Positions 1 to 52,287 of a stretch of DNA of 52,287 bases are shown one piece after another. A program made the position numbers and the translations under genes. The first letter of the stretch is position 1; the number at the start of each line of letters is the position of its first letter. Below the pieces are notes generated by a model. That model had not been told where the DNA came from. It made no database searches and saw only the letters and a program-made list of their open reading frames with translations. The stretch lies in IMG/VR virus record IMGVR_UViG_3300025000_000023. One strand, given 5' to 3'. The DNA is from a virus.

Positions 1-127
1 CAAAGGCATTGAAGATTGGTGCAGTGTTCTTGTTTGCGCTCTCTCGTCCTACAGGTGATGCATTCACTGGTGATGCGTTTTTACATGAAGTCGGAGTACA
101 CTACCAAAGGGACACACTAGGTAGCCG
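1..127. repeat. Terminal direct repeat; identical to 52161-52287
   Basis: Read directly: caaaggcattgaag...cactaggtagccg occurs at both window ends. The repeat lies inside a CDS, which fits a circularly closed or permuted assembly. Confidence 0.95.
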
Positions 128-146
128 TCAAATGTCTATAAAATAG
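1..146 (+). CDS. 3' end of the wrap-around CDS that starts at 51656 (hypothetical beta-rich protein)
   Basis: The reading frame of the 51656 ORF continues through the terminal repeat. It stops at TAG 144-146, which overlaps the AGGAGG RBS of the next gene. Confidence 0.6.
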   Translation, partial: KALKIGAVFLFALSRPTGDAFTGDAFLHEVGVHYQRDTLGSRQMSIK

Positions 147-158
147 GAGGTTGCTTGT

Positions 159-479
159 ATGAATCAGGTTGTTGTAGACGTATGTACAGGAGTGGCAGTT
201 GTTGCAGGAGGAGGGATAGTGATGTTTGCAGGTACACTATTTGTTAAGCGTGTTAATGGATTCTTCCATCGTGTGAACAGTGCGCTTATAACACTGCAAT
301 CAACTGGTGCTACCATAGCCTTGATGCAAACTAATTCTGCAAAACGTATTCAAGAGAACAGGATTATATTCAGAGCATTACGCAGTATCATAGACGCGCT
401 TCAGACAGGTGTTGCGAACGGCAATGTTGCTGAGGCGAAGCATGATATCGATAAATATCTCAATGAATGCATTGACTAG
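159..479 (+). CDS. Small membrane protein (N-terminal TM plus helical tail); holin-like candidate
   Basis: AGGAGG lies 8 nt upstream of the ATG. There is a hydrophobic N-terminus (VVVDVCTGVAVVAGGGIVMFAGTLFV). The gene sits in the lysis cassette. Confidence 0.55.
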   Translation: MNQVVVDVCTGVAVVAGGGIVMFAGTLFVKRVNGFFHRVNSALITLQSTGATIALMQTNSAKRIQENRIIFRALRSIIDALQTGVANGNVAEAKHDIDKYLNECID

Positions 480-485
480 AGGTGT

Positions 486-740
486 ATGATGAATATTAAA
501 GAAAGCAATGTTCCAAAGAATAGCATGTTGCAAGACCCTGTAGGTGATACTAGCTCTAAGCGTGTTGTTGGTTTTTTATCTCTTTGTGTGGCATTATCTG
601 GCTATTTGCTAATAGTCATAACAGGAAAAGCAATGCCAGAGATGGTGCTTAACATGTTTAATTCTTTGCTGATATATTCGGCTGTATGTTTTAGTTTGAC
701 ATTACCGGAGCATGTGTCAACAACGCTGTACAAGGAGTGA
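486..740 (+). CDS. Small two-TM membrane protein; holin-like candidate
   Basis: Two hydrophobic segments (VVGFLSLCVALSGYLLIVITG and LLIYSAVCFSLTL). A GAGGTG RBS is present and the gene is tightly packed with its neighbours. Confidence 0.55.
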   Translation: MMNIKESNVPKNSMLQDPVGDTSSKRVVGFLSLCVALSGYLLIVITGKAMPEMVLNMFNSLLIYSAVCFSLTLPEHVSTTLYKE

Positions 741-745
741 TACAA

Positions 746-1057
746 ATGAAGATATTGGATTGGATTAAAGTTGGTTTCTTTGCTGTGCTGACAGTGTTTG
801 GTGCTGTACTCGGGTTCCGTGTAAAGGGCTTGAAGAAGAAAGTCGCTAAGCAAGAGCAACAAATCAAACAAGATGCAGTGCAGAAGGACGTTTATGTGAA
901 GAACATCACGATTACTGAAGAACTGCATAAATCAGAAGTGCTGATAGAAAACAATCAGAAGAAAACAGAGGAGATATTGAAAAATGCAGATAAGGCTAAA
1001 GTCAATGTTGTCGGCAATTCTATTGTTGACGATTTTAATGCTAGGCATAAGTTGTAA
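746..1057 (+). CDS. i-spanin-like protein (N-terminal TM plus charged coiled coil)
   Basis: AAGGAG lies 8 nt upstream of ATG 746; the ORF track starts at GTG 737. A TM segment (WIKVGFFAVLTVFGAVLGF) is followed by a K/E/Q-rich helix. The 3' end overlaps a lipoprotein ORF. Confidence 0.5.
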   Translation: MKILDWIKVGFFAVLTVFGAVLGFRVKGLKKKVAKQEQQIKQDAVQKDVYVKNITITEELHKSEVLIENNQKKTEEILKNADKAKVNVVGNSIVDDFNARHKL

Positions 1058-1268
1058 TACAACCGTACCGACACAGATAGTGGTTCCTGAGTTTGCGTCA
1101 CAGCCTTCAGCACCCACACTTATAAATATACCGGAAGATTTGGAGTCAGCCAATGTAAACCTGACTATCAACCTGTCACGCTTGGATGCGTACACTCAGA
1201 AATTGGAGCAGTATATCTTCTACCTTAAAGTGTATTACCTGAGTGTGATTCAGATACTGTCACAATGA
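984..1268 (+). CDS. o-spanin-like lipoprotein, overlapping the 3' end of the i-spanin-like gene
   Basis: GAGGAG lies 10 nt upstream. The signal peptide MQIRLKSMLSAILLLTILMLGISC ends in a Cys, followed by a Pro-rich mature start. The overlapped Rz/Rz1-type architecture is present. Confidence 0.5.
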   Translation: MQIRLKSMLSAILLLTILMLGISCNTTVPTQIVVPEFASQPSAPTLINIPEDLESANVNLTINLSRLDAYTQKLEQYIFYLKVYYLSVIQILSQ

Positions 1269-1320
1269 AAAGAGCCCCCTTAAGAGGGGACTTCGTTATG
1301 CAATGATGAGCACATAAAAA

Positions 1321-1343
1321 AGCCCCCTTAAGAGGGGGCTTTT
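1321..1343. terminator. Bidirectional intrinsic terminator between the convergent arms
   Basis: An 8-bp GC-rich stem (agccccct/agggggct) with loop taag is flanked by A6 upstream and T4 downstream. A weaker copy of the same hairpin lies at about 1276-1289. Confidence 0.7.
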
Positions 1344-1744
1344 ATATTGAGAAAGAAATCGTCCAGTGTATCAACCGTCACGTATCTCAATGGACTTACA
1401 AGTCCTATAAGAGCCCTGTGGAAGTCAGACCTGTCATAGTCCTCCTGTATGCTCTCGTTCACAGCGAAGAAGAATCCCAAATCAGTCACGATACCAAGCA
1501 CCGACAATCCACCCTTGCGGTAGTAGCTCCTGAGCCATGCGTACTGTGCTGGCCTGAATGGAATCTTCACGAGGCCAGTGCGCTTCGCCGTGACAGTCAA
1601 CGCCTTGGCCTCCATCCACCCCGAGCAATTCACGTTCACCAAGTGCATGTCGGGCGTCCCGAGGTTCAGCTTGTTCTCCACACGGTAGAACTTGGTGCTC
1701 GTTGCTTTCTCTTTCACTGTGTCATATAATTTGCTTTCCAGCAT
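1328..1744 (-). CDS. VRR-NUC / PD-(D/E)xK family nuclease
   Basis: The motif GTPDMHLV...GWMEAKA...RPAQYAWL matches the VRR-NUC pattern PD...ExK...Q..W. A GGAGGT RBS is present. VRR-NUC is a typical partner of an SNF2 helicase in phage replication modules. Confidence 0.65.
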   Translation of the reverse strand: MLESKLYDTVKEKATSTKFYRVENKLNLGTPDMHLVNVNCSGWMEAKALTVTAKRTGLVKIPFRPAQYAWLRSYYRKGGLSVLGIVTDLGFFFAVNESIQEDYDRSDFHRALIGLVSPLRYVTVDTLDDFFLNIKAPS

Positions 1745-2039
1745 GTGTCACCTCCCTCACCCTGTATGTACGTGGTCGTATTGCAAGGAACGACACCTCA
1801 TCGACACTGAGCTCACGACCGTGCTTGTCCTTCGGTATCCTCATCTGTATCTCAGTGTACAGACCCGTCTTCGCCGCTAGATTGTATGGCAACACACCGT
1901 ACACATGTTTCCCAATGACGTCCGAGACATCTGCATACGACATGCACGGCGTGCCTTCAGCCACCATTCCTATCTTCACGAGATATTTGTACAATGACAA
2001 ATGCCGTGTGACAACTAAACTTTCCATCTTGTATACCAT
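1722..2039 (-). CDS. Hypothetical protein
   Basis: The internal ATG at 2039 lies just downstream of the polymerase stop and has a GAAGGA RBS. The longer track ORF would overlap the polymerase gene. Confidence 0.5.
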   Translation of the reverse strand: MVYKMESLVVTRHLSLYKYLVKIGMVAEGTPCMSYADVSDVIGKHVYGVLPYNLAAKTGLYTEIQMRIPKDKHGRELSVDEVSFLAIRPRTYRVREVTHAGKQII

Positions 2040-2049
2040 CCTTCTGCAA

Positions 2050-4173
2050 TCATTTCGTTGCCTTGGCTTTCTTTTCCGCTTTGATGTCTTTGCATAGCTG
2101 GATGATTCGTCCAACTTCTTCTTCCACATTCTCGTCTGTAAGTCCTGCAAGCCAATCATCCTGTGTGATGTCCAAATCTGTGAAGTCCAGTTCGCTCACG
2201 CTTGCCCAATCCGCACCAATCTCAAGCTCGGCCTTCAGAGGAACACGAAGTTTGTATGCGTTCTCCATCAGACTCTTGACACGGAATATCTCACGGATAC
2301 CCTTGGCAGTCTTCGGCACGGATATGTCAAGCTCATCATGCACGGTCAAATGCCATGACAAAGTATCAAGGACACCGGACTTGTACACATCGACCATCGC
2401 TTTCTTCATGATGTCAGCGGCACTGCCTTGTATGAGCCTGTTCATCATGATGTACGTCTTGTCTCGATCGATGAGCCTCGAACGCCGACCAGCGAGTGTC
2501 CTGATATAACCTCTGGACTTTGCAACATCGCCAACGCTGTTCATTGTCATCTTCACGTACGGTGCGTTCTCGTGGTACACGGACAGCATGGCTTCTGCAT
2601 AGTCCTTCGCCCAACCAAACAGACGTGACATCTTCTTTCGTCCCATGCCGTACATACAGCCAAAGTTCATGTTCTTTGCAGAGCTTCTTCCGAGCCCTGT
2701 AAGGTTCATGATATATTGGTGGTAGTCCGTGTGCGGGTCGTTGTTGTATGTGTCAACAAGCTCCCTGCTCCCTGTGCCACTCGCATAGTGAGCAAGACAG
2801 CGGTACTCGACCTGTGAGTAATCGAGCTTCGCCCACCAACAATTCGGCAAAGGCTTGAACGGCTCACGGCACAGCTTGCCCCAATACTTGTCGCGTCCAG
2901 TGGATGGAATCTGCTGAAGATTTGGATTGCTCATGCTGAAACGTCCAGAGCGTGTGCCATAGTCATCGGTCTTCATCGTGTGGATTGTCGGGTGGATTCT
3001 GCCATCAGGACACATGGTCTTCTTCAACGAACCTTGCAGGAACGTGCCAATCATCTTGTTGGCCTTGCGTATGAACAGTATGTCCTTGAGCATCTTGTTC
3101 ATCTCAACATCCTCATCGTCACCGAAGTTCTTGTCAATGGCCTCGAAGAAGTCTTTTCCAATTGTTGGCCGACACGTTCCAAGAGCCTTGTGCCGTCCAC
3201 CAGTGATGTCAAGAAGAGTGTCGGACATCGTGCCTTCCTTGATGCACTCCATGATATCCTGAGCTTCCTCGTACGACACAATCTCCTCGACTTCCTTGCC
3301 ACGGTTGTTTGTGTACGTGAACTTGTACGGATGCTGGATACCAAGCCTGTCGAACAATTCCTTGAGTTGCTTCGGGCTGTTCAGGTTTATCTTGCCATGT
3401 TCACGCTCGAATGCAATCTCACACTCTTCCTTCCTACATGTGGCAAGATATGAGTTGACATCACGCACTGATGCATCGACAGGTGTTCCAGTCATCTGCA
3501 TATGGAGCTTGGCACGCAACAGGTCTGTCTCCATCTTGAACAATGGAATCAAGTCCTGCTCTTCCATGAGCTTCCATTGGATGTCAAAGATTGCAAGCGG
3601 CTCTCGCACATCATCGAGCGCATACTTGTACACAAGGAAGTATGGCATTTTCCACAGCCATTTCCGTGCATCGCCCGTCCAGCCATTCTGTGCACAATAC
3701 TCATCAATCTCAGTCTTGAATTTTCCCTTACCGAGATACTTGTGCGCTTGGAAGTCCAAGCTGTATTGTCCCTGATTCTCATCCAACAAAGGCTCCGCCA
3801 CCTGTATGTCATACAGGTCTCCGTTGACCTTCAGGCATATGCCCTTGCCACGCCATGCGAACTTGGACGTATCGCCTTTCCAGTTCTCCAACCAATCCAC
3901 ATCATACGTGATGTTCGCTCCGAGCTTCGGCATTGGCATTGCAAGCACATAGCGCAAGTATTCCACGTTCTGCTCTCGCTCTTTCGCCGTACAGTCGTTG
4001 TGCCCGATGTTGTAGTACTCTGCGAAGCCAGCATCGTCTGCAATCGCCACGCCAAGAATATAGCCATCATTGCGGTACACGCCTGGCCCTAAATCATCGG
4101 AAATTCCTGGGTCATACGTTTCTATGTCCACGCATAGTATCTTCGATTTGCTTACGTCTTTGTATTTAGCCAT
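2050..4173 (-). CDS. Family A DNA polymerase with 3'-5' exonuclease domain
   Basis: Motifs seen: ExoI CVDIETYD, motif A DYSQVEYR, motif B KNMNFGCMYGMG, motif C HDELDISV. The product is 707 aa. Confidence 0.95.
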   Translation of the reverse strand: MAKYKDVSKSKILCVDIETYDPGISDDLGPGVYRNDGYILGVAIADDAGFAEYYNIGHNDCTAKEREQNVEYLRYVLAMPMPKLGANITYDVDWLENWKGDTSKFAWRGKGICLKVNGDLYDIQVAEPLLDENQGQYSLDFQAHKYLGKGKFKTEIDEYCAQNGWTGDARKWLWKMPYFLVYKYALDDVREPLAIFDIQWKLMEEQDLIPLFKMETDLLRAKLHMQMTGTPVDASVRDVNSYLATCRKEECEIAFEREHGKINLNSPKQLKELFDRLGIQHPYKFTYTNNRGKEVEEIVSYEEAQDIMECIKEGTMSDTLLDITGGRHKALGTCRPTIGKDFFEAIDKNFGDDEDVEMNKMLKDILFIRKANKMIGTFLQGSLKKTMCPDGRIHPTIHTMKTDDYGTRSGRFSMSNPNLQQIPSTGRDKYWGKLCREPFKPLPNCWWAKLDYSQVEYRCLAHYASGTGSRELVDTYNNDPHTDYHQYIMNLTGLGRSSAKNMNFGCMYGMGRKKMSRLFGWAKDYAEAMLSVYHENAPYVKMTMNSVGDVAKSRGYIRTLAGRRSRLIDRDKTYIMMNRLIQGSAADIMKKAMVDVYKSGVLDTLSWHLTVHDELDISVPKTAKGIREIFRVKSLMENAYKLRVPLKAELEIGADWASVSELDFTDLDITQDDWLAGLTDENVEEEVGRIIQLCKDIKAEKKAKATK

Positions 4174-4558
4174 TCTTCTTGTCCCTCAATGCGTTGCGTA
4201 GGCTTGCCGCCTCGATGTAACATTTGTGGCTACAGTATCTCTGCAAGCCGTGCGCCGATTCAAACTCAGCACCACAGTGCAAGCACTTGCGTACAGTTGG
4301 TTCGATTCTTGTGTAGTAGATACCACCTGCTTTCGCCTTCTCATAGCATGTGTGTGAACAGAACCTCTTGTTGCTGATGCTTGTTTGGAACGTCACGCCA
4401 CACTGCTCACACACATGGTCTTCAATAGGTCTCTTCGTGCGTTGCTTGTAATTCTTGAACACAATGTCCCTGCATTTCTCCGAGCAGTATTTCTGATTGT
4501 TTCTGTAAGGCGTGAACACCTTTCCGCATAGTCCACACTTCCTTCTGATGTCTTCCAT
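4166..4558 (-). CDS. Triple zinc-ribbon protein (three CxxC...CSxxC repeats)
   Basis: Three repeats are visible: CGLCGKVF..QKYCSEKC, CEQCGVTF..KRFCSHTC and CLHCGAEF..QRYCSHKC. The gene overlaps the polymerase start by 8 nt. Confidence 0.7.
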   Translation of the reverse strand: MEDIRRKCGLCGKVFTPYRNNQKYCSEKCRDIVFKNYKQRTKRPIEDHVCEQCGVTFQTSISNKRFCSHTCYEKAKAGGIYYTRIEPTVRKCLHCGAEFESAHGLQRYCSHKCYIEAASLRNALRDKKNG

Positions 4559-4680
4559 GATTCCTCCGAAACTGACCTTTTCCAGTCATGCCAGATTATT
4601 GATTGTCGAACTAAGTAGCCATGGGTGGCATACTTATATGTCCTGAATATAGTCCCTACAAATCATTGATTGGACAATGA

Positions 4681-4863
4681 CTATAGGAACGTCTTTCCCT
4701 GCTTCTCAGGCTCACGTTTCTCCACATCGAGACCGAGTGTAAGCTGTTTATCGTCCTCGATGAGTTTGTCGAGAGCCTTCTTCAACGCCTGTATGCGTGC
4801 CAACTCGTTGTATGCCTTTGACTCCAACACACCAAGCTTATCCCGAAATTCTTGAACTTTCAT
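4681..4863 (-). CDS. Small coiled-coil protein, hypothetical
   Basis: 60-aa ORF with charged helical composition, packed in the operon. Confidence 0.4.
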   Translation of the reverse strand: MKVQEFRDKLGVLESKAYNELARIQALKKALDKLIEDDKQLTLGLDVEKREPEKQGKTFL

Positions 4864-5164
4864 CTTTCATCTCCTTAATCTTCTTGCGTGCCACATCAGC
4901 CTGCATCATGGCATAGTTTGCTACATCCACACATTCACCGATAATGCGCTCGTAGCTTGCAATGTCCTTTCTTGGATTGCGTAGCTCATCCATGAGCTCT
5001 TCATCCTCCTCGTGCATCATGCAATTCAATGCCTCAATGCTAAACTTTGTCCAATCACCACGCTCAATGCGCTTTGTCAATTTCTTTGACATCTCGTTCC
5101 TGAACCAGTCCAATGCATAGGCTCTCCGCACCATCTCGTGCGTGGCATTCGCCCTGTCATTCAT
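4838..5164 (-). CDS. MazG-like all-alpha NTP pyrophosphohydrolase candidate
   Basis: The internal ATG at 5164 overlaps the helicase stop (ATGAATGA). HEEDEELMDEL and GECVDVANYAMM resemble the EExxE and E..D metal-binding helices of MazG-like proteins. Confidence 0.4.
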   Translation of the reverse strand: MNDRANATHEMVRRAYALDWFRNEMSKKLTKRIERGDWTKFSIEALNCMMHEEDEELMDELRNPRKDIASYERIIGECVDVANYAMMQADVARKKIKEMKDESSRISG

Positions 5165-6611
5165 ACACAAACTCCTCCTGATATACTCTCTTCGGTCGCT
5201 GAAACTCAGCGAAGCTCTCCACATCCATATAGTTGTCATAGCCGTAATTTGAATTGCTATGCACGATATGCAGTTCCTTCTTGGCTCGTGTGCAAGCGAC
5301 ATACAAACATCTAAGCTCCGAATCCTCGTGCTTTAGATAGTTGTCACGTACGTTCTTGGTCACGTCAAGCATGACGACCACCTTGTCTGCTTCGCCACCC
5401 TTCACACCATGTATGGTGTTTATCATGAGCCGCCTATCATACACATTCGGTCTGTGAGCAATCAAGTCCCTGTAGTAGTTTGCATCATCAATATCAAGAT
5501 TGAATCGCTTGTACCAAGGCTCTGTGTTGCCCATGTCATTGCGCAGAAAGTGCGCTGTCACGAGCCTATCTACTTCACTCTTATAGTTACCTGTCTTACG
5601 CATCTGCTCATATGCATTGATTGCCCTGATGACTTTTTCATCGACAGAATGCTCGGTTTTGTCAACATAAGCAAAGCCTCTTTTCCGTAGCATCTCCCTG
5701 TACTGCTTGAGATACATATTGTTTCGTGACAGGAAGTAATAAGATGACGTTGCATCAATCTCGATGTCTTCAATGCTGTTATGAAAGTATACTATACCAC
5801 CCGACATGTTTGGAGCGAACTTCTTCTCTACACGTTGGCTCATCATGTCGGTTATGTGTGTCGAGAAGTTCAGGATGTGTGAGGGCATACGGTTGCTCTT
5901 CTCAAGCACCACTTTGTTGCCAGCAAGATTCAAGAAATGCTCAACGTCTGCACCGTTCCATTCATAAATTGCTTGGTCATCATCACCTGCAATGTACACG
6001 TGATCACAATCACCGAACGCAATCTCACACATCTTCCACTGCAACGTGGTCAAGTCCTGAGCCTCATCAATGATTGCAATCTTTACTGGCACTGGCTGTC
6101 CTGATTCAACAAAGAACGAAATCATGTCAGTGAAATCAGCATAGCCATGGCGTGCCTTGTACGCATCATAGCTCTTCGCCACAACTTCAAACGAGCGCAT
6201 GTTGATATCAAGCGCACAGCTCTCAGCCGCTTTGGGATTGTTCTTGCGTAGGAAATAATAGAACAGATACTTGTCATCATCGCTGTTGAAATCCTCAGTG
6301 TAGTATCCTGTGAAGTTCATGTTCATGAGGTCTGAGAATTGTTTGTACTGCTTGCGCCCCATAATGTCGTCACGTGCAAGTTGAGCCTGTGCATACGCTA
6401 TCGAGTGCAGTGTCCTGAAATACGGAAACTCCTCACTCGCATATCCAAATCTCTCCATCGCACGTGTTCTACCCTCATAAGCACCCTTCTTGGTGAACGA
6501 CACGAAAGCTATCTCTGATGGTTTGTAGTCCTCAAGAAGTTTTTCGAGAAGGTTCAATAGATACCAAGTCTTGCCACAACCTGGCCCTCCGTATATGATT
6601 GTCTGTTTCAA
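5157..6611 (-). CDS. Superfamily 1 (UvrD/Rep-like) DNA helicase
   Basis: Walker A GGPGCGKT, Walker B IIDEAQDL, TIHGVKGGEAD and VACTRAKKEL motifs are present. Confidence 0.9.
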   Translation of the reverse strand: MKQTIIYGGPGCGKTWYLLNLLEKLLEDYKPSEIAFVSFTKKGAYEGRTRAMERFGYASEEFPYFRTLHSIAYAQAQLARDDIMGRKQYKQFSDLMNMNFTGYYTEDFNSDDDKYLFYYFLRKNNPKAAESCALDINMRSFEVVAKSYDAYKARHGYADFTDMISFFVESGQPVPVKIAIIDEAQDLTTLQWKMCEIAFGDCDHVYIAGDDDQAIYEWNGADVEHFLNLAGNKVVLEKSNRMPSHILNFSTHITDMMSQRVEKKFAPNMSGGIVYFHNSIEDIEIDATSSYYFLSRNNMYLKQYREMLRKRGFAYVDKTEHSVDEKVIRAINAYEQMRKTGNYKSEVDRLVTAHFLRNDMGNTEPWYKRFNLDIDDANYYRDLIAHRPNVYDRRLMINTIHGVKGGEADKVVVMLDVTKNVRDNYLKHEDSELRCLYVACTRAKKELHIVHSNSNYGYDNYMDVESFAEFQRPKRVYQEEFVYE

Positions 6612-8248
6612 TATGCGTTCTCCTTCAATCCAGCCGCATCTGCCGCTTCAAGTTCTTTCACAGCACCTTCGATGTCCACCATGTCTTCGTTCTCCTGTAG
6701 ATTCTTTGCATACGCTATCTGGTCTATTGCGTACAGCCTGTACTGCTTCGCCTTGTCTCCTGTCCCAATACGCACACGCACATCATAGCATCCAAAATCT
6801 CTCATTTTTGAGTGCATTTCTGCTGGCTGATAGTGCTTGAACTGTTTCGTGATGAACACAAAGTCCGTCAGGTCTCGTGGCTTGAACAGATACCTCGATG
6901 CTTTGTCATCAAAGAAGACACGCTTCTGGTTCACACCTTCAAGTGTGACTGCTGGCGCACGTCCAGTTATGAAATCGCATATCAATGACTTCAAGATGGA
7001 TATCGGTGACGTATCGAACGTCATCTCAATTGCTATAATCTTTATGTCAACAAGAGCATCACGCACCAGCTTCGCCCATGACTCGACCTTGAGCTTCGGA
7101 GGTAGGACGTACAATTCACGGAAACACAACTGCTGAAAAGTATCCTGATGTATTATCTCCAATTCATTCTTGAAACGTAAGCACTTCCACTCCGTATCAC
7201 CCTGTGCACGGATGAGCCACTCGTAGTACGGAACATCCTGCTTGTACTGCGTAAGCTGTCCATATTCTAGGTTTGAGAAGTATCCGTCCGTCTTTCCCAC
7301 ACCAAACTCACGCATCTTGCACTCGGTCTTGTTGCAATACTCAACGCATGGAAACTCCTTGCACCTGTAGTTGTAGTCTTTCTTCCTCAGTGAGTTTATG
7401 ACGGTCAGTTCTAGCTCATTGTTGGTGACAGGAGCTTTCATCGAGTTATTCACTTCATACAAGTACTGCTCAAAGAACGCCTCGTTCTTCTTCTTCAAGT
7501 AAGCACCAAATGAGAACAGATAGTTGTTCCGACCTTCATTCTCACCAACGGCGTTCAACAACCAGATTGTCTGCAAGCATGGGGGTGCATCGCTGTACGG
7601 CAGTTGATTGATGAAAGACAGTACTTCCTCAATCGTCTTCACCTTGCTCTTGACGTACAACAATGCTTCCTCAAGTGTAGCCGAGTGTCCTTCGATAATC
7701 GCCGCTTGCCGTGTGTTCTCCACATTGTAATATGGAAGGTTTATCCAGTTGCCAACGCTTCCAGCTTGCACACGTGCTTGCTTCGGAAAAATCTCTATGA
7801 GAACGTTGCGCTGTTTCTTGACAAACACGTCCATCATGAGGACTGAAGCCATCTTGCGTGTCGCCTCTATCGCATCCTTCGCCTGTGTCCACTCTTTCAG
7901 GAACATATAGATATGCAATCCACCTGATTTGGACTTGAAAGGAACAAGAGGAAAGTTGTTGCGTTCTATAGCTTGTATGAATATGTCAAGACTTGTGTCA
8001 TAAATGTCAATGTCAATAACCGTGAATCTGCACTCGCCTTCTTTATTTACAGGCACAACTCCCAAGCCCATCTTTCCATCAAGGTGAGCTTGGTACAATT
8101 CCTGTGTGACGAGCTTATCTTTTACCGTTCTATTGTCGCCCTTCTCCTTCGCACCATCCTGAAAGTTATACGTGTGCTGTCCGTACCCTGTTTCAGAACC
8201 TTTGAAGAATGAAGCGAACTCAGATATTTGATATGCTGATACGCCCAT
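6608..8248 (-). CDS. AEP-type primase-polymerase (prim-pol) with Cys-rich middle region
   Basis: Motifs seen: FTVIDIDIYD (DxD), KSGGLHIYMF (sGxGxH) and the Cys cluster CKEFPCVEYCNKTEC. The product is 546 aa. Confidence 0.7.
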   Translation of the reverse strand: MGVSAYQISEFASFFKGSETGYGQHTYNFQDGAKEKGDNRTVKDKLVTQELYQAHLDGKMGLGVVPVNKEGECRFTVIDIDIYDTSLDIFIQAIERNNFPLVPFKSKSGGLHIYMFLKEWTQAKDAIEATRKMASVLMMDVFVKKQRNVLIEIFPKQARVQAGSVGNWINLPYYNVENTRQAAIIEGHSATLEEALLYVKSKVKTIEEVLSFINQLPYSDAPPCLQTIWLLNAVGENEGRNNYLFSFGAYLKKKNEAFFEQYLYEVNNSMKAPVTNNELELTVINSLRKKDYNYRCKEFPCVEYCNKTECKMREFGVGKTDGYFSNLEYGQLTQYKQDVPYYEWLIRAQGDTEWKCLRFKNELEIIHQDTFQQLCFRELYVLPPKLKVESWAKLVRDALVDIKIIAIEMTFDTSPISILKSLICDFITGRAPAVTLEGVNQKRVFFDDKASRYLFKPRDLTDFVFITKQFKHYQPAEMHSKMRDFGCYDVRVRIGTGDKAKQYRLYAIDQIAYAKNLQENEDMVDIEGAVKELEAADAAGLKENAY

Positions 8249-8252
8249 GGTG

Positions 8253-8912
8253 TCACACCTTCTTTGATTTGTTGTACTTATTGTATGTCGTGTAATAGAA
8301 GTCGCACAGAGTCTTGTCGGACTCTATAAAAGATATGAACTTTCTGATTTGTGCTGAAAGCTCATCACGTAGCTGGTCAAAGCTATCCACATGGAAATGA
8401 ACCTCGTGGACATCTTTCAGTTTGTCACACTTGTCGTCCAGCCACTCACATACAAGATATGTGAAATCTGGAATCAATGTTGCAAGAGGATACACACGGT
8501 GTTGCCATTTCGTGAGGAACTGGCTGTCACCTTTAAAGTTGGCTGTCGTTTTGATATCGACAATCTCTTTTGGCTCGGTCTTCTTCAGGCAGTCAATGAC
8601 ACCACCGATGTAATATTCAACACCATCAACTGTTATGGTGAAGCTGACCTTCTGCTGGAAGAAGAAGCCTTGCAATCTTCTAAGGACTTTCATGTAATTG
8701 TCGGAATATGTAAGAGTGCTCAAGTCCTTGAACACATCTTCATACACGTGCTGTTCAAAAGCTGTCCCTGCTTCCATGGCAGGAGTCGGCTTCCATGGCT
8801 GTCTGCTCAACGTTCCTGTGAGGTCATTGAGTGCTTTCTCTCTCCAACTTGGAGGACACTTCATGAGCCAGTCGTAGCTATCCAATAATGTCGGTGCAAT
8901 AAGTAATGACAT
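8253..8912 (-). CDS. PD-(D/E)xK (RecB/Cas4-like) exonuclease
   Basis: GVIDCL...IVDIKT (D...DxK) and KWQHRVY (QxxxY) motifs are present. Confidence 0.65.
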   Translation of the reverse strand: MSLLIAPTLLDSYDWLMKCPPSWREKALNDLTGTLSRQPWKPTPAMEAGTAFEQHVYEDVFKDLSTLTYSDNYMKVLRRLQGFFFQQKVSFTITVDGVEYYIGGVIDCLKKTEPKEIVDIKTTANFKGDSQFLTKWQHRVYPLATLIPDFTYLVCEWLDDKCDKLKDVHEVHFHVDSFDQLRDELSAQIRKFISFIESDKTLCDFYYTTYNKYNKSKKV

Positions 8913-8991
8913 GATACTCTCCTATGAATGATGTGATGTGTGAAGACAAACCATGCCCACCAATTGTATGATGGGCATAGCATATGTGATT

Positions 8992-9762
8992 CTAGTAAGA
9001 GTGCTCTGCTGTGATGGCCTTCTGCGCCGTTCCTGTGCCACCTTCAATGAGGCTGTAGTCCACGCTCTTCTGCTCAAGGAGCTTGCGCTGTTCGACCGCT
9101 TCGAGATACAGTTTCTCGTCCACGTAGCCTTTGAAGCTGTACGTCAACTGCCACCATGTCTGTTCCCCGTTGTCCACTTCCACGCTCTCAGCGGTGTACA
9201 CTTGGTGGTACGGAAGCGCACGTGTTCCATCTGCAAACCTGTTGGACAGCATCATGGAGTTGAGCTTCTTTGCATTCTTGATGTCTGCGGAGTCTGCTGA
9301 GAACACGACAACACCGTCAGCCTCATGTCCCTGAATGACCCAATAGAACATGTAGGTGTCTTGGAGCAGGTTGCCTTCACGTGTGACCCATTTGCCAAAC
9401 ACGGTCTTGTCCACAGCCTTCTGCTCGGCTTGCACTGGTGTGTGGTATCCAACGAATCCGCCACGGTTTGGTTTCCACTCGACAAAGATGTGCTCAAACT
9501 TCACGACCGTGAAGTCAACAATCTTTCCGTAGTTCTTGTGTGTGATTGTATTCACCAAGTCACCAATGGATGCACCTTCGATGTATTCATTTCTCTTTCT
9601 GCTGAGTTCAGGGCTCTGCGCATTGAGCACTTTGATGAACGGAATTGCCATGGTGTTGACGTTGAGGTCTTCAAATCCATGTGCCGAGTCTCCTGTGTTC
9701 AGGAATGCTGGTGCGCTCGTCTTCTTCAATTCAATGTCTGTTGCTTTCTTGTCATCTGCCAT
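8992..9762 (-). CDS. Hypothetical protein; positional candidate ssDNA-binding/annealing protein
   Basis: 256-aa ORF beside the exonuclease gene, with the RBS TAGGAGATACGAAG. The function is inferred from position only. Confidence 0.45.
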   Translation of the reverse strand: MADDKKATDIELKKTSAPAFLNTGDSAHGFEDLNVNTMAIPFIKVLNAQSPELSRKRNEYIEGASIGDLVNTITHKNYGKIVDFTVVKFEHIFVEWKPNRGGFVGYHTPVQAEQKAVDKTVFGKWVTREGNLLQDTYMFYWVIQGHEADGVVVFSADSADIKNAKKLNSMMLSNRFADGTRALPYHQVYTAESVEVDNGEQTWWQLTYSFKGYVDEKLYLEAVEQRKLLEQKSVDYSLIEGGTGTAQKAITAEHSY

Positions 9763-9773
9763 CTTCGTATCTC

Positions 9774-10364
9774 CTATTTAATCTTCGTCTTACTAAGTAA
9801 GAACACACTGCACCAATCTGGTAGCGATGAAACTGGAACATATTTGCCTGTTATGTATCCAACTTCCCTTTCTTCCCCTTCGACATCAAGACCACACAAC
9901 GTCTTGAAGAATTTCTTCAACGTTTGAGGATGCACGTTCCTGTCGGCACTGTATGGAACATCATTTTTGTCAAAGAACTCAAATATCTGTTTCAACAAAT
10001 CCGATGGAACACGGTCTACGGCGAACATCGTCTTGATGATGTCGTCCTCTTTACGTTCGGCAAGCCATTTGAAGAACGCCTCACGGTCTTTGATTGTTAC
10101 GTTTGCATCGTCCTTAATCTCCACAACCTTGCCATTTGAGAGCTTAATACGTGACAAACCTTTCGATTTCAGCAGGTTCGGTATCTCTTCCATAGAGACA
10201 CGCTTCAATGACTCTTCAGCCACTTTCAACTGCTGTTCCAAATAACTGACGGTCTCCTGCAACTCCAATTGTCTCTGCACGAGTTGATTGAGCACCGAGA
10301 GAGAGTCTCCACTGACAGCTTCAACTATCTCTTCATTCTTGAGAAACGATGGTCGTTCGTTCAT
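9774..10364 (-). CDS. Hypothetical coiled-coil protein
   Basis: AAGGAG lies 7 nt upstream of ATG 10364. The N-terminal half is a long Q/E/L-rich helix. Confidence 0.65.
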   Translation of the reverse strand: MNERPSFLKNEEIVEAVSGDSLSVLNQLVQRQLELQETVSYLEQQLKVAEESLKRVSMEEIPNLLKSKGLSRIKLSNGKVVEIKDDANVTIKDREAFFKWLAERKEDDIIKTMFAVDRVPSDLLKQIFEFFDKNDVPYSADRNVHPQTLKKFFKTLCGLDVEGEEREVGYITGKYVPVSSLPDWCSVFLLSKTKIK

Positions 10365-10375
10365 CCACACACTCC

Positions 10376-12016
10376 TTAATAATCTGCCTCTTCCGTATCC
10401 TTCAGCATGTCCTCAACCGACATGTCTTTGAAGTAATCATTCATGTCACGCCCACGTCCGATGTTCTCATGCACTTTCTCGTCCATGGTGTGCTTGTACA
10501 CGATGTCCTTGTATACACATGTTCCAATCATGCCATTGCGGTGCGACCTGTCCTCAGCCTGAAGCCTGTCCTCGACCTTGTACGTGTTGCTGTAGAAATA
10601 CTGCAACGTTGCGTGCTGGAAGTTGAGCCCGAAGCCACCTGTTGCGGTGTTCCCTATGAAGATGTCGTACTTGCCAGCTTTGAAGTCGTTCGCAATCTCA
10701 GCACGCTTCTCGGAATCCACACCACCATAGTACAGAGCGCAATTGTACGTCTTTGACAGAGCCTTGTGCACCGCTTGAAGCTCGGCAACAAACGCACACC
10801 ACACGATGACCTTTGTCGTCTCGAAATTGACCTCTTCCAAATCATCGAGCAACGCATTTATCTTTGCATTCTTGTCGGATATTGGCACAGCCACACGTTC
10901 TTCCTTGGCCTCGACATCATACGGAAAGAATCCACCACACACCTGCATGAGCCGTAGCGTGAGAGACATCTTGTTCGTGACAGTGAGTTCCTGCCCACGA
11001 TACTCGGCATACAGTTTCTCTTTCAGATTCTTGTACACAGTCTGCTGTTCCTCTGGCATATCAACAAAAACGGTCTCGTACACCTTCGGAGGCAGGTCTA
11101 GACAATCCGTCTTGAGCGCAACCATCGTGAGAGGCTCAATCAATTTCTTGAGCTGTTCAAGATTCTTGAACTTCTGGAAGGTGTCGTGGGTGTCGATGTA
11201 CTTCACGTTTGACTCTGACACACCGTGCATCGCACCTATGCGCTCATAATCCACCGCTGTAAGAACAGGCTCGTAGCCTCGTAGAGCTATGTCCTTCTTG
11301 TCCATCGCTATGTGATGCTTGACGATTGCGAACGTCTTCTCATCGATAAGAGTGTTGTACGGCTTGCCTGTTATCGGATTGGCAGAGCGCATCATGATTC
11401 CGAATCTGTGCTCAAACACAAAATAATTGCAGTCAAAGTAATTCTTCTTCAAGAACTCGAACTGTGACCACAGATTGAACGGCGATTTCGTGACAGGCGT
11501 TCCAGTGAGTATGCATCTGCATCCGTACTTTTGTAGCAGGTGTATGTTCTTGGAGCGCACGGCGTTTGGATTCTTGATACGTGTTGACTCATCCAGTATA
11601 ATCATGACACGGTTTGTCTTCACGAATGAAGCGACATACGGAATATGTGTCTTGGTCTGGAACGCTTCGACATTGATTGCGAACACTTTCAGAAATTCAA
11701 TCTTGTTTGATAGGAAGAATCTCAAAGAGTTTTCGTAGTAACGTCTATGCAGGTGTGAAGCCTTATATTTGACTGCTTTGTACGGCACGCCACAATGTAA
11801 TGGGAACTGCTCATCAATCCACTGCGTGTGTATGTTGTTTGGAGCTATCACCATGACTGCATCTATCTCTCCCTTCAAATATTTATGAACGGCTATGTCA
11901 ATGGCGGTCTTGCTCTTTCCTGTTCCCATGTCAAAGAAAAGCGCAAATGCGTCCATGTCTTTGAATTTGTCAAAGGCTTCCTGTTGATGCTTGTAGGGCT
12001 GTGTTTTAAATATCAT
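10376..12016 (-). CDS. SNF2-family helicase/ATPase
   Basis: Motifs seen: DMGTGKSKTAI (motif I), ILDESTRIKN (DExx), GGFGLNFQ and QAEDRSHRNG (motifs V-VI). Confidence 0.9.
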   Translation of the reverse strand: MIFKTQPYKHQQEAFDKFKDMDAFALFFDMGTGKSKTAIDIAVHKYLKGEIDAVMVIAPNNIHTQWIDEQFPLHCGVPYKAVKYKASHLHRRYYENSLRFFLSNKIEFLKVFAINVEAFQTKTHIPYVASFVKTNRVMIILDESTRIKNPNAVRSKNIHLLQKYGCRCILTGTPVTKSPFNLWSQFEFLKKNYFDCNYFVFEHRFGIMMRSANPITGKPYNTLIDEKTFAIVKHHIAMDKKDIALRGYEPVLTAVDYERIGAMHGVSESNVKYIDTHDTFQKFKNLEQLKKLIEPLTMVALKTDCLDLPPKVYETVFVDMPEEQQTVYKNLKEKLYAEYRGQELTVTNKMSLTLRLMQVCGGFFPYDVEAKEERVAVPISDKNAKINALLDDLEEVNFETTKVIVWCAFVAELQAVHKALSKTYNCALYYGGVDSEKRAEIANDFKAGKYDIFIGNTATGGFGLNFQHATLQYFYSNTYKVEDRLQAEDRSHRNGMIGTCVYKDIVYKHTMDEKVHENIGRGRDMNDYFKDMSVEDMLKDTEEADY

Positions 12017-12389
12017 TTTCTTCCATTGCTTCCTTCACAGTCTTGTAATGAATGCATGACAAACACTCGTGACCGCAATGCAGAACGACCCTCGTTCCAC
12101 AAAAGCCGACAGACGTGCATACAATCAACTCATCGTCCTGAAACTCGAAGTGAAACACTGCATCATCGTCACGTCCCTGCATCCTGAACGGATACTCATG
12201 GAGCTCAGACAACGGCACGAAAGGCTTGTCAAAAGCATACACAGCCTTCAGCTTCCTCAGCGAGTTTCCGTAGGTCAGCAACCTGCGTACCGTGGATACA
12301 CTGCGACCTATCAGGTTTGCAAAACCCTCGATTGTCACGCAATCTATACCTTCAAGTTCTGCAACTGGTATTCCGTGAACTTTCTTCAT
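12006..12389 (-). CDS. HTH DNA-binding protein with Cys/His-rich C-terminus
   Basis: IEGFANLIGRSVSTVRRLL is helix-turn-helix-like. The C-terminus carries the cluster CGTRVVLHCGHECLSCIH. An AAGGAG RBS is present and this is the first gene behind a strong promoter. Confidence 0.5.
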   Translation of the reverse strand: MKKVHGIPVAELEGIDCVTIEGFANLIGRSVSTVRRLLTYGNSLRKLKAVYAFDKPFVPLSELHEYPFRMQGRDDDAVFHFEFQDDELIVCTSVGFCGTRVVLHCGHECLSCIHYKTVKEAMEENDI

Positions 12390-12430
12390 TTCTATATCTC
12401 CTTACATTAAATGTAACTGGTATGCTTAAT

Positions 12431-12459
12431 ATAATAGCATATGTCTCAACTAAAGTCAA
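12431..12459 (-). promoter_or_regulatory. Sigma70-like promoter TTGACT-N17-TATTAT
   Basis: On the - strand the -35 is at 12454-12459 and the -10 at 12431-12436, with an exact 17-nt spacer. The promoter is bracketed by the inverted repeat AGCATATGT / ACATATGCT (12436-12444 / 12474-12482). Confidence 0.55.
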
Positions 12460-12538
12460 GTACTTTTATCAAAACATATGCTAGTTTTGACTCGTGACAT
12501 CACCCCTATGTACAGGAGCGAGCTCTGTATTGTGGCGT

Positions 12539-12715
12539 TCACCACCCACCATGTCCACCGTGGTCATTCGAATTTCCGCCCTTGCCCCTCTGTGTGTCGG
12601 GGAGCCCTTTCGTGAGCATGTGCACTGCATAGATGAACAGCACTACGAATGCGACAGGAAAGAACAGTATCCCCAACACAACCTTCACCCACAGTGGTAT
12701 CTCATTCTTTGTCAT
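12539..12715 (-). CDS. Small single-TM protein with Gly/His-rich tail
   Basis: From the internal ATG the product is MTKNEIPLWVKVVLGILFFPVAFVVLFIYAV...GGNSNDHGGHGGW. The start is uncertain; 12727 is the alternative. Confidence 0.35.
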   Translation of the reverse strand: MTKNEIPLWVKVVLGILFFPVAFVVLFIYAVHMLTKGLPDTQRGKGGNSNDHGGHGGW

Positions 12716-13118
12716 GCTCGGCCTCATATGGATATGCGTAACGCCACGATTCTCCGTGGTTGTCCACAAAAGGCCGTTCCCTTCTCGTGCTGAACCCTGC
12801 CAGTCGCTTGAGTCTGTCGATGTTCTGAGCATCCACGTGAACTGCAATCGTCTCAAGATGATTGCCGAGCCAGAACTGCTTCAACTCCATGCCATGTGCC
12901 TGTGTAGCAAGATGCAACACCTTGCTCTGGTCATAGTGCTCATGCTCTTCACATGGTCTGTCGAACGAGTAACCGCTACGTGACATGCGCCCATTGGCAT
13001 ACAGCTTGTTCACTGTGACCTCATGAAGCCCTGTATACTCAGCGACAGCTTCAGAACCGTACAGTGACGTCACATAAGTGCCATGCTTGTATATGTCCAT
13101 TTTCTTCTTGTTGTTCAT
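12702..13118 (-). CDS. Hypothetical protein with N-terminal HTH-like (NUMOD1-like) segment
   Basis: An AGGAG RBS is present. YGSEAVAEYTGLHEVTVNKLYANGRMSRSGYSF resembles small phage DNA-binding modules. Confidence 0.4.
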   Translation of the reverse strand: MNNKKKMDIYKHGTYVTSLYGSEAVAEYTGLHEVTVNKLYANGRMSRSGYSFDRPCEEHEHYDQSKVLHLATQAHGMELKQFWLGNHLETIAVHVDAQNIDRLKRLAGFSTRRERPFVDNHGESWRYAYPYEAEHDKE

Positions 13119-13127
13119 GGTGTACTC

Positions 13128-13313
13128 CTAATCAAATGGATACGCACGCTGTGCGGCCTTGTCCTCATCGACCTGCTCGGTGCAGTCAAAGCGACAACAG
13201 TTCATAGCACCTTCAAAATCGCTGAACACACCATCACACTGTGGGCATACATATATATGCTGTGAAGTGCTCTCAATGTATTCTTCCTTTTCTTCAACTG
13301 TCAAGAATCTCAT
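13128..13313 (-). CDS. Small zinc-ribbon protein
   Basis: CPQCDG...CCRFDC is present, and the start is coupled (ATGA overlap). Confidence 0.55.
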   Translation of the reverse strand: MRFLTVEEKEEYIESTSQHIYVCPQCDGVFSDFEGAMNCCRFDCTEQVDEDKAAQRAYPFD

Positions 13314-13567
13314 GAACTCCTCCTCTCGTCACGCTTTCGGTACAAGTCCATCTTTTCATCGGCTGGCTTGTCCGATGCGCACAGTTTCAAATGACGGACT
13401 TCACAGTGATGTGCCTTATCCAGCTTGCACATCCAGTTGTGTAGCCACGAATCGCTTGCACCTGCTGGATACACACCGAGCACTTCGTTGCAATCCACGC
13501 ACCGTATCTCCCAATATCCGTTTGCGAACTGCTTCTTCAGTCCTTCAAGCTTCTGACGCTTCGGCAT
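13310..13567 (-). CDS. Small Cys/His-rich protein
   Basis: CVDC...C...HHC...C pattern in an 85-aa ORF. Confidence 0.55.
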   Translation of the reverse strand: MPKRQKLEGLKKQFANGYWEIRCVDCNEVLGVYPAGASDSWLHNWMCKLDKAHHCEVRHLKLCASDKPADEKMDLYRKRDERRSS

Positions 13568-14162
13568 ACACAGTCTCCTTTAATATGTAGTCATACACGT
13601 TCGGAAAATACGGCTTTATCAATCTCAGCATGGAAGCCGCAAACCATCTCGTCTCACTCTGCGCATGAGGACTGACACGTTGCTTGCACATGCCGATGAA
13701 ATTGCGTAGGTCATACTGGATGTACACCGTGGTCATTGTGCCGAGCAACAGGACGTTGCGTGCATCTTCACGTGCGACACCAGCTTCAACCATATCATTG
13801 TACAGTGCAAGCGACTCAGCCTTCAACTTGTCAATCCTACTTGATATCTCAGGATTTCTTCGGCACTTCAAGGACACATATGCATCGGGTGGTGCATCGG
13901 TGTGGCGCAATGACCTCTCGTTGTAATGTGCCATGCGATGTCTCATCAACTGCCGTGCTACCGTGATTGGGCAGTGGAGCTCAAACGTGATGCTTCCAAA
14001 CTCCAACGGTGACAGGTGTCCCCATGACAGGAGCTTCTTCACGTCAGGGCCTGTTGCACTGTCACGTGACACACCTGCAATCTTGCTGATATCCTGTTCA
14101 TCGATATTGGATATGTATGCAAGTCTCACGTATCCATATCCATGACTGTCTATCTTATCCAT
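13545..14162 (-). CDS. thyX: Flavin-dependent thymidylate synthase ThyX
   Basis: The ThyX signature RHRMAHYNERSLR (RHRxxxxxxxS) is present and the size (205 aa) fits the family. Confidence 0.8.
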   Translation of the reverse strand: MDKIDSHGYGYVRLAYISNIDEQDISKIAGVSRDSATGPDVKKLLSWGHLSPLEFGSITFELHCPITVARQLMRHRMAHYNERSLRHTDAPPDAYVSLKCRRNPEISSRIDKLKAESLALYNDMVEAGVAREDARNVLLLGTMTTVYIQYDLRNFIGMCKQRVSPHAQSETRWFAASMLRLIKPYFPNVYDYILKETVYAEASEA

Positions 14163-14174
14163 TTGCAGTCTCCT

Positions 14175-14789
14175 TTAATATTTGCATACCACAATCTCTC
14201 CTTTGTATCTGCGTGCGTTTGTCCAAATTGTCACAGTGTACGGTTTTCGCTCGATAAACTTTACTTTGTGAAAATCGTCAACGCATATGAAGCCGCTGTT
14301 GTCAGGGCATAGACCTTCAAAAATTCTTTGATGCCATGTGTCCTCATCGTCTTCCTTGACCTCTATAATCTCACCATATTTTGGTGCCCACTCACGAAGT
14401 TCCAGCACTCCACCGTTCTTTTCAAAGCGTGCCTTGTCAACCTCGACCACATAGTCAGGATACGTCTTGAGCCCCTGCACATACTCAATGAACGTCTGCG
14501 TGCCACGTTTCTTCCTGTGCCATTCGACAAACAATGCATCGCACATGAGGTGCGCCAAGTGTGACAGGCCGGATTCAGGGTCGAGCTCTTCCTCTTCCAC
14601 GAAATACTTCACCCAATGTCGCATGATTGCATCTGCGTACGCACCGAAGTGCTGAACTTTCTTCCAATTGTCCATGGCGTACTTGGTCTTCGCACCATAC
14701 TCAAGCACCTTCACGACCTCTTCCAGAGCATCCATCGGAAGCAACGTCCACCGTGTCTTCCCTTTTGTTTCCTTGAATCCTTCGCTCAT
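14175..14789 (-). CDS. dATP/dGTP pyrophosphohydrolase-like (DUF5664 N-terminal domain) with unknown C-terminal domain
   Basis: KTRWTLLPMDALEEVVKVLEYGAKTKY..NW...AIMRHW...DPESGLSHLAHLMCDALF matches the DUF5664 pattern as I remember it. Confidence 0.65.
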   Translation of the reverse strand: MSEGFKETKGKTRWTLLPMDALEEVVKVLEYGAKTKYAMDNWKKVQHFGAYADAIMRHWVKYFVEEEELDPESGLSHLAHLMCDALFVEWHRKKRGTQTFIEYVQGLKTYPDYVVEVDKARFEKNGGVLELREWAPKYGEIIEVKEDDEDTWHQRIFEGLCPDNSGFICVDDFHKVKFIERKPYTVTIWTNARRYKGEIVVCKY

Positions 14790-15193
14790 TTTATAATCTC
14801 CTTGTCATGCACAGTGCCAACAAATTTGACATGCCTCTTCACGTTGTTAAGCCATGACATGTCACGCCAATTTGTGAATCCGCCTCTAGTCCTATGAAAC
14901 CTATCATTGCACACAAATTCACACAGAGAGCTTGAGTACTCAACTGTGTATTTTGTATTGTTATGCTCAAGGATATCACCTTCAAAAAATGTTGGTAGCC
15001 CGTCACACAAAATACCTACAGACTGTCCAATAGTTTTTTTAAGCACTTCATAGAATCCATAGCCAAAATCAACATCGTTTAAGTCACCTGTTACATAGGG
15101 ACAGATATAGAGCTTGTCATTCATTTTGAGAAGACTTCCGTATATCCATTCCTTTGTATCAGCACGCTGTCCTCTGAATATCACATCGTGCAT
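14786..15193 (-). CDS. YopX-like protein
   Basis: From the internal ATG at 15193 the product reads FRGQRADTKEWIYGSL...TIGQSVGILCDG..FEGDIL...FVGTVHD, a YopX-like pattern. The longer track ORF overlaps the upstream gene. Confidence 0.6.
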   Translation of the reverse strand: MHDVIFRGQRADTKEWIYGSLLKMNDKLYICPYVTGDLNDVDFGYGFYEVLKKTIGQSVGILCDGLPTFFEGDILEHNNTKYTVEYSSSLCEFVCNDRFHRTRGGFTNWRDMSWLNNVKRHVKFVGTVHDKEIIK

Positions 15194-15194
15194 G

Positions 15195-15497
15195 CTACGC
15201 TCCTTTTTCTGGTGTCGGGCATGGCGTGACGACCGCTTCCACCTCGACCTCGGTGTCGTCACCATCGGTAGCCACATCGTCAAACTCAAGGTCTGAGTCC
15301 GTGACGAGCGTGTTCTCAATCTTGAGATTGTACATGGTCTGCATCGGTATGAATATCTCGATGCTCGATGCATCACCGTACAATTTCCTCAGCATGCGGA
15401 GGTCAAGCTTGACCTTCACCCTCTGCACGTTCACGGATGTCTCCAAGCTCGCCTTGAAGCACGAGCCTTCAAATTCTTTCACTGGCATTATAGCCAT
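15195..15497 (-). CDS. Hypothetical protein with acidic C-terminus
   Basis: AAGGAG lies 6 nt upstream of ATG 15497. Confidence 0.5.
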   Translation of the reverse strand: MAIMPVKEFEGSCFKASLETSVNVQRVKVKLDLRMLRKLYGDASSIEIFIPMQTMYNLKIENTLVTDSDLEFDDVATDGDDTEVEVEAVVTPCPTPEKGA

Positions 15498-15604
15498 ACA
15501 TTGCTCCTTAAGTGGCGCACGGCACTCAACGAATGACGTGCACCGTGTATAATGACCCATGCAACGCATGAGAGGGCAAACATAGATACAACGTGCGTGA
15601 GGAC

Positions 15605-17044
15605 TCACACCATTGCGAATCTTCCATTGGTGAGGTCAGCGACCGTACCTTTGACCGAAACCTTCTTGTCATAGTACGGCATGAGCTTCTCCATACCGAC
15701 ATGACAGCAATCCATGTGCTTCAGGACTGCGTTGCACGTTGCAGAGAACTCCTCAAAGCTCCCACCGTCCCAATTGCACAGTGCATCGAGCTCACGTTGC
15801 TTCTGCTCCTTTTCTTCAGCCTCAAGCTCCGCAATGCGTGCACGGTACTTCGTCACAAGGTCAGCAATTGTATCATAGTCACGCCCGAAGAGTGCATTGC
15901 GCATGAAAGGTGGCGTTGTCCCGCTGTTCCCATTGTCTGCAATGTACACCATGTCTTCCAGCGCATCGGCCATGTCACACAAGTCTGGAAGCTCACGTAC
16001 TACTGTCGTATCAAGACTGAGCCCCTTCATGGTTCTCAGGTATTTCTGCCCGATTTCATACAATCTCGGCACGCTCCTGTCCTTCTGGATAATCATCCGG
16101 CGCAGTGCGCTTTCCTTCTCATTGAAAGTCTCACGCATCTTGTCCATCTCCTGTGCTTGATCATGCTTCTCATGCCGTAATGCATTAAGTTCAAGCTCCA
16201 AGCGATTCACGTCACCCACCGTTCTCTTTGAACGTCTCTTGTCAGTCACCTCGTCCCTCCATATCATCTGAGCATTCTTGTTCATTCCTTCATCCTTCCT
16301 TTGCACGCTTTGTGCATCCAGTATAGTTTGCTTTATGCCATCAAAAGACGGCTTTAGTCCAGTGCCAATCCAGCCTGTAAGAACATGTGGTTCACTGAGT
16401 GTCCCGTTGTACAGTCTAGTGCATTCACCAGTCCTTTTGTTCAAAAGGAAGCCATATAATGAGAATTGTTTGACTCGCTGTGTCTGCGCTTCCAAATTGA
16501 AAATGTCAGGATTCTCCAATGCACACACACGTGCTTCAAAAGCACCAAATTGTATATTGCCTATTCTTTTCAGCATCTCACGGTAGGTGACTGGCTCTAT
16601 TGATGCACATTCATTGAATACACCAGTGAACACGTTCTCCTTCAACATCCTCCACCTCTCAAACTCACCAATCTCCTTGGCATATCTTGAGGCACTGCCT
16701 AGACGTGAATGCACTATGAACCATTGTGCCAAGCTTGGTAAACCAACGTACTCACCATGTGAGCCTAGCCAGCACTCCTTTGAACCTATCCAACACTCAT
16801 GTAGCTTTTTGTATGCCATTGTTCCATTGTACTTGCTTAGAATGCCTAGCACATGCATCTCTTGCTCTGCTGTTACAGTGTTCTCAAACATACCAGTGCT
16901 TCCATGACTCCAATCACCTTCAAGTTCCTTCTTCAAGGCAGACATATCGTGTGACATGTCACGTGCAGCCTCACCACTCTTTTTTATAAAGTCTTGCAAC
17001 GTACGTGCACCATCACAAAGCTCTTTAAACGTACACTGTTTCAT
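15605..17044 (-). CDS. Large hypothetical early protein (479 aa) with central coiled coil
   Basis: AAGGAG lies 5 nt upstream of ATG 17044. I recognised no motif. Confidence 0.7.
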   Translation of the reverse strand: MKQCTFKELCDGARTLQDFIKKSGEAARDMSHDMSALKKELEGDWSHGSTGMFENTVTAEQEMHVLGILSKYNGTMAYKKLHECWIGSKECWLGSHGEYVGLPSLAQWFIVHSRLGSASRYAKEIGEFERWRMLKENVFTGVFNECASIEPVTYREMLKRIGNIQFGAFEARVCALENPDIFNLEAQTQRVKQFSLYGFLLNKRTGECTRLYNGTLSEPHVLTGWIGTGLKPSFDGIKQTILDAQSVQRKDEGMNKNAQMIWRDEVTDKRRSKRTVGDVNRLELELNALRHEKHDQAQEMDKMRETFNEKESALRRMIIQKDRSVPRLYEIGQKYLRTMKGLSLDTTVVRELPDLCDMADALEDMVYIADNGNSGTTPPFMRNALFGRDYDTIADLVTKYRARIAELEAEEKEQKQRELDALCNWDGGSFEEFSATCNAVLKHMDCCHVGMEKLMPYYDKKVSVKGTVADLTNGRFAMV

Positions 17045-17054
17045 AGCATCTCCT

Positions 17055-17306
17055 TCATGAGTCATACAATACATAGCCTCTTCCACACAAGTAGCCATTC
17101 TCGTGTATGCCGTAATCAGTACGCACGAGCTTCCGTGCTTTCAGTTCCTTCATGACTTTTGTAAGCAAACGTCTAGTGTCTTTGTTGACAGGCAACAGAA
17201 GCTCATTTAGGATTGTCTTTTTCGTTGCAATGTAGTTGTCCTCGGAGTACTGTTTCACGATGTTCATTACACTGTCATACTCAATCTTATTCTCAACTAC
17301 CACCAT
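17055..17306 (-). CDS. Small hypothetical protein (winged-helix-like composition)
   Basis: ATG 17306 lies behind a GAGAGGTGAG RBS; the product is 83 aa. Confidence 0.45.
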   Translation of the reverse strand: MVVVENKIEYDSVMNIVKQYSEDNYIATKKTILNELLLPVNKDTRRLLTKVMKELKARKLVRTDYGIHENGYLCGRGYVLYDS

Positions 17307-17457
17307 GTTTCTCACCTCTCTTCTCCCTGCCCTTCACGGTCAGGTCAACGTCTGTTGTGAATCCAAAGCAACCTTTGTGCGATGCACGCTTCTTCGTGTA
17401 CATCGCTAGGTGCTTTCCCAAGCTCTTCCGATATCCAGCCCTGTTCAATTCTGTCAT
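17293..17457 (-). CDS. Possible small basic protein (54 aa)
   Basis: The ATG overlaps the upstream stop (ATGA) and a GGAGCAAGC RBS precedes it. It is below the ORF-track length cutoff; I translated it by hand. Confidence 0.3.
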   Translation of the reverse strand: MTELNRAGYRKSLGKHLAMYTKKRASHKGCFGFTTDVDLTVKGREKRGEKHGGS

Positions 17458-17711
17458 GCTTGCTCCTTTGGACGCTCGTCCACAAACGTATCAAAAGTCA
17501 AATGCTTTTTGCACAGTGACAAATCAGTTCTCCCTGTTTCTTTGTACTTGCCTGTATCAAAGTCGTAGTCAGATTCAGTCTCTGGCTCACCAAACAACGG
17601 ACACCAATCTCCACAAGCCTCACTTCCTTGACCGTTAGGACACCCTTGCTTTTTCATCTTCACTACACGTTTGATGTGTAAATATCCCTTTTCATCAATC
17701 TTCCCTTCCAT
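17454..17711 (-). CDS. Hypothetical protein
   Basis: AAGGAG lies 7 nt upstream of ATG 17711. Confidence 0.5.
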   Translation of the reverse strand: MEGKIDEKGYLHIKRVVKMKKQGCPNGQGSEACGDWCPLFGEPETESDYDFDTGKYKETGRTDLSLCKKHLTFDTFVDERPKEQA

Positions 17712-17862
17712 CTTCACGCTCCTTCACCAATGCAAGTACAACCTTGCATAGTGTAGCTATCATTAAGTCAACTGTGCTGATAATGTATGCGCCTTTGTTT
17801 CTTTCAGCATTCTCATACGCCTCCACAGCATCCTCAAGTATGCTTATGTCTCTAGTCTCCAT
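17704..17862 (-). CDS. Possible small protein (52 aa)
   Basis: The RBS is GGAGGATTACA-ATG. Hand translation gives METRDISILEDAVEAYENAERNKG... Confidence 0.35.
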
Positions 17863-17998
17863 TGTAATCCTCCACCCTTACCGTGCTCATACAGCAGGGA
17901 CATGTGACACACAAAGCGTGGTCACTCCAACGTTCAAACGTGTCCTCTTCATCATAGTAGAAGTCGCTTCCACATTCAATACAGCTTGCTACTGGCAT
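17858..17998 (-). CDS. Possible small zinc-ribbon protein (46 aa)
   Basis: The RBS is GGGAGGTGTGAGG-ATG. The product is MPVASCIECGS...CVTCPCC, with two Cys pairs. Confidence 0.4.
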
Positions 17999-18000
17999 CC

Positions 18001-18720
18001 TCACACCTCCCTGCTCACAGGCGAATCATCATCGTCAAAGAACCATTCATCAGCGAGCTGTTGCCATGTGATGAGCATTTCATTGCTTGATATAGCTGAC
18101 ATGATATGCACACATGTTGCATGCACACTCACAATCCTATAGGCATATGATATACCATTCACGTTGTGTATCCACCTCTCCCTATGTGGCTTGAAGCTCT
18201 CATAATCGAATGGCACACGATGTTTCGGCTTCGGTGCTGGTGGTGCGACATTTGTGCCATTGATACGCTCAATGGTGATACCAAACCAACACATTACACC
18301 GTAATCTGGCTTTCCATCCATGAAGTCCTTCATGCTCTCCGGTTTTACAATCACAACTCCATTGGACTCTCTCCTGATAAACACACGGATGAACGTTTTT
18401 GTCATGTAATGAACAAGTATGAGCTCGCCAAACTTCGGAGTCCATGTGCTATCATTCTGCATGTCACAATGCGGTGTCGCTTCCTTGAGCTCAAGCTGTG
18501 TTTCCACATATGGTGCGATAAAGCGCACACGCCTCTTTGTCATGCCGTTCATGACTAGAAAGTGGTAGAACACGTTGTCATGCTTGTCTATTCCGTCAAG
18601 AATGCCTGTCTTCGCATCACTTCCGTCATACTTGATGAATCCAATCACACGCTTGCCAATCAAGCTCCGCACGTCCTGTGACGTTGAATCCCAAATCACC
18701 TTGCTCTTGTCGATTTTCAT
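18001..18720 (-). CDS. Hypothetical protein (239 aa)
   Basis: AAGGAG lies 6 nt upstream of the ATG; no motif recognised. Confidence 0.7.
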   Translation of the reverse strand: MKIDKSKVIWDSTSQDVRSLIGKRVIGFIKYDGSDAKTGILDGIDKHDNVFYHFLVMNGMTKRRVRFIAPYVETQLELKEATPHCDMQNDSTWTPKFGELILVHYMTKTFIRVFIRRESNGVVIVKPESMKDFMDGKPDYGVMCWFGITIERINGTNVAPPAPKPKHRVPFDYESFKPHRERWIHNVNGISYAYRIVSVHATCVHIMSAISSNEMLITWQQLADEWFFDDDDSPVSREV

Positions 18721-18730
18721 GTTTGGCTCC

Positions 18731-19117
18731 TTACCATGTGAACCAGAATACTATACGACAATCTTCTATTGTACGCGGAAGATTGAATATGTCCTTGTGC
18801 AATACATCCTGCACAAATCTGCTGTACAGAGGTCTGAACATCGTGCTCTTGACGAGTAAGTCAGCAATCCTTTTGCGCTCAACAAGCCACACACGAAGTT
18901 GCTCACATTCTTCACGTCCAATACATCCAATGTCCCTGCCCTCGTCTTCTTCCAATGCATACTGTGTCACTGGATTCAAATCAACAGGCTTTGTTTTTGA
19001 CAGCAGTTGCAATTGGTCATAGAAAAGTCCCCAACGTTCAGTATCAAAGTAATTTGTTCCGTGCTCCCATCGTCCATTCATGAGGAACTCGGTGTGCACA
19101 TAGATGTCTTGTCCCAT
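18731..19117 (-). CDS. Hypothetical protein (128 aa)
   Basis: AAGGAG RBS present; no motif recognised. Confidence 0.65.
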   Translation of the reverse strand: MGQDIYVHTEFLMNGRWEHGTNYFDTERWGLFYDQLQLLSKTKPVDLNPVTQYALEEDEGRDIGCIGREECEQLRVWLVERKRIADLLVKSTMFRPLYSRFVQDVLHKDIFNLPRTIEDCRIVFWFTW

Positions 19118-19238
19118 TTTCTACTCCTTATTGAATACGTCTTTCGTGCAGTAGCCAACAATGCCGTAGCCATGCAATACCACATAGTATGTGTCCCATC
19201 CATTCCGTGGGGTCAAATGTTGCATACCTACACTCAAT

Positions 19239-19403
19239 CTAAGCAACATTGGTGGTTTCACCAACTACAGACACCACTGCATTTTTCAATGCTTCTGGCG
19301 TTGCATCTATCTCCTCAACATTTTGCATGGCTTCCATAAATCCGCCTGATGCTGGCCTGAACATCATCCTACCTTCTGGAAACTGTATTGGTTCACGGTA
19401 CAT
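19239..19403 (-). CDS. Possible small protein (54 aa)
   Basis: AAGGAG lies 6 nt upstream. Hand translation gives MYREPIQFPEGRMMFRPASGGFMEAMQNVEEIDATPEALK... Confidence 0.4.
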   Translation of the reverse strand: MYREPIQFPEGRMMFRPASGGFMEAMQNVEEIDATPEALKNAVVSVVGETTNVA

Positions 19404-19424
19404 GTATTACTCCTTCGTCCACGT

Positions 19425-19661
19425 CTATTCGTGCGGATACGGGTCATCATTGACCTCGCATCCAATCTTCTCCAGCAAACTCAAGTGCACACGCTTGCTC
19501 ACACTATCATGAACAATGTGTGCATATCCACCATTGATGCACGCCACACGCCAGACCGTTCCAGCATACCTCACAAACTCGTCAGGTGCAAACTGCTGGT
19601 GCACATACAATTTATTCATGTCGTGCACTCCTGTGTCCTCGTCAATCACGTTGATTTTCAC
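19425..19661 (-). CDS. Hypothetical protein (78 aa, GTG start)
   Basis: GGGAGGG lies 5 nt upstream of the GTG start. Confidence 0.55.
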   Translation of the reverse strand: MKINVIDEDTGVHDMNKLYVHQQFAPDEFVRYAGTVWRVACINGGYAHIVHDSVSKRVHLSLLEKIGCEVNDDPYPHE

Positions 19662-19774
19662 TTTGCCCTCCCTGTGTCATAATTGGTGTGGCACACCCTG
19701 TACGATGCACCACACCCCGAACCATGAGACCACGGATAATCGATGTGATAAGTCACTCATACGAGCAGACTTTA

Positions 19775-19920
19775 TGTGGACGGTAGGATTTGAACCTACA
19801 ATGACAGTGTGTTTCGTGTATCCACGTTTTCAGCTTTCTACAGGGTGTATCCTGCAACGAACAGCCCTACTTTCTGTCTCGCTAACATCGCATAGCGTTT
19901 ACCAATTACGCCACGTCCAC
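19775..19920 (-). tRNA. tRNA-like gene (Asn-GTT-like loop) with about 72 extra nt in the anticodon/variable region
   Basis: The acceptor stem GTGGACG/CGTCCAC is 7 of 7 paired. The D arm is GCGT-AATTGGTAA-ACGC and the T arm is GTAGG-TTCAAAT-CCTAC. The total is 146 nt, against about 75 nt for a normal tRNA. Confidence 0.55.
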
Positions 19921-19926
19921 GATGAA

Positions 19927-20259
19927 CTATCTACTTATAACTTCCATGTCTTCGGAATACAATATTGTAGTGCCTCTGTCTGTCCTCACAACCTTGTCCC
20001 ATCCATTTGATACCATATTGCAGTGCAGAATAGTATCAACTGCAACATCGTTTAGCGTGAGAATCTTTCCATACACAACTTCCTTTCCGACTTGTATCCA
20101 CACGCCTTTCAGTACCTCACCTGATTCCGAAATGAGCTCCTCACGCTCCACAACTCTGTGCGCAAAGCACCCTGATGGAACAGACTCATTCATCGGAATA
20201 CGTTCCGAATCGGAACACATGAAACCAGCATAAAAAACTTCTCTCATTTGTACTTTCAT
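19927..20259 (-). CDS. Hypothetical protein (110 aa)
   Basis: The start is coupled to the upstream stop (ATGA overlap). Confidence 0.6.
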   Translation of the reverse strand: MKVQMREVFYAGFMCSDSERIPMNESVPSGCFAHRVVEREELISESGEVLKGVWIQVGKEVVYGKILTLNDVAVDTILHCNMVSNGWDKVVRTDRGTTILYSEDMEVISR

Positions 20260-20561
20260 GCTTCTTTCTCCTTTAGGTCAAGCACTGCAATCTCATTAAA
20301 TACAGTTCTCCAATACACACAGCCCTCATTGCTTGTCGTCCACAAGAAGGCATGCAACAACAGGTACATGTCCAATCGGCTCTTGTGACACTCCACAAGC
20401 TTGCTGACACGCCTCGCAACCTCCACATCACATGCATCCATGATGTTTGCGATGAATGCACGCCGCACGCCGTATGACAATTTCTTCCAATCATCAAACT
20501 TATGCAATTGGTACACCACCGTTGCGTGCATCTGCTTTCTTGTTTGTAGCGCATCTTTCAT
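20256..20561 (-). CDS. Hypothetical protein (101 aa)
   Basis: GGGAG RBS present. Confidence 0.6.
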   Translation of the reverse strand: MKDALQTRKQMHATVVYQLHKFDDWKKLSYGVRRAFIANIMDACDVEVARRVSKLVECHKSRLDMYLLLHAFLWTTSNEGCVYWRTVFNEIAVLDLKEKEA

Positions 20562-20732
20562 TTGAATGCTCCCTTTTTATGTTTTAAGCTCAGCACAGAC
20601 ATCAAGATTGCTACGCTTGCATAGTCTAAGTCAGCTTCAGGCTCACGAAAGTTTATGTATGTGCACTTCCCTACTTTATCATTTTTACGGTGAGCCTTAT
20701 CCATTGAATTCATCTTCTTTCGCCATGCAAAC

Positions 20733-21251
20733 TCATCTGCACTTGGATTCCACCTTGCGCTTCAGCAATCTCTTCACAGCGTGCAGGTTGCAGTGATGTT
20801 CGTCCTCATATAGTTTCATGACACGCTCCACATCTTGGTCTGAGAACTCATACAGGCCATCACCTACAGGTTTTGTGCAATCCTGATAGTACGACTTACT
20901 GCACACCTCGTGCGCCCCGTCCCATAGCGTGTACTCATCGCCCTCACGGAATATCAGAACTACTTTTCCATCCAAGTCATAGCGCACGGCGCACTCCAAA
21001 ACTTCGATGAACATAGTTTCGTTCGTGTCAGGTCTTTGGAAATGACGACATGATTCATGACTAATTGGCTCTCTATCCGTTGCACAATCAATGATGTTAC
21101 GCATGAAATAGCATAAGTGACATGATTGCACACCGTTCTTGAACTTTACTGGTCGATAGCAACTATCCACAACCAGTAGCCTCACATACTTTCCTTCGGA
21201 CTTGTTATAGTACGTGAAAACTTCTCCGACCTTGTGAAACTTTCTCTTCAT
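20733..21251 (-). CDS. Hypothetical Cys/His-rich protein (172 aa)
   Basis: AAGGAG lies 7 nt upstream of ATG 21251. Confidence 0.65.
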   Translation of the reverse strand: MKRKFHKVGEVFTYYNKSEGKYVRLLVVDSCYRPVKFKNGVQSCHLCYFMRNIIDCATDREPISHESCRHFQRPDTNETMFIEVLECAVRYDLDGKVVLIFREGDEYTLWDGAHEVCSKSYYQDCTKPVGDGLYEFSDQDVERVMKLYEDEHHCNLHAVKRLLKRKVESKCR

Positions 21252-21282
21252 AGTATGCTCCTTATTTGATACGTGATACAAT

Positions 21283-21457
21283 TACGAGTGACAGGATTTG
21301 AACCTGTAAGAATGATGCTTCAACGTTCTCGTGAACTCCACACCATTTGAATCTCGCCACATAACAGGGTATGCTGGTTTCCTTGTTTTGTTATAGGAAT
21401 GTGCAAATTACATATATCGTCATATGGTTTAGCGTATGCCGTTTCCGCCACACTCGT
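21283..21457 (-). tRNA. Second tRNA-like gene with about 101 extra nt in the anticodon/variable region
   Basis: The acceptor stem ACGAGTG/CACTCGT is 7 of 7 paired. The D arm is GCGG-AAACGGCAT-ACGC and the T arm is ACAGG-TTCAAAT-CCTGT. The total is 175 nt. Confidence 0.5.
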
Positions 21458-21560
21458 ACAGAAAATTTAGGTGCTACAATCATTGTAGCTGATGTAGCCT
21501 AGTCATGCTCCACTGGCATGTGGTTGTACATCTGGTTATTATTTGATTCATGAAGTTTGG

Positions 21561-21758
21561 CTACATGTACCAAAGACATGCGCTTGCGACATATCCACCG
21601 GAATACTCCGAGGAAGATTGTACGTTGCACGATACTATGTTCGTGATCACTTCTATTGCATCGGGTAGCACGTATGCTACAACTACAACAAGTGCCATCA
21701 CCACGACAATGAACATGCACAGTATCAATACAAAAGCACCAAAATCATGTATTTTCAT
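21561..21758 (-). CDS. Possible small TM protein (65 aa)
   Basis: From the internal ATG the product starts MKIHDFGAFVLILCMFIVVVMALVVVVAYVL. Confidence 0.35.
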   Translation of the reverse strand: MKIHDFGAFVLILCMFIVVVMALVVVVAYVLPDAIEVITNIVSCNVQSSSEYSGGYVASACLWYM

Positions 21759-22029
21759 TTGGGCTCCTTTTCGGTGCTCTTTTCTTAGGGACGTACGGCA
21801 CACAGTAGTCGCTGTGCACGTGGTACTCACAAACTTCACCACTTTTATTCTTCACTCTTGCCACTCCAAAATCAGGAACTGTTTCAAACTCCGCTATTTT
21901 CTTGTCACAGTCACGTTGCCATGTGTCATGCTCACGCAATTCCTTCACCAGCTCATTTTCTTCCTTTCTAAGTCTGGCGTGTGAATCCTTTGCGTACTGC
22001 TCGATAGTGAAGCGCATTTTAGTTGCCAT
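21745..22029 (-). CDS. Hypothetical protein (94 aa)
   Basis: AAGGAG RBS present. Confidence 0.6.
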   Translation of the reverse strand: MATKMRFTIEQYAKDSHARLRKEENELVKELREHDTWQRDCDKKIAEFETVPDFGVARVKNKSGEVCEYHVHSDYCVPYVPKKRAPKRSPNENT

Positions 22030-22069
22030 GCTTTTTCTCCTTGTTTGTGTACAATTATCAAATTCGTAT

Positions 22070-22318
22070 TTATTGTTCTTCCACGATTCTTTCCAAGTGC
22101 TCCGTCACATACTTCTGGTATGCACGTTCTGCGTGTTCCATCGCTTTCTGCAACGTGTTGCACCTGCCACACGCTAGCTGTTCCTCAAGGTCGTGCATCT
22201 CCCACTTATACGAGCCACCAACAAACATAACCTCTAAGTATCGATTGAAAGGCATGTCCACGTTCCATATAGCACTGTTCGCCACACTGTGATTCCACGT
22301 TACTTTCTTGAACTTCAT
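22070..22318 (-). CDS. Hypothetical protein (82 aa)
   Basis: The start is coupled by an ATGA overlap behind GGAGGGTGAAGAA. Confidence 0.6.
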   Translation of the reverse strand: MKFKKVTWNHSVANSAIWNVDMPFNRYLEVMFVGGSYKWEMHDLEEQLACGRCNTLQKAMEHAERAYQKYVTEHLERIVEEQ

Positions 22319-22476
22319 TTCTTCACCCTCCGCTTTGCAATCTTTATCCTGTACCTTTCTTGATTATTTGCTTTGTACTCTAACATCTGTTCATGTGCTT
22401 GCGTGCGTGATTCTTCACTCGTCACACAATTCCAGCCTGCCCCATAGTTACACATTACATCATATACATGTTTCAT
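22315..22476 (-). CDS. Small protein, tandem paralogue B (53 aa)
   Basis: The product is MKHVYDVMCNYGAGWNCVTSEESRTQAHEQMLEYK...KRRVKK, and the ATGA-coupled junction is the same as in paralogue A. Confidence 0.55.
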   Translation of the reverse strand: MKHVYDVMCNYGAGWNCVTSEESRTQAHEQMLEYKANNQERYRIKIAKRRVKK

Positions 22477-22652
22477 TTCTTCACCCTCCGCTTCACAATC
22501 TTCATGGCTTTGTAGTCCCAATCATTCTCAGCATACTCCCCACGCCGTTTTCTTGCCTCTTTCATCGTCTCCTCGCTCGTCACACATTCAAATCCAGTGC
22601 CATAATCCACCATCAGGTCGTACCTGTCCACAGTCTTCCGTACGTATTTCAT
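22473..22652 (-). CDS. Small protein, tandem paralogue A (59 aa)
   Basis: AGGAGG lies 7 nt upstream of ATG 22652. The product is MKYVRKTVDRYDLMVDYGTGFECVTSEETMKEARKRRGEY...KRRVKK. Confidence 0.55.
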   Translation of the reverse strand: MKYVRKTVDRYDLMVDYGTGFECVTSEETMKEARKRRGEYAENDWDYKAMKIVKRRVKK

Positions 22653-22824
22653 ATCCAATCCTCCTACGAACTTCGCCGTGCACCATCAAAACGCACAACG
22701 CTTGACAAACATCAAATCCACTGTACACCACAAAGCAGTACAATTATCAGACTCGCAATCTCCTATCAGTTCTAAATAGCCTATGTAAGCAAGACTAGCA
22801 TTACACAAACTCTTTACAAGCGAT

Positions 22825-22860
22825 AAGAGAAGCGCACCTAACAGTAAGATGCGCTCTCTT
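22825..22860 (-). terminator. Possible terminator hairpin after the 22904 gene
   Basis: The stem aagagaagcgca/tgcgctctctt has one bulge and a 13-nt loop, and only a modest U-rich tail follows on the - strand. Confidence 0.3.
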
Positions 22861-22903
22861 GCGTACTCAAGTACTTAAATGCAGTACTCAAGCCGACAAT
22901 CTC

Positions 22904-23452
22904 TTAATACTTGGTGTCGTCCTCGACTTCCACCACAACCTCGCCACCTTCATCGGGTGTATCGGTCTCTTTTGGCAAATATCCTGTCCAGCCTTCTGGT
23001 GCAACAGCACCAGTGGCAACCAACTGGTAATCGGTCAAGTGAGGCTTGTCTGCATTGGGCATCGCCACAATCCAAGCCCTCTCTTCAGGCTTCGACTTTT
23101 TGATGCACTCAGTGACCAACAGACCGATGCGGTCTTTTCCGATTCCGTACTCAAGGTACACATCCATGCCCTTGACCACAGACCCGACACCACTGAACAT
23201 GGCAAGGAACTGCTGACGGAGGGTGACACGCTGTGCCTTGGGTGTCTTCTCGTGCGCCACGCGCTCTTCACCAATCATCTTCTCAAAGTCCTTGATTAAC
23301 TGCTCGTCAAACGAGTTGACAATCAGAGATTTCACCGAAGTCCAGTTTGCACGTATGTTGCTCTTCATACGAGCCCATTCAATCGCTCTCTCTTCTTTCT
23401 TCGCCTGAGCCAACGCTTCTTTCTCGGTCAGTGTCAATTCTACTTCTGCCAT
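22904..23452 (-). CDS. Hypothetical protein with acidic C-terminal tail (182 aa)
   Basis: AAGGAAG lies 8 nt upstream of ATG 23452; the track start at 23497 is a TTG. The C-terminus is DEGGEVVVEVEDDTKY. Confidence 0.65.
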   Translation of the reverse strand: MAEVELTLTEKEALAQAKKEERAIEWARMKSNIRANWTSVKSLIVNSFDEQLIKDFEKMIGEERVAHEKTPKAQRVTLRQQFLAMFSGVGSVVKGMDVYLEYGIGKDRIGLLVTECIKKSKPEERAWIVAMPNADKPHLTDYQLVATGAVAPEGWTGYLPKETDTPDEGGEVVVEVEDDTKY

Positions 23453-23521
23453 TTGTTTTTCTTCCTTGTTTGATACTTGATATGCTGAGGTGGTCAACGA
23501 CCACTTTTTTCTCTACCTGTA

Positions 23522-23530
23522 ATTATACAG
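23522..23530 (-). promoter_or_regulatory. Possible extended -10 promoter (TGTATAAT) for the 22904 gene
   Basis: The - strand reads TTGACA-N22-TGTATAAT. The -35 is too far away, so only the extended -10 is credible. The 8-bp palindrome CACTAGTG lies just upstream. Confidence 0.3.
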
Positions 23531-23674
23531 TACCACTAGTGTACCATATTGTCAATACTAAATCTCAACTATTTTATGCGTGTATTCTTGACAGAATGCT
23601 GGAATGTGTCAGGAATAGACAACCATCGGAACGTGATGTACAATTATCTAACTGGTGCATGTGATGCTTGGAAC

Positions 23675-23840
23675 GTGATGCACGATGTATTGTGCACGAT
23701 GTGCGGTGCACGCCACACAATAATGTAAATTCTGATTTGTGAGTGATGAATGATGCACGATGCACGCCACGTTGCCAAAATAGGCTCTTTTTTCGTTCAC
23801 GATGGGGGAAATGGTGTGTGATGCACGATGCTCGCCACAC
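23675..23840. repeat. Left repeat cluster: three copies of TGATGCACGATG..CGCCAC
   Basis: Copies lie at 23675-23687, 23751-23770 and 23818-23840, plus GTGCACGCCACAC at 23706-23718. Confidence 0.85.
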
Positions 23841-24044
23841 GGCGTTTCTATAAGGAAAACCGTCATGTAACAAAGTATCCTTGTCTAATCATTGATATAA
23901 TTCTAGCTATTATATAGAGTTATTTGTGCTGAAAATGTGTGATTTTAATATATTAGTTTATGTGTTGAAAAATGACACAATTGGCTAACGTTTGTCACAC
24001 TTTTTCGCTCGTAAATCTATATGTAGTAAGCAATTATTTTGCCG

Positions 24045-24069
24045 TGTGACAGATGTGACAACTGTGACA
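24045..24069. repeat. Three TGTGACA repeats at exact 9-bp phasing
   Basis: TGTGACA occurs at 24045, 24054 and 24063. Inverted copies (TGTCACA) lie at 23993 and 24143. Confidence 0.85.
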
Positions 24070-24360
24070 AAGGTTCAAAATTTAGGTACGCTTTACTTAT
24101 AAGACTTGAAAAATGACCCCCCATGTCACGGTTGGCACTCGTGTCACACGGCGTGTATCTCTTGGTGTCATATACATTTACCTCGTCAACTTTATTCCCA
24201 TCGAACAGTTGTACATTTCATTTAAATACCTATCAATCAAGTACCACTCTACTAGTTTCTTCACAACATCAAACGCTTGAATATCCGTGCAGTTTATTTT
24301 CACTTTCTATATGTTTGAATTAAAGAAAAAATAGCCAAACCCTCCCTTATAGAAATGAAC

Positions 24361-24488
24361 GTGGCGTGCGTTGTGCATTGTGTATCCTGCATCACATGAT
24401 GTTTGTCATGCTTAGTAGGCTGTGTGTCGTGCATCGCACGCCATTTGATAGTTGTCTGGTGGCGTGCACTGTGTGCCACACGCCATTA
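24361..24488. repeat. Right repeat cluster, inverted relative to the left cluster
   Basis: GTGGCGTGCAC at 24459-24469 is the exact reverse complement of GTGCACGCCAC at 23706-23716. GTGGCGTGCG lies at 24361 and CGTGCATCGCACGCC at 24427. Confidence 0.8.
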
Positions 24489-24491
24489 CTA

Positions 24492-24863
24492 CTAGGATAT
24501 TGTCACAGAAACAGTCCCATCGCTTAGGATTATTTGTCGGGTGGTGAGCGACACTTGACACCTGTCATAGTCAAGCATCACGTTGAGCGATAGCCTACCG
24601 ATGATGTGCACAATGAGTAGTGAATCATCGATTAGCACGGAATACTTTTCGGCTTGATAATTGTCAACCGTTCCGTTCCTGCGCTTCACCTTGATTGACA
24701 CGTGGCGTTCATCGGTAAACGTATGGCGTGTATAGGTGAATCCCTTGGGTTCGCCATCGCTTACTTCATAGGGAAAGCGTTTGTAAATCTTGCCGTGTTT
24801 GTATTCGGCTTCGTGTAGCAAGAAATGTTCTGCAATTTCGTGCAGTGTGGTGTCATTACTCAT
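24492..24863 (-). CDS. Hypothetical early protein (123 aa)
   Basis: A GGAGG RBS precedes ATG 24863, which overlaps the upstream stop (ATGAGTAA). Confidence 0.6.
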   Translation of the reverse strand: MSNDTTLHEIAEHFLLHEAEYKHGKIYKRFPYEVSDGEPKGFTYTRHTFTDERHVSIKVKRRNGTVDNYQAEKYSVLIDDSLLIVHIIGRLSLNVMLDYDRCQVSLTTRQIILSDGTVSVTIS

Positions 24864-25305
24864 TCCAATCAACCTCCGTTTCAAAAGAGTAGTCCTTTCC
24901 AAGACATCGTGAGAGTGCGCCATATCCGAATCCTAAGCCGTCATGATAGTTGGACGGTAGGTCACAAACTAGTGGTGTCGTGCCATGATAGAGAATGTTG
25001 TTACTACGTGTGAATCGTTCCATCTGGTGGATAGGTTCAAGCACGTCAACGATGTCATTCAATCGCTTGATAGTGGTTGGCGAGCACCACCCGCCATTGG
25101 TGATAGTGATTGCGTTGTTGCCATGTGACGACCACGTTACGGTGCACAGCACGGTGTCATACATAGTAATAGTGATTACATTGTCGTACACCGTCTTTCC
25201 ATTGTAGTTGTGTGCTGGTGTCGTGTGTTGCACGTGCATGTATGGATAGCGTGCACGCAAAGCCTTAGCGTTGCTTAGGATAGTGTTGAATTGTGATTGT
25301 GTCAT
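24856..25305 (-). CDS. Hypothetical early protein with SPTTIKR motif (149 aa)
   Basis: TAATG junction with the upstream gene. It shares the pattern (S/M)Y(N/D)..(L/V)C.V....ITL/ITIT...S.TT.K with the 25654 gene. Confidence 0.65.
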   Translation of the reverse strand: MTQSQFNTILSNAKALRARYPYMHVQHTTPAHNYNGKTVYDNVITITMYDTVLCTVTWSSHGNNAITITNGGWCSPTTIKRLNDIVDVLEPIHQMERFTRSNNILYHGTTPLVCDLPSNYHDGLGFGYGALSRCLGKDYSFETEVDWNE

Positions 25306-25637
25306 TATAAACCTGCCTTGTGTTCGATGTTGATAGTGCTGATGGTGAACGTGTCACGATTCTTGCCCGTGTAGCGATATTCAACGTGTAGCGTGCCAAT
25401 AGTCGGGGTCAAGTAGTGATACTTCAATGACCAAAGGTGACGGAACATTGCTTGAATACTGGCGTTGTCCGTACGTATCTCAATCATGTTGGAATAGACT
25501 ATGAGGGTAGCACTATCATTTTGCATGATAGCGTACTGTCTGTATAGGTCAATGCTTTGGAATCGTGAAGTAAACTCCTCGATTACTTTCTGTTCAACTA
25601 GTGATTTGACCGCACTCTGTACTTGTTTCTTTGTCAT
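25305..25637 (-). CDS. Hypothetical early protein (110 aa)
   Basis: The RBS is AGAGAGGCAAGCAA-ATG. Confidence 0.65.
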   Translation of the reverse strand: MTKKQVQSAVKSLVEQKVIEEFTSRFQSIDLYRQYAIMQNDSATLIVYSNMIEIRTDNASIQAMFRHLWSLKYHYLTPTIGTLHVEYRYTGKNRDTFTISTINIEHKAGL

Positions 25638-25653
25638 TTGCTTGCCTCTCTTT

Positions 25654-25992
25654 TTATAAGTAGTAGCGATTCATATCCAAGAGGATACGATAGAATAATC
25701 CGTTACAATGTGCAATAGCTCCAGACTTGACAATCGACTTTCTTGAATAGCTGTTCCAATCAGTGAATCCGTAGGCGTGCATGAACTGTGTTACATGCTT
25801 GGAAGTAGTGGTAGAATAGTCGTAGTGTGGATACAGCGTAATTGTGTAGTCTTTACTGTCAACTACTACACATAGGCTGTTGTAGCTACGCAACGCTATA
25901 ATGCTGTTAATCCGCGTAACACCGTGCGTTGTGTGGCGTTTGTTAGTAGCTGATTGTTGTGCGCTGATGGTGCAGAATTCTTCTCTTGTCAT
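25654..25992 (-). CDS. Hypothetical early protein with STTTSKH motif (112 aa)
   Basis: GAGAGGT lies 7 nt upstream of ATG 25992. This is the first gene downstream of the tandem repeat array. Confidence 0.6.
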   Translation of the reverse strand: MTREEFCTISAQQSATNKRHTTHGVTRINSIIALRSYNSLCVVVDSKDYTITLYPHYDYSTTTSKHVTQFMHAYGFTDWNSYSRKSIVKSGAIAHCNGLFYRILLDMNRYYL

Positions 25993-26030
25993 AATAGTAC
26001 CTCTCATTGTGTGATTATTCCATTAGATGG

Positions 26031-26062
26031 AATTAGTGAATTAGTGAGTAGTGAGTTAGTGA
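26031..26062. repeat. Degenerate 7-8-bp tandem repeat (AATTAGTG x2, AGTAGTG, AGTTAGTG)
   Basis: Read directly. It abuts the 15-bp array and partly overlaps the hairpin ATTCCAT-TAG-ATGGAAT (26017-26033). Confidence 0.8.
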
Positions 26063-26199
26063 GCGAACCATTGCCGTGCGAACCATTGCCGTGCGAACCA
26101 TTGCCGTGCGAACCATTGCCGTGCGAACCATTGCCGTGCGAACCATTGCCGTGCGAACCATTGCCGTGCGAACCATTGCCGTGCGAACCATTGCCGTGC
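26063..26199. repeat. Nine perfect tandem copies of the 15-bp unit gcgaaccattgccgt, plus a partial copy
   Basis: The copies start at 26063, 26078, and so on to 26183, with no mismatch. The array lies between the stop of the 26199 gene and the start of the 25992 gene. Confidence 0.95.
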
Positions 26200-26501
26200 T
26201 AGAATTTGGTGAACTCATAAAGGAATGGACTTTTAAAATTCCATTTTCCGTCTGCCATTTCAATAACGATTGCATTGTAAAAATCCAGTTCATCACCGTC
26301 AACAACCTCGCAAGACACAGACAATCTGTTGCATCTATGCAATGTAAAACATTCTTCCCTTCCGTTGGTGTCAGTGATAAAATAATCACCATTTTTCATC
26401 TTGGTTGACAACTCTCTTGCAACAGCTTTAAGCGTGTTGCGTGCGATTCTACCGTTTGGCTTGATATCAAATATGATATCCATTTTCATTTCAGTCTGCA
26501 T
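26199..26501 (-). CDS. Hypothetical early protein (100 aa)
   Basis: The RBS is AGAGAGGTTAAAAA-ATG. The TAG stop directly abuts the tandem array. Confidence 0.65.
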   Translation of the reverse strand: MQTEMKMDIIFDIKPNGRIARNTLKAVARELSTKMKNGDYFITDTNGREECFTLHRCNRLSVSCEVVDGDELDFYNAIVIEMADGKWNFKSPFLYEFTKF

Positions 26502-26568
26502 TTTTTAACCTCTCTTTTGATTTGTTACGCCTATGGCGTGTCATGCAGATTGCATAGCTTGTACTGTG

Positions 26569-26832
26569 CTATAACCGTGTATCCATATGTGAGCAAATGT
26601 TACCATTCCATTTGCTGGATACAGATGCTATATAACTTGTACTGCCGTCCCTCACGTGCATCAATTGGAATGTATTGATTTTTCCGTTGTCTGTATCAAT
26701 ATGTGTTGTTAACATAACATCGTTCAAGCTCTTGCATAACAGCTTGTACACGCTGTAAGCACAACTTAAGTTTGTATAGTCCTCAAAATATATTGAACCG
26801 TCCATTGCTGTATATGTGATTTGATGTTTCAT
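26569..26832 (-). CDS. Hypothetical early protein (87 aa), first gene of the leftward arm
   Basis: GAGAGG lies 8 nt upstream of ATG 26832. Confidence 0.55.
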   Translation of the reverse strand: MKHQITYTAMDGSIYFEDYTNLSCAYSVYKLLCKSLNDVMLTTHIDTDNGKINTFQLMHVRDGSTSYIASVSSKWNGNICSHMDTRL

Positions 26833-27302
26833 TCTATAACCTCTCTTGTTTGTTTTTTCTATGCAATCCACACAACACGCCATTTGTTTATCGTGTTGTG
26901 TTTCTAGCTATGCATTGACACCGTTCGAAGATGTCAACAACCTTGTCTAACAGTTTGGATGCTATCATTTATCATGATTTGCATCTGTTCGCTTGTCGAT
27001 TGCCCATGCACGGTGTCAGCACACTGTAAAGTGTGGGTTGCTGTACCAGTCGTTGTCTGTCACACAACGCACGCCATTTTATCCTGATGCACTAAGGGAA
27101 ACCCTTTCATTTAACAACTGGTATTGCGTGCTACTTGCTCTATCACCTACACCGCTGTACTTGGATGGTACAGGGTCTGAGTTGACACTTTCAACACAAC
27201 ACTTTAAACAGTTGAGTTTGTTTGGTGTATCTGACCGTTTGTGTCTTCAGCCAGTTGTCGTCTCTTGCAAGTTGCGACATACACTGCATATGCATGATGG
27301 TT

Positions 27303-27322
27303 CAGACTTAAGTTTAAGTCTG
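27303..27322. repeat. 20-bp palindrome CAGACTTAA-GT-TTAAGTCTG
   Basis: Perfect 9-bp arms. The direct repeat TAAGTTTAAG (27309 and 27326) overlaps it. It lies in the divergent control region. Confidence 0.8.
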
Positions 27323-27535
27323 ATTGTAAGTTTAAGGATAATGATAATTTAATAATAATGATTTATTCATACTTAATTATTGCATTTATATAGTATCCTG
27401 TCAACTAATATTATTAATATTTTCCATGCTGGATAAAATGATGATAACAAACGTGATTTTTGGACAAAGCCCTCGTTGCCGTGCGTCAATTATTTTTTAT
27501 TTTTTATATAATATAGTATATCGTGTACTACTTAT

Positions 27536-27591
27536 ACGTGACGGGCGGCGTGCAAAGCCCACTGCAAGCTCTGTATCACGTGACGGGCGGC
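27536..27591. repeat. Two copies of the GC-rich 14-mer ACGTGACGGGCGGC, starting 42 bp apart
   Basis: The copies are at 27536-27549 and 27578-27591, next to an AT-only tract (27491-27525). Confidence 0.85.
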
Positions 27592-27885
27592 TTATGCCAC
27601 ATGTAAATTGAAGCTCACGCTATGACGTGCACCCCTCGCCACCCTCCGTGTACAGCCAGTTTGATAATTGGACACAGGCATTCTAGACCCATACAACACT
27701 CATTATCATCATCAATGCTTTGTAAAGACTGTAGTTTGGATGTATAACTACACCACCGAGCCTGAGTTAAAGCTCCAATCATTGATTTGGCATGTTGAGG
27801 AAAGGTCATGCCAGCCTTTGATGATTGTCACCGCAAAAGATAGCCATTATCACGTACATATTCCGCATCTGTGTCAGAATCGGTA

Positions 27886-27914
27886 TTGACTTATGCATGC
27901 TTGTGTCGTACACT
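27886..27914 (+). promoter_or_regulatory. Sigma70-like promoter TTGACT-N17-TACACT upstream of the packaging genes
   Basis: The -35 is at 27886-27891 and the -10 at 27909-27914, followed by a GAGGTGG RBS and ATG 27935. Confidence 0.5.
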
Positions 27915-27934
27915 GTAGATGAGGTGGAATACCC

Positions 27935-28291
27935 ATGCGAGACCTAGCCGAGACCCGACAAATCATAATCAACACATACCAGAGGACACACGATTATGAG
28001 ATGTCCCTTCGGATTGTCGGCATTAATGACAAATCGGAGCGTATGATAATTGAATCGGACGGTTTGTTTTGGGCAACGATAACTCGAATCGAGGCTGAGT
28101 TCTGTGCATCCTTCACTGAGACACTGCAAGAGTTGATGTATCACGGAAAGAACGAGAATGTCAGACTTCAGGCGGCTGTCAAGTTGGGAGAGATTTGGCA
28201 TCGTGACAAGTTCAGCGCACAGAAGAAGGATGAGGACGAGCACACTGTCAACCTGCAGCTCTATCTGCCCGATAACGGACGGAGCAAGTGA
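27935..28291 (+). CDS. Small terminase subunit candidate (by position)
   Basis: 118-aa ORF immediately upstream of the large terminase gene. No motif recognised. Confidence 0.4.
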   Translation: MRDLAETRQIIINTYQRTHDYEMSLRIVGINDKSERMIIESDGLFWATITRIEAEFCASFTETLQELMYHGKNENVRLQAAVKLGEIWHRDKFSAQKKDEDEHTVNLQLYLPDNGRSK

Positions 28292-28445
28292 GCTTGATAA
28301 TTGTCGTGCGTTGCCCGTTTTGTGGGTGGCGTGGGATGTTGGTAGGACGTGAAGGGCTGTAACGGTAGTGAAGATTCATCCACCATGGTGTGGAAGGAGT
28401 TCGTGGGACGCTAAGGCGCACCATGCTGAGGATGGAGCGTGACGT

Positions 28446-29897
28446 ATGCCGCAGAGGATAGCAGATGTAGAGCAGAGCATGGCAAAGGTGAAGAGCATAA
28501 AGCCGAACCCTGGGCCACAAGAGCAGTTCTTGGCTACTGAAGCTGATATTGCGGTGTTCGGTGGAGCCGCTGGTGGCGGAAAAAGCTGGGCGTTGCTCAT
28601 GGAATCATTGAGGTATGTCGGGGTGCGTGGATATGAGTGCGCGATATTCAGACGGGAAGCCACACAGATAACCTCCGGTGGTGGACTGTGGGACACAGCG
28701 CACATCCTGTATCCAGCTTTCGGTGGAGAACCGAGGACTACGCCACGGCACTTCTGGACATTTCCAGCTGGCTCGAAGATTGCGTTTGCGCACCTGCAAC
28801 ATGACAAAAGCGTGAAAGCGTGGGACGGTGCACAGCTCACATTGGTTGGATTTGATGAATTGCAACACTTCACGGAGGCACAATTCTTTTACATGCTGTC
28901 GAGGAACCGTTCAACGTGCGGCGTGCGGTCTTACATGCGTGCTACATGCAACCCCGACCCTGATTCGTTCTTGGTGAAGTTGTTGGCATGGTGGATTGAC
29001 GAGGAAGGGTATCCGATTCCTGAACGTTCTGGTGTTGTGCGTTGGTTCATAAGACAGAACGGCGAGCTTATTTGGTTTGATTCGTATGACGAGTGCTATG
29101 CACTGTATCATAAGGAGATAGACTCAGGTGATGCAAGTCCTAAGAGCTTTACGTTCATTCGTTCAACGCTGGAGGATAATCCTGCTCTGATGGAGCTTGA
29201 CAAAGGCTACAAGGGCAACTTGAATTCGATGTTTGAATATGAACGGCTGAGATTGCTGAAAGGAAACTGGTTTGCACGACCGCAAGCTGGCGAGATGTTC
29301 AAGACTGGATATTGGAAATACATTGACCGTGAGGACGTGCCGCGCATTGACAAGATGAAGGGCATTGTGCGTTATTGGGATAGGGCTGGAACATTGCCGA
29401 GCGACAAGAATCCCGACCCTGACTGGACTGCTGGTTGCTACATGATGCTGAGTCCCGATGATAAGTTGTACATATACGACATGCGGCATGCGAGATTGGA
29501 GCCACATGATGTGGAAATGCTTGTGAAGGACACTGCGGAGCAGGACACACGTGAAGTTCCTATCTGGCTCGAACGTGACCCTGGGCAAGCTGGCAAGGCT
29601 GAAGTTGCTTATTACATCAGGAATCTAATGGGGTACGACCTGCACCAACGTCAGAAAAGGACGTCAAAGTTGTCTTATTGGAGGCCGTTTGCATCACAGG
29701 TGAAGGCTGGCAATGTGTATTTGGTCAGAGCACCGTGGAATAGAACATTTGTTGATGAGCTGGCGTCTGTGACCGATGGTTCACAAACAACACATGATGA
29801 CCAAGCTGATGCCGCATCGGGAGCTTTCATGGTTTTGGCAAAGATGATGAAAGATGACATCAGTGATAGCAAGGCAACGAAGAACATGGGGGTATGA
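28446..29897 (+). CDS. terL: Terminase large subunit
   Basis: Walker A FGGAAGGGKSW and Walker B LVGFDELQ are present, with a C-terminal nuclease-like region containing conserved Asp residues. The product is 483 aa. Confidence 0.9.
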   Translation: MPQRIADVEQSMAKVKSIKPNPGPQEQFLATEADIAVFGGAAGGGKSWALLMESLRYVGVRGYECAIFRREATQITSGGGLWDTAHILYPAFGGEPRTTPRHFWTFPAGSKIAFAHLQHDKSVKAWDGAQLTLVGFDELQHFTEAQFFYMLSRNRSTCGVRSYMRATCNPDPDSFLVKLLAWWIDEEGYPIPERSGVVRWFIRQNGELIWFDSYDECYALYHKEIDSGDASPKSFTFIRSTLEDNPALMELDKGYKGNLNSMFEYERLRLLKGNWFARPQAGEMFKTGYWKYIDREDVPRIDKMKGIVRYWDRAGTLPSDKNPDPDWTAGCYMMLSPDDKLYIYDMRHARLEPHDVEMLVKDTAEQDTREVPIWLERDPGQAGKAEVAYYIRNLMGYDLHQRQKRTSKLSYWRPFASQVKAGNVYLVRAPWNRTFVDELASVTDGSQTTHDDQADAASGAFMVLAKMMKDDISDSKATKNMGV

Positions 29898-29898
29898 C

Positions 29899-30183
29899 GT
29901 GAAAAAGAAGGAACGCCGAGCGTTGAAAGAGCGAGTGTACAAACAGGAATTGGTGAGATTGGAAGGTGAAATGCAGGCACAGGCCGATTATCATGCGAAA
30001 TTGCGTGAGTATGTGAACGTGCATGGCTCAGACAGCCTCCCTATGGAGCATAAAAGGAACGTGAAAGCGGCTTTTGAGTCGATTCCATGGGAAAAAGACC
30101 CTGTTGCGTGTGCTAAAATAGAGAAAACGGCGAAGATTGCAACGAAAAACGTTCTTAAACGAGGAATTATACAATGGGCATAA
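29899..30183 (+). CDS. Hypothetical protein (GTG start)
   Basis: GTG 29899 lies just after the terminase stop and GGGGG lies 6 nt upstream. Confidence 0.45.
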   Translation: MKKKERRALKERVYKQELVRLEGEMQAQADYHAKLREYVNVHGSDSLPMEHKRNVKAAFESIPWEKDPVACAKIEKTAKIATKNVLKRGIIQWA

Positions 30184-31736
30184 AGAGCAGGGCGAGAGCG
30201 TGGCTACGGTCAGTACTCAGCGACAGGTTGAACGATGAATTGTTCGATTTGTCTGCGCGTCCACGTGCATTTGTCATGAATACCCGTCAAAATGGCAGTA
30301 CTCCTGTGCTTGACACGGCGAATCCCGCTGTCATTGACCATGCCCTTGTGCGTGGATTGTACCGAAACACACTGAATCAATACGCTTTGGCTGGACAATT
30401 GGTGAAGCCGATAATCGACTCGAACGTGTCGTTCATCGGTGTTCCCACGTTGCGCTCCACCAATGCGAAGACAATGCAAGCAATTGACGGTTTCAAGAGC
30501 ACTCTTCCATGGCAATCCGTGCATCGGATAGCGGAAAGAGAAGGCACGGCGTACGTCTGGCCTCAAGTGCAACCGAATGGGGAGCTAAAACTAGTCGTTT
30601 TGCGCCCTGAGATTGTCAAAACCATCTGCATTGACCCATTGACAAAAGAAGTAAGTGCTTATATACTAGAAGATAAGTTCACCTATAAAGACACGCTTGA
30701 TAATACAAAAAACATCACAATCACCACAGTCATCGATGCAAAACAGATGAAGCAGACCATAGTTGCCGATGAAAGTAGGCTGAACGTGACAGGTCGGACT
30801 ATCAGGAACGTGTTTGGATTCATTCCTATTGTAGCTTTTGTGAACGATGCCGAGCCTTGGGAGTCACGTGGACATAGTGAGATAGAGAACATCGAGCCGC
30901 AGTTGAAGCTATACAATGATATTTCTGTGGAAGCTGTACGTTCACAGAAGCGTGATGGACATCCCAAGATGAAAGTCACGACAAGCAACGTGCGAAAATG
31001 GGTCGAGCGCAACTATGGTGTCGGAATGTACGAGCTTCTGTTGGCAGGGCAAGCTAAATTGTCGCTGGACGATAGGGATTTATACATTTGTGAGTCCTCA
31101 GGCATTGATGGCGAGGGTGACGAAGATGTACAATATGTCGAAGCTAGTCGGACTACCGGAGAGTTCAATTCTTTATCTGAAAAGTCGTTCACAAACATCG
31201 TGGAAGGTGCACAAACACCGGAAATCATCTTTGGTGCAAACATGGGCACTTCTCTTGCTTCAGTTCGTGAACAGCGTCCTGCTTATATAAAGAAGATTGA
31301 AAAGAAACAGCTTCAATATGAAGCAAGTTGGAGAAAAGTAATCAACGTAGCACTCCAAGTCAAGGGTGTTGCTTCATTTGAAGAGTATGATTTCGATGAC
31401 TTCAACATGGTTTGGCCGACTCCTGATTTCTCATCGGAGAAAGAGAAGGCTGACACGGTGAACGTCATGTCTACCTCGCTGGTTAAGATGAAGTCAGCGA
31501 ACATGATGGGTGACAAAGCGATACATAATACGTTGAAACAGCTTGGTATTTTGCAGGTTCAGCAGGATTACAAGGAGTACGCGAAGGACGTTGAAGATAC
31601 CGCAAAGCTCATGAAAGAACGCAACCCTGATAAGATTGCAGAACAGGACAACAAGATGAATCAGCGTGTGGCAGACGGTGAGTATGACAACACCGTGCCG
31701 AACAAGGATAAAAGCGAGGAAGACGATGCCAAATAA
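30174..31736 (+). CDS. Portal protein
   Basis: A 520-aa ORF directly after terL with an acidic C-terminus; position and size fit a portal. Confidence 0.7.
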   Translation: MGIKSRARAWLRSVLSDRLNDELFDLSARPRAFVMNTRQNGSTPVLDTANPAVIDHALVRGLYRNTLNQYALAGQLVKPIIDSNVSFIGVPTLRSTNAKTMQAIDGFKSTLPWQSVHRIAEREGTAYVWPQVQPNGELKLVVLRPEIVKTICIDPLTKEVSAYILEDKFTYKDTLDNTKNITITTVIDAKQMKQTIVADESRLNVTGRTIRNVFGFIPIVAFVNDAEPWESRGHSEIENIEPQLKLYNDISVEAVRSQKRDGHPKMKVTTSNVRKWVERNYGVGMYELLLAGQAKLSLDDRDLYICESSGIDGEGDEDVQYVEASRTTGEFNSLSEKSFTNIVEGAQTPEIIFGANMGTSLASVREQRPAYIKKIEKKQLQYEASWRKVINVALQVKGVASFEEYDFDDFNMVWPTPDFSSEKEKADTVNVMSTSLVKMKSANMMGDKAIHNTLKQLGILQVQQDYKEYAKDVEDTAKLMKERNPDKIAEQDNKMNQRVADGEYDNTVPNKDKSEEDDAK

Positions 31737-32877
31737 GTTTAAGAAAGAGCTGTACAATGCACGATTCAGTACTCGTGTCATTGGTGGAGCAGGTGTTGAA
31801 GCTGAGTCGATTCCAGTTGGAAACCCAAGTGCTGTCGAGACCTTGTTCAAGGGCATGGAAGCGATTGAGTTCGTGAATGAAGTTCTTCTTGGTGAGGAGC
31901 ATCCGACTGATGATTGGTCTGGCAACATCATACTCACGGAAGAGTGGGCTCGTTCATATGCGAATGCTGTGAACAAGACGCCTGGCCTTCTGTATACGAA
32001 AGGACATGAGGATGCTGCACAGCATTGGGCGACCCGTGCCATTGCTGGTGGATATATTGTCGGTGGGAAAGTGGAGAACGGCAGGTTGCTGTTGCGTAAC
32101 CGTCTTCTTGTCAAGAAGAACGAGGCTGACAAAGAGTTTGTAGAGCAGACCATGCGTGAGATTGCGGCTGGAATGCTCTCAACGTCCACTGGTGACATTC
32201 AGAAACGCCGAATAGAGTTCGTTGAGGATGGAAAATACAAGCAGTATGCGGTCGAATCCGTGAAGAATCAGACCAATGCGCTTGTGGAGCACGACATGCA
32301 CGCATCGGATGCAAAAATCGTGAGTGCTAATTTTAGACTCGGTTACTATGACAGTAACGATAGATTTGTGGGTGTAGAGCCCAACGCCACAGATGGTGGT
32401 GGGAATCATGACAAAGGAGAAGAAACCATGGGATTCAAAGAAACTGTTGAGATTATCAAGACAGCTTTGAAAAGTGGCGAGGGAGACATGCCCACTCTGC
32501 TCAAAGAGCTTGGACTTGAAGTCGTCACGGAAGAGGTCAAGACTGCTGTTGCACGTCTCAAGGCCGCTGAAGACAAAGTTGGTGATATCAGTGCGTTCGT
32601 GTCTGGTATCACAGCGGAGCGTGAAGCAAGCTTTACCACGATTAAGTCTGCAAAGCTCAAAGAAGCTTTCACCGACAGCATTGTGCATGAAGTCGCAGAG
32701 TCTTTGTTCAGCGTAAAAGCTGGTGGAGAAAAAGAGATTACGGACGAGATTACAAGACTCAAAGGTCTTGGAGTCATCAAGAACATCCAGACCGACCTTG
32801 CCTCACGAGTTGGCTATGTGCCGAGTGGTGACGAGAGCGCGGCTGGTACTAAGAACACTGGTGTCGTGGAGGCTTAA
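31726..32877 (+). CDS. Prohead protease-like N-terminal domain fused to a scaffold-like coiled-coil C-terminus (candidate)
   Basis: ATG 31726 overlaps the portal stop. GHED...GGKVENGRLLL...IAAGMLSTSTG loosely resembles HK97-type S78 protease blocks. The C-terminal half is helical and A/E/K-rich. Confidence 0.45.
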   Translation: MPNKFKKELYNARFSTRVIGGAGVEAESIPVGNPSAVETLFKGMEAIEFVNEVLLGEEHPTDDWSGNIILTEEWARSYANAVNKTPGLLYTKGHEDAAQHWATRAIAGGYIVGGKVENGRLLLRNRLLVKKNEADKEFVEQTMREIAAGMLSTSTGDIQKRRIEFVEDGKYKQYAVESVKNQTNALVEHDMHASDAKIVSANFRLGYYDSNDRFVGVEPNATDGGGNHDKGEETMGFKETVEIIKTALKSGEGDMPTLLKELGLEVVTEEVKTAVARLKAAEDKVGDISAFVSGITAEREASFTTIKSAKLKEAFTDSIVHEVAESLFSVKAGGEKEITDEITRLKGLGVIKNIQTDLASRVGYVPSGDESAAGTKNTGVVEA

Positions 32878-32879
32878 TT

Positions 32880-33842
32880 ATGGCTATGACAGCTTACGAA
32901 GAGAACTACAATTTTCACGAAGAGACCTTGCAGGACGTATTGCAAGAAGTCACCAATAACACTACGAGAGCCTTGCTTCACAACGAACTGGTGTATCTCA
33001 GTGGCTACTTTGGTGAAGTGTGCGAGCCTGTAAGCATTGGTGCTGGCTTGAAAGGCTACATCAATATCAATCACAACCGCACAATCCGTACCGAACAGGT
33101 CGGAACTGGTGCACTGCTCAGTGGCGACTTCGCTGTTGGTGGCACGGTGTACGTCATTCCTCAGGTCAATGGAAGCGAAGCGTTGCTGGTCAATCAGAAT
33201 GCAATTGCACATCCTGCGAAGCCTGTCGGTATCTGCGTGGCGTTCGCCGCTGACAACTCTTGGGTGACATTCCGTCCGTTCGTGCAGACTGCCGATTTGG
33301 GACTTATTCGTGACATCGATGGAATCATCTCTGATATCACCGATGCAATCGACCTGCTCAATGACGCTGTGACTGAGACCGGTTCTGTGTTGCAGATGAT
33401 TGAGGATGAAGCAGAAGAGGCTACGTTCACTCCCGCCGTTGGAAGTGGAATCACTGCTGTCACGCTGAAGAACGCAATCAATGAAGTCGGAACCGATGTG
33501 GAGCTCATCAAGACTAAGCACTTCCTGATGGTCGAGCTTGCTGTGGCCGCTGATGCTTCCGGTGCTGGACTTGCATTCACTAATGCGACCACTGGTCTTG
33601 CCCTTGGTGACAAGATTGTGGATGTTCATGTGATTTGTGATGCTTCCAATGGTGCTGGAACACTGAAGCTGAAGCACACTGGTGGAGCTGACATCACTGC
33701 GGCTCTTGCGTGTACTACTGTGGATGTGCTTGCTCGTGCGGCTCTCATCACTGATGGCGTGTTGACTGCAAATGGGCTGACAATCATTGCGAACGGTGCG
33801 GCTGACCGTGGCCGTATGTATCTGACCTATATCAAGGCATAA
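32880..33842 (+). CDS. Head decoration / head fibre-like protein (candidate)
   Basis: It lies between the scaffold-like and capsid genes and has Gly/Ala/Val-rich beta-type composition. It shares the AVTLKNAINEV motif with the tail fibre. Confidence 0.4.
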   Translation: MAMTAYEENYNFHEETLQDVLQEVTNNTTRALLHNELVYLSGYFGEVCEPVSIGAGLKGYININHNRTIRTEQVGTGALLSGDFAVGGTVYVIPQVNGSEALLVNQNAIAHPAKPVGICVAFAADNSWVTFRPFVQTADLGLIRDIDGIISDITDAIDLLNDAVTETGSVLQMIEDEAEEATFTPAVGSGITAVTLKNAINEVGTDVELIKTKHFLMVELAVAADASGAGLAFTNATTGLALGDKIVDVHVICDASNGAGTLKLKHTGGADITAALACTTVDVLARAALITDGVLTANGLTIIANGAADRGRMYLTYIKA

Positions 33843-33853
33843 GGAGAATGACC

Positions 33854-35053
33854 ATGAATATTATCACTAGAGATTCCCTTGCGAACGACCTTCAGACTCG
33901 TTTCGCATCAGGGCAGAAAGTGTCCATTGAACCGGACAAGGCGGCGCATGTCGCCAACACAGTATTTGGGAAAGCCTCCAATGCCATGAATCCAGCGATG
34001 TTCAGAGCATTGGACTCGAACGTGAAGGACATCTCTTCGTTGAACACCATCAACATCAGTGGCACTTATAGCTCTGGTTTTGACGTTCCTTTCGTGGAGA
34101 ACCAGTCTGTTCGTCAGCTTATCACATCCGGTAAGTTCTCTTCCAACTCTCTTCCTGTCAACTGGCAACAGTTTTGGGATGCGATGCGGATTGACCTCAC
34201 CATGAAGAAGACCATGCATCAGACCATCCGTCAGGAAATCTATCAGATGGTGTCCATGCCGAACGCCACTCGAATCATGACCCTGCAAGAGATGTTCCCT
34301 TATGCCTTTGAGTTCCTTGAGAACAATGGCGAAGGGCAGTCGGTTCCTCTCGGTGAGAAACTGCTTGGTCAGAAAGACACCATGACGTTCTACATCAAGG
34401 CCACTGGCTTTGTGTTCACGTTGCTTGGACAGCTTTTTGACATCACTCTCGACATGGCGAAGATGAACGATGGTGTTGCTATGGCATATGCTCTGCAACG
34501 TGACGAAGATGCAATCAAGCCGATTCTTGATTATAGCTACTCTGGCACACAGCAGACTGCGGCTTACATCGATGCGGCGGCCAAACGTCAGGAGCTCCTG
34601 TACAATACCATCGTGAATGGCATTGATGGACTCGGAAATCGTGTTGACCCGTTCACAAAGGAAAGGATTCCGACCTCTGGACTCGTGTTGCTTGGTGCAA
34701 CCTATGACCTGAACCACATCCAACAGGTGATGGCTGGTCTTCCGTCCACCAACGAACGTGTCTACGGTCAGATTCCTCAGATTGCGAAGATGGTTGCATA
34801 CGATACTGAATACATCCAGTTCGGCAACAGAACCCGCACGTTCACTGGTGTGACCCCTGGAAAAGTGTATCTGATCAAACCGAACAGATATATGACCATC
34901 GCCACCAAACGTGAGCTGACCATGGAAGCCGATGCGAAACCAGACGTGTTGACTCTTGCAAGAGAGGAACGGTCTTGGTACTACTGTGAAGCGATTTACA
35001 ATGAGCTTGGCATTGCCAACTTCATTCAGGAAATCACCCTCCCAACTTGGTAG
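33854..35053 (+). CDS. Major capsid protein
   Basis: AAGGAG lies 7 nt upstream of ATG 33854. The 399-aa ORF is followed by a strong hairpin, and the position in the head module fits. Confidence 0.7.
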   Translation: MNIITRDSLANDLQTRFASGQKVSIEPDKAAHVANTVFGKASNAMNPAMFRALDSNVKDISSLNTINISGTYSSGFDVPFVENQSVRQLITSGKFSSNSLPVNWQQFWDAMRIDLTMKKTMHQTIRQEIYQMVSMPNATRIMTLQEMFPYAFEFLENNGEGQSVPLGEKLLGQKDTMTFYIKATGFVFTLLGQLFDITLDMAKMNDGVAMAYALQRDEDAIKPILDYSYSGTQQTAAYIDAAAKRQELLYNTIVNGIDGLGNRVDPFTKERIPTSGLVLLGATYDLNHIQQVMAGLPSTNERVYGQIPQIAKMVAYDTEYIQFGNRTRTFTGVTPGKVYLIKPNRYMTIATKRELTMEADAKPDVLTLAREERSWYYCEAIYNELGIANFIQEITLPTW

Positions 35054-35071
35054 CCCTCCTTGTTCATACCC

Positions 35072-35100
35072 GACTACAGGAGCTTGCCACTCCTGTAGTC
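35072..35100 (+). terminator. Stem-loop after the capsid gene (terminator or attenuator)
   Basis: An 11-bp perfect stem (gactacaggag/ctcctgtagtc) with a 7-nt loop; the T-tract is weak. Confidence 0.5.
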
Positions 35101-35116
35101 ACCTTTGAGGTGAAAG

Positions 35117-35479
35117 ATGACAAATCTTGAGAAGCTGAAATGGTACATGTATCCGTATTATCAAACATATGAATATGAAGCCATCCTTGACGAGTATATT
35201 ACCACCTATGGTAGCGTGGAGCGTGCCGCTTCAGCATTATGGGGTGAGCTTCCGCCACGCATAGCGTCTGGTGGCATAAAGTCATATGATACTGGTGCAT
35301 CATCCACGGTCTTTCAAGATTTGAACAAAATAACTGATTATTGCAGAGAGCGTGCCAAGCATTACGAAATGGTGGCTCGTGACAATGAGACAAATGGTTC
35401 GATTATTGCGAGGACACGCAGGACTCGTATTATTGGAGGAGCTAATGATAGACAGTATGTTGGCTTCGATTATGATTGA
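35117..35479 (+). CDS. Head-tail connector candidate
   Basis: GAGGTG RBS present; assigned by position after the capsid gene. Confidence 0.4.
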   Translation: MTNLEKLKWYMYPYYQTYEYEAILDEYITTYGSVERAASALWGELPPRIASGGIKSYDTGASSTVFQDLNKITDYCRERAKHYEMVARDNETNGSIIARTRRTRIIGGANDRQYVGFDYD

Positions 35480-35939
35480 ACAACTGCGTGAAGTTGAGAT
35501 GGGCAGGATTCTAAGTAATCCTGTCACGATAAGATTGAACTATCGTGAGACAAAAGACAATGGATTTGGTGTTCTTATACCAGATTTGTCCAAAGCTTTA
35601 TACTACGTGGAGTCATATCCGTTCATGATAGCACCTGAGCAGACACCAGTCTTGAAGGTCGCTGGCTCTGAGTCGCCTTTTGGCATTGCGAACCAGAGCA
35701 TTCTCATGATACCGTATGACAATACATGGCTGAAAGAGAACATGGTCTTTGATGCGAATCAGAGAAGATATAAGATATTGTCCATCAATACGAACGTGGT
35801 GATGGGTGGCGTGATAAGCAAGATGGCTAGGCTTCAGGATGTAACAGAGACAATCGATGTGTCCTCAGACCTTGCTGTTATTGGTGATGCTGGCGTGCTG
35901 TTCGATGGTAGCGATGCGTTTGTGATAGGAGAGGCATGA
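35445..35939 (+). CDS. Head-tail connector / head closure candidate
   Basis: An internal ATG lies behind GGAGGAG. The start is uncertain; 35457 is the alternative. Confidence 0.4.
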   Translation: MIDSMLASIMIEQLREVEMGRILSNPVTIRLNYRETKDNGFGVLIPDLSKALYYVESYPFMIAPEQTPVLKVAGSESPFGIANQSILMIPYDNTWLKENMVFDANQRRYKILSINTNVVMGGVISKMARLQDVTETIDVSSDLAVIGDAGVLFDGSDAFVIGEA

Positions 35940-36136
35940 TGGACAGCATATTCATTTCGTTGGTAGGTGCTGAGATTGATGAAGGTCAGTTGCTGATGGC
36001 CATATCACGAAAGACCGCATACCGTATGCTCATCGAGCTTGCCACGAACCTTGGTCTGTCTGATACTGGTGTATCAATGGAGAACATGAGACAGCCTGTC
36101 ATGAAAGAAGACGATGACCTTCTTCCAGCGAGGTAG
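35936..36136 (+). CDS. Hypothetical small structural-module protein
   Basis: ATGA-coupled start. Confidence 0.45.
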   Translation: MMDSIFISLVGAEIDEGQLLMAISRKTAYRMLIELATNLGLSDTGVSMENMRQPVMKEDDDLLPAR

Positions 36137-36139
36137 CGT

Positions 36140-36559
36140 ATGGCCTTGATTCGTGGTGCGACAAGAGTAACATCGACTGACGTTCTGAAGGTGCTTGCGA
36201 ATATACAGAAGATTTATGCAGGACGTGAGGAACAGGCTTTTTGGCTTGCACAGGAATTTGCAGATGCGATTGATAGGGACTTTGATGCAATTCAACGTTC
36301 CAAAAGGCCATGGACAAAGGGAGCATTCTGGAAGAACAGAACTGGGCGTGCGGCAGGTGGATGGTACACACAGGCATGGAAGGTTGGAAAGAACGTTGGA
36401 TTTACTATCTCTCATAGTGCAAACACACGGTATGCAGAGCAGTTGGAAGGATATGTCACCAGCAAGAAAGGTGACACGAGCGTGAACATCATGATGAACC
36501 AGTATGCAAACAATTTTCTGACCGAACTGTATCTTTTATATGGAGGCAACAATGCTTAA
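36140..36559 (+). CDS. HK97 gp10-like head-tail joining protein (candidate)
   Basis: Assigned by position, size (139 aa) and composition. Confidence 0.4.
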   Translation: MALIRGATRVTSTDVLKVLANIQKIYAGREEQAFWLAQEFADAIDRDFDAIQRSKRPWTKGAFWKNRTGRAAGGWYTQAWKVGKNVGFTISHSANTRYAEQLEGYVTSKKGDTSVNIMMNQYANNFLTELYLLYGGNNA

Positions 36560-36950
36560 GGCTCTTGCTGATTATATCAAGACAAACACCTCCATAACAC
36601 GTGTGCTTCCTGAAGGTGGCTTGAACCAGAACATGGGTGCTGGAACAGAGGCATATATTGAGGTTCGTGAGGTTGAGAAGTTCGGTGCATTTCGTAGCTC
36701 GAATAGAAACAGCACTGTTGAGTTTGGTGTCAAGGTGTGCTTCCCGATAAATCATCAGATTGATTTGGACAACTTCGTGTTGTTTGAATTGTTTGATGAG
36801 CTTGATGGAAAAGTTCTTACGGTAACGAACGGTACAACTGTTTCATATGTCCAGATGGAAGTCACATCCGAGGTGTCTGGTGTTAATCGCGAGGATGATG
36901 GGTACATATCACGAGAAAGGCTGGTGTCAATGCCTTGCAGATGGAGGTGA
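36552..36950 (+). CDS. Tail terminator/completion protein candidate
   Basis: GGAGG lies 5 nt upstream of ATG 36552; assigned by position. Confidence 0.4.
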   Translation: MLKALADYIKTNTSITRVLPEGGLNQNMGAGTEAYIEVREVEKFGAFRSSNRNSTVEFGVKVCFPINHQIDLDNFVLFELFDELDGKVLTVTNGTTVSYVQMEVTSEVSGVNREDDGYISRERLVSMPCRWR

Positions 36951-36952
36951 GC

Positions 36953-37126
36953 ATGAGATTCAAGTATTATCTTGGTAGCGTGCTGGTGTGTGAGTCGGAC
37001 TCGAAAGTCCACTTCACTGCTGGCTATCCTGCCATTGTCGAAAAAGAAGAAGAGGTGAAAGCCTCAAAGAAGACGAAATCAACTGTAGTGTCTACAGTAG
37101 AGAATGAAGTGAAGGAGGAACTATAA
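36953..37126 (+). CDS. Small hypothetical protein
   Basis: The RBS is GGAGGTGAGC-ATG; the product is 57 aa. Confidence 0.35.
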   Translation: MRFKYYLGSVLVCESDSKVHFTAGYPAIVEKEEEVKASKKTKSTVVSTVENEVKEEL

Positions 37127-38070
37127 TGAGTTTCGCTAAAGACAGAAAAACTGGCTTTTCTAATGAAGGATTCCGTATACGGCGTGTGAATCCTGACGGT
37201 ACGTACCCTGCTGTAGACAATCATCTTGGCTTCGCTGGTACGGTGAATGCGGGTGCTCTCGGAGCTACTGATGTATTGTCATATCGTTGGGATGGTGTTG
37301 GTGCATTCGCTGACATTGTGTGCAACCTAACTGCTGTCGGTGCTGACCCGACTGCGGCGACTCCGCTTGAGATTGCAACGGCACTGAATCTGATTGCAAA
37401 CTTTGCGGCTCAGTTCATAGCTTCCGTTGATACTCCTACAGGTCGTCTGCTGATTGAAAACGCCGTGGCTGTTACGGGCAAGACGTATCTTGAACTCAAA
37501 GGTGACACTGCTATTGGTCTTGGATTTGGTGCAAATGGAGATGCATCTGCGATGGGCACTCAGTTTGTGGAATGCTACGATGACTCTGCGGCTATCTCTC
37601 TTCCGAAGAACTGGAAAGATGGTGAAGAGATTGAGCAGGAGTCAGGCAGTGGTAACATCGACTCGATGCTGATTGACGGAGTGCTGAAAGGCGTGAATCC
37701 TTCAATCGCTCTCACCGATGAGATGTACGAGCTGAAGCAGATGCTCATGGGTGGTGCGTGGAGCGAAAGTGACACTGAGTACACTCCCCCGACATCGGAA
37801 CTCGTGGTTGCACCGCTGTGTGCCGCTGAGATTTTCGTTGCCAAATACGGGAAAGGCTCTCAGCACCGTGGCGACATGACTGGCTACAAGATGTACAAGA
37901 TTCCACGCATGACTGGACACGAGACCGACCTTTCTCATGAAGTCAAGGGTTGGGCGGCTTATCAGTTTGAATGCATGGCCTCTGAGTACATGGAAGGAAC
38001 CGTGCGTAAGCCTGGCTATACTGAAAAAGAACTGACCATTGCGCAAGCAACCACTCTCGGTATCGTATAA
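37126..38070 (+). CDS. Major tail (tube) protein candidate
   Basis: AGGAGG RBS and a 314-aa ORF, followed by a strong terminator and then the chaperone and tape-measure genes. Confidence 0.6.
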   Translation: MSFAKDRKTGFSNEGFRIRRVNPDGTYPAVDNHLGFAGTVNAGALGATDVLSYRWDGVGAFADIVCNLTAVGADPTAATPLEIATALNLIANFAAQFIASVDTPTGRLLIENAVAVTGKTYLELKGDTAIGLGFGANGDASAMGTQFVECYDDSAAISLPKNWKDGEEIEQESGSGNIDSMLIDGVLKGVNPSIALTDEMYELKQMLMGGAWSESDTEYTPPTSELVVAPLCAAEIFVAKYGKGSQHRGDMTGYKMYKIPRMTGHETDLSHEVKGWAAYQFECMASEYMEGTVRKPGYTEKELTIAQATTLGIV

Positions 38071-38088
38071 TCTAGCGAACGTAGCACT

Positions 38089-38120
38089 AGGGGTGGTCAT
38101 TGAACAGGCCACCCCTTTTT
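38089..38120 (+). terminator. Intrinsic terminator after the major tail gene
   Basis: The GC-rich stem aggggtgg/ccacccct is followed by TTTTT. Confidence 0.8.
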
Positions 38121-38134
38121 AAAAAGGAAAGGGT

Positions 38135-38836
38135 ATGGACGTACATGGCAAGGACGGACTACAGGTTATAAAAGAGAACACAGAAGTGCCAATTCTTCTT
38201 CCTTGGAACGGAGAATTTGGTCTTTTCACTATACGCATGCTGAATGCCACTCAGCTTAGAGCCTGTGGCGATTTCACAACACTGGAACTTGATACTGAAG
38301 AAGACGAGACAAAAGCTCCTGACTTTGAAGCGATAAAGAGCTTGAAGAACATGCAGGAGAAGATGTTCACGCTTGCTTTGGTGAAGCCTACATTTGATGA
38401 GATGTGCGAGATTCTTGAAGTGTCGGACACAATCAAAAGATGCCGTGCAACGCTCAAGCATGCACGAGAGCAGATACGTCTCGTTGAGGATGTTGAGGAA
38501 GCTCACAAGTATGAGGAAGAGATAGACTTTTACGAGAACGCTCTTGGCTTCCTTCTTCCTGATGACTTTTCCGCCGCACTCACGGCTCTCTTGTTGCAGA
38601 AGGACAATACGGACATACGCAAGGTCACGAAGGAGATGCTTTTTGAGGCCGCTATCATGGCAGAGAAAGGCCATGACAATCCATCAAGTCATATCAGCGG
38701 TGTATTCACGGACTTCCAGCGTGAGGACATCAACAAGTATGCATGGATTGAGCTTGCCAAGTACAAGGAAATGCAGGATACCGACAAGAGCGTAAACGGT
38801 CGTGTGTGGGTACGTGGTAAGAAAAGGAGAAAATAA
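38135..38836 (+). CDS. Tail assembly chaperone candidate
   Basis: An acidic 233-aa ORF immediately upstream of the tape-measure gene. Confidence 0.5.
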   Translation: MDVHGKDGLQVIKENTEVPILLPWNGEFGLFTIRMLNATQLRACGDFTTLELDTEEDETKAPDFEAIKSLKNMQEKMFTLALVKPTFDEMCEILEVSDTIKRCRATLKHAREQIRLVEDVEEAHKYEEEIDFYENALGFLLPDDFSAALTALLLQKDNTDIRKVTKEMLFEAAIMAEKGHDNPSSHISGVFTDFQREDINKYAWIELAKYKEMQDTDKSVNGRVWVRGKKRRK

Positions 38837-41800
38837 TGCCTGATGCTGGAACAATAAGAAGTGCCATACGGATAGATGTGTTCAGCGTGAAAAAGGACTT
38901 GCTAGAGGCAAGCACTGCTTTCAAGCTTAAGACTGCTAACATGGCTTCGTCAGCGGAGAAGTTAGGCATTACTGTCGATGCAATGCTTAAGAAGCAGTCA
39001 AAGTCATTGCTTAAATTGGCGTCTCTTTTTCCATTGTTGCGCTCACAGTATATCGCCATGGCAAAGGCCACAAAAGACCCCGCTGAACGTAAAGCGTATG
39101 AGGACAAGATTGCCATACTTGAGCAGTTGATGATTAAGGTCGAGAAGTATGCTGACCGTTCAAAGAAACTTGCTGAGACAAAGAAGCGTAAGGAAAAGGA
39201 AGAAGCGGCACTTGCGAAAGAGACTGCTGATGCGGTAGTCCTTGCAGAACAGCAGAAGCAAGCCGCCATGAAGAACAGCATCGGCATGAAAGTGCTCACC
39301 ATCGTGAAGTCCTTGCTGTACTACAAGGTCATCATGACGGCGATGCGTGCCCTTGGTCAAGCGGTGCGTGAGGCGGCGACTGCAACGGTTGAGTACGAAC
39401 AGCAACTTGCAAACACTCAGTCCGTGGCGCAGGGCACGTCTAAAGATTTGCGTGCTCTTGATGCGGCGGCACGGCGTGCTGGTGAGACGACACGTTTCAC
39501 TGCTCGTGAGTCTGCTGAAGCCTTGTACTTCATGGCATCCGCTGGATACTCGGCTACCGAGTCCATACAGGCTCTTGACGGTACGCTTGCCATGGCACAG
39601 GCCACTGGTCAATCGTTGCAGAGCACAGCGGAAGTACTTGCTGTCACAATCGCTCAGTTCGGCTTGGAAGCCTCCGAGTCGATGCGTGTTGCTAACGCGA
39701 TGACAGCCGGTATCACGAGTTCGCAAGCAACCATGGACAAATATAAGACCTCGTTGTATCAAGTCGGCCCTGTTGCGGCTGGTACTGGTCGTAGTTTGGA
39801 GGAAGTGCTTGGTATCTTGAACGTCATGTATGATTCAGGTATGCAAGCATCACGTGCTGGTCGTGCTATGCGTAACGCCATGGCAGAGCTTTCAAATGAA
39901 TCGAGTGCGACTGTGAAGAAGCTCACTGCAATGGGAATCGCATTCAAAGACATTGATGTAACTCAGCATTCTCTCGTTGATGTGTTTGGCACACTGAATG
40001 ATGCTGGCTTGTCAACCGGTCAGATTATGAAAGCCTTTGGCAAAGTAATTGGGCCTCAGATGCAGGTTATCATCAGGTCTTCACGTGAGGAACTTGAAAG
40101 GTACACCAAGGAAGTAACCAACACAAACAAGGCAGTTCTTGCGGCGCACATTCAGAACGACACGTTGCAGGGCGACCAGTATCGATTGAAGTCCGCATGG
40201 GAAGCCTTGGCGATTTCCATTGGAAACAACCTCATTCCAGCGTTCAGGTCTGTCATCCAATCTATGTTCGAGGGCATACGTGCCGTGAACATTTGGGTGA
40301 AGAGGCTCAGTGGTGCGCACAGCATTGCTGATGACTTCTCACGCACCATGAACACTTTGAAGGAACGGCAGGATGAGTATAGTCGTTTGACAAGCTTGCT
40401 GAACGACAAAACTATTGCGCTCACTGCGAGTGAACGAAAACTGTACGAACAGAGACTTCGCCAAGCGGCTCTGGATATATCGGCTTCACTGCGTGAGCTA
40501 TCAAACGATTATGAGGATGTTATTCAAAAGCAAGCAAATCTAGAGAGAGCGAATGCACTGGCAGAGAGCTTTCAGAAGCAACAGGAAGAATATGAGAAGC
40601 TTGTCATGTTGTACCAGTCGTTCGATTTCAGCGCAATGGAAGCAAAGCGTGCTGATGCAATCAAGAAAGCTCTTTTTTCAAGCTATCAGAATCTGACATC
40701 AAATCAGCAGAAGATACGTGCTGAGTATAATATCATGCTTGGATTGGTTGATGAATCAACAAGAGAAACACTCACAAAATTGTTTAAGGGTGTTGCACGC
40801 ATTCCTGTTGAAGTTGATAAGAGCAATGAGAAACTAGGTGCTGTGCTTGCACAGCCATTTGGTGATGCAGATGCTTTTATACGAGCCATGTCTGACCCAC
40901 ACTATTACAAGGGTGTCACAGCGACCATGGGATATGCCGTGCAGTCCTTTGCAAACGCAACTGAAGTAGCCTTCATCGATACTGGTCTTGCTGTAGCCGC
41001 CGCTTCCAACGATATTGACAATGCATTGAAAGCTTTCACGCAGACCACAGAAGAGACAGTATTCCAAGTCGCAAAGCTCTATGCGGCTGAAGCAATCACT
41101 GAGAAGCATATGATGTCGTTGAATCCAGTGCTCAGGGAACGAATAAAGAATCAGGCGGAACTCTTGAAGCTTGAGAAAAAGACCGCTGACGACACTGTGG
41201 AATATGAGGCTATCGAGGCCATGCGTGAACAGCTAGACCTGTCAAGTAAAGTCAATGAAGCCACTGTTGAGCTCAACAAGACGATGCTTGATAACGCCAT
41301 CGACATGCTCACATCTAGCTCAAATATTGAAACGGCGAGTGCTGGATTTGATGAGCTCCGTGCATCGGTAATTGCAGAGACAGAAGCTCTTCGTAAACAA
41401 GCACAGGCGCAGTATGATGCGAACGAGGCTCTCGTTGAGGAAGCCGAGAACGTAGGCCCTGCAACTCTAGCCGCATTGAGACTAATCAACACACGCCAGC
41501 TTGAGAATGAAATGCTGAAGGCCAATTTGTTTGAGACTCAGAAGCTCATGAAGGTTGAGCGTGAACGGCTCGCCGCACTTGGCTTGCTTGAAAGCGTAGA
41601 GCTTGACAGGCTCAGCACGCTTGAGAAATCGTACAAGACCTCACAGTCAGTGTTCCAGAAGTATTATGAAGAGCTTGCCAATGCAGAGCTGAAGGAACGT
41701 GAGGAAGCGGTGAAGACCGCATATGATAAGGCTCAGAGTCTTGACGCTATTGGCAAGGCGTATCAGATGGAGCTCAATCTGCTTGTTGCAAAGAATGCGG

Positions 41801-43185
41801 CGAAGATGGATGAGCTCAAGGCTTCCGCTGAGAAGGAAGCGACCGCACAGCAGGAGGCTCTTGCCGAGTGGGAGCGTGAGGCAAAGGTTGCCTATGACCA
41901 AGATGTGTTGAATCTGAGGGAGGCTAGCATAGCCAAGAAGAATGACTCCATAGCACGTGAGGCACAGCGTATATCTGAGGCTGAGTCTCTACGTACGGAA
42001 GAGCTTGCATCATTGGCTATCGACTATGCAAAGGGCGCTATCACGTTTGATAAATATGAGTCTGAAAAGATTCTTGCAAATCAGAGAGCCGAGGATGAGA
42101 TATCGTTGGCACATTCTGATGGTGTCATTGAGCGTGAGGCAGTTGATGCAGACTCAAAGACACAGCTTGATAAAGCCGAGCAAGCGCATACCGCAAAAGT
42201 CATTGCAGAGCATGAAAAGCTGAACAATCTGCTCATCTATCTCGGCATAGCACTCAATGACGCGCAGAAAGCGCAGTTCGCTGAGTACCTCAAGTGGATT
42301 GAGGAAGCTGGCGTGAAGCAGAAGACCGCCGCAGAGAAGCTTGCCGATGCGATATTCGAGGACACCAAGAAGCTCGTCACCACCATCACAGGTATGGTCG
42401 GGGACATCGATGCAATCATGGACTCTGCTCTTGAACGTCAGCTCGACCGTATGGACAGGGCTCTGAAAGCTCTCACAGACTATTATGATGAGCAGGAAAT
42501 TCTTGCAAAGGAAACGGCTGGTGTTGAGGAAGACACCGAGCGTGAGAAGCTTGAGAAGAATCTCATGGAGGCGCAGAAATCCGCAGATGGCGAGGCAATC
42601 ATAGAGGCTGAGAAGGAACTCAAGCGCTTTGACATCAAGCAGGAGTTTGATGCGAAACGAAAGAAGGCTGATGAAGATGCGGCATGGGCTAAGGCACAGC
42701 TTGAGTATAAGTACGCCATGATATCATGGGGCTTGAATGCGGCGCGTGTCGCGTCTGAAGCGGCTCTTGCTATCATAACTGCAATACGTGCAGCGGCAAG
42801 TGCTCCTTTGTTGAAGGGCTGGATGATTGCGGCAACAAGTGTTGCGGCAGGTGCACAGATTGCGGCGCATGTTGCTTCCAAGCCGAGTGCTCCCGTGAAA
42901 GCTGACTACTTCGGAACAGGTGGTATGATACACGGAACGTCTGAAGGTACGATGGTCGTGGCTGGTGAGCGCAACAGGACGGAGGCTATATTCAATCCAG
43001 AGCAGATGGCGAATCTTCTGCTTGCGATTGGAAACGGCAAGATGTCTGGAATATCAGAGCCCATGCAGGTGACGTTTGTGATGCAGACTCCTGACGGTCG
43101 TGAGACCGCTAGAGAGACTGTCGCACTTATCAATAAAGGAAACTATCTGATTGACCCGAAAAAAGGTATAAGGAAGGTGTCGTAA
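38836..43185 (+). CDS. Tape measure protein
   Basis: The product is 1449 aa, mostly A/E/K/L-rich coiled coil, with a hydrophobic Ala-rich segment near the C-terminus. The position fits. Confidence 0.9.
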   Translation: MPDAGTIRSAIRIDVFSVKKDLLEASTAFKLKTANMASSAEKLGITVDAMLKKQSKSLLKLASLFPLLRSQYIAMAKATKDPAERKAYEDKIAILEQLMIKVEKYADRSKKLAETKKRKEKEEAALAKETADAVVLAEQQKQAAMKNSIGMKVLTIVKSLLYYKVIMTAMRALGQAVREAATATVEYEQQLANTQSVAQGTSKDLRALDAAARRAGETTRFTARESAEALYFMASAGYSATESIQALDGTLAMAQATGQSLQSTAEVLAVTIAQFGLEASESMRVANAMTAGITSSQATMDKYKTSLYQVGPVAAGTGRSLEEVLGILNVMYDSGMQASRAGRAMRNAMAELSNESSATVKKLTAMGIAFKDIDVTQHSLVDVFGTLNDAGLSTGQIMKAFGKVIGPQMQVIIRSSREELERYTKEVTNTNKAVLAAHIQNDTLQGDQYRLKSAWEALAISIGNNLIPAFRSVIQSMFEGIRAVNIWVKRLSGAHSIADDFSRTMNTLKERQDEYSRLTSLLNDKTIALTASERKLYEQRLRQAALDISASLRELSNDYEDVIQKQANLERANALAESFQKQQEEYEKLVMLYQSFDFSAMEAKRADAIKKALFSSYQNLTSNQQKIRAEYNIMLGLVDESTRETLTKLFKGVARIPVEVDKSNEKLGAVLAQPFGDADAFIRAMSDPHYYKGVTATMGYAVQSFANATEVAFIDTGLAVAAASNDIDNALKAFTQTTEETVFQVAKLYAAEAITEKHMMSLNPVLRERIKNQAELLKLEKKTADDTVEYEAIEAMREQLDLSSKVNEATVELNKTMLDNAIDMLTSSSNIETASAGFDELRASVIAETEALRKQAQAQYDANEALVEEAENVGPATLAALRLINTRQLENEMLKANLFETQKLMKVERERLAALGLLESVELDRLSTLEKSYKTSQSVFQKYYEELANAELKEREEAVKTAYDKAQSLDAIGKAYQMELNLLVAKNAAKMDELKASAEKEATAQQEALAEWEREAKVAYDQDVLNLREASIAKKNDSIAREAQRISEAESLRTEELASLAIDYAKGAITFDKYESEKILANQRAEDEISLAHSDGVIEREAVDADSKTQLDKAEQAHTAKVIAEHEKLNNLLIYLGIALNDAQKAQFAEYLKWIEEAGVKQKTAAEKLADAIFEDTKKLVTTITGMVGDIDAIMDSALERQLDRMDRALKALTDYYDEQEILAKETAGVEEDTEREKLEKNLMEAQKSADGEAIIEAEKELKRFDIKQEFDAKRKKADEDAAWAKAQLEYKYAMISWGLNAARVASEAALAIITAIRAAASAPLLKGWMIAATSVAAGAQIAAHVASKPSAPVKADYFGTGGMIHGTSEGTMVVAGERNRTEAIFNPEQMANLLLAIGNGKMSGISEPMQVTFVMQTPDGRETARETVALINKGNYLIDPKKGIRKVS

Positions 43186-43916
43186 TGAGAGTACTGTATA
43201 ACAACGTGGCGACCGAGGCGGCTATAACGACAACATCTGAGAACGTGAACTTTCCTTTGGGCAACCTGTTTGTTCCAGCCCTGTCCACGCCGTACAGGTC
43301 TCTAGCGACCCCTGTAGACCTTTATCTAACCTTTGATGTGGAAGAGGCGATAAATTGCATTTCATTGGCTGGACACAACTTGACAACACTCAGATACAGG
43401 GTGTATGATATAGGTGACAATATTGTTGAGGATGTCAGCTTACTAGAGGTCGAGCCAACGGCGATGATATATCTTTCACAATCAACGGCGAAGAAGATAC
43501 GGCTCACGATGAACTCCGATGAGACCTACATTTCGATTGGTGCTTTGTTTACTGGCATGTATTACCAGATGCCCTATCCGATTGCCTATTATGACGAGAC
43601 GATTGAGATGACCAACGAACGCTTTGAAACAGCGTTCGGTCAGGTCTTCGGAAGTGATGGAGAGTTTTTACAGACATATTCGCCTGAGTTTGTCAACATA
43701 ACCATGGCACAGTTCAATGCAATAAAGACAATGCTTCAAGCTGTGCGTAACTTTGTTCCTCTGTTTGTTGACATGACGGAGGATGCGCATGAATACAAGG
43801 CTCCGCTGTACTGCACGGTCAGCCTTGATTCAATCCCGAACTCCCGCTATGTGAGAGCGAACAAGATTGATGGTCAGAAGCGCACGATTTCATTGAAAAT
43901 CAGGGAGGCCAAGTAA
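43185..43916 (+). CDS. Distal tail protein (Dit) candidate
   Basis: TAATG-coupled directly to the tape-measure gene; 243 aa. Confidence 0.5.
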   Translation: MRVLYNNVATEAAITTTSENVNFPLGNLFVPALSTPYRSLATPVDLYLTFDVEEAINCISLAGHNLTTLRYRVYDIGDNIVEDVSLLEVEPTAMIYLSQSTAKKIRLTMNSDETYISIGALFTGMYYQMPYPIAYYDETIEMTNERFETAFGQVFGSDGEFLQTYSPEFVNITMAQFNAIKTMLQAVRNFVPLFVDMTEDAHEYKAPLYCTVSLDSIPNSRYVRANKIDGQKRTISLKIREAK

Positions 43917-44851
43917 TGGCTATAACGAAACTAGTAAGTCCAAACACGTCAGTCCCTGTTGTAGAAGGCGATTGGGCTCTTGCCATGGCGCAGGTAACTG
44001 CGCTCAAGACAATCATGAGTGGCAATCAGATGGTGCTCACTCAATGGACGAACACCACGACTCTGCCAAAGCTTGCCAACGGTGCGTACATACATCATCT
44101 TGGTGCAGTATACAAGGTTGACACCGAGGACTTCACCATTGCGGCTCCAGCGGCTGATGGTACATATTACATACGTCTTGTCGATGACGGTGCTGACTCA
44201 TTGGATGTCGATTTTGTCACCGACATATCGGGATACTCATGGAATCCAGCATACAATGGCATGTACAACAGTACTTATCAAGTCCTTCCGTATCAGATAT
44301 CTGTGTCGGGTACTGTCACGGTATTCACCAAGCGCAAGATTCTGAACTTCCATCGGAGCACTGGATTCTTAACCGTGGACTATCTTGGAAACATCATCAC
44401 TGCCACTATACTTGGCACTGCTATTGTGTGCAACACTGTGGATACAGGACAGGGTGCAAATGAACTGTATGGAATGGATCAAGGCGTGAAGACTACTGAT
44501 AGTCCAAGTTTTGTAGCAGTAAGTGCTGGCTCCGGTGCATTTACTTCAGCAACAGTGGACTCACTGCCACCTACTTTGTTTGGTGGATATACAAATGCTG
44601 GAACTTTGTCTACTGGATATACAATATCTGCAATGAAACTTGGCGAAATTCGTGCCTATACTGTAGGCTTTACAAGTTCAGCTTACCTCATTGGAACACC
44701 AACGTCACCAGCAGACTCAAGATATTTTGTTATGTGTAAGTTTATAGATGGCGGTGTGACAACATACAAGAATGACCTTCTAGCTGAAAGCACTGCTATT
44801 TCATTTTCTGGAGCAGATGCTGTGTACGTTCTTATCATAAGGATACTATAG
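43916..44851 (+). CDS. Tail fibre-like protein
   Basis: 311 aa with Gly/Thr/Ser-rich beta-type composition. TGQGANELYGMDQGVKTTDSPSFV is a fibre-like motif. Confidence 0.45.
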   Translation: MAITKLVSPNTSVPVVEGDWALAMAQVTALKTIMSGNQMVLTQWTNTTTLPKLANGAYIHHLGAVYKVDTEDFTIAAPAADGTYYIRLVDDGADSLDVDFVTDISGYSWNPAYNGMYNSTYQVLPYQISVSGTVTVFTKRKILNFHRSTGFLTVDYLGNIITATILGTAIVCNTVDTGQGANELYGMDQGVKTTDSPSFVAVSAGSGAFTSATVDSLPPTLFGGYTNAGTLSTGYTISAMKLGEIRAYTVGFTSSAYLIGTPTSPADSRYFVMCKFIDGGVTTYKNDLLAESTAISFSGADAVYVLIIRIL

Positions 44852-45088
44852 ATGAGAAAAGCATTGTGCATTCTTATGCTAATTCTTTTGTCCTCATGTT
44901 CTCTGGTTGGAACTGTCAATATTGCTTCATCTGATTTGTTTATTGTTGATGGTCAAATGCATAACGAGGTATTAGTACTACTCCCTGTTTATGTATTCAA
45001 TCCAAATGGTTATAGTATAATTGTATACTGTGACAATAGACCTATCTTAATAAGTGCGTATAATCATGTTTTTTTAAGAAGGAACTAG
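44852..45088 (+). CDS. Small lipoprotein (moron) inside the tail-fibre cluster
   Basis: The signal peptide MRKALCILMLILLSSC carries a lipobox (LSSC). My hand count gives about 32% G+C, visibly lower than the flanking genes. Confidence 0.7.
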   Translation: MRKALCILMLILLSSCSLVGTVNIASSDLFIVDGQMHNEVLVLLPVYVFNPNGYSIIVYCDNRPILISAYNHVFLRRN

Positions 45089-45090
45089 TA

Positions 45091-48066
45091 GTGTTAATAT
45101 TCGAGTACACACGCCGCATGGACTTACAGCCAACAGACCTCATCAACCATGCCCCTCTCATTTGGAGATGGACGAATCCTGCATTGGTTGTGGCTGACTT
45201 CTATAGTGTGACTTTTGGTGCGTTGCTCGATGTGTCACCTGCGAACCGCTATATCTTCGTGGACGCCAAAGTTGGAACGAGATTCCTTGCGAACGTGTAC
45301 ACATATGCAGACCTGCTCCTTGTTCCGTACAGCTTCTATTGGGACAGGACGAATCAGATTGGCTATTTCCATTTCCCCTATGATGTGCACCCCTTCACCT
45401 TTCCAAGCATGTCGCTCTCACGTGTGTATGGTGCAACGGACGAAGAAGCCATTGTATTCGATGGCATTCTCTATCCTACCATACTTCTCAGCAAGCCTGT
45501 CATACGGCGAGAGGTCGAGCCTGTTGTGTATCAGAAGCTCGCCACACAGAGCCTCAGCGTGCAGTTGCGTAACGACATGGTGTACACTATAGACTCCGTG
45601 ACGAACAAGCCTATTCTCAGTCATCGTTTTGATGACCTCTCGGACATCACAGGGCAGACCACCTATTGGAAGTATGGTGCTGATGGGTGCACATACGAGC
45701 AGTTGAAGGTGTTGCACAAGGGAATCATTGTTGACTATGACTTGAAGCCAAATGATGTCACGTTCGAGTGTGATGACAAGCGCACCATGCAGGATGCGGA
45801 ATGGCCTACCTACACCTATCAGAACGCTGGATATGACGAGGCAGACGTTGAGGAAGGAAAGTTCACGGAACCTATTCCTGACGGATACGGCCCTCATGTC
45901 AACATGCCGTGTGTCTGTGTGAACAGGACGAAGTGTGTTCTGGAGTTTGACGAAGATGACGTTATTGTCAACATGCCAGCAAGCAGAGTTCCATATGACT
46001 TGCTTACATGGTCGAACAGTGGATTCAGCACGTTCATCAAGTCCAATGTCACGATTGGTGGATTTCCTTACTTCTTCGCGCAGAAGGCCGCCGCAACAGC
46101 GAATACTGGAAACATTGTCAAAACATTCCGTGCAACGAATCCTACTCAGAAGTTCAGTGGATACGTCATGCGTGGAACGCAGGGTGGAGTCACACGGCTT
46201 GAGCTGTACAACGCCACGGCAACTGTGTCTCTCGCACACCTTGATATCGACATGGGTGCTGAGACCTTTGTGTCAAACTATGGTGGCTTGGAGAATGTGC
46301 GTGTCAAGTTCATCAAGAACGATGGCTCGAATGTGCAGTGCTATTACAGCTTTGAGTACACGGCGTTTGACATTACCATTGACAATGTGTTTGCAGTATG
46401 GGCTGACACTTCCGCAACGGCTTCCTATGGGTACTTCGCTGGAATCAAGATAACCGATGCTGACTACGCCACATACCGAGTCGCACGCACTGTCACCGCT
46501 GATGGACTGCATCTGTATAAAGAGGAAGACGATAAGCTGGTCGAGCTCACCAACATCATTGATATTGACGAAGAGAACGGAACTGTCAGCATACACGATG
46601 TGGATGCGCATGCTGATGGCTCATTGTCTGACGATTTGGTCGAGTTGTTCTGCACTGCAAATCTTCGCATGCTTGAGGACGAGGCGACTTTGCATTCGTT
46701 GTCGTTTGACGGAACGGATGACCATATTGAGCTTGGAGAACTTCCTGAGCAGACCGATGCTCCGATATCGTTCAGTGCCATGATAAAATGGGGTGGCCAA
46801 ACAACGCCAGAGTCAGGCATTTGGGGCTATACAAATGCAGGTGGCACGAACTGCCATTTTGAGATACGCTCTGATGGCATGAGGCTTCGCCTTGGAACAT
46901 TGAACAAGATTGGAATGACATCCCCTCCTGTCAATGAGTGGTGCAAGGTTGCTTTTGAGTATGATGGCAGTGTGATGAATTATTACCTGAATGACGTGCT
47001 TGAAGGCACGCTGACAGCGGCTACTGGTGCTATTCTTGGAACAATCGAGCATCATCTTGTAGGCGCAAGTCAGACAGCCGCACCATTTCAAAGGCCGTTC
47101 GATGGACTCATCCGTGAGGTGTACATCAACGCCATGCACTATCCGTTTGACGAGGCCGCTGGAACAGAGGTGTTCGACACCACCAACACTGGTGACATCG
47201 GGACGATTGACGGTGCTGTCTGGTACTACGAGGACATTCTCGTGGAGAACTCGAACGCATTCAATGTCATCGCAGACCTGAACTATCAAGTGCTCGGACT
47301 GCCATATATCGACAGCATGTACCACATAGCCTTGTGCGAGGCTGAGAAGGCCAAACTGTCTGACATATCGCTGTACAAGAACGGCAAGCAGTCAGTGTCA
47401 TCCATCATAGAGGAAATACAGAACGGAAGTGTCATTGGATTCAGGTATGACGACATAGACAAAATCTACATCATGTGTGATGACCCGAACCGTGTGAAGG
47501 CCATGGATATCCTCAGCCACATGATACTGAACAAGGCTGACCTGAGTATCAGGGGCAACATGACATTGTACGCTGACAGGGTTTCGGTTGCATACGGAAA
47601 TGACGGATGGAAGAAGATTGATGCAACTTATACGAATGATACGTACTCAAACGATGTGCTGTTGCGATACAACTATGAGCGACCGAAGGACTTCCCCTCA
47701 CTGTTGTTATTGGAATCCGATGCAATCAACAAGAGCATTGTGTTGCTTGAGGACTTGAGTGTGACGAGGCCGCTTGTGAACGTGCATTTGCACGGTCTTG
47801 ATTTGTTGGACGTTCTCGACCTGTACAGCATTGTGACCGCCGACCTGACTCTTCGAAACAGGCCGTATGTCGGTACGTTGCGCATGCAGGTCATCGGTAT
47901 TGAAGTGGACACCAAGTTCGAGTTCATATATCTTACGCTACGCCAGAGGGACTATTCGGACTTGGTTGCTGGAATCATAGACTCGTATGGAACGGCGTTC
48001 GTCATAGGTCACGAGACTATCGTTATTGGAAGCGGTGAGACCGCTATCGGCACAAAGGAGACATAA
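45091..48066 (+). CDS. Large tail tip/baseplate protein with LamG (concanavalin-like) domain
   Basis: GTG start behind AAGGAA. The 991-aa product contains LSFDGTDDHIELGE...ISFSAMIKWGG...WCKVAFEYDG, a LamG-like pattern. Confidence 0.6.
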   Translation: MLIFEYTRRMDLQPTDLINHAPLIWRWTNPALVVADFYSVTFGALLDVSPANRYIFVDAKVGTRFLANVYTYADLLLVPYSFYWDRTNQIGYFHFPYDVHPFTFPSMSLSRVYGATDEEAIVFDGILYPTILLSKPVIRREVEPVVYQKLATQSLSVQLRNDMVYTIDSVTNKPILSHRFDDLSDITGQTTYWKYGADGCTYEQLKVLHKGIIVDYDLKPNDVTFECDDKRTMQDAEWPTYTYQNAGYDEADVEEGKFTEPIPDGYGPHVNMPCVCVNRTKCVLEFDEDDVIVNMPASRVPYDLLTWSNSGFSTFIKSNVTIGGFPYFFAQKAAATANTGNIVKTFRATNPTQKFSGYVMRGTQGGVTRLELYNATATVSLAHLDIDMGAETFVSNYGGLENVRVKFIKNDGSNVQCYYSFEYTAFDITIDNVFAVWADTSATASYGYFAGIKITDADYATYRVARTVTADGLHLYKEEDDKLVELTNIIDIDEENGTVSIHDVDAHADGSLSDDLVELFCTANLRMLEDEATLHSLSFDGTDDHIELGELPEQTDAPISFSAMIKWGGQTTPESGIWGYTNAGGTNCHFEIRSDGMRLRLGTLNKIGMTSPPVNEWCKVAFEYDGSVMNYYLNDVLEGTLTAATGAILGTIEHHLVGASQTAAPFQRPFDGLIREVYINAMHYPFDEAAGTEVFDTTNTGDIGTIDGAVWYYEDILVENSNAFNVIADLNYQVLGLPYIDSMYHIALCEAEKAKLSDISLYKNGKQSVSSIIEEIQNGSVIGFRYDDIDKIYIMCDDPNRVKAMDILSHMILNKADLSIRGNMTLYADRVSVAYGNDGWKKIDATYTNDTYSNDVLLRYNYERPKDFPSLLLLESDAINKSIVLLEDLSVTRPLVNVHLHGLDLLDVLDLYSIVTADLTLRNRPYVGTLRMQVIGIEVDTKFEFIYLTLRQRDYSDLVAGIIDSYGTAFVIGHETIVIGSGETAIGTKET

Positions 48067-48067
48067 G

Positions 48068-51000
48068 ATGCCTAGATATTTGACCACTGCTGACATCAAG
48101 AAAATAAGCGAGCTCACGGAAGCAACGGATGCCGCTGGCTCTTGGATGGTGTCCATAGATGATGGCACGAATCCTGTAAAATACATAACTCTTACGAATC
48201 TTATGAAGCTCCTTGTTCCGTATAGCGGTGCTGTCACCGACCTGTTGATGGGGGCACACGATGTTACAGCCATGCGCATGAGCATGACGGAAATCTTTCT
48301 GTCAACTACGCCACCCGCTGTGATACCCACCACGAAAGGCGCATGCTATTGGGATGCAGATGCCGACACATGGAGCCTCGTGCTTTCCGATGGTGTTGTG
48401 TTGCAACTTGGTGAGGAGAACTACACACGCTGTGCACGTGATTCTGCCGCGCCTAATCCTATTGTGAATGGCACGCCTGTATACATCACTGGTGAGTCTG
48501 GCCAGAGACCGAAAGTTGATGTCGCTCGTGCTGACGATATTACAAAGATGCACGTTGCTGGCGTATCTACACACGACATCGCGAATCTCGGTCGTATCAC
48601 CACATTCGGATTGGTGCGTGCCATTCCTCAGACGGTGTTCCCTGCTGGCGAGTCTTGGGTGGCTGGTGACAAACTGTGGCTTGCTCCCACTGGTGGCATG
48701 ACCAATGTTGAGCCAGCGGCTCCTACCCCGAATGTGCAGGTCGGGCTTGTGCTGAACGTCACTGGCTCCGCAACTTTTGATATGCTGGTATGTGTCGTTC
48801 AGGCACAAGGCTTGTACAGTCTGTATGACGTGAACGGCGATGCACCCGATACCACGAACCAGATGCTTGTGTGGAACAACACTCTGTCCTACTGGACGAA
48901 GAGCGATGCTCTCATCACGTTGCTCAGTAACTCCTCAGTTGCTGGTTCGATATTGAACCTCATCAAGCTCAATGCTCAGAACGCAGACTATGACCATGCT
49001 GTGTCTGGCCTTTCCGCTGTGACACTCAAGACCGCCATTGACGAGCTCGATGGGTTTATTGACACATTGAAGGCAAGTGTATCCACGTCTGGTTCTGTCC
49101 TCAAGTCCATCAAGGACAATGCCAAGGATGCCACGTTCACGCCTATCGGGACTATCGCCGCAACCGATATCAAAGGTGCAATCGCAGAGGTCTCCGGTGA
49201 CGTTGAGCAAACCAAACTCGACCTCCTCGACCTCCGCACCGAAACCGAACACGAAATCCTCCAAATCCAGACTCAAGCTGACACCGTTGCAAAATCCGTG
49301 GTTGACGCAAGTGAGATATTCAACCTCGGCTCACCGAATGTCCTGGGCGTGGGGGTAGCAAGTAATTTTGACACCGCAGTTTCGGTCACGGCTCAGGACG
49401 GGGCGATGGAAGCTACGTTGGAGGGGAAGACGGGGACGAATGAAGGCACAAACCTTTCATTTGAAAATAGCCTCACAGGATGGACGGACGTTTCAGGTGG
49501 TGGTGGATATGCTAGCACACAATCTACTGAGCAAAAACTTGACGGAGCGAACTCTTTAAAAATTGCCTATGCGAACATTTCCGGCTACCGTTGGCAACAA
49601 TTTACCATTCCATCCGGCTCGGTGGCATTCATATCTGTATGGGCATACTTGTCTGCTTTTACAAGCGGGACCTCCATAGGGTTGATTGTACGCAATGCTG
49701 AAAACAACTCAACAATAGCGTCAAGCTATGTAAACACAGCTACGGTGGGGGCATGGCAACGCCTTAGCGTGATAATAGCCGCACCTTCAGCTAATTTAAT
49801 TGTTAGGCTTGGTACTGTATCAACAGTGACATTGACAATTTATTTTGATGCTGTCCAGTTCATCAACCTCACCTCCCTCGGTCTCGCCACATTATTGAAC
49901 ACCGCCGCCAAAGCGCAAGCCTACTTCTCCAACTACCACCCCGCCACGTTGGGGGTTGGGGAGATGCGCTATAGGACGGTGGGGAAGAATTTGTGCCCAA
50001 CTGATATAAATGAGTGGGAGCAAGGAACGGTCAACGCACTTACCGGAGTTGCGTCTGCAAGCACCACCAGCATCAGGACGAAAAAATATCATCGCATTCT
50101 GTCTAGCGTAATAGTTTCTCCGAGCCAAAAGGTTGGCAGTGGGCTTACGTTGTATGCTATATTCTTTGATGAAAATCTTAATTATGTTTCTTACACAATT
50201 ACTACGAACTACACAATCCCATCAAATGCACGATTTGTACGTTATAGATTATCATCAGCTACGGCTATCACCACAACAGTAGTTTTGACCGGAGAGCCCC
50301 AACTCGAACTCGGCTCCACCGCCACCACCTACGAAGCCTACAAAGACTCCACCGCTTGGACTCCCGAAATCGGGAACCGGTTGCCGAATGCCGTGCATGA
50401 CGAATATGACGTTGGCACAGGAATAGGTACGCAGAATGTATTTCCTAATTATGTGTTGCAGAGTGCGGATATTACCGATGTTCTCACAAACGGTTCAAAT
50501 GCTGTCATTGTAAGCACTCGTGAGTTTAGTGATTTGGTGGCTGGTAATTTGAATCGTGAAGTATACTCAGCGTCTTACGGATATCAAACAAATTATGTCG
50601 CCGCTGATAATGCTGATAATATTGGTAAATTGTATGTTTTCACTGGAAATAAATATATCCGGTTTGGGCTACCAGTCGGAACTACTCTCGCTCAAGCTCG
50701 TACCGCCCTCGCTGGCACAGTAATTTATTATCAACTCGCCACCCCCATCACCACCCAATACGACCCCCAATCCCTCCAATCCTTCCTCGGTGGCTCCATG
50801 TACCTCACCAACGGCAAGCGTGACGGGATGGTGTACGCATCGGGGCTTACCTTCCTGTACGATGTGCTGAGCGTTGACTTGCTGTACAAGTTTAGCGGTG
50901 GGGTAAAAGTGCCTATCACCAACGCCACGATATCGGGCAAGGTGGTGTCCTCCGTGTCCCTCGCTGACGGCGATATCTGCTACATCGAAGTCACGTTCAA

Positions 51001-51295
51001 AACCGACCAGAGCCTGTTGCCAGTGGCCAAGACGAAAGTGCCGTACAAGAATCTACGCACTGAGATTGACTCACTGAACACCCCTTCAACCACCTCCACG
51101 GCTCTCGGCTATGAAACCATTGTAGACGTTGCCAGCGGTGCGACTGCAACATTGCCAGCAGGGGGCACGTTCAGATGGGAAGTTTACGGATATGGTGCGA
51201 ACATCGGCGGTGCGAAGAGGGGAACAGCATCGGGCGGGGCAACGCTGACGATGGCAGGGGCAAACGGAAGCCTCTGGTATAGAAGACTGAGTTAG
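48068..51295 (+). CDS. Receptor-binding tail fibre with CBM-like jelly-roll domains
   Basis: AGGAGA RBS precedes ATG 48068. NLSFENSLTGWTD...YFDAVQF is CBM4_9-like. The fibre motifs LELGSTATTYEAY and YYQLATP are present. Confidence 0.7.
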   Translation: MPRYLTTADIKKISELTEATDAAGSWMVSIDDGTNPVKYITLTNLMKLLVPYSGAVTDLLMGAHDVTAMRMSMTEIFLSTTPPAVIPTTKGACYWDADADTWSLVLSDGVVLQLGEENYTRCARDSAAPNPIVNGTPVYITGESGQRPKVDVARADDITKMHVAGVSTHDIANLGRITTFGLVRAIPQTVFPAGESWVAGDKLWLAPTGGMTNVEPAAPTPNVQVGLVLNVTGSATFDMLVCVVQAQGLYSLYDVNGDAPDTTNQMLVWNNTLSYWTKSDALITLLSNSSVAGSILNLIKLNAQNADYDHAVSGLSAVTLKTAIDELDGFIDTLKASVSTSGSVLKSIKDNAKDATFTPIGTIAATDIKGAIAEVSGDVEQTKLDLLDLRTETEHEILQIQTQADTVAKSVVDASEIFNLGSPNVLGVGVASNFDTAVSVTAQDGAMEATLEGKTGTNEGTNLSFENSLTGWTDVSGGGGYASTQSTEQKLDGANSLKIAYANISGYRWQQFTIPSGSVAFISVWAYLSAFTSGTSIGLIVRNAENNSTIASSYVNTATVGAWQRLSVIIAAPSANLIVRLGTVSTVTLTIYFDAVQFINLTSLGLATLLNTAAKAQAYFSNYHPATLGVGEMRYRTVGKNLCPTDINEWEQGTVNALTGVASASTTSIRTKKYHRILSSVIVSPSQKVGSGLTLYAIFFDENLNYVSYTITTNYTIPSNARFVRYRLSSATAITTTVVLTGEPQLELGSTATTYEAYKDSTAWTPEIGNRLPNAVHDEYDVGTGIGTQNVFPNYVLQSADITDVLTNGSNAVIVSTREFSDLVAGNLNREVYSASYGYQTNYVAADNADNIGKLYVFTGNKYIRFGLPVGTTLAQARTALAGTVIYYQLATPITTQYDPQSLQSFLGGSMYLTNGKRDGMVYASGLTFLYDVLSVDLLYKFSGGVKVPITNATISGKVVSSVSLADGDICYIEVTFKTDQSLLPVAKTKVPYKNLRTEIDSLNTPSTTSTALGYETIVDVASGATATLPAGGTFRWEVYGYGANIGGAKRGTASGGATLTMAGANGSLWYRRLS

Positions 51296-51304
51296 GAGGA
51301 CATT

Positions 51305-51448
51305 ATGGACGATATAGCAATCAGGGAGATGACAATCAAGGCACTCATAGCGCACGGGCAATTGACGGACGAGGCCCTGCACGAGATTCTGGGCGAGGGG
51401 CTGAAGTGGGATGGGGAGAGGGTTGTGGAAAATGTTAGTACCGATTGA
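51305..51448 (+). CDS. Possible small protein (47 aa)
   Basis: The RBS is AGGAGGACATT-ATG; I translated it by hand. Confidence 0.4.
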   Translation: MDDIAIREMTIKALIAHGQLTDEALHEILGEGLKWDGERVVENVSTD

Positions 51449-51659
51449 CAAGCAACTCCATTTCCTCTACTCCTTCGCAATCTTGGTCTGTGTCACGGCA
51501 TTCACCAAGAACATCCATCTAGGATACCTCACGGCTCTTGCATTTGGCATTGGGAAGGAATGGCACGACAGTAGGCAGAAAGGGAACTATTGGTCATGGG
51601 GTGATTTGGTGGCTGATGTGCTGGGTATCCTAACAGGTATTATTATAAGAGGTGTATGA
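51432..51659 (+). CDS. Small multi-TM membrane protein; holin-like candidate
   Basis: The product MLVPIDKQLHFLYSFAILVCVTAF...LTALAFGIG...LVADVLGILTGIII has three hydrophobic segments. Confidence 0.45.
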   Translation: MLVPIDKQLHFLYSFAILVCVTAFTKNIHLGYLTALAFGIGKEWHDSRQKGNYWSWGDLVADVLGILTGIIIRGV

Positions 51660-52287
51660 TGGAAGTATATCAATTCGTGCTCGACAATATCTCAAAGCTT
51701 AGGCAGATGCTGTTTCGCAAGGCTGGTGGACAGATAGGTGACGGTACGAACTATACCGAGTTTGAGTCCACTGGGTTTGCAAAGGCTGTTGGTGATGCAT
51801 GTGCATATGATGATATTGTGATACGTGCTATAAATTTGAGAGCAGGTGCAACTCCACCAGCATATAACACGTTCCAAGACAGTATTCAAGGTGTGGCCTT
51901 TGAGAATCTTGCGTCAGATATAGTGTATGGCTCGTTTGAGATTCCACACACTTACAAGGAAGGCTCTGATTTGGAAGTGCACCTGCACTGGTCTCCGTCT
52001 TCAACGAACACAGGTCGTTGTGACTGGGTGATGAAATACACCTATGCAAACATGAATGGTGTATTTGGTGCTGAGGAGACACTTACATTCCAGCAGGAAG
52101 GTTCAGGTGTGGTAAATAAGAACCAGTATGTGAGTGCGAATGTATTCATTGACGGTACTGCAAAGGCATTGAAGATTGGTGCAGTGTTCTTGTTTGCGCT
52201 CTCTCGTCCTACAGGTGATGCATTCACTGGTGATGCGTTTTTACATGAAGTCGGAGTACACTACCAAAGGGACACACTAGGTAGCCG
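51656..52287 (+). CDS. Hypothetical beta-rich protein; the CDS runs off the window end and finishes at 146 after circularisation (216 aa in total)
   Basis: The ATGATG start overlaps the upstream stop and the frame stays open to the window end. Motifs include FEIPHTYKEGSDLEVHLHWSP and GVHYQRDTLGS. It is absent from the ORF track because there is no in-window stop. Confidence 0.6.
   Translation, partial: MMEVYQFVLDNISKLRQMLFRKAGGQIGDGTNYTEFESTGFAKAVGDACAYDDIVIRAINLRAGATPPAYNTFQDSIQGVAFENLASDIVYGSFEIPHTYKEGSDLEVHLHWSPSSTNTGRCDWVMKYTYANMNGVFGAEETLTFQQEGSGVVNKNQYVSANVFIDGTAKALKIGAVFLFALSRPTGDAFTGDAFLHEVGVHYQRDTLGS
52161..52287. repeat. Terminal direct repeat; identical to 1-127
   Basis: Read directly. 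Confidence 0.95.

Follow-up and report, generated by a model that had tools for sequence, protein, structure and literature searches.

A tRNA-shaped RNA lacking a working anticodon arm in a putative intercistronic module of a groundwater tailed phage

A tailed phage from groundwater encodes, between two cistrons on the minus strand, a tRNA-shaped RNA with intact acceptor, D and T arms and a broken anticodon arm, and decoding by this RNA is very unlikely. We propose that the locus is a non-decoding, tRNA-derived RNA that has kept its upper half and that tRNA-processing enzymes cut the early polycistronic RNA there, a reading to which we give about an even chance. Sequence comparison indicates that selection maintains the acceptor stem, the T arm and the D arm with its G18-G19 elbow while leaving the lower half free to change, and the RNA is part of a conserved intercistronic module in the early operon. 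Both the conserved module and the variable lower half are unusual. The clade is rare: protein searches yielded four lineages only.

The window, that is, the whole stretch of DNA that was analyzed (IMG/VR record IMGVR_UViG_3300025000_000023; 52,287 nt), holds a complete phage genome of ~52.16 kb, bases 1 to 127 recurring at 52161 to 52287; all coordinates given here refer to the window. Assemblies from the groundwater project PRJNA268031 contain the same contig, as do related sample sets, and INPHARED contained no nucleotide relatives of the genome or the locus. Genes from ~600 to 26900 lie mostly on the minus strand, and structural genes lie on the plus strand from ~27000. The genome encodes a large terminase, a family A DNA polymerase, an AEP-type primase, ThyX and an HNH endonuclease; SNF2 and Dda-like helicases are also among the predicted proteins, and ribosome-binding sites are of the GGAGG type. 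Pfam and PHROGs searches of about 30 ORFs found replication and nucleotide-metabolism genes only and no RNA enzymes, and no Pfam family is recorded on the genes within 3 kb on either side of the tRNA-like RNA. At the gathering cut-off of Rfam, this RNA is the sole match in the whole window, and it is the only tRNA-related gene of the genome.

Read on the minus strand from 19920 to 19775, the sequence is GTGGACG-TG-GCGT-AATTGGTAA-ACGC-T-ATGCG-ATGTTAG-CG-(72 nt)-CAT-T-GTAGG-TTCAAAT-CCTAC-CGTCCAC-A, exactly as the first-pass annotation had given it. The whole RNA of 146 nt (RNA nt 1 at 19920, nt 146 at 19775) matches Rfam family RF00005 over the same coordinates with 41.2 bits (cut-off, 29; E = 2e-5 over the whole window), and this score and the sequence confirm the earlier description of an intact 7-bp acceptor stem, a 4-bp D stem and a T arm. 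The 5' strand of the acceptor stem, GUGGACG (19914 to 19920; RNA nt 1 to 7), forms seven Watson-Crick pairs with 19776 to 19782; its 3' strand, CGUCCAC, and the discriminator A occupy 19775 to 19782 according to the sequence and the Infernal alignment. CCA is not encoded, and UAAAG follows the discriminator. The Infernal alignment also places the D arm, GCGU-AAUUGGUAA-ACGC with A14 and G18-G19, at 19895 to 19911 (RNA nt 10 to 26) and the T arm, GUAGG-UUCAAAU-CCUAC, at 19783 to 19799 (RNA nt 122 to 138).

The alignment to RF00005 covers these three arms and passes over 84 nt as a local end where the model has its 17-nt anticodon arm. Direct reading finds at this place the remnant AUGCG-AUGUUAG-CG (19880 to 19893; RNA nt 28 to 41), a 7-nt loop with U33 and GUU closed by two contiguous pairs, and the minimum-energy fold likewise has 2 bp here. 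The distance from position 26 to the T stem, put at 94 nt in the first-pass annotation, is indeed 94 to 95 nt, compared with about 21 to 23 nt in a normal tRNA. The variable region can be read as 1 nt (with the join proposed earlier), as 4 nt (with a 73-nt deletion and two G·U pairs) or as a branched arm of 76 nt. The RNA has the 7-bp acceptor stem with discriminator, the UUCRANY-type T loop and the D arm with A14 and G18-G19 that are expected of a tRNA; it has neither a 5-bp anticodon stem that closes a 7-nt U33 loop at the standard elbow distance nor a variable region of 4 to 5 nt or a class II arm of 10 to 24 nt. On account of its anticodon arm and variable region, it does not qualify as a canonical tRNA. 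Among the detection programs run, ARAGORN with default settings finds no tRNA or tmRNA, and Rfam returns tRNA only. The minimum-energy fold of the whole RNA (z = -2.8) retains all three arms and forms the surplus into a three-way junction. The identical 146-nt sequence was recovered in at least five independent assemblies (PRJNA268031 and related sets; ENA, ANAN16 scaffolds, Logan and JGI) and is therefore not an assembly artifact.

The surplus domain (19803 to 19878; RNA nt 43 to 118) is predicted to be a three-way junction closed by GACAG/CUGUC, a structure drawn from thermodynamic folding. Both the minimum-energy and the centroid folds contain hairpin A, GGCU..UGCAGG-AUACAC-CCUGUA..AGCU (19832 to 19866; RNA nt 55 to 89), and hairpin B, CGUG-GAUA-CACG (19815 to 19826; RNA nt 95 to 106). 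Folded in isolation, the insert reaches -21.6 kcal/mol (z = -2.5), and 1 of 200 shuffled sequences folds as well. The helices that the first-pass annotation had listed all exist in the fold, but the closing GACAG/CTGTC helix and the stem rebuilt by joining CG to CAT cannot both form fully because they use the same C. Two exact-word scans of viral contigs and a BLAST search against all fetched loci found no homologues of the insert. Its longest complement elsewhere in the phage genome is 12 nt, the same as in shuffled sequences, which gives no antisense target, and the energy of a duplex between insert and leader is not significant (p = 0.2 in the window and 0.09 in the related phage type L001). 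A 12-mer of the insert, TGCAGGATACAC, recurs in a regulatory region at 24380 to 24391 and is conserved in L001. The motif GGATACAC occurs twice in the insert and nine times in the genome and seemed enriched compared with dinucleotide shuffles; under a third-order Markov model its frequency is unexceptional (9 observed versus 2.6 expected, with many 8-mers equally frequent).

A positionally equivalent tRNA-like gene is present in four lineages, namely the window and the relatives L001, L082 and L089. The window has the longest RNA (146 nt), with a broken anticodon stem and a surplus of 72 nt. The L001 type (IMG/VR, JGI), most of whose proteins are 92 to 99% identical to those of the window, has an RNA of 94 nt with the window's acceptor and T arm. 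Its middle is completely different, with a 6-nt-loop hairpin, GAGUG-CUGUUA-CACUC, on an extended arm and 22 nt of surplus, and its D stem has U11-A24 in place of C11-G24 of the window, a compensatory change. Phages of the L001 type and the window type co-occur in JGI sample 3300025154. In L082, whose neighboring protein is 45% identical to that of the window, the RNA has 108 nt and scores 29.0 bits with Rfam; the acceptor, (U)GGGGAG/CUCCCC(U), differs from that of the window, and the T stem is GCAGG/CCUGC. The anticodon arm of L082, UGAGU-UAUUAAG-ACUCA, is of canonical size but has A33, and a surplus of ~33 nt with two hairpins lies between the D arm and the anticodon arm. L089 (neighboring protein 43% identical) has homologues of the same two flanking genes on either side of an RNA of 70 nt, with the acceptor AGUGUGG/CCACACU, the T stem CUUGG/CCGAG, an arm with a 6-nt loop (UUGUA-CAAUAG-UACAA) and no surplus. 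The first-pass annotation had raised the possibility that relatives carry an ordinary uninterrupted tRNA at this place; L089 is uninterrupted, but its 6-nt anticodon loop is not that of an ordinary tRNA.

The T stem follows position 26 after 21, 44, 56 or ~95 nt, depending on the lineage; the surplus sits at different sites, and the surplus sequences, where present, are unrelated. The 72-nt domain of the window is a lineage-specific expansion and not an intron. The stems of the upper half and D arm behave differently from the surplus. In a core alignment of three sequences, pairing is seen in 95.8% of the cells, against at most 52% in controls with slid alignments, and 5 of 16 pairs have changed on both strands. 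Once L089 is added in an alignment made by hand on structure, the paired cells number 61 of 64, and more than one pair type is found at 11 of the 16 positions. The acceptor stem has at least two pair types at 5 of 7 positions among the four lineages, and the T stem covaries as well, with U-A replaced by C-G in L082 and with CUUGG/CCGAG in L089. Every lineage retains an intact T-loop and G18-G19 elbow. Because the stems covary and the T-loop and elbow are intact, we conclude that selection keeps the upper half and the D arm. A canonical anticodon arm is found in none of the four lineages, each being defective in a different way. One explanation offered at first reading, a tRNA-shaped non-coding RNA with a replaced anticodon domain, is borne out to this extent: four lineages keep the arms by compensatory change, and none has a working anticodon arm.

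The non-decoding tRNA shape occupies the same intercistronic place in the four lineages, in a module that runs from a stop codon through 6 to 30 nt, the tRNA-like RNA, a hairpin and, in some, a conserved box with a long hairpin to a ribosome-binding site and the next gene. From the stop codon of the upstream gene to G1 there are 6 nt in the window and ~11 to 30 nt in the relatives, and a hairpin begins within 1 to 5 nt downstream of the RNA in all four. In the window, leader hairpin 1 (AAGUC-U-GCUC-GUAU-GAGU-GACUU; 19750 to 19772, minus strand) is predicted to form 9 bp starting 2 nt past the discriminator A73; in L082 it has one compensatory change, from A-U to C-G. A 37-nt leader box, GUCUGCUCGUAUGAGUGACUUAUCACAUCGAUUAUCC (19734 to 19770, minus strand), is identical in L001 and has only 2 substitutions in L082. 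Leader hairpin 2 (19677 to 19727, minus strand) is predicted to have ~21 bp, with an apical helix of 13 bp, GGUGUGGUGCAUC/GGUGUGCCACACC, and the loop GUACAG; in L082 the apical helix retains each of its 13 pairs through many double changes, and the leader fold has a z of -3.8. By its size, hairpin 2 might be a substrate of RNase III. The Shine-Dalgarno sequence GGGAGGG (19672 to 19666) and the GTG start codon (19661 to 19659) of a 78-amino-acid ORF follow on the same strand. The module of L089 is simpler and consists of the tRNA-like RNA, a short hairpin, a ribosome-binding site and ATG. Rfam has no family that matches the leader (E ≤ 10).

G·U pairs in the stems of the tRNA-like RNA and in the leader helices identify them as RNA of the minus strand. 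On the plus strand, an ORF of 164 amino acids (19516 to 20010) overlaps the locus; its flanks are without homology and its frame would be shifted in L001, which differs by 52 nt in length, and on these grounds it was not accepted as a gene. Between the window and L001, the genes that flank the block are not homologous, and the block from AGATAGTTCAT to the leader (105 nt of leader) is almost identical except for the lower half of the tRNA-like RNA; the leader itself is 100% identical. As a promoter motif upstream of G1, AGATAGTTCAT was rejected: it is not a repeated motif, and L082 lacks it. Within the preceding ORF, 44 nt ahead of the tRNA-like RNA, is a weak promoter-like site with 9 of 12 matches, so the RNA might have its own transcription start. 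No terminator-like site was found near it.

What RNase P and RNase Z recognize in a tRNA is the elbow together with the helix formed by acceptor and T arm. Because these enzymes need no anticodon arm, we predict cuts at 19920 and after 19775. Host tRNA-maturation enzymes would recognize the upper half of the RNA, RNase P would cut at G1 (19920), and, since CCA is not encoded, an RNase Z-type 3' endonuclease would cut after A73 (19775). The cuts would split the polycistronic early transcript, separate the upstream from the downstream mRNA and release a stable structured RNA of ~146 nt. The downstream mRNA would be left with a hairpin 2 nt from its new 5' end, and a 5'-terminal stem-loop protects bacterial mRNA from 5'-end-dependent decay. 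Processing leaves two features unexplained, the retention of a well-folded domain of 72 nt and the conservation of the 37-nt box at the level of sequence. The acceptor and T-arm sequence is identical in unrelated freshwater phages, which were found with a search pattern that itself required that sequence; this identity hints at a sequence-specific recognition beyond the needs of RNase P and RNase Z.

Several other readings were weighed against cleavage by tRNA-processing enzymes. The first-pass annotation had considered a new kind of small intron: a genuine tRNA-Asn(GUU) from which ~72 to 73 nt would be excised to give a decoding tRNA of 73 nt. Deletion of 73 nt does yield the stem AUGCG/CGUGU with the loop AUGUUAG and the variable loop CAUU, and ARAGORN with intron search reports a tRNA. 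However, this best rescue consists of three Watson-Crick pairs and two adjacent G·U pairs with a splice site within the 3' stem strand and, with ~24 alternative junctions tried, is by our estimate not beyond chance. ARAGORN does not discriminate here, accepting 575 of 713 arbitrary deletions of the locus, because the arms alone carry the score; its intron option (-i) assigns Phe(GAA) and a 55-nt intron to the window but Val(UAC) and a 15-nt intron to L001, and in either case the stems are weak and the insertion points odd. A strict cloverleaf test, which allowed one deletion and required a 5-bp stem, a 7-nt loop and a variable loop of 3 to 6 nt, gave a single solution for the window, a marginal one, and no solution for L001, where the best candidate has 4 pairs and no U33. 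Bulge-helix-bulge motifs, defined by two 3-nt bulges on either side of a 4-bp helix, number 4, 1 and 0 in the window, L001 and L082 (shuffle means, 2.3, 0.8 and 1.8), and their products are all nonsense. Position, length and sequence of the surplus differ between lineages, and L089 has a 6-nt loop without insert. The locus has no match in Rfam at E ≤ 10 to the group I model Intron_gpI, which detects the conserved P3-P8 core, or to any ribozyme family, twister, pistol, hatchet and HDV-like ribozymes included, and a hammerhead core is absent (CUGAAAA instead of CUGANGA; junction strands of 7, 5 and 7 nt). With a surplus that varies among lineages, no excision that works in L001, bulge-helix-bulge motifs at chance level and no family match, the intron does not hold up, and we consider it highly unlikely. 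Decay of a tRNA into a functionless pseudogene with a random insertion, also considered at first reading, is somewhat less far-fetched and still quite unlikely. Decoding is lost, the insert is not conserved and has no homologue, and the flanking region is a hotspot of gene gain and loss. Derivation from a tRNA and loss of decoding stand. What speaks against decay is selection: compensatory changes are found in all three stems, in lineages whose neighboring protein is only 43 to 45% identical, the T-loop and the G18-G19 elbow are intact in four of four lineages, and the position of the gene is kept next to a downstream leader that is conserved and covaries. Compact phage genomes rarely retain dead sequence over so long a time. 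The least probable reading, to which we attach hardly any weight, is a DNA-level element, such as an attachment site, operator or recombination site, that resembles a tRNA. tRNA genes are common integration sites of phages, the leader is fully identical between the window and L001, and the recurring 12-mer is kept in L001. Against this, the scanned ORFs include no integrase, both acceptor strands are present instead of a lone 3' tRNA fragment, G·U pairs and compensatory changes point to RNA structure, and the apparent enrichment of GGATACAC disappears under the Markov model.

A role of the mature RNA in trans is the main contender, if a tentative one. The tRNA upper half would serve stability and recognition and the lower half would be an exchangeable effector or bait, possibly for host nucleases or defense proteins that attack the anticodon or variable regions of tRNAs, or for another host protein. 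Unrelated lower halves, with 22 and 72 nt of surplus, are found in near-identical phages of a single sample, which looks like cassette replacement and not drift, at least from the sequences, and the insert is well folded by prediction. Separate tRNA-like RNAs of 93 to 115 nt with the same acceptor and T arm occur in freshwater viral and metagenomic contigs that have no proteins in common with the window. In these RNAs CCA is encoded, tetraloops or long extensions stand in for the anticodon loop, and the long variable arm covaries. Their consensus promoter, with the end of its -10 box 6 nt upstream, is placed for a transcription start at G1. [quoted passage not shown] However, the link to tRNA-Tyr is weak, and conservation of the RNA is lowest in the anticodon or variable region, the very part on which a nuclease bait would depend. 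The payload is dispensable, because L089 carries no surplus. There is also no evident partner protein, the neighboring genes being without family matches, and the phage genome contains no antisense target above chance. A further proposal, which we regard as rather improbable, is that the upper half of the tRNA serves as a natural scaffold on which one RNA cassette can be exchanged for another. Unrelated structured lower domains in near-identical phages of the same aquifer sample would be expected if the domain were a decoy or sponge in an arms race over a host factor, for example over defense nucleases that cut the anticodon or variable regions of tRNAs. If true, and taken together with the freshwater-phage RNAs and with tRNA-like leaders of Enterococcaceae, this would amount to a broad class of tRNA-scaffolded RNAs, as yet undescribed.

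Compared with a canonical tRNA (RF00005), the RNA shares the acceptor, A73, U8, the 4-bp D stem, A14, G18-G19, the T stem and the UUCAAAU loop, but it lacks a closed anticodon stem, and its orthologues have 6-nt loops or A33. Its ancestor was probably a class II tRNA. In function, we think that it most resembles, by analogy, the tRNA-like processing signals represented by plant mitochondrial t-elements, mitochondrial tRNA punctuation and MALAT1/mascRNA, in which a non-decoding tRNA shape likewise lies between or beside mRNAs. The likeness is in keeping with its place 6 nt past a stop codon and just ahead of a hairpin, and the non-decoding tRNA shape is found between cistrons here as well. In those systems tRNA-processing enzymes define transcript ends, whereas here this is predicted only; they are eukaryotic or organellar, whereas ours is found in a tailed phage and has a large lineage-specific lower domain and a leader box conserved in sequence. 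As a phage object, it most resembles rnaC and rnaD of T4 (species 1 and 2 RNAs), which are annotated as small stable RNAs of 139 and 119 nt. T4 rnaC has at its end a T arm with an acceptor-like stem, as does the RNA described here, but the two T4 RNAs have no sequence similarity to it, rnaC scores 17.5 bits on any tRNA-clan model versus 41.2 bits here, and both sit in a tRNA cluster, whereas ours is the sole tRNA-related gene.

tmRNA and YrlA also retain an acceptor/T-arm module and have other helices in place of the anticodon arm. tmRNA was rejected because ARAGORN -m was negative, Rfam had no tmRNA match and the RNA has G3-C70 instead of G3·U70; a short frame in the insert, AVRCRIHPVES*, was likewise dismissed as a tag, there being no alanine identity pair. 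YrlA has its RNA ends in the Ro-binding stem and a loop that closes the acceptor (PMC4201824). The termini of our RNA are at the acceptor stem, and with no Rfam match and, within 3 kb on either side, no Pfam-annotated neighbor such as the rsr (Ro) gene expected beside YrlA, YrlA was rejected too. Group I and archaeal bulge-helix-bulge introns of tRNAs resemble the locus in having surplus sequence in the anticodon region of a tRNA-shaped gene; group I introns (~200 nt or more) are far larger than the 72-nt surplus, and, unlike in the hosts of either kind of intron, the exons are not conserved across orthologues here. Our literature search found no description of such a class.

tRNA genes of phages are usually read as tools of codon usage or anti-defense. 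A tRNA fold that is long kept without decoding and in a fixed intercistronic position suggests that phage mRNA may be punctuated by tRNA enzymes in an organelle-like manner, and we know of no description of such punctuation in tailed phages. The lower half of the tRNA tolerates 20 to 70 nt of structured RNA at several sites, which bears on the engineering of tRNA scaffolds and on the origin of tRNA-like RNAs of the tmRNA and Y RNA types. For annotation, these genes call for caution: ARAGORN misses them, intron-tolerant settings give spurious isotypes, and Rfam labels them as plain tRNA.

The tRNA-like RNA (window 19920 to 19775, − strand) is directly followed on its 3′ side by a structured leader (19662-19774, − strand), which comprises hairpin 1 (19750-19772), a 37-nt box (19734-19770), and hairpin 2 (about 21 bp; 19677-19727), which overlaps part of the ribosome-binding site. 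The box differs by only two substitutions in a phage with a neighboring protein of 45% identity. The leader sequence had no match to any Rfam family.

In the window, the leader is joined to the middle of a gene that has 156 aa in L001, a close phage relative with most proteins 92 to 99% identical to those of the window. The 78-aa ORF after the leader (19425-19661) corresponds to the C-terminal half of this gene (L001 7296-7766). Additional genes are present in both phages: one of about 270 aa at this site in L001, and one of 110 aa upstream in the window. The tRNA-like locus is a hotspot of gene gain and loss.

We also found recurring words in the insert, the surplus domain of the tRNA-like RNA (19803-19878). 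Both insert hairpins contain GGATACAC (19816-19823 and 19845-19852), which is modestly enriched genome-wide (9 copies observed versus 2.6 expected under a third-order Markov model), and the 12-mer TGCAGGATACAC of the insert is found again in the divergent regulatory region (24380-24391), where it is kept in L001. Within the − strand, ACACCCUGUA of the insert (19839-19848) is perfectly complementary over 10 nt to UACAGGGUGU (19693-19702), located in leader hairpin 2 (loop and 3′ stem). The probability of such a match by chance is roughly estimated at 0.01; tests of the insert-leader duplex energy were not significant, and inspection of L001 and the distant relative L082 by eye did not reveal an equivalent pairing.

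A second set of tRNA-like RNAs, 93 to 115 nt long, is present in freshwater viral and metagenome contigs (L006, L009, L012, L025 to L029, L041, and L044). These share the acceptor and T arm of the window's tRNA-like RNA and have an encoded CCA, a long, covarying variable arm, and a tetraloop or long extension in place of the anticodon loop. They are preceded by a consensus TTGACA-17-TATAAT promoter with a predicted transcription start at G1. A signal-peptide protein of about 100 to 110 aa with an ACSFW motif, for which a Pfam search gave no match, starts 23 to 32 nt 3′ of these RNAs.

Enterococcus and Vagococcus chromosomes (L049 to L074) and many metagenome contigs (for example, L007) contain an unannotated element of about 82 to 93 nt (133 nt in one genome), frequently in at least two copies per genome. 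It has the acceptor GUGGAUG/CGUCCAC and the same T arm as the window's tRNA-like RNA, two small hairpins replace the D and anticodon arms, and it scores 24.9 to 27.6 bits with the Rfam tRNA model, under the cutoff. ORFs for small hydrophobic peptides or lipoproteins are frequently located downstream.

Elsewhere in the window, a 497-aa ORF (15605-17098, − strand; 81% identical in L001) had no match in Pfam and PHROG searches, and a search of 5.8 billion proteins gave just two homologues. The window carries an exact terminal repeat of 127 nt (1-127 and 52161-52287) and represents an entire phage genome, about 52.16 kb in size, that is either terminally redundant or closed into a circle. Between the two divergent gene blocks, TTAGTGA-type repeats precede about 10 tandem copies of the 15-nt unit GCGAACCATTGCCGT (26033-26229), which resemble iterons or a replication origin. 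With this tandem repeat set aside, the most over-represented 8-mer of the window is AGGTCGAG/CTCGACCT, with 10 copies genome-wide versus 0.76 expected (third-order Markov model).

Follow-up and report, generated by a model that had tools for sequence, protein, structure and literature searches.

Phage tRNAs are usually explained by codon usage or by the replacement of host tRNAs that have been cut by defence nucleases. A tRNA upper half that takes no part in decoding fits neither of these explanations. In phage T4 the species 1 RNA, encoded by rnaC (AF158101, 70908-71046, 139 nt), folds into a terminal stem with 5/7 pairs, a 60-nt hairpin, a 26-nt hairpin and the canonical T arm CCGGG-UUCGAAU-CCCGG, with the hairpins filling the space of the D, anticodon and variable arms. 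The role of this RNA is still described as unknown (PMC3014915; PMC12685909).

Here we describe el2, a 175-nt tRNA-like RNA gene located on the - strand at positions 21283-21457 of the window, by which we mean the whole stretch of 52,287 nt of phage DNA that was analysed (IMG/VR record IMGVR_UViG_3300025000_000023). It was examined by direct reading, with a shape scanner and in a fold with the tRNA core enforced, and nucleotide p of the RNA corresponds to window position 21458-p. Like T4 rnaC, el2 is phage-encoded, has paired ends that adjoin a canonical T arm, carries two long hairpins and has no anticodon. It has the rnaC-type layout (120-180 nt, no anticodon), which is an architectural match only; no family model of such RNAs exists. 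T4 rnaC stands in line with genes of the tRNA-processing pathway. However, T4 rnaC has no D arm and 5/7 terminal pairs, whereas el2 keeps a full D arm and 7/7 pairs; the stability of the centre is z = -5.1 in T4 rnaC and -1.4 in el2; and T4 rnaC is part of a cluster of genuine tRNAs, of which the source phage of el2 has none.

Three other groups of RNAs can be compared with el2. With class II tRNA-Leu it has in common a 7-bp acceptor, A73, U8-G9, the T arm, a two-arm centre and a 3-bp D stem, and its loop GAAACGGCAUA is close to the tRNA-Leu loop. Class II tRNA-Leu is 85-90 nt long and has an anticodon stem-loop, whereas el2 is 175 nt long, has no such stem-loop and does not encode CCA. The tRNA-like domain of tmRNA also combines an acceptor and a T arm with a larger RNA domain that replaces the anticodon arm. 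Unlike tmRNA, el2 has a D stem, its pair 3:70 is G:C and not G:U, and it has no resume codon or tag reading frame; ARAGORN in tmRNA mode (-m) called nothing at el2, and tmRNA was rejected as an assignment. Intron-containing tRNAs (group I introns in bacterial tRNA-Leu, archaeal bulge-helix-bulge (BHB) introns) likewise carry extra sequence between the D and T arms, but in el2 no joining of exon halves restores an anticodon arm beyond the level of chance.

The phage and the surroundings of el2

The source phage genome of ~52 kb was assembled from a groundwater metagenome (ENA ERZ909597, run SRR1658469, contig k127_44153). Its left arm is encoded on the - strand and is devoted to replication and nucleotide metabolism, with genes for PolA, a UvrD-like helicase, an AEP primase, ThyX and a MazZ-like diphosphohydrolase, together with many small ORFs that have no assigned function. 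The right arm encodes TerL and probably also the structural genes, the latter judged by position and ORF size. The window gave no nucleotide match to 50,697 phage records. At the protein level TerL is 44% identical to Rhizobium phages and likewise to Methanoculleus viruses, and PolA is ~32% identical to proteobacterial phages. The host is likely a bacterium, as suggested by PolA, the UvrD-like helicase and Pam3-like genes. ARAGORN in default mode found 0 tRNA genes in the window, no integrase was present among the window ORFs scanned, and the search of the window for an RNA-handling partner protein (ligase, CCA enzyme, synthetase-like protein or Ro) was negative.

The element lies within a 309-nt gap between genes for 65-aa and 172-aa proteins, in a long run of small genes on the - strand of the non-structural arm, and all its neighbours are on the same strand. 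The ribosome-binding site of the downstream gene starts ~20 nt past the el2 3' end. A terminator scan of 19500-22100 found 0 terminator-like sites, and no sigma-70-like promoter was called near el2. The preliminary description had reported a short hairpin with a U-rich tail immediately 5' of the element. The hairpin GCUACAAUGAUUGUAGC, followed by ACCUAAAUUUUCUGU, is present on the - strand at 21473-21489, 15 nt upstream of el2. It fails the criteria of the terminator scan and can be regarded as a weak terminator-like element; alternatively, it may stabilise the 3' end that RNase P cleavage would leave on the upstream mRNA. A 43-codon GTG frame inside el2 (21320-21451), considered as a small peptide, lacks a ribosome-binding site.

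The upper half of a tRNA

The 5' part of el2 reads ACGAGUG-UG-GCGG-AAACGGCAU-ACGC-U and the 3' part reads ACAGG-UUCAAAU-CCUGU-CACUCGU-A, with 123 nt between these two parts. All features are on the - strand. The 5' strand of the acceptor, ACGAGUG (nt 1-7, 21451-21457), is paired at 7/7 positions with 21284-21290, and the 3' strand CACUCGU together with the discriminator A73 occupies 21283-21290. U8-G9 and the D arm GCG(G)-AAACGGCAU(A)-CGC, which includes A14 and G18G19 and has a stem of 3 bp, are found at 21432-21450. The T arm ACAGG-UUCAAAU-CCUGU (21291-21307) includes G53:C61, U54, U55, C56 and A58. Of the L-shape core, about 25 positions matter, and all of these are intact in el2. CCA is not encoded at the 3' end, where AUUG comes next. 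Direct reading agreed with the preliminary description in the - strand sequence, the total of 175 nt, the 7/7 acceptor and the canonical T arm. The surplus of ~101 nt that was given there depends on the reference, being ~100 nt compared with a 76-nt tRNA and ~90 nt compared with a class II tRNA.

To be accepted by the shape scanner, a site of 68-260 nt had to combine a 7/7 acceptor with a D stem of 3 bp, GG in the D loop, and a T stem of 5 bp carrying a TTCRANN loop. Exactly two sites were found in the window, namely el2 and a companion element, el1, at 19775-19920. In 200 dinucleotide-shuffled windows the mean was 0.025 sites and no shuffle had at least two. With two sites observed and a shuffled mean of 0.025, the tRNA shape of el2 is real and far beyond chance. 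The scanner agreed in this respect with the earlier claim of a second tRNA-shaped gene, which standard detectors miss: ARAGORN in default mode made no call for el2, and the Rfam tRNA model (RF00005) gave a partial match of 16.1 bits over model positions 5-66 (E = 6.9; threshold 29 bits). When the whole window was searched with this model, el2 had no match at E <= 1.

Two hairpins in place of the anticodon and variable arms

When the fold was calculated with the tRNA core enforced, the centre of el2 formed a 71-nt and a 37-nt hairpin separated by a linker of 9 nt. The 71-nt imperfect hairpin (Domain I; nt 31-101, 21357-21427, - strand) takes the position of the anticodon arm and has the basal stem CCAUAUGACG/UGUUAUGUGG and an apical loop of 11 nt, AUAACAAAACA; a 7-nt anticodon loop is absent from its folds. 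Its stability is z = -2.5, for boundaries that were picked after folding, and the sister clade described below lacks an equivalent of this hairpin. The 37-nt hairpin (Domain II; nt 111-147, 21311-21347, - strand) takes the position of the variable arm, with the basal stem AAUGGUGU/GCAUCAUU and the inner hairpin GUUC-ACGA-GAAC. It contains the GTGGA..CACGA..AAC block of the preliminary description, and CUU and then the T stem follow.

The AAACC of el2 has no GGUUU partner strand, and the earlier observation that nothing closes this stem was confirmed. The folds of el2 also lack the 5-bp stem and 7-nt loop (with U33) that in a tRNA follow one base past the D stem. Having no anticodon stem-loop, el2 cannot read codons. 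The centre as a whole is weakly more stable than random (z = -1.4), which also fits a recently disrupted gene. Because of this weak stability, the central hairpins appear to be tolerated and fast-evolving filler and not the functional part.

In the preliminary description it was proposed that el1 and el2 form a duplicated RNA family, based on sequence blocks that both inserts share. The strings themselves are present: ATAC(AC)CCTGT is found at 21364-21372 in el2 and at 19840-19850 in el1, the GTGGA..CACGA..AAC block of el2 is found at 21325-21341 (one base off the coordinates first given), and TCATT precedes the T stem in both inserts. An alignment showing the blocks to be at chance level had been named there as a refutation of the proposal. 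In a local alignment of the two inserts the blocks were no better than chance, as the observed score was reached by 456/1000 and 392/1000 dinucleotide shuffles in two scoring schemes. Additionally, a search of IMG/VR with a pattern built from the shared blocks gave nothing. Neither centre had a significant copy elsewhere in the window or in loci L001-L042, and a mobile or repeated insert was rejected for lack of a second copy there. By these comparisons the shared blocks are chance similarities and el1 and el2 are not duplicates. The proposed family with shared inserts was abandoned in view of the chance-level similarity, the unrelated centres in a sister clade (see below) and the different tRNA lineages, with the 3' half of the el1 family resembling phage tRNA-Tyr and the core of el2 resembling phage tRNA-Leu(UAG) and tRNA-Pro(UGG). 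The other part of the proposal, that el2 is maintained in a non-random way, was upheld, since its upkeep looks selected.

A counterpart in a sister clade and the origin of the core

In a sister clade (L001-L004, L013) an element of ~78 nt was found in the equivalent gap (~5892-5969 in L002), flanked by the same genes for 65-aa and 170-aa proteins. The flanking 172-aa protein is 84% identical between the window clade and the sister clade. The 5' part of the sister element reads ACAAGCG UG GUGAACGGCGCU G AAUUGGAGU-CAUACGUUGUAU-ACUCCGAUU and its 3' part reads GUAGG UUCAAAG CCUAC CGUUUGU A. A 9-bp rod stands in the place of the anticodon arm and there is no 7-nt anticodon loop. Compared with el2, the acceptor (ACAAGCG/CGUUUGU) and the T stem (GUAGG/CCUAC) show 2 compensatory changes each. 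In total 5/12 acceptor and T-stem pairs differ, of which 4 are compensatory, 1 is a change from G:C to G:U and 0 are broken. The centre between the D stem and the T stem is 124 nt long in el2 and ~26-32 nt in the sister element, and the two centres showed no similarity beyond chance, with 714-830/1000 shuffles reaching the observed score.

As there are four compensatory changes, no broken pair and unrelated centres, the helices were probably kept while everything between them was replaced, an argument that uses one comparison of two versions of el2. The upper half of the tRNA would accordingly be the conserved part of the element, and the insert would not be conserved. Alternatively, a hot spot could have taken up the two elements separately, in which case they would not be orthologs. 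Even as separate arrivals, both of them are anticodon-less and perfectly paired.

Only these two versions of el2 are present in the databases searched. The contigs of the window clade are all identical across el2, and when 5.8 billion proteins were clustered at 90% identity, the flanking 172-aa protein was found in two clusters only. An exact scan of IMG/VR for the el2 3' half gave nothing, and a degenerate scan with the 3' halves of el2 and the sister element recovered only ordinary phage tRNA-Pro(UGG), Leu(UAG), Tyr, Ile and Met genes together with the sister element. The first 27 nt at the 5' end of el2 (ACGAGUGUGGCGGAAACGGCAUACGCU) are closest to class II tRNA-Leu(UAG) genes, for example that of L036 (GCGAGCGUGGCGCAACGGCUGGACGCGU) and also that of L034, and its D arm is close to the D arms of these same phage class II tRNA-Leu genes. 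The pattern GUGGCGGAA..GG.A.ACGC corresponds to the classic D arm of bacterial tRNA-Leu. The acceptor resembles phage Leu and Pro genes. The best reading of these likenesses is that el2 derives from a class II tRNA of the leucine type, and such an ancestor, with an anticodon arm and a long variable arm, would explain the two-arm centre.

For leucyl-tRNA synthetase (LeuRS) the anticodon arm is dispensable and its deletion costs only 2.5-fold in affinity (PMC2377443). Those leucine identity features that can be read from the nucleotides of el2 (A73, U8-A14, G18-U55 and G19-C56) are all present. As el2 carries all of these nucleotides and LeuRS needs no anticodon arm, leucylation of el2 is plausible.

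The companion element and a virus-only family

The companion el1 is a tRNA-like gene of 146 nt on the - strand (19775-19920) in the same operon, detected by the scanner and by Rfam. It scores 41.2 bits with the Rfam tRNA model, above the threshold, and 84 nt replace its anticodon arm. Its acceptor, GUGGACG/CGUCCAC, and its T arm are common to a virus-only family of 93-115 nt, here called the 'GUGGACG' family. A search of IMG/VR and the JGI metagenomes with the 3'-half pattern of el1 gave 9 distinct sequences, 93-115 nt in length, on phage contigs from lakes and other environments. The same search also gave the sister-clade version of el1, which has 94 nt and a different centre, and one ordinary tRNA-Tyr(GUA) in which the T arm and the 3' strand of the acceptor are the same.

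The acceptor and the T arm are invariant in the nine sequences, and their centre forms two hairpins with 8 covarying pairs. The first hairpin, in the anticodon position, has a UUCG, CUUG or CGUG tetraloop, or an AGUA/GAA internal loop with an extra hairpin, and its end is clearly not an anticodon loop. The family falls just under the Rfam tRNA threshold, the two sequences that gave a match having scores of 28 as compared to 29 bits. It was absent from 185,579 species genomes in two scans, the first of which took the UUCAA-type T loop only and the second the whole family. The 3' part of the family matches annotated phage tRNA-Tyr genes at ~90%. A host tRNA/attP origin of the el1 family was rejected, since its 3' half occurs in 0/185,579 species genomes and no integrase was seen among the scanned ORFs.

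Like el2, the 'GUGGACG' family has the upper half of a tRNA and a two-hairpin centre without an anticodon. Its centre is variable in length, and it is found in viral and metagenome contigs only. Unlike el2, it has other acceptor and T stems, encodes its CCA (as ACCA) and has no D stem. A covariance model, R1, was made from the 9 family members, which it scored at 104-122 bits. With this model el1 obtained 39.3 bits and el2 10.9 bits (E = 2.9). As R1 matched only the T arm of el2, we place el2 outside the 'GUGGACG' family on this model. R1 and Rfam gave no family common to el2 and T4 rnaC. In L044, a more distant relative with a neighbouring protein that is 45% identical, a tRNA-like element with another acceptor and another centre was found at the el1 position, and this position holds anticodon-less elements with perfect stems in three clades. 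Anticodon-less tRNA derivatives, el1 being one of them, are on this evidence a recurring feature that phages maintain.

Alternative explanations

We give a roughly even chance to the reading that the phage gene el2 encodes a tRNA mimic that takes no part in decoding and derives from a class II leucine-type tRNA. It is most likely not a tRNA with an intron, and we consider it highly improbable that a functional tRNA is formed by the post-transcriptional removal of ~83-100 nt. With the option -i200 ARAGORN called both elements intron-containing tRNAs, el2 as tRNA-His(GUG) with an 83-nt intron at 32/33 and el1 as tRNA-Phe with a 55-nt intron. However, in controls in which the cores were kept and only the centres were shuffled (n = 300 each), the call was also made for 208/300 versions of el2 (69%) and 233/300 versions of el1, and since most controls were called, it carries no information. 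Moreover, the tRNA-His(GUG) model has an A.C mismatch in the anticodon stem and a non-canonical intron position, and leaves a 24-nt unstructured 'variable arm'. Strict BHB candidates, with flanking helices of at least 3 bp, numbered 2 in el2 and 0 in el1, and no excision product was accepted by ARAGORN as a tRNA. Under a relaxed definition (2-bp helices) excision at one site gave products that were called tRNA-Leu(GAG) or tRNA-Thr, but the relaxed pipeline was also positive in 78/200 el2 shuffles (39%) and in 41% of el1 shuffles. An archaeal host with a splicing endonuclease is conceivable, as TerL is as near to Methanoculleus viruses as to bacterial phages, yet the genes named above suggest a bacterial host. 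The short sister element also lacks a 7-nt anticodon loop. Rfam gave no group I intron, tmRNA, Y-RNA-like or ribozyme match at E <= 10 over 19600-21650, and the known group I introns are larger than 83-100 nt. The skipping-rope RNA family was considered as well; this family has a 3' terminator and an association with DUF3800-type genes (PMC5737381). Its model (RF02924; threshold 36.7 bits) had no match in the window at E <= 10 and a single sub-threshold, cloverleaf-shaped match of 20 bits on the el1 homolog of the sister clade. With a sub-threshold score only and no terminator called at the window locus, this assignment was rejected.

Two rivals have to be taken seriously, namely the decay of a tRNA gene and a role in processing only. 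In the case of decay, which we judge unlikely, a phage class II Leu-like tRNA gene would have lost its arms by recent insertions or rearrangements and would be heading to deletion, with the intact stems reflecting how recent the event is. The little structural signal in the centre (z = -1.4) and its lack of anything common to the sister clade are in agreement with this, as is the fact that the phage has no other tRNA or tRNA-related enzyme; damaged phage tRNA copies do occur, such as the tRNA-Pro copies in L028/L031 with a 5-nt deletion and a damaged anticodon arm. However, decay would not repeatedly spare the stems. The whole L-shape core is intact in el2, the sister element is also anticodon-less and has kept perfect stems through its four compensatory changes, a second anticodon-less element is found in the same operon at a position so filled in three clades, and pairs covary in the virus-only family that shares the el1 stems. 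It also seems improbable to us that el2 serves as a processing signal only (tRNA punctuation), so that RNase P and RNase Z would cut the transcript between the 65-aa and 172-aa genes and the excised RNA would be functionless. In agreement with this, el2 lies in an intergenic gap on the strand of all its neighbours with no promoter or terminator called nearby, and the centre of such a signal would be expected to vary freely; the ribosome-binding site from ~20 nt past the 3' end also fits, and the hairpin at 21473-21489, 15 nt before the predicted RNase P site, could protect the new 3' end of the mRNA. RNase P and RNase Z accept far simpler substrates, though, and with A14, G18G19, the whole D arm and A73 el2 has kept more than cleavage requires. 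The acceptor and T-arm sequence of the el1 family, identical across unrelated phages and with its CCA encoded, points to an RNA that acts in trans. Punctuation overlaps with the non-decoding mimic and may be one part of it.

Possible function

As a non-decoding tRNA mimic, el2 would probably be co-transcribed with the small genes of the - strand, since neither a promoter nor a terminator of its own was detected. The minihelix of acceptor and T arm, together with the D/T elbow, would make the RNA a substrate of the host RNase P, which would generate its 5' end. According to the rules of tRNA processing, trimming by RNase Z or exonucleases on the 3' side would be followed by the addition of CCA, as no CCA is encoded. 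The product would be a stable RNA of ~175 nt in which the 71-nt and 37-nt hairpins replace the anticodon and variable arms. Because el2 lacks an anticodon, its activity is predicted to run via the acceptor, the T arm and the elbow. The role that we favour is that of a mimic, competitor or decoy for a host factor that reads tRNAs without the anticodon; el2 may be leucylated, or it may titrate a tRNA-targeting enzyme. Excision would split the upstream and downstream mRNAs as a by-product.

Anticodon-less RNAs are invisible to tRNA finders and absent from Rfam, and they are therefore unannotated. A wider and tentative idea, which we think doubtful, is that tailed phages have a widespread and unrecognised virus-specific class of anticodon-less tRNA mimics that are CCA-tailed, perhaps aminoacylated and non-translational. 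Its members would come from class II tRNAs (Tyr, Leu) of which only the acceptor, T arm and elbow were kept, and they would include the T4 species 1 RNA, el1, el2 and the UUCG-capped lake-phage RNAs. Such a class could draw off those host defence enzymes that target tRNAs, or it could supply a phage enzyme with amino acids. If the class is functional, it would give a handle on the 50-year-old question of T4 RNA C function and would point to host factors that read the elbow and acceptor, for example RNase P, the CCA enzyme, LeuRS and nucleotidyltransferase/acetyltransferase toxins. If el2 is merely a disrupted tRNA gene, the finding is an ordinary one. The element itself we would class as a variant within the tRNA-like stable RNAs of phages.

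As a minor observation on the acceptor of el2, the U at 21458 could give an extra U(-1):A73 pair.

Counterparts of the tRNA-like genes and their flanks

In the sister phage clade the homolog of el1, the shorter, companion tRNA-like gene of the operon, lies at 7021-7114 of L002. Compared with the Rfam skipping-rope RNA it scored 20 bits, below the threshold of 36.7 (E = 0.13); the match takes in the GAGAUG stretch that precedes the last hairpin. It probably reflects a likeness of cloverleaf shape only. In L044, a more distant relative of the window phage, the positional homolog is 109 nt long (L044 2650-2758) and its acceptor, unlike that of el1, is GGGGAG/CUCCCC. In this homolog two additional hairpins separate the D arm from a UGAGU-UAUUAAG-ACUCA arm, whose loop has UUA at the anticodon position, but with A at position 33.

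Directly 3' of el1 we observed a non-coding stretch of approximately 110 nt (window 19662-19774, - strand) that is more highly conserved than the tRNA-like element itself. Its counterparts are located at L002 7115-7215 and L044 ~2760-2868, the stretch being still present in the latter despite the neighbouring protein being only 45% identical. It contains the palindrome GTGAC(T/G)TATCAC and also a strong 9-bp hairpin (GGUGUGG...CCACACC), and could act as a promoter or an operator, or else constitute a second RNA element. Upstream of el2, the 175-nt anticodon-less gene, a CAUGC-CAGUGGA-GCAUG hairpin (approximately window 21508-21524, - strand) is kept in the sister clade (L002 5826-5842), while the spacer around it differs.

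Elsewhere in the window, ThyX and a MazZ-like dATP/dGTP diphosphohydrolase (PF18909) are encoded by adjoining genes (13545-14789, - strand), and this pair is present in L044 too. A modified-base genome is possible for the window phage, but it is not indicated, as no PurZ turned up in the ORFs scanned.

Other tRNA-derived or tRNA-shaped elements in viral contigs

Several comparison loci (L008, L015, L016 and L019-L025; for example L020 3797-3896) carry a virus-only family of tRNA-Tyr-derived RNAs of 93-115 nt, which does not reach the Rfam tRNA threshold. In these RNAs CCA is encoded, the D stem is absent and the anticodon arm is replaced by a hairpin with a UUCG, CUUG or CGUG cap. On one side of them are metabolic genes that vary (radical SAM, DctP, fatty-acid desaturase, AMP-binding enzyme), and on the other is a conserved block with an IF-1 homolog among its genes.

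Two prophage-derived IMG/VR contigs (L028, L031) have copies of tRNA-Pro(UGG) that lack 5 nt of the anticodon arm, a loss that leaves a CUUG-GACG-CAAG tetraloop hairpin; in the related contigs L029, L032 and L042 the gene is intact. Additionally, an unrelated IMG/VR phage with ordinary tRNAs as well (L033) has a 122-nt tRNA-shaped element at 3810-3931. Its acceptor is paired at 7 of 7 positions, two of them as G:U, both the D arm and the T arm are present, and the centre measures about 70 nt.
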